19,893 bases of DNA from Candidatus Micrarchaeia archaeon (GCA_049976305.1 JBMFIM010000014.1:1-19893); one strand, 5' to 3'. Positions 1 through 19,893 are shown, numbered from the stretch's first letter. Notes: generated from the letters alone by a model not told the origin. Program-made: numbers and translations.

Positions 1-9
1 GCCTTCCAT
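1..9 (-). CDS. Probable 5' end (M-E-G...) of a gene running leftward out of the window
   Basis: The minus strand reads CAGGTG-CTTAGG-ATG GAA GGC, a GGTG RBS followed by ATG at 9..7, downstream of the BRE/TATA at 43-57. Only 3 codons are visible. Confidence 0.4.
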
Positions 10-20
10 CCTAAGCACCT

Positions 21-79
21 GTATACCCCTAAAACGTTTGTATTTATAAGGCTTTCGTGCAGGTACGGGAAATACTGTA
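21..79. repeat. Direct repeat copy 1 (59 bp; 43-79 is identical to 516-552)
   Basis: gtatacccctaaaacgtttgtatttataaggctttcgtgcaggtacgggaaatactgta aligns without gaps to 494-552 with 4 mismatches. Weaker similarity extends to ccttccat at 2-9. Confidence 0.97.
43..57 (-). promoter_or_regulatory. Archaeal BRE+TATA promoter in repeat copy 1
   Basis: The minus strand reads CGAAAG-C-CTTATAAA, about 34 nt upstream of the ATG at position 9. Confidence 0.55.
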
Positions 80-100
80 TATTGTAATATTGGGCCTTAT

Positions 101-430
101 TTGCTCCAAACTGACATGGGCAAATTCAATAAAACAAGAAAAGAATTCTTAGAATGGTTATTAGAAGAAACTGAATTTCCTACAAACAAATTCGTTTATG
201 AGACAGAAATTTCTTCTCCTTATGGAGCACTCTTAATATTGCCTGTTTACCTGGATGACGATTTGGAAAAAGCAAAAGAGGGATTGCTACAAAGGGCAAA
301 AGGAATAAGAATAAGGCTGTCTGTAGTTACCAACGTACTAGTAGGGAATTTGGGAACACGAAAGTTTGACATGCAACAATCTAGTAGCCATATCTTGCTA
401 CAAAAACTGATTGAGCAAGAAACAGAATGA
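101..430 (+). CDS. Orphan hypothetical protein, possibly a 3' gene fragment; start uncertain (TTG 101 or ATG 116)
   Basis: 109-codon AT-rich ORF (15/60 GC in 121-180) with protein-like composition and no recognisable motif. The frame is open from 50, and the ORF lies between the two direct repeats. Confidence 0.5.
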   Translation: MLQTDMGKFNKTRKEFLEWLLEETEFPTNKFVYETEISSPYGALLILPVYLDDDLEKAKEGLLQRAKGIRIRLSVVTNVLVGNLGTRKFDMQQSSSHILLQKLIEQETE

Positions 431-493
431 GATAAACAAAAGTCGCGTAACAACTTAGCTTCCTCCTCCCATCCCTCCTTCCATTTTTCCACC

Positions 494-552
494 GTATACC
501 ACAAAAACCTTTGTGTTTATAAGGCTTTCGTGCAGGTACGGGAAATACTGTA
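494..552. repeat. Direct repeat copy 2 (59 bp)
   Basis: gtataccacaaaaacctttgtgtttataaggctttcgtgcaggtacgggaaatactgta lies 473 bp from copy 1. The ccttccat motif is also present at 477-484. Confidence 0.97.
516..530 (-). promoter_or_regulatory. Archaeal BRE+TATA promoter in repeat copy 2
   Basis: Same CGAAAG-C-CTTATAAA on the minus strand, followed by GGTG-GAAAA-ATG at 484. Confidence 0.5.
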
Positions 553-672
553 ATCAATAAAGATAATCAATTATATGCGGCACGCTAAATTCGCTTCTAA
601 AATCGCAGCTCTGAACGCTGAACGCGCTATGAAAAAGATAAAAAGACAAACAGAGAAAAATAAAGAGGGGTT

Positions 673-2982
673 ATGCTAAAGCACATAGAGCTTCAGAACT
701 GGAAGACGCACAGGTCTACGTCGCTAGATTTTGCAAAGGGCACAAACATACTTGTCGGGCAGATGGGAGCTGGCAAAAGCTCAGTGCTTGACGCCATCGC
801 CTTCGCCCTCTTTGGCAAGTACCCTGCGCTCCAACACAGGCAGGTTACAGTAAGCGACATAATAACAAACAGGCCTGTGCAGATGCAAGAGGCCAGCGTC
901 AGGCTAAGCATGGAAATACAGGGCAACGTCTATGACATAACAAGGAAGATAGAGCTCAACGGCACAACCTCTGCAACAATAAGCAAAAATGGCTCTTACC
1001 TGCAGTCTCAGCCGCAAAGGGTGAACGAGCAGGTTGAGAAGATATTGGGCATAGACTACGACCTTTTCATGCGCGCAATCTACTCAGAGCAGAACAGACT
1101 TACCTACTTCCTTGAGCTTTCGCCAGGAGAGAGGAAAAAGGAAATAGACGACCTTCTCGGCCTGAGCGCGTTCGCCACTGCATATGACAACACCACCTCT
1201 CTTATAAACAGGATAAATGACAGAATAGAGGACCTTGAAGGCCTTGCGAAAAGCCAGGACATTGAGGGCATGAAGAAGGCAAAGGAGGAATTGGCAAGCA
1301 AGCTGGCAGATACTAGCAGCAAGCTCGGCGGTAAAAAGCTAGAGCTAGAAAAGGCTAGCGAAAAGGCTAAGCAGGCTAGGCAAAGGCTAGAAGAAGCAAA
1401 GGCGGCGATGGCTAAAAAGCAGGAGCTAGGCGAGAAGAAGGCAAAGCTTGAAAGCAAGAAGCAAACGCTCGCAAAGGAGCTCGAAGAGCTAAAGGCAAAG
1501 CTGAGCATTGGCACAGAGCAGCTAGAGAAAAAGCTTGAGGAGCAGAGAAAAAGGGTTAGCGAGCTGAGCGAGCAAAGCGCTGAGCTTGAGAAAAAGGCAA
1601 AGGAGGCGCTTGAGGCAAAGGCCAGGCTCAATGCAGAGGCAGAGGAGCTTGCAAAAAAGGGCGAAGAGGCTAAGAAGATTTCTGAAAGGCTAAAAGGCAA
1701 TTCATCGCAGGAATTGCTCAAGCTGGCAGAGGCAATGAAGAAAGAGCTTGATTCGCTGCTGGAGGAGCAGGCTAAGCAGCAGGCTCAGATAAGCGAGAAT
1801 ATGAAGTACATGGAAGAGCTGAAGAGGCACATAGCAAAGTGCCCTGTATGCGAAAGAGAGTTGACGCCAGAGCTTGTAGATTCGCTTATTGCAAGCAAGC
1901 AAAAGGCCATAGACATCGCCAGCGGGCAATTGGCGAGGGTAAGCAAGGAGGTTGAGGAAAAGAGGCTTAGCATAAAAAATGCTGAGCAAAAGGCAAAAGA
2001 GCTTGAGCTCTATGAACAGAAGCTTGCTGAGCTAGGCGATGTTGCAAGCAGGCTAGAGCATGCTAAGGAAGAGCTAGGAAAAGCTGAGAAAGAGGCCGGG
2101 GAGCTTGGAAAGAAAAAAGAAGAGAAGGCTAGGGAGCTCGATCAGGCAAACAAGGAGCTGGCAAAGCTCGAAGCCCTGCACGACGAAGCTGAGAGAAAGA
2201 AAAGATACGAGCTAGAGCTTGAAGATGCTGAGCGTGAGCTTGTAAACATTGAAAAGGAAATTGCTGAGATAAGGGTAAGCCAAGAGGAAATCGACAAGCT
2301 TAATGCCGAGTACACTGCTGCAAGCGCTGAGCAGGCAAAGCTAGGCGCAGAAGTAAGAGGCTTGGAGGCTATGCTTGAGCAGCTAAAGGCCCAGCTGGCA
2401 GACAAGGAAAAGCAGCTCGGCGAGGCGCAAAGGCTTAAGGAGGAGATAGAAAAGAAGAAGCTTGCTGCGAGCGAGCTGGCAAAGTACAAGAACGCGCTTG
2501 CAGACACCCAAGTTACGCTTAGAAGCAAGATGGTAGAGTACATAAACGCTGTTATGCAGAGCATATGGCCTGAGCTTTACCCGTATGCCGACTACCAGGG
2601 CATAAGGCTTGAGCCTACTGACGACGACTATGTGCTCATGCTGAGAACGAACAGGCAAGGAAAAGAGTGGGAGCCTGTAGAGGCGATAGCAAGCGGGGGC
2701 GAAAGGAGCGTAGCATGCTTGGCAATGCGAGTAGCGTTTGCATTGGTGCTTGTCCCCAACCTCAAGTGGCTAATACTCGACGAGCCAACGCACAACATAG
2801 ATAGGCAAGGCATAGAGAAGCTGGTAAGGGCGATAGGAGAAGCTTTGCCAAAGTACATAGAGCAGATATTCATAATAACACACGACGAGCTGCTCAAGCA
2901 AGTGCCTAACGCCAGGATCTATGTCTTCTCGAGGGACAAGGCAGAGCAGGGAGAAACGCAGATAGAGGAGGTGAGCGCATGA
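673..2982 (+). CDS. rad50: DNA double-strand break repair ATPase Rad50 (SbcC/SMC family)
   Basis: Walker A GQMGAGKSS, Q-loop YSEQ, long coiled coils, central zinc hook CPVC (1840-1851, aa ~390), signature ASGGERS, Walker B/D-loop LILDEPTHNID and H-loop ITHD. Adjacent to mre11. Confidence 0.96.
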   Translation: MLKHIELQNWKTHRSTSLDFAKGTNILVGQMGAGKSSVLDAIAFALFGKYPALQHRQVTVSDIITNRPVQMQEASVRLSMEIQGNVYDITRKIELNGTTSATISKNGSYLQSQPQRVNEQVEKILGIDYDLFMRAIYSEQNRLTYFLELSPGERKKEIDDLLGLSAFATAYDNTTSLINRINDRIEDLEGLAKSQDIEGMKKAKEELASKLADTSSKLGGKKLELEKASEKAKQARQRLEEAKAAMAKKQELGEKKAKLESKKQTLAKELEELKAKLSIGTEQLEKKLEEQRKRVSELSEQSAELEKKAKEALEAKARLNAEAEELAKKGEEAKKISERLKGNSSQELLKLAEAMKKELDSLLEEQAKQQAQISENMKYMEELKRHIAKCPVCERELTPELVDSLIASKQKAIDIASGQLARVSKEVEEKRLSIKNAEQKAKELELYEQKLAELGDVASRLEHAKEELGKAEKEAGELGKKKEEKARELDQANKELAKLEALHDEAERKKRYELELEDAERELVNIEKEIAEIRVSQEEIDKLNAEYTAASAEQAKLGAEVRGLEAMLEQLKAQLADKEKQLGEAQRLKEEIEKKKLAASELAKYKNALADTQVTLRSKMVEYINAVMQSIWPELYPYADYQGIRLEPTDDDYVLMLRTNRQGKEWEPVEAIASGGERSVACLAMRVAFALVLVPNLKWLILDEPTHNIDRQGIEKLVRAIGEALPKYIEQIFIITHDELLKQVPNARIYVFSRDKAEQGETQIEEVSA
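2967..2974 (+). promoter_or_regulatory. Shine-Dalgarno site of mre11, translationally coupled to rad50
   Basis: GGAGGTGA lies 4 nt before an ATGA start/stop overlap at 2979-2982. Confidence 0.8.
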
Positions 2983-4169
2983 AGATAGGCATAGTATCTG
3001 ATTTCCACCTTGGATATGAGCGGTTTAGGCAAGACGCATATTTGCAGGCAAAAGAAGCATTGGAGAAGGCGAGCGAAGAAGCAGACATGCTGCTTGTGCC
3101 AGGCGACATATTCGACAACAGGGCGCCGAAGCCTGATGTGATTGCTGAGGGCATAAGCCTATTCAAGGAGCTGGCGGAGAAGGAATGGAAGGCCAAGGTA
3201 GTGGAGTACATGGGGCCGGGTAAGGCATATACCTCATTGCCCATAGTAGTAATACCAGGCACACACGAGCGAAGGGCAGTTGGCGAGCTTAATCCAGTAA
3301 GCCTGCTTGCCTTAGCTGGACTTGCTGTTGATGCCAGCGACGCTGTCGTAGTGGTGGAGAAAGGCGGCGAGCGCGTCGCTGTTAGAGGCATAGGAGGCAT
3401 TGCTGAAGAAAGGCTTAGAGAGTACCTGTCAAGCAGCGAATTCAAGCCAGTTGAGAATGCGTTCAACATACTCATGTTTCACCAGTCCCTTTACGAGCTA
3501 ATGCCATTCAGCAAGGACTACATAAGCTTCGAGGATTTGCCAAAAGGCTATGACCTGTATGTATGCGGCCACATCCACAACAGAGTAGAGGACAAGGTGC
3601 ACGGCAAGCCTTTGCTAATACCTGGAAGCACAGTGCTGACGCAGCTCAAAGAAGTCGAGCAGGAGCCAAAAGGCTTCTATCTGTTTGACACATTAGCAGG
3701 CAAGGCGGAGTTCAGGCCAATAAACACAAGAAGGTTTGTTGTAGTGAAAGTAGATGTGAGCAGCAAAGAGCCAGGGGAGCTTATGGAGGAAATAGAAAGG
3801 AAGGTTGCTGAGAAGATAGGCGAAGACAAGCCAATAATAAGCGTAGTGCTGCAAGGCAGGCTCAGGAAGGGCATAAGGCTCGGCGACTTGCCACTTGTAA
3901 AGATCCAGAGGGAGTTTGAAGGAAAGGCCTCTGTAGAAATATCTGGAAATGGAATAGATGAAGCCACAGCAATAGCTGATGAGTTCGCAGCTGGAAAGCT
4001 TGAAGGAGTCTCTGTAAAAGAGTTTGGAATGGGGATATTCCTTAAGAAGCTCCAGGAATTCGGCTACGCGCTGGATACGCCGCCTGCAGCGTTGTTTGAA
4101 AAGCTTTCAACGCAAACGAAGGAAAAAGCAGTTGCAAGCGCGATGGAGCTGCTTTTCGGCAAGCAGTAG
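2979..4169 (+). CDS. mre11: DNA double-strand break repair nuclease Mre11 (SbcD family metallophosphoesterase)
   Basis: Phosphoesterase motifs SDFHLG, PGDIFD, PGTHE (variant of GNHD), MFHQ and GHIH, plus PGS. Overlaps the rad50 stop codon. Confidence 0.94.
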   Translation: MKIGIVSDFHLGYERFRQDAYLQAKEALEKASEEADMLLVPGDIFDNRAPKPDVIAEGISLFKELAEKEWKAKVVEYMGPGKAYTSLPIVVIPGTHERRAVGELNPVSLLALAGLAVDASDAVVVVEKGGERVAVRGIGGIAEERLREYLSSSEFKPVENAFNILMFHQSLYELMPFSKDYISFEDLPKGYDLYVCGHIHNRVEDKVHGKPLLIPGSTVLTQLKEVEQEPKGFYLFDTLAGKAEFRPINTRRFVVVKVDVSSKEPGELMEEIERKVAEKIGEDKPIISVVLQGRLRKGIRLGDLPLVKIQREFEGKASVEISGNGIDEATAIADEFAAGKLEGVSVKEFGMGIFLKKLQEFGYALDTPPAALFEKLSTQTKEKAVASAMELLFGKQ

Positions 4170-4230
4170 CCGAATGGGCTGTTGCTGTTATTAAATATTT
4201 ATCGTTGATATTGATATTAAATCTGATTTC

Positions 4231-5487
4231 ATGCTGAGCACGCCAAGAGGAATGAGGGACTATAGCCCTGAAGAAGCAAAATTCCTCAACACTTTGATAG
4301 AAAAGGCAGAAACAGTGTTCAGGAGGTTCGGCTTCTACCCGCTTATAACCCCGGCTTTGGAAACAAAAGAGGTACTAAACGCAAAGGTATACGGTGGAGA
4401 TTCAGAAAAGGAGCTTTTCGAAATAAGCGAAGAAAATATGGGGTTAAGGTATGATTTCACAGTGCCAATGGCTCGCTACGTTGCAATGAACAAAGACCTG
4501 CCAATGCCCTTCAAAAGGTATCAAATAGGCACGGCGTGGAGAAAAGAGGAGCCACAGCACATGAGATTTAGGGAATTTGTACAAGCAGACGTTGATGTGG
4601 TTGGAAGCGAAGACTTAACAAGCGACGCAGACAGCATTGCTGCTTGTGCTACCGCGTTGGACGAAATGGGTGTCGAGGCTTATGAAGTGCACATAAACAG
4701 CAGAGTTATACTGGATGGCGCACTTGAGATGCTTGGCGTTGGCAAGGAAAAATGGGTAGATGCGATAAGGGTTGTTGACAAGTTTTCCAAGCTTGGCTAT
4801 GATTCCACAGTTCAGGAGCTTAGCAAGCTAATTGGCAGAGCTTCGGAAGACCTTTTAAGCCTTCTAACGGGCGATATTGAAGAAGCAAAGGAAAAGCTCA
4901 TGGCAAACTCGCAGAGGGCAAAGGATGAGATAAAAAGGCTCGAGAACCTTGAGGACTTGCTTAAAAGCTACGGATTTAAAGGAGCGATTGTGGAAGACTT
5001 CAGCCTCGCAAGGGGCTTTGCTTACTATACCAGCTTTGTTTGGGAGTTTGTGGCAAGGGAGGAAAGCAAAAAGCTTCCGAGCATAGGAGGCGGAGGAAGA
5101 TACGACAACCTTATAGGCCTGCTAAGCAAAAAGCCCCTGCCAGCAACAGGCTCTTCCATAGGCATATCGCGAGTCTTCGACCTGCTTTATGAGGAAACAG
5201 GCTCTAAGACCTATGCTGACGTATTCGTGGCAAATGTGAGCAAGGAGGATGTGAAGTATTGCATAGAGATAGCCACAAGGCTCAGGGCTGCAGGCATAAA
5301 CGTTGACATGAACAACACCTCTAGGTCTTTGGCAAGGCAGCTGGAGTACGCAAACAGCATAAAGGTGCCGTACGCTGTTATAATAGGAGAGGAGGAAAGG
5401 AAGGCCGGCAAGGTAAAGCTTAGGGACATGCAGACCGGAAGCGAAGAGCTTCTCGGATTAGACGAACTCATTGAAAAGCTTGTGTGA
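4231..5487 (+). CDS. hisS: Histidine--tRNA ligase
   Basis: PRGMRD, LRYDFTVPMARY, motif 2 WRKEEPQHMRFREFVQADVD, ARGFAYYT, GGGGRYDNL, and a C-terminal anticodon-binding domain (QLEYANSIKVPYAVIIGEEE). Confidence 0.98.
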   Translation: MLSTPRGMRDYSPEEAKFLNTLIEKAETVFRRFGFYPLITPALETKEVLNAKVYGGDSEKELFEISEENMGLRYDFTVPMARYVAMNKDLPMPFKRYQIGTAWRKEEPQHMRFREFVQADVDVVGSEDLTSDADSIAACATALDEMGVEAYEVHINSRVILDGALEMLGVGKEKWVDAIRVVDKFSKLGYDSTVQELSKLIGRASEDLLSLLTGDIEEAKEKLMANSQRAKDEIKRLENLEDLLKSYGFKGAIVEDFSLARGFAYYTSFVWEFVAREESKKLPSIGGGGRYDNLIGLLSKKPLPATGSSIGISRVFDLLYEETGSKTYADVFVANVSKEDVKYCIEIATRLRAAGINVDMNNTSRSLARQLEYANSIKVPYAVIIGEEERKAGKVKLRDMQTGSEELLGLDELIEKLV

Positions 5488-5491
5488 GGGT

Positions 5492-6007
5492 ATGAAAAGC
5501 GTTGACGAGATTACCTACAAGACTGTTGCAAACGGGGGCATATTGGCAAAGCTTTATTTCGACATGCAGAGCGAAAAACAGGAAGACCTGCAACCATTAA
5601 TGCTTGACCTTGTAAACAACAGGCTTTTGAAAACGCCAGGAGTGGTATACTGCTATGGCAGCATAGAAGAGCCCATAAAACTGCCTGAGGGCGTTTACTC
5701 TACAAGCGCAACGCTGACAGTCCTTTTCAAAAACGCAGTTGCATTGCTTGATGTAGCTTTCAAGTTCGCTCCAGCAGGCATAGAAATACTAAAGCCTGAA
5801 AAGGAATACAGGATAAGCATAAGCGACCTGCAAGCGATTGTGCTCAACGCGGCGCAAGTATCAATAGACTACTCCCAATACATACTGAGCAAGGTGCTAA
5901 GCAAGGAAGACCTTGCAAAGGTGCAGCTTGAGCTAAAGCAGAGAGAAGAGCTTGGCAAAAGGTTAATGGGCAAAAGCAAGCAAGAAGAAGGCAAGGACCA
6001 AGGCTAG
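5492..6007 (+). CDS. Hypothetical protein (171 aa), function unknown
   Basis: ATG at 5492 lies 4 nt after the hisS stop and follows GAGGG, so it is preferred to TTG 5471. Host-like codon usage; alpha/beta N-terminal part and helical C-terminus. Confidence 0.85.
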   Translation: MKSVDEITYKTVANGGILAKLYFDMQSEKQEDLQPLMLDLVNNRLLKTPGVVYCYGSIEEPIKLPEGVYSTSATLTVLFKNAVALLDVAFKFAPAGIEILKPEKEYRISISDLQAIVLNAAQVSIDYSQYILSKVLSKEDLAKVQLELKQREELGKRLMGKSKQEEGKDQG

Positions 6008-6015
6008 CAAGCGAA

Positions 6016-6031
6016 ATAAAAAGGTTTAATT
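6016..6031 (+). promoter_or_regulatory. Putative BRE/TATA promoter of radA
   Basis: ATAAAAAGGTTTAATT lies about 30 nt upstream of the GTG start, consistent with a leaderless or short-leader transcript. Confidence 0.45.
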
Positions 6032-6061
6032 GCTTATTCTGCATATACTTGACTGATACAC

Positions 6062-7012
6062 GTGGCAAAGGAAAAGGAAATAAAAAGCATAGAGGACTTG
6101 CCAGGCGTAGGGCCAGCTACTGCGGAGAAGTTGAGGCAAGCTGGCTATACCACACTGGAGCAGGTAGCCGTCGCTTCTCCTTTCGAGCTTGCCGAGCTTC
6201 TTGGCATAAGCGCGGACAACGCAAAAAAGGCCATAGAAGCCGCAAAGCAGGCTACGACAATAAACTACCTGGAAGCATCTAAGGTTCTCGAACGCAGGCT
6301 AAGCATAGGAAAGATAAGCACAGGCTCAAAAGGATTGGACGAGCTACTCGGCGGCGGAGTAGAGACAAACGGAATAACAGAGGCCTATGGCAAATTTAGC
6401 AGCGGCAAGACCCAGCTGGGCTTCCAGCTTAGTGTAAATGTACAGCTGCCTGTAGGCAAAGGCGGCCTTGGGGGCGGAACATTATTTATTGATACTGAAA
6501 GCACCTTCAGACCTGAGCGCATACAGGAAATGGCAAAGGCTATCGGCCTTGATCCTAAAGCGGTACTAGACAATATATATGTGGTGAGAGCCACTACTGT
6601 GGAGCAGCAGATACTCACTGTTGATAGAGCTGACAAGCTAATAGCAGAAAAAGGGATAAAGCTCATTGTTGTTGACTCGCTCACCTCTCTCTTCAGAGCT
6701 GAATTCATAGGAAGAGGAGGGCTTGCCGAAAGGCAACAAAAGCTTAACGCACATGTACACAAGCTACAAAACCTTGCTGATACCTTCAACCTAGCTGTAT
6801 ATGTTACAAACCAGGTAATAGACAACCCCGCTATTCTCTTTGGCGATCCTACAATACCTGTAGGAGGCAATATTATCGCCCATGCTGCAACAACAAGGCT
6901 GTATATGAGGAAGAGCAAGGAAGACAAGCGAATAGTGAGGATTGTAGATTCGCCGAACCTTCCTGAAGGCGAGGTTGTCATAAAGATAACGCCTGAAGGC
7001 ATAAGGGATTAG
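6062..7012 (+). CDS. radA: DNA repair and recombination protein RadA
   Basis: N-terminal HhH (IEDLPGVGPATAEKL), Walker A GKFSSGKT, IDTESTFRPERI, Walker B LIVVDS, FRAEFIGRGGLAERQQKL, TNQV and GGNIIAH. No intein. Confidence 0.98.
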   Translation: MAKEKEIKSIEDLPGVGPATAEKLRQAGYTTLEQVAVASPFELAELLGISADNAKKAIEAAKQATTINYLEASKVLERRLSIGKISTGSKGLDELLGGGVETNGITEAYGKFSSGKTQLGFQLSVNVQLPVGKGGLGGGTLFIDTESTFRPERIQEMAKAIGLDPKAVLDNIYVVRATTVEQQILTVDRADKLIAEKGIKLIVVDSLTSLFRAEFIGRGGLAERQQKLNAHVHKLQNLADTFNLAVYVTNQVIDNPAILFGDPTIPVGGNIIAHAATTRLYMRKSKEDKRIVRIVDSPNLPEGEVVIKITPEGIRD

Positions 7013-7013
7013 C

Positions 7014-7790
7014 TTGCTAATCCTTGCGGGCATGGGGCTTGGCAAAGGGGACATAGCGGAGAGGGCGCTTGAACTAGCAAAGCACGCAGACGAGGTGCTT
7101 GTTGAGAAATATTCCTCGTTTTTGGAAGAAGGCTATGCAGAGTGGATTGAGCAAAAAATAGGAAAAGAGTTGAAGGAGGTAAGCAGGGAGGGCCTTGAAC
7201 AATTGGCAGAAAAAACAGTAGAAATGGCAAGGGAAAAAGATGTAGTGCTCCTAACACCAGGGGACCCGCTAGTGGCAACGACTCACAAAATTCTGCTGGA
7301 CATAGCTGAGGAGAAAGGAATAAAGACAAAGGTCGTTCATGCCCCTTCCGCTTTTTCAGTAGCAATTGGCGAAAGTAGGCTTTCCTTCTATAAATTTGGG
7401 CCTGTTGTCAACATACCATACTGGCAAGAGCATTATAAGCCAACAGCCTTTGCAAAGACAATAGCCAGGAACCTTGAACTTGGATTGCATTCGCTTGCAT
7501 TTCTTGACATAAACAGGCAAACACGCAAGCCGATGAAGATTGAAGAATGCATTGAAATCCTCGGCAAAGCCGATGCAATAGAAAGGACTGGTATATTCAA
7601 AAAAGACCCTTATGTACTAATTGAGGCAAACCTTGGCAGAGACGACCAGCAAATTATGCTTACAAAGCTAAGCCTTGCTGCACAGCTTGGAAAAATGCTG
7701 GAAGGAAAGGTTCTCACTCTTATCTTCTTGTCACGCATCGGATTTGATGAAGAAGGGGTCAAGAATTTTGAGGTTAGGAACTACCAGTAA
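7014..7790 (+). CDS. dph5: Diphthine synthase (SAM-dependent methyltransferase)
   Basis: GMGLG, EKYSS, GDPLVATTH, LSFYKFG and NLELGLHSLAFLDI. TTG start 1 nt after the radA stop. Confidence 0.92.
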   Translation: MLILAGMGLGKGDIAERALELAKHADEVLVEKYSSFLEEGYAEWIEQKIGKELKEVSREGLEQLAEKTVEMAREKDVVLLTPGDPLVATTHKILLDIAEEKGIKTKVVHAPSAFSVAIGESRLSFYKFGPVVNIPYWQEHYKPTAFAKTIARNLELGLHSLAFLDINRQTRKPMKIEECIEILGKADAIERTGIFKKDPYVLIEANLGRDDQQIMLTKLSLAAQLGKMLEGKVLTLIFLSRIGFDEEGVKNFEVRNYQ

Positions 7791-8863
7791 CGCATAGTAT
7801 ATGCAAGCACGCCAGTAGCAACAAGCTCCTCGAACCATATGCTTGCTATTCTGAAGAAAATAGTTATCAATGCTGCCATACCGAATGTAACTCCCAACGG
7901 TCCAAAGAAGGCGATAAGGTAACCTAGAAGCGCGGCATCTGTAACGCCGAGAGTTCCGGGTACGCCTGTCACCATTCCCAAGAGAAGTGTCGAAGTATAA
8001 ACAAACAGCAAAGTAGGCAGATAGGTTATGCCCATATTTATGCCGAAGCTTAATATGACAAAATATAAGGCGAGGCCACTGAATATCATTGCGGGCACTG
8101 TGAAAAGCATTGCGTAAGCATAGCTTCCTATATCAAGCATCTTTTTGCTTTCGAAATAGGTATCGCCAATGTTGAAAAAGCCCTTTAGGCGCCTATACTT
8201 GTAAAGTCGTTTCTTGAGATATTTGAAAGGCTTCTCGTAGAAGATAAACACGAAGGGAATCAGCAAGAGGATGCTTATCGTTATGGATATTTCTGAATAT
8301 TTATGCACCATGAAAGCTGTTGCAAGCGCCACCACTATAAAGCCCAAGAAGTCGGTGAATATGTCTGCAACAACCGCCGGAAACGTTTGACCGAATTTCG
8401 TGTTTGTTTGCCTGTTGACAGTATATGCCACTGCTGCCCTTCCCCATCTGCCTGGAGTTATGTCCATCGCAAACATTGAAAGATAGATTAGGAAATTCCG
8501 CCTCTTTGGCAAGTGTATTTTGAGCCTTCTGAGAAAAAGATCCCATTTTGGAAATCCCACTATGTCGCTGAGAAGGACGCAGAGGAGGGCAAGGCCGTAA
8601 TAGCCTAACTTGATGGAAAGCAAACTATTCACAAACTTATCTATGCCCTCATTGATGATGGCCATTGCAGATATTACAAAGAAAATTGCAAGGCTTGCTA
8701 AGAGCACTCCCAATAGCGCAATCTTTGCCTTCCTTATCCTATCTTGCTGCTTTTTTGCAGAGCTGTCCGTACAATCAGCAAGTTTTATATTAACTAAAAC
8801 ATAAATAAAAACATGGCATGCAAAAGAAAAAGCAAAAAGACAAAGAAATAAGAGGAAATCCAT
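7781..8863 (-). CDS. Integral membrane protein, UPF0104 / lysylphosphatidylglycerol synthase TM (flippase-like) family; start uncertain
   Basis: Many hydrophobic segments, with family-like motifs KWDLFL, ITPGRWG and VPGTLGVTDAAL...FFRIASIWF. The first ~30 codons come from a T-rich tract and may not be translated. Confidence 0.82.
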   Translation of the reverse strand: MDFLLFLCLFAFSFACHVFIYVLVNIKLADCTDSSAKKQQDRIRKAKIALLGVLLASLAIFFVISAMAIINEGIDKFVNSLLSIKLGYYGLALLCVLLSDIVGFPKWDLFLRRLKIHLPKRRNFLIYLSMFAMDITPGRWGRAAVAYTVNRQTNTKFGQTFPAVVADIFTDFLGFIVVALATAFMVHKYSEISITISILLLIPFVFIFYEKPFKYLKKRLYKYRRLKGFFNIGDTYFESKKMLDIGSYAYAMLFTVPAMIFSGLALYFVILSFGINMGITYLPTLLFVYTSTLLLGMVTGVPGTLGVTDAALLGYLIAFFGPLGVTFGMAALITIFFRIASIWFEELVATGVLAYTMRYW

Positions 8864-8970
8864 TTTTAGGTAACGCCACAATACAAAAATCAAAAGGGGT
8901 TTTACTAAACGGGCATTAGAACCATATAAGTATTAAAAACCTTTTATCTCCAAATCTTATCCAAGATAAA

Positions 8971-9657
8971 ATGTACAAAGGAGCACTTGTTGTATTTGAT
9001 GGGGAAGGTGTATTGATTGATGGCGAGTTTCTTCCAGAGCTTGCAAAAAAGCTTGGGAAAGGAAAGGAGGTAGAGGAGATAACCTTCCAAGGAATACGTG
9101 GAGAAATAAAATGGGAAGACGGCTTTTACAAGCGCATAGAATTGCTCAAGGGAGCGTCGTATGAGCTGTGCTTAGATGTCGCAAACACTCTCAAACCTAT
9201 GGAGGGCGCAAAAGAGCTAGTTGAGGAACTCCATAAATTAGGCATCAAGGCCGTCATGATAACTGGCGGGTTTTCAATAGTAGCGAATAGAATAAAAGAA
9301 GAGATCGGGATAGACTTTGTTGTTGCTAACGAACTGATCTTCGAAAATGGAAAGCTTACAGGGGCAAAGCTTAATGTGAATTCAAAAAAGATAGAAGCGC
9401 TGAGGGAAATAATGAGAAAGGAAAACCTTGAAAATAGAGTCATCATTGCTGCAATCATTGATGGCGCAAACGATCTTACTTTATTTGATGATACGAGGTT
9501 AAGGATCGCATTTAACGCACAAGAAGTAGTAAAGGAAAGGGCGGACGTGATAATAGATGAGAAAGATCTTAGGAAGGCACTGCCCTACATCCGCGAAACC
9601 TATTCAGCATATGCTAGTATGCATCTAGTTAAGGTAACGGCAACAGCAAGAAAGTAG
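8971..9657 (+). CDS. serB: Phosphoserine phosphatase SerB-like HAD hydrolase
   Basis: HAD motif I FDGEGVL, cap motif ITFQGIRGEIKWEDGFYKRIELLKG, motif II ITGGF, VVANEL and motif IV DGANDL...IAFNA. Confidence 0.85.
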   Translation: MYKGALVVFDGEGVLIDGEFLPELAKKLGKGKEVEEITFQGIRGEIKWEDGFYKRIELLKGASYELCLDVANTLKPMEGAKELVEELHKLGIKAVMITGGFSIVANRIKEEIGIDFVVANELIFENGKLTGAKLNVNSKKIEALREIMRKENLENRVIIAAIIDGANDLTLFDDTRLRIAFNAQEVVKERADVIIDEKDLRKALPYIRETYSAYASMHLVKVTATARK

Positions 9658-9703
9658 GCTTACTCTTTTTATACTTCTTTTCTTAATACTTCTTCAGATA
9701 TAG

Positions 9704-10858
9704 ATGTTGGAGCTAAAAATCAAAAATCAGGTCATCTATGCGGATGACGAGTCTACCAAGTCGTTGCTCAAAAAGGGCCACTATGGAGAAGAGGGAAAAG
9801 GGTTTCTGAAGCTTTCCAAGATTGAAGGACTTTACCTTATAGACTCTAGAAATGCGACATGCAGCTCAAGCAAAGGCCCTGTCTCTTTTTTTGACATAGC
9901 CAAGGAAGCATGGAAGAGCAAGAAGTTTATTGCAAGATATTTTGCTTACAAAGATTGGCGTGATAGGGGGTTAGTAGCCATAGAGCCTGAAAGGCAATAC
10001 GAACAGCCGCAAGAAAATCCGATAAAGAAGTATCCGGCGATCGAGCTTAAGTTGCCAAGCTACCAATTGCATGGAGTATTTTTTAAGTCAGACATGGTTA
10101 GCATAATTGAAGAAGACGATAAGGGCAAGGATATTTACGAGAAATACTGGTTTGGTCAATATGGCTCATATAAGGCCCCGGATAGAGGAAGGCTAAACAA
10201 GCTAGACGTGTATGAAACGCTATTCCTAATTGACCAAGGCATACTCACAATTTACAATGCTACAAAGGAGGAAGTTCTAAACTTAGCTTCGAAAAGGCAC
10301 CCTAACTTCCGAAGTCTTTATGATGTTTATTTTGATTGGCGTAGCAAGGGATATGTAGTAAAAACGGGATTTAAATTTGGCACAAACTTCAGAATATATT
10401 TTCCAGGTGCAAAGCCGGGAAATGGGCCCGATAAGAAGTGGATGCATTCTAAGCACGTGCTCCACGTATTTCCAAAAAACACTAAGCTGCTAATATCAGA
10501 ATGGGCCAGGGCCATAAGGGTAGCGCATTCGGTAAAGAAGACCTTCTTGCTAGCATTGCCCGGCGCATCCAATCGTACGGGTGCCAACATCGATTTTGTT
10601 CTTTATCACAGGCACGGAGGAGAGGCGGATGACCCTGCAACAAGCCCTCCAAAATTCGCGATGCTCACTCTCGGCGAGGAAGAGTACCTTGGCGGTGACG
10701 TCCTTGCACGCACAATAGAAGAAGCTACAAAGAGGAAGCTGGAGCTACTTCTTGCAATAGTAGATCGCGAGACTGCTGTAACCTATTACATGGTTAGGAG
10801 GATACTACTGCCAAAAAGCAAGAACGAATATTATGAGATAGATTGGCTCCAGCCTTGA
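9704..10858 (+). CDS. endA: tRNA-intron (splicing) endonuclease, three-unit ARMAN/epsilon2 type
   Basis: Two EndA N-terminal units (LSKIEGLYL...AYKDWRDRG; LDVYETLFL...VYFDWRSKGYVVKTGFKFG), catalytic region RIY...HSKH...RVAHSVKKT, and C-terminal unit LLLAIVDRETAVTYY...EIDW. Confidence 0.93.
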   Translation: MLELKIKNQVIYADDESTKSLLKKGHYGEEGKGFLKLSKIEGLYLIDSRNATCSSSKGPVSFFDIAKEAWKSKKFIARYFAYKDWRDRGLVAIEPERQYEQPQENPIKKYPAIELKLPSYQLHGVFFKSDMVSIIEEDDKGKDIYEKYWFGQYGSYKAPDRGRLNKLDVYETLFLIDQGILTIYNATKEEVLNLASKRHPNFRSLYDVYFDWRSKGYVVKTGFKFGTNFRIYFPGAKPGNGPDKKWMHSKHVLHVFPKNTKLLISEWARAIRVAHSVKKTFLLALPGASNRTGANIDFVLYHRHGGEADDPATSPPKFAMLTLGEEEYLGGDVLARTIEEATKRKLELLLAIVDRETAVTYYMVRRILLPKSKNEYYEIDWLQP

Positions 10859-10926
10859 AGTAGCTATCCAGAAGCTATAGATAACTTTTAAATATTTGAC
10901 AGCTAAAAAACCTATCAGGGCGATAG

Positions 10927-11211
10927 GTGAAAAACATGCTCCTCTCCGAACTAATGAGGATGGATATATATAGCGACGCAGGGCAATACCTTGGTGAAGT
11001 GCAGGACATAATTTTAGACTTGGAAAAGGGAGAAGTTAGCAGACTCTTGATGGTCCCTTGGAAGAGCGCAAAGGGCGACGTGAGGACGGTTCTGCGACAG
11101 AAAAGCATTCTCTATAAAAGCGTAAAGAACGTAGGCGACGTAGTATTGGTATCAGCGCCTACTGTCCCGCAGGAAGCTACAAAAGAAGAGGCTGCTGATC
11201 TTTCAAGATAG
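10927..11211 (+). CDS. PRC-barrel domain protein
   Basis: LSELMRMDIYSDAGQYLGEVQDIILDLEKGEV...ILYKSVKNVGDVVLV is the typical archaeal stand-alone PRC barrel pattern. TATA-like TTTTAAAT near 10886-10893. Confidence 0.9.
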   Translation: MKNMLLSELMRMDIYSDAGQYLGEVQDIILDLEKGEVSRLLMVPWKSAKGDVRTVLRQKSILYKSVKNVGDVVLVSAPTVPQEATKEEAADLSR

Positions 11212-11216
11212 CAATC

Positions 11217-11696
11217 ATGGACTCTTATGACTCTTGGGCTAGAAACTTCAAGGCAACTATAGACGAAGTTCTAGCCCTTTATGAACCACGAAATGCAAAT
11301 TTAGAAGGCATAATTAGCAGTCTCAATGCTGAGTTTTGGGGCAAGTTCAAAAGGCCTGAAGATTTAGAAGGTTTTTCAGACGACCTGTTTTTTGAAAAGA
11401 TTGCCCAGCTAGCTCTAAATAGTGCTGAAAAGACAACAGGAAAAGATGCAAAAGAAATTGCAAACTCCTGCTATGAACTTGGATTAAAGAAAAACAAAGA
11501 TTATGGTGCCGATAACATTCTAAAGTTTGGCACCATGGGGTTGATAGTGAGGATTGGAGATAAGATAAACAGGCTTAACAACCTTATGAAGAATGGAACT
11601 GCTGCTGTTGCTGAAGAGAAGCTTGTAGACACTATAGAGGACATCTTCAATTATGCGGTATATGGCATAATGCTAAGCAGAGGAAAATGGTTCTAG
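11217..11696 (+). CDS. DUF1599 / nucleotide-modification-associated domain 1 (all-alpha NTP pyrophosphohydrolase-like) protein with N-terminal extension
   Basis: The C-terminal half carries KKNKDYG...GLIVRIGDKINRLNNL...E..VDTIEDIFNYAVY. Starts 5 nt after the PRC-barrel stop. Confidence 0.8.
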   Translation: MDSYDSWARNFKATIDEVLALYEPRNANLEGIISSLNAEFWGKFKRPEDLEGFSDDLFFEKIAQLALNSAEKTTGKDAKEIANSCYELGLKKNKDYGADNILKFGTMGLIVRIGDKINRLNNLMKNGTAAVAEEKLVDTIEDIFNYAVYGIMLSRGKWF

Positions 11697-11705
11697 GAAT
11701 TGCAG

Positions 11706-11721
11706 CAAAAAGATTTAAACC
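11706..11721 (+). promoter_or_regulatory. Putative BRE/TATA promoter of the 311-aa orphan gene
   Basis: CAAAAGATTTAAAC lies about 28 nt upstream of ATG 11749, with a GGGAG RBS-like site at 11740-11744. Confidence 0.55.
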
Positions 11722-11748
11722 AGTACGACAAATTTTCTTAGGGAGAAC

Positions 11749-12684
11749 ATGGAAAAAGAAAAACCGCTAAGTTCAGATTTTCTTCCATTGGAAAGGAGAG
11801 AGATTGGAAAGGGAACAGATGAGCAAAGAGTAGTAGCCTATCTGCTAGACCTTTTTGGAATTTCATTAAAAGAAAGTCTAATAGTATATAATGAAACAAG
11901 CATGATGGTTACCTTCACTTCGACCAATAAGAAAGATGAATATACTGAAGTTCTTTTTGCAAGAAAGGAGGGCACAGAAATACGTGATCCTGTTTACATA
12001 CGTTTTGACCCTGAATCGGATGAAGGCACGCCCTCAGTATATATGTTAAAAGATGGAGAAGTAGAACAGGTTAGCAAGGAAAATTGCTATGTATTTACAA
12101 CCAATAGTTTATCAACCAACAAGGAAGTCGGCATAATAATTAAAACAGGGGAAGCCACAGGCCTTGTTTATTTCTATTTTGAACTTGAAATGGAGGGAGA
12201 CGAAGAAACCATTAACGTTCCTGCCCTTCTAGCCACGCCTTTCGATTCTCTCGGAAAGATTGATAAAAGGACAGCTCAAAAATTGAAAAGGGCGGTAGAA
12301 AAAGGATTTAGAGAAGGTGGACCTACTGGAAGCCTAATTTCGCTCTCCGAAGCAGTAAACGAATATATTATAAAAAATAACTTCGTAGATTGTGGTGTCA
12401 TATGTTCTTTCGGCGGCTATGAAGGGCATACTGATTATTTAACGAATGGTATAGAACATCCGGAGCTATTCCCATATATTTTTGTTGTTCCTTTATCTGT
12501 AGGGGATAAGAGGAGCTCTAGAGCGATTAAGGAGATAATACCTCCTCCGCCGTCAATTAAAGAAGGGAAGAAGAATAAAAGAATATGGGAGAATGTAGTA
12601 TTCCGGGTTCAGAATTTGCCACAAGAAGTTAAAGCGCGTAACATAGATGACAAACCAAACTCTTCTAATAGTATTTATTCATAA
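11749..12684 (+). CDS. Hypothetical protein (311 aa), no recognisable family
   Basis: Long AT-rich ORF with its own promoter and RBS. Acidic beta-rich N-terminal region and Pro/Lys-rich C-terminal tail. Confidence 0.8.
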   Translation: MEKEKPLSSDFLPLERREIGKGTDEQRVVAYLLDLFGISLKESLIVYNETSMMVTFTSTNKKDEYTEVLFARKEGTEIRDPVYIRFDPESDEGTPSVYMLKDGEVEQVSKENCYVFTTNSLSTNKEVGIIIKTGEATGLVYFYFELEMEGDEETINVPALLATPFDSLGKIDKRTAQKLKRAVEKGFREGGPTGSLISLSEAVNEYIIKNNFVDCGVICSFGGYEGHTDYLTNGIEHPELFPYIFVVPLSVGDKRSSRAIKEIIPPPPSIKEGKKNKRIWENVVFRVQNLPQEVKARNIDDKPNSSNSIYS

Positions 12685-12732
12685 AGGCAAATAGTAGTAA
12701 GGCATAAAAATTAGGGGTTTCATACTTAAATC

Positions 12733-15207
12733 ATGGTGGCGGATTCTACTATTCACTATAGTGCTGAGCGAATCGCTGATGCATTAAAAGACAGAAACGT
12801 GGAAATAAGAGCCCCTATCACTAAAATGCATCAGGCAAATAAGCTAGCAATCGACGCCATAAAAGAATATGCTAGAAGGAATGGCATTACGTCTAATGAG
12901 ATACTTATTTTAGCATCAAATAACAGCTGGAAAGAGTTCGCAAGAGAGCGGCTATCACCAGATTTTGATGGTGCTGAGATAATAACGCCATACGAACTTT
13001 TAGCCAGGGCTTCTCGCAAAGAAAAAGTAATGAATGATTTGTTGTTTATACTCGCTTATAAAGTTCTGCCAAAGCACATGGAGGAAACAGTAAAAATGGA
13101 AACCGCAAAGGAAATGGTGAACGTGCTACATACTCTTGTGGAACAGAAGATCGATCCTGATATTATAAGAACGCCGAAATTTAAAGAGGCGTTTATTGAA
13201 TTTATTAAGGAGAACAAAGTCTATCTGAAAAATTCTTATACCTACCAATTAGGAGAATTTGATGCCGAAGCTTTTCTGGAGCGTTTTATAAATTTCTTGG
13301 ATCAGTATGAGGCGCTCAACCAACAAAGTTACCATGATAGCACTAGCCTAGCCAGCATAAGGCTAGATGCGAAGATAATTGCGGTGTTAAACATAAGCGA
13401 CTTGCCACCATTGCAACAGGAGATTTTGAGCAGGGAAAGAAACTCAAAGAAAATGATTTATACTTCTTCAAATGATTCAATTTACTCCTTTTCTGGGGCC
13501 GATCCTACGCTAAAATCAATGGGTACGGAAAACGTAGACTACTATTGTAAAACGGAAATTTTCAATCTTCCATCAGAAAAGCCAGAACAACAAACAAAAG
13601 AAGGAATAAAAGCAAGGGATTTAGTATATGGTGCGGTGGAAACAGTAAACGAAATGTTCAAAAGCACACCAGAAGGGCCAGTAGCAGTGATGGCCTCTTC
13701 AAACTATTTGGCATGGTCTATAGCTGAAGAGCTGAAGCGCTTAGGAATACCATATACTGCCTTTCTTTCCATACCAACTCACGAAGGAATAAAAGAAGAG
13801 TTTATAAACTTTGTAAAGGGGTTGCTCTCCTCCGATAAAGATACGCAAACACTGCTCAACGCGATCTACAACGCTTTCTCGCCGATATCTGTTAATGATT
13901 ATCTTAATCATAAAGACGAATTTTTATCAGGGAAAAAGGTCAAAGCATTTGAACCATTTTTTGAACTACGAAAAAGGGCGGAAAATAAGGAAGGATTGCT
14001 AGAAGTAGTTAAAGAAGCCATAGAAAGACTTGAAAAAGCCACAAAAGATATTAAAGTAATAAAAACAGCCTACACAATGCTTGAAAGATTAAAGAACTAC
14101 AGTCCAAATTCAGGAATAGATTTGATTACTTGGCTAGAAGCTGAGGAAGTATCAGAAAATTATATAGTCCCGGGACCTCAAAATCTGGTAGTAGGAACGC
14201 CTTACAAGATACTTGGTATTGCTAATTTTCATACAATTATTTATGTTGTTTCCCATCCTAGAGAAAGCATCAGCATTGGAGAGGCTATAACAGGAGTTGC
14301 ATGGCGTATTTCTAACAAAAGTACCAAGCAAGAAAGCATAACTTCACTTCTATCAGCTACAGGGGCTGAAAGAGTAATTTTTGTAGCTGCAAACTATGAG
14401 ACGCTATACAGGCTTGGTCCAATGCAGAAAATAACGAGAAGTGAAAACTATATCGAGACTGAGCGCTCACTACTAAGCGAGGTGCGGGAGTATATCCGAA
14501 ACTATCTCGCTAGGCTTACAGGAATCCACTATTCCTTCCTCAGCTTAATGGAAAAGCCGATCGATCTCTATCGAGAAATATTAGGAGTAAGGCAATCTTC
14601 GCTACTTTCTGAACTCGGCGATAAAGTACATGAAGCACTTGCACAAGGCAAAAAATCAGAAGAAGTTGATGAGGACATTAGGCCGTTTATCAAAAATGCC
14701 GAAGAGCTTATGAAACAGCTTCGGCAGGAGGGCTATGAAGTAATAGGCAGGGAGAAGCGGATAGCAGTAAATTATGCAGATTTCGCCAAAAAGTTAGGAA
14801 TTACACACATAAATCAAACAAACCAAAAGGACTTTGTAGACGCCCATGGAACTATAGACTGCATCATGAAAAAGGGAGATGAGTACCTGATAATAGATTA
14901 CAAAACAGGCCAGAGCACTTATTTTGACGAATATTATTACATGCAGCTTGCATTCTACAGGCTTCTTCTAGCAATTTCTGAAGGGGTCGAAATCAGCAAA
15001 ATAAAGATGGCAATACTCCATATAGGCCTGAGAGGGCCGTTTGAAGACACTGCTAATGCAAAGTCAGAAATCGTAGTGATGAGTGAGCAGGACTATGAAA
15101 AAGCCTTGGATGGTCTACGCAGGCTGTTTGCAAAGCTTTATGAGTATCGCAGAAATCCAGATGCGCTTATTGGGAAAATAGAAATGGCGCTAGCTAGAAG
15201 GAGCTAG
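12733..15207 (+). CDS. Degenerate UvrD/AddB-like SF1 helicase fold fused to a PD-(D/E)XK (RecB-family) nuclease
   Basis: C-terminal nuclease motifs GDKVHEAL, EKRI, GTIDCI, LIIDYKTG and QLAFY. N-terminal SF1 motif remnants DLPPLQQEIL, DSIYSFSGADP and VAVMASSN...LKRLGIPY, with no Walker A. Confidence 0.85.
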   Translation: MVADSTIHYSAERIADALKDRNVEIRAPITKMHQANKLAIDAIKEYARRNGITSNEILILASNNSWKEFARERLSPDFDGAEIITPYELLARASRKEKVMNDLLFILAYKVLPKHMEETVKMETAKEMVNVLHTLVEQKIDPDIIRTPKFKEAFIEFIKENKVYLKNSYTYQLGEFDAEAFLERFINFLDQYEALNQQSYHDSTSLASIRLDAKIIAVLNISDLPPLQQEILSRERNSKKMIYTSSNDSIYSFSGADPTLKSMGTENVDYYCKTEIFNLPSEKPEQQTKEGIKARDLVYGAVETVNEMFKSTPEGPVAVMASSNYLAWSIAEELKRLGIPYTAFLSIPTHEGIKEEFINFVKGLLSSDKDTQTLLNAIYNAFSPISVNDYLNHKDEFLSGKKVKAFEPFFELRKRAENKEGLLEVVKEAIERLEKATKDIKVIKTAYTMLERLKNYSPNSGIDLITWLEAEEVSENYIVPGPQNLVVGTPYKILGIANFHTIIYVVSHPRESISIGEAITGVAWRISNKSTKQESITSLLSATGAERVIFVAANYETLYRLGPMQKITRSENYIETERSLLSEVREYIRNYLARLTGIHYSFLSLMEKPIDLYREILGVRQSSLLSELGDKVHEALAQGKKSEEVDEDIRPFIKNAEELMKQLRQEGYEVIGREKRIAVNYADFAKKLGITHINQTNQKDFVDAHGTIDCIMKKGDEYLIIDYKTGQSTYFDEYYYMQLAFYRLLLAISEGVEISKIKMAILHIGLRGPFEDTANAKSEIVVMSEQDYEKALDGLRRLFAKLYEYRRNPDALIGKIEMALARRS

Positions 15208-16470
15208 TTTGCCTATGATTCTTTTTTCTATCTTTAGATACCTTCGTAGAATTGAGACAGTGTTCTTTTTCTCATAAGCCGGATCCAGATTAAACTTGGC
15301 TATTCCTCTCTTTACCGCATTTTCCACAACAGCTGAAGCCACAGTGCTTGCTATTTTTATTACATCTCTGTCATTGCTCACCGAAGGTATTATGAATTCT
15401 GGGCTAAGCCTTCTTCCGACAGTCTTCGCTAAGGCTTTTGCAACATGCGCAAGAAGCTCGTAGTCTACTTTCTTTGCACCGCAGTCGAGCAGACCCCTCA
15501 TCACGCCGGGAAACACCAGCAAGTTGTTGACTTGGTTTGGCGTGTCGCTACGGCCTGTTGCAACTATGTATGCGCTTGCATCCTTCGCTTCCTCATAACT
15601 AATCTCGGGCACAGGGTTTGCAAGCGCAAAAACAATGGGCTTAGGGTTCATTGCCTTTATCATCTCTTTGGTAAAGGCCCCTGCAGTTGATACGCCTATA
15701 AGCACATCCGCTCCTTTTACAGCTTCAGTAAGGGAAAGCGGCGAGCTGGCAGGACTAGCATTCGCTATTTCCTCTTTGAGCTCGTTCATGCGCTCTTTTC
15801 TACCTTTGTAAAGCAGACCCTGAGAATCAAATACATATACTTGCCTGGCTCCCAGTACAGTAAGTAGCTTGAAAATGCCGTAGCCTGCTGAGCCTGCACC
15901 GTTTATTACTATCTTTACATCCTCAAGCTTGCTGTTTCTCAGCTTGAGTGCGTTAAGAAGCGCTGCGGCAACAACCGTCGCTGTGCCATATTGGTCGTCG
16001 TGGAATACAGGTATGTCGAGTAGCTGCGTAAGCCTGTTTACTATTCTTACCGCCTTGGGCGTTTCTATATCTTCTATGTTTATGCCGCCAAAAGAAGGGG
16101 CTATGTTCTGTACAAACTTCGCTATCTCATTCTCATCGGTTGTGGCTATGCAAAGCGGCACGGCGTCTACTCCGCCAAGCCTCTTGAAAAGAAGCGCCTT
16201 ACCCTCCATTACAGGCATACCAGCCTCTGGACCCACATTGCCAAGGCCCAATATCCTGGTGCCATCAGTTACTATTGCTATGGTATTTTGCCTGTTTGTA
16301 TATACGTACGACTTTTCCTTGTCCTCCTTTATTGCCTGCGTTACATACGCTACTCCTGGGGTATAGAAGATTGACAGGTCCTCTTTTGTGGAAGCCCTTA
16401 CCTTAGGCATTATCTCTATCTTTCCCTTATACTTTTTATGCAACTCCAGCGCTTCATCTGCGTTTACCAT
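15190..16470 (-). CDS. mae: NAD(P)-dependent malic enzyme (prokaryotic small type)
   Basis: LSIFYTPGVA, VTDGTRILGLGNVGPEAGMPVMEGKA, GGINIEDI, PVFHDDQYGTA, INGAGSAG, FALANPVPEI and ATGRSDTPNQVNN. Confidence 0.96.
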   Translation of the reverse strand: MVNADEALELHKKYKGKIEIMPKVRASTKEDLSIFYTPGVAYVTQAIKEDKEKSYVYTNRQNTIAIVTDGTRILGLGNVGPEAGMPVMEGKALLFKRLGGVDAVPLCIATTDENEIAKFVQNIAPSFGGINIEDIETPKAVRIVNRLTQLLDIPVFHDDQYGTATVVAAALLNALKLRNSKLEDVKIVINGAGSAGYGIFKLLTVLGARQVYVFDSQGLLYKGRKERMNELKEEIANASPASSPLSLTEAVKGADVLIGVSTAGAFTKEMIKAMNPKPIVFALANPVPEISYEEAKDASAYIVATGRSDTPNQVNNLLVFPGVMRGLLDCGAKKVDYELLAHVAKALAKTVGRRLSPEFIIPSVSNDRDVIKIASTVASAVVENAVKRGIAKFNLDPAYEKKNTVSILRRYLKIEKRIIGKLAPSS

Positions 16471-16573
16471 ATTACCGGGTTATAATTTTTGACACAAAGA
16501 TATTTTAGCTTTATTAGCGGCTAGGCGTTACAGAATGCACAGCAGAAAGCCCACAATCTCAATCATAGGGATG

Positions 16574-18343
16574 TCAGTATGACTGAAGCCTGTCCCTTAG
16601 CTTGTAGAATGCATTCCAGAGCCATTTAGGCATTCTCTCGCCAAACTGGTTGAAGAAGCCTTCCACTGCATCGAGTTCATCAAGCCACTCCTTCTTGTCT
16701 ACTTTAAGAAGCAAGTCCAATGTTTCCTCGCTTATTTTGCCCTTGTCGAAGCTTGATTTCTCTGGCAAGTAGCCTATAGGGCTCTCTATTGCTTCCACCT
16801 CGCCAGCTACCCTCTTTGTTATCCAGCTTATTACTCGCATGTTTTCTCCGAATCCTGGCCACAGAAACTTGCCGTTAGCATCTTTCCTAAACCAGTTGAC
16901 GTTGAAAAACTTTGGCTTTTTCTCTAGCTTGCTCACAACACTGTGGAAATGGTCAAAGTAATCGGCCATGTTGTAGCTGCAAAATGGGATCATGGCCATT
17001 GGATCGTTTCTTATTACCCCAACTTTGCCTGCTACAGCTGCAGTGGTCTCTGCCCTTAGCATGGCCCCGATAAGTATGCCTTGCTCATAGTCGTATGCCT
17101 CATAAACAAGAGGCATTGTAGTGCTCCTTCTGCCACCAAAAAGTATTGCATGTATTGGCAGGCCCTCATTCGAGCCGTAGGCTTTGGAAAGGAACGGGTA
17201 TTGCTCTATAGGTGTTGTAAACCTTGCATTTGGATGAGTGGCAGGACCTGCAAACTGCCTGTTCCCCTGCCAATCTACCAGCTCCTTAGGCATGGGGGCA
17301 AGGCCTTCCCACCAAGGGGTGTTGTTTTCTAGGTCTAGAGCGACATTGGTGAATATGGTGTTTTTTCTTATGGCCTTAAGCGCATTTGGGTTTGAATGCT
17401 CATCTGTCCCTGGCACGATGCCGAAGAAGCCGTACTCGGGGTTTGTAGCAACAAGCATTCCTTGCGAAACCTCGAACCAGGCAATGTCATCGCTTAGAAG
17501 CCTGACCTGCCAGTCCTTGTAGTCATCAGGTGGGGAGAGCATAGCCAGGTTTGTCTTGCCGCTGCCACTTGGGAAAGCTCCGGTTATGCCGAAGTGCCTT
17601 CCCTGTGGGTCTATGACCTCTATCGCCATCATGTGCTCTATCAGCCTTTCCTTTTCCTTTGACAGATAGCCTTCGATTCTCAGCGCATGGCATTTCTTGC
17701 TAAGCAGTGCGTTGCCACCATATGCAGAGTTAACTGTTATAATTAGCTTTTTGCTCGGGAAATGGGCGATGTACTTGTTGCTTGGATCCAAGGTGCCAGT
17801 AGCTTGCACACCAAATACGAAATCGCCATTGCGTATGCACGCTATAGCCTCTTGGCCTACCTTTGCAATTATCATCTGGCTTATCGCTACGTATTTGCTA
17901 TCGGTAAGCTCCACCCCACACCTGGCAAACCTTGAGCCTGCAGGGCCAAGCAGGTAAGGCAAAACATACATGGTCTTGCCTTTCATTATCCCGCTTAGCA
18001 AAGTCATGAGCCTGTTGAGCATCTCGTCCTCGTCAGCCCAATTGTTTGTAGGCCCGACATCGTCCTTATTTTTCGTACATATGTAGGTATTCTGCTCAGT
18101 CCTAGCCACATCATTTTTGTCGCTGCGGTAGAGATAGCAGTTTGGGTACAGCTCGGGGTTTAGCCTTATGAGCTCGTTGTTTGCTAGCATCTCAGCTACC
18201 AAGCCCTCAAACTCCTCTTTTGTGCCTTTTAGCAACTTTATCTCCTTAGGCTGCATTATGCTAGCGAAACTAGCTACTTTGTCATAAAGCTCCTTGCTAA
18301 TTTCCTTTATTTCCTCTAGCGCGTCCATTGACTCATCTAGCAT
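16574..18343 (-). CDS. pckG: Phosphoenolpyruvate carboxykinase [GTP]; start could be 18349, 18343 or 18328
   Basis: DVARTE, GPTNNW, YGGNALLSKKCHALRI, EHMM, P-loop FPSGSGKTNLAML, DDIAW, NPEYGFFG, HPNARF, FGGRR, DPMAM, NWFRKD and WPGFGEN. Confidence 0.97.
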   Translation of the reverse strand: MLDESMDALEEIKEISKELYDKVASFASIMQPKEIKLLKGTKEEFEGLVAEMLANNELIRLNPELYPNCYLYRSDKNDVARTEQNTYICTKNKDDVGPTNNWADEDEMLNRLMTLLSGIMKGKTMYVLPYLLGPAGSRFARCGVELTDSKYVAISQMIIAKVGQEAIACIRNGDFVFGVQATGTLDPSNKYIAHFPSKKLIITVNSAYGGNALLSKKCHALRIEGYLSKEKERLIEHMMAIEVIDPQGRHFGITGAFPSGSGKTNLAMLSPPDDYKDWQVRLLSDDIAWFEVSQGMLVATNPEYGFFGIVPGTDEHSNPNALKAIRKNTIFTNVALDLENNTPWWEGLAPMPKELVDWQGNRQFAGPATHPNARFTTPIEQYPFLSKAYGSNEGLPIHAILFGGRRSTTMPLVYEAYDYEQGILIGAMLRAETTAAVAGKVGVIRNDPMAMIPFCSYNMADYFDHFHSVVSKLEKKPKFFNVNWFRKDANGKFLWPGFGENMRVISWITKRVAGEVEAIESPIGYLPEKSSFDKGKISEETLDLLLKVDKKEWLDELDAVEGFFNQFGERMPKWLWNAFYKLRDRLQSY

Positions 18344-19538
18344 GCTCATTGCAAAACTCCTCTATTTTTGAAATTGCAAGCGCCATAGTTTCTTTGTCTG
18401 CTAGCGCCACCAGCCTAACGTGGTTTGGAGAGCCGAAGCCCGAGCCCCTTGTTATCTGGACCTGCTTTTCCTCAAGCAGCTTTGTAACAAAATCCTTGTC
18501 ATCTTTCAGATCCAGCAACGATGTCTCAAGCTTTGCAAAAACATAAAATGCGGCGCGTGGAACTACAGCATGCAGGTATTTGCTTTTGTTCACTTCCTGT
18601 GCAGTAAACAAAACCCTGGATTTTATCTCTTCGCGTAGCTGGGCAACTGCTTTTTCATAAGCAGCCACATCGTTCATGGCATATGCCACAGCGTATTGTG
18701 CAGGCGTATTCGCCGATATCCTCAGCCTTGCAAGCTGCACCATGCTGTTGAGAAGTTCATTGCTCATTGCATCGTTTTCAGGCAATGCCGCATAGCCTAT
18801 CCTTATTCCAGTTACGTTGAAAGTTTTGGAAGCGCCGTTGAGAAGAAGATAAGGCAGGCCTTTTGCGACTTGCGATATGCTGGTAAAGTTGCCGTCAAAT
18901 ACCATCTCGTCATAGATCTCGTCGCTTATGAGAAACAGGTCGTTGTCTTTTGCTATTCCCACTATCCCCTCAAGGACCTTCCTGTCAAGCACGCTGCCAG
19001 TAGGATTGTTTGGATTTATGACAAGCAGGTACTTTATTCTTTTTGCCTTTTTCACCGTCTTTTCCAAAACGTCCAAGTCAACAGACCAGTCTCGTTCCTC
19101 AACAGAAGGCACAAACACGGGCTTGCCTCCTGATAAGCCAATGTATGAAACATAGGAAGGGTAATATGGAGAGATGAGCAATGCTCTGTCGCCACGTTCA
19201 ATTAGCACAGTATTGACAAAAGATATAGCTTCGCTGACTCCTTGCGTGACAACTATTCTTGCCGGATCTAAGTCAATGTTGTAATGGCGTTTGTAATAGC
19301 CTGCAACTGCTTCTCTCAGTTCCACTACGCCCTGAGAATCAGCATAGTAGGTCTTTCGTTCCTTGAGTGCACGGGCATACGCCTCTAAAATGTATTCCTG
19401 AGTAGGCAGGAACTTTGGCGGGTCTCCGGAATTAAGCTTTATTACCTTCTTGCCTTCTTTTGCCAATCTTTTTGCAAGATCCTCCTCTTCTCTTATCGGA
19501 CTACCGGCATAAACCATTCTTTTTGAAATGAAGCCCAT
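18333..19538 (-). CDS. PLP-dependent aminotransferase class I/II (alanine/aspartate aminotransferase-like)
   Basis: KLNSGDP, YADSQGVVELREAV, TQGVSEAI, NPNNPTG, SDEIYD, PLP-lysine motif SKTFNVTGIRIG and GSGFG...HVRL. ATG 19538 preferred to GTG 19553. Confidence 0.94.
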   Translation of the reverse strand: MGFISKRMVYAGSPIREEEDLAKRLAKEGKKVIKLNSGDPPKFLPTQEYILEAYARALKERKTYYADSQGVVELREAVAGYYKRHYNIDLDPARIVVTQGVSEAISFVNTVLIERGDRALLISPYYPSYVSYIGLSGGKPVFVPSVEERDWSVDLDVLEKTVKKAKRIKYLLVINPNNPTGSVLDRKVLEGIVGIAKDNDLFLISDEIYDEMVFDGNFTSISQVAKGLPYLLLNGASKTFNVTGIRIGYAALPENDAMSNELLNSMVQLARLRISANTPAQYAVAYAMNDVAAYEKAVAQLREEIKSRVLFTAQEVNKSKYLHAVVPRAAFYVFAKLETSLLDLKDDKDFVTKLLEEKQVQITRGSGFGSPNHVRLVALADKETMALAISKIEEFCNEHAR

Positions 19539-19893
19539 AAAATTATTTTTCACAGTTCAAAATAAATACATTACAATAAGAAGACACGTGGCTCACATCT
19601 ATTGAAAGATGTACAAACCTGTCTCACTTGCAAGCGGGAAAGCGCCTTGGTCGGACTGACGTCGTAGAGATTGACACTCACAGCTTTAAATAAGTAAAGG
19701 AAATAAGAGTGGGTCCTTTGACACACGCTTGTAGAGGTATGCATATTCGTCTGCTGCATTTTTAATACTAATAGTGTAATGCCGTATGCGGCCAATTTAT
19801 GGGCGTGCCCCAGGTGTATGCTTTTGCTTGAGCTGGCTTAATCCATATACCTAATGCTACAACTAGTGCCTAATTTTATTTGCTGGGCTACGT

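Follow-up and report, generated by a model that had tools for sequence, protein, structure and literature searches.

A predicted UvrD-like pseudohelicase fused to a RecB-family nuclease, without a detected motor partner, in a narrow lineage of Micrarchaeota

The window, the whole 19,893-nucleotide stretch of DNA that was analyzed, is one contig (C14) of a 723-kb genome that is 93.7% complete. Relatives that share its gene order and are 52-75% identical in the 824-aa protein considered here belong, according to their named records, to Candidatus Micrarchaeota. The features on which the analysis centers are:

11749..12684, plus strand: 311-aa orphan gene, genus-restricted, AT-rich and fast-evolving, 48 bp upstream of the next feature
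12733..15207, plus strand: gene for an 824-aa fusion of a UvrD-like (SF1A) helicase, predicted to be ATPase-dead, with a RecB-family PD-(D/E)XK nuclease
14500..15168, plus strand: RecB-family nuclease domain of the fusion, with H633, E674, D709, D722-x-K724 and Q738xxxY742 and no Fe-S cysteines

The 824-aa gene is preceded by a PRC-barrel gene, a DUF1599 gene and the orphan, and its ORF overlaps the end of a convergent 3′ neighbor, which we take to encode malic enzyme. The locus is a stable chromosomal site with housekeeping neighbors and no defence island; PADLOC returned only generic nuclease matches, and scans of the local sequence for promoters, terminators and repeats found nothing exceeding chance. 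The GC content of the gene is 0.39 vs 0.45 for the genome, and among 390 ORFs of at least 250 aa it ranks ninth lowest in GC and seventh lowest in GC3. Pfam detects only PDDEXK_1 in the protein (residues 613-803, E 3e-12, with PF12705 above the cut-off) and neither a UvrD domain nor a PF21445 match, and single-sequence searches of Pfam, NCBIfam and the PDB leave the N-terminus without a match. C272 and C710 are the only cysteines, so there is no four-Cys Fe-S set, just as a model's reading of this DNA, hereafter the original prediction, had it.

Because Pfam finds no UvrD domain, helicase ancestry was put to a profile test. When 1.84 billion representatives were searched with phmmer, the 824-aa protein had 73 matches; the top eight lack Walker A and B, and among 42 long matches scanned, 36 carry a UvrD domain and six the nuclease alone. 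In hhalign, a profile of nine degenerate sequences aligned with one of 35 UvrD-bearing archaeal sequences (including P0066, itself partly degenerate) with probability 100 and E 4.3e-75 over 784 collinear columns. Residues 1-560 alone matched this active archaeal family at 99.92% (E 1.4e-34, 524 columns), vs 55% for an AddA profile and 0.28% for an AddB profile. With profiles of equal size, four sequences each, the query scored 66.8 bits against the archaeal family, 0.8 against AddA and 1.1 against AddB; the AddA and AddB sets are thin, each consisting of four bacterial proteins labeled by gene order and motifs, and the active archaeal family likewise fails to match the thin AddB profile. The combined family profile spans PcrA residues 8-632 (E 1.4e-50), and these alignments support a 1A/1B/2A/2B architecture by sequence homology. 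Among PDB sequences, the degenerate profile matches best to the nuclease domain of a 1095-aa chain in 6ppu/7sjr (E 8e-9), presumably mycobacterial AdnB, and the feature neighbors in the ESM Atlas include bacterial “inactivated superfamily I helicase” and ADDB_N clusters. Judged by profile similarity, the 824-aa protein shares common ancestry with the active archaeal UvrD–PD-(D/E)XK family. The profile-profile comparison thus upheld descent from a UvrD-nuclease fusion, but the nearest relative is a stand-alone archaeal family, not AddA.

The degenerate proteins form a single clade (support 100 in both trees), here called the dead clade, that is sister to the sampled active family and not nested inside it; hosts of the active family are Thermoplasmata, Nitrosopumilus, Nanoarchaeota and other Micrarchaeota. 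The dead clade keeps a PcrA-like YxFxGAD where the active family has FQGGS, and an early split therefore fits. A separate, partial inactivation is seen in genus g11, whose members keep Walker A, have DE changed to DG and have lost the motif III Gln; these nest among active family members. The branch that separates archaeal proteins from bacterial outgroups has a support of 80-90, and the free trees part the dead clade from AddB. However, outgroup branches are long and the AU test does not reject a constrained clade of dead proteins plus AddB (p 0.47), so that the tree by itself leaves independence from AddB unproven; the independent inactivation that had been proposed rests instead on profile similarity and shared family features. 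The single-chain layout was probably inherited from the stand-alone active family, since that family, too, lacks an AddB-like neighbor in the loci examined. Among 65 neighbors of up to 900 aa at 21 active-family loci, there is no conserved partner, and a few of them are DNA methylase, HSDR_N or DNA repair genes; on inspection, those loci hold no second family member.

The fully degenerate form is present in all six genomes of the window’s genus (Micrarchaeaceae) among 118 family genomes searched, in which the remaining strong matches that could be read have canonical or g11-type motifs. A sister lineage comprises twelve metagenome loci (L075-L086) with overlapping gene order, and a query from it matches this genus alone among 401 phylum genomes. 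PF00580 is found in 21 of the 118 family genomes, and neither it nor PF13361 in any of the six of the window’s genus, whose completeness of 75-94% means that a partner could be unassembled; AddA, sought in the same six, was likewise not found. The window’s genome at its 93.7% completeness has no PF00580, PF21445 or PF13087 match, in keeping with the claim that a motor partner is lacking, and its three weak PF13245 matches (E 8.5e-5 to 6.2e-4) are read as generic P-loops. When the genus genomes, the window’s included, were searched with the active-family profile for an active paralogue, as the original prediction had advised, only the dead gene came up. Genome G006 has two copies of the gene; these lie on parallel syntenic contigs (L003 and L004) in a bin with 5% contamination, and duplication was rejected. 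In the open-access literature, we found no title or abstract opening that points to the dead clade. The dead clade is a predicted pseudohelicase-nuclease without a detectable motor partner and is narrowly distributed.

What became of the motor was assessed by comparing residues in 11 degenerate and 30 active sequences. The roles of Walker A and B, the motif III Gln and the motif IV and VI Arg residues in SF1 helicases are established, and the corresponding positions in the window are as follows:

12799..12840, plus strand: site of motif I (Walker A), where GxGKT is absent and none of 10 relatives has the Lys
12898..12999, plus strand: motifs Ia and Ib; neither the Ia Phe nor the Ib His remains, and Thr85 of Ib is kept in 6 of 10
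13375..13419, plus strand: motif II (Walker B), now LNxSD; neither Asp nor Glu in any of the 11, a new Leu and a new Ser being fixed clade-wide
13459..13506, plus strand: motif III; ATP-coupling Gln in 0 of 11, ssDNA-stacking loop YxFxGAD kept, with Phe253 in 11 of 11
13507..13545, plus strand: site of motif IV, deleted or unalignable; a helix with conserved Tyr271 comes next
13681..13755, plus strand: motif IVa; Arg in 1 of 11, Asn324 in 10 of 11
14188..14244, plus strand: motif V; Thr489 in 11 of 11, His replaced by Tyr or Phe in 10 of 11, KAKG lost
14335..14376, plus strand: motif VI; arginine finger in 1 of 11

The peptides quoted in the original prediction all lie where it put them, and the alignment leaves its motifs I, Ia, Ib, II, III, IVa, V and VI in place. 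Its motif IV, YYCKTEI, has to be given up: the NxRS motif and ~15 surrounding residues are deleted or unalignable, and VDYY belongs to the next helix (ILxYA in the active family). That the ATPase motifs are degenerate is borne out, as each of seven ATP residues is kept in at most one of the 10-11 degenerate relatives; the Thr that follows the Walker A Lys survives in 1 of 10 and the motif IV Arg in 1 of 11, and the new residues of motif II are L219 and S222. Eight of the ssDNA contacts named for Deinococcus radiodurans UvrD (drUvrD) in the pertinent part of PMC3797037 can be mapped here. Motif III retains two, Phe (11 of 11) and Tyr/Phe (8 of 11), and the IVa Asn (10 of 11) and Ib Thr (6 of 10) bring the number kept to four; the other four, the Phe of Ia, the His of Ib and the Arg of both III and IVa, have gone. 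The kept motif residues also agree with the motif list in PMC3321194. Given these counts in 11 degenerate vs 30 active sequences, the ATP site is erased and the ssDNA path half kept, although the retained contact residues may be structural and serve folding. Only 12 of 87 N-terminal columns that are conserved in the active family are retained in the dead clade, compared to 12 of 19 C-terminal columns.

The nuclease, by contrast with the motor, is intact, as had been foreseen: H633, E674, D709, D722, K724, Q738 and Y742 are invariant in all 11 degenerate and all 30 active rows, and the seven residues fit the RecB-family motifs for AddA and AddB laid out in the motif section of PMC3321194. Shorter forms of the protein were sought among 3738 candidates of 30-379 aa and none was found, in a search that is insensitive, since an N-terminal-only paralogue exists in L008. 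Viral contigs gave seven weak matches (E 4e-7 to 1e-4), all within residues 540-790, the nuclease end.

We posit that the 824-aa protein is a nuclease guided by ssDNA and independent of ATP, with a probable conflict role and with recognition retuned under selection, a proposal that in our judgment could fall either way. An archaeal UvrD–PD-(D/E)XK fusion would have lost its ATP-binding and hydrolysis residues while its RecB-type catalytic residues stayed. The dead motor would then bind a single-stranded tail or junction through the remnant channel, where the motif III aromatic loop, the IVa Asn and the V Thr could hold the ssDNA and offer it to the nuclease in the manner of the Chi-scanning domain of AddB or RecC, minus the translocase, and the RecB-type domain would cut the DNA without ATP. 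Rapid, partly positively selected change in the dead motor would retune recognition. We infer that the protein has neither ATPase nor unwinding activity; DNA binding by the dead motor and gating of the nuclease are likewise predicted from sequence. Because the dead motor changes fast and partly under positive selection, a conflict role (against mobile DNA or at a host interface) may tentatively be preferred to housekeeping repair. The loss of half of the contacts, the stable housekeeping locus and the generic PADLOC matches argue against such a role and against ssDNA reading.

Comparison of the window with L003 gives residues 1-560 a dN/dS of 0.20 (0.17-0.20 in the window’s lineage), the nuclease 0.12 and the orphan 0.25, with nine neighboring genes at 0.01-0.13 (Dph5, 0.128); the carbamate-kinase gene, with values of 0.1-2.9, is no clean control and was kept apart from these nine, and the L004/L074 pair is too close to inform on selection. 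Along the gene, dS varies from 0.37 to 2.8 per 100 codons vs 0.36-0.55 in its neighbors, which suggests allele exchange. Identity of the helicase-nuclease falls to ~28% where neighboring genes stay at ~65%. In the sister lineage, the frame is fully open in 12 of 12 loci, and the seven distinct alleles have pairwise dN/dS of 0.49-0.94 vs 0-0.13 for the adjacent CBS gene; across 456 or more amino-acid changes and 32 in-frame indels, none of them has acquired a stop, with ~32 stops expected if the gene were neutral. Codon site models, run in our own implementation, give an M0 dN/dS of 0.83 for this lineage and favor M2a over M1a (LRT 66, with ~11% of sites at dN/dS ~4.8), a result that recombination, evident from branch lengths that differ across gene thirds, may inflate. 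M2a is significantly favored in each third with its own tree (LRT 25.7, 35.2 and 10.4), whereas two null simulations and the CBS gene, used as controls, give an LRT of 0. The flagged sites lie mostly, but not all, in the dead motor. Positive selection is seen in the sister lineage only, the window’s own lineage offering too few alleles. An adenine-specific, DGR-like substitution bias was sought and not seen; changes are mainly from G/C. The helicase-nuclease gene evolves like a conflict gene and is not decaying, as the intact frames, the absence of stops and the N-terminal dN/dS of 0.20, the check for decay that the original prediction had proposed, attest.

The same data bear on whether only the nuclease is selected, the dead motor being a drifting scaffold for folding or solubility that recognizes nothing specific. 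We consider this unlikely but worth taking seriously. So few surviving N-terminal columns, an overall dN/dS of 0.83 in the sister lineage, and the low GC3 with substitutions mainly from G/C are what drift might leave behind; moreover, the family is patchy (present in 42 of 248 genomes of the order, 21 of them from another family and classed by score only) and hence dispensable. Yet every full-length member retains the ~560 N-terminal residues, even though neighboring genes have diverged to ~50% identity between lineages; L219 and S222 have become fixed in the clade, N-terminal dN/dS in the window’s lineage is 0.17-0.20, and a site class with dN/dS >1 is favored over the neutral model, all of which speak for a selected motor remnant.

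Another possibility is that the protein serves as an AddB- or RecC-like subunit in trans with a different motor (HerA-like ATPase, SF2 helicase, MCM or Mre11-Rad50), perhaps providing the end-resection nuclease of cells without NurA. Searches of the genome yielded four matches to DUF87/HerA-like proteins and four to the DEAD family; Rad50, Mre11 and RadA, named from motifs, are encoded 6-12 kb upstream, and NurA was sought in the genome and not found. However, none of the 118 family genomes has NurA, and since most have no helicase-nuclease either, there is no complementary pattern. The linkage to rad50/mre11 is gone in L005-L008 and L075-L086, and fast, positively selected evolution would be unusual for a core repair subunit. 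We regard a trans-acting subunit as improbable.

The orphan raises another option, to which we assign a similarly low likelihood: the nuclease could be a toxin or abortive effector that is checked or triggered by the 311-aa protein, with the dead motor binding protein, not DNA. Homologues of the orphan lie upstream on the same strand in five of six genus genomes, directly so in four and one gene further upstream in the fifth; in the sixth, the contig ends within the helicase gene. There are none in 112 other family genomes. The orphan matches its neighbor in AT-richness and rapid evolution, a second copy sits 3′ of the helicase-nuclease gene in L006 (E 6.7e-8), and an orphan allele of ~82% identity appears to accompany a 99%-identical helicase-nuclease, the pairing being reconstructed. 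Against this, the orphan is missing from L004 and the sister-lineage loci, where other genes abut the helicase-nuclease start codon, and is therefore not obligatory; searches of families, structures and the Atlas gave it no match. The orphan is thus a possible, non-obligatory partner. Finally, a highly diverged AddB orthologue or a decaying pseudogene is very unlikely, even with the unrejected AU constraint and the AddB-like Atlas neighbors in its favor, given an N-terminal AddB match of 0.28% and 1.1 vs 66.8 bits (on a thin AddB profile), the absence of Walker A and an Fe-S set, the retention of a motif III loop that AddB has lost (PMC3321194, motif comparison), the failure to find AddA in six of six genomes, which also contradicts a plain AddB with addA elsewhere, and intact frames with invariant catalytic residues.

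We return to the reading of the protein as an ATP-independent, ssDNA-guided nuclease and to the systems it most resembles. RecC has an inactive nuclease-like domain and acts together with RecB and RecD, and PriA belongs to SF2. Like the active archaeal fusion, the dead-clade protein is collinear throughout, has the same nuclease tail and 2B features, and is encoded by a single gene in non-conserved contexts; unlike it, the dead clade has not kept ANPGTGKT, DELQD, GDxKQ, NxRS, HKAKG and TRA, and its motif III loop is that of PcrA. With AddB it shares an inactivated SF1 fold joined to a RecB-family nuclease, and the dead motor of AddB reads ssDNA (Chi), but according to the same motif comparison (PMC3321194) AddB differs in Walker A, absent here, and in the motif III loop, retained here. 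The dead clade also lacks the 4Fe-4S cysteines of many, not all, AddB proteins (the four fetched AddB share four invariant Cys), an ADDB_N (PF21445) match, an AddA in the genus and an N-terminal profile match. RecC resembles it in having a fully dead SF1 fold without Walker A (PMC3321194, same section) but the dead clade has kept its nuclease residues, and a search for an SF1 motor found none. AdnAB provides the best PDB match, the nuclease domain of the 6ppu/7sjr chain, and AdnA keeps the motif III loop (as tabulated in PMC3321194); however, AdnA retains both Walker motifs and has AdnB as its partner, whereas the dead clade has one chain and neither motif. Lineage-restricted loss of ATPase motifs has a parallel in D. 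radiodurans PriA, described in the relevant part of PMC4504706 as a stand-alone dead helicase that still binds DNA, although PriA has no nuclease and acts in replisome reloading. On these comparisons, the 824-aa protein would work most like AddB or RecC minus the pump; the AddB membership features examined are absent from it, save that the AU test admits a grouping with AddB.

The section of PMC5704561 on UvrD-Cas4-like fusions places them in bacteria and mesophilic archaea, frequently stand-alone or next to type III R-M or Dcm/Vsr genes, and does not mention an inactivated form. The active archaeal family (PF00580+PF13361+PF12705, about 890-920 aa) is probably this fusion, and the 824-aa protein has the same UvrD-like N-terminus fused to a pfam12705 nuclease; four genus names sought in the supplements of PMC5704561 gave no link between its tree and the sequences here. 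Near dead-clade loci, no type III R-M or Dcm/Vsr genes were seen, and one Mrr-like gene lies nearby in L004. More speculatively, and in our view with modest prospects, the protein could be a single-chain, ATP-independent restriction or defence nuclease in which the SF1 motor has become a diversifying specificity module. Such a module would read sequence or structure in a Chi-like manner with no translocase; like a target-recognition domain, it would be exchanged and be under positive selection, and the orphan could serve as a dispensable regulator.

Textbook inactivated SF1 domains, those of AddB and RecC, read ssDNA that is pumped through by an active partner. The dead clade would represent the same conversion of motor to reader, probably made separately in archaea and persisting without a detectable SF1 motor; its reach is limited to one genus and a sister lineage of uncultured archaea known from sequence alone. 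In g11, the partial inactivation provides a naturally occurring intermediate. Should cleavage specificity lie with the dead motor, the passage from helicase fold to DNA reader would become directly testable, and an ATP-free nuclease selective for structure or sequence could be obtained.

The genes that accompany the inactivated helicase-nuclease in the window and at loci carrying its homologues include the following.

Window 11217-11696: DUF1599 protein of 159 aa (the domain, nucleotide modification associated, lies at the C-terminus)
Window 11749-12684, + strand: orphan gene, upstream of the helicase-nuclease gene
L008:1309-2385: 358-aa paralogue comprising the dead 1A/1B half only
L004:11340-12239: Mrr-like gene, matched by PADLOC as a type IV restriction enzyme (E 3e-45)
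L075:3228-4226 and L083:2810-3814 (sister-lineage metagenomes): gene that we take to be carbamate-kinase-like, directly downstream of the helicase-nuclease homologue

The orphan belongs to a family of ~300-aa proteins found in the window's genus only (also in L003, L005, L006, which has two copies, and L008), with between-species identity of 17-20% and no conserved catalytic-looking motif. Its GC3 is the lowest among 390 ORFs, and differences between alleles are concentrated in the C-terminal half. By eye, the N-terminal part of the DUF1599 protein resembles its C-terminal domain.

Across 281 aa, the L008 paralogue shares 24% identity with the complete gene, which sits 1.2 kb downstream. A second, partial inactivation of the UvrD-nuclease family was observed in another genus, g11 (G033, G037 and G044; L061, L062, L140 and L141; protein P0066): Walker A is retained, the Glu of Walker B and the Gln of motif III are gone, and at L061 and L062 the gene is convergent with a tRNA-splicing endonuclease gene.

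Rad50 and Mre11 are encoded at window 673-4169; a profile search for NurA (PF09376) found it in none of 118 Micrarchaeaceae genomes. The Mrr-like gene lies three genes downstream of the helicase-nuclease homologue in L004. The L004 and L003 contigs (C54 and C40) are syntenic and carry the same housekeeping genes within one bin, G006, which is probably a mixture of two related species.

Between L075 and L083, the carbamate-kinase-like gene has dN 0.106 and dS 0.037. Compared with other alleles, these two give dN/dS of 0.9-1.45 with intact frames, and the remaining alleles, compared with each other, give 0.1-0.19; the L075/L083 gene may have undergone neofunctionalisation.
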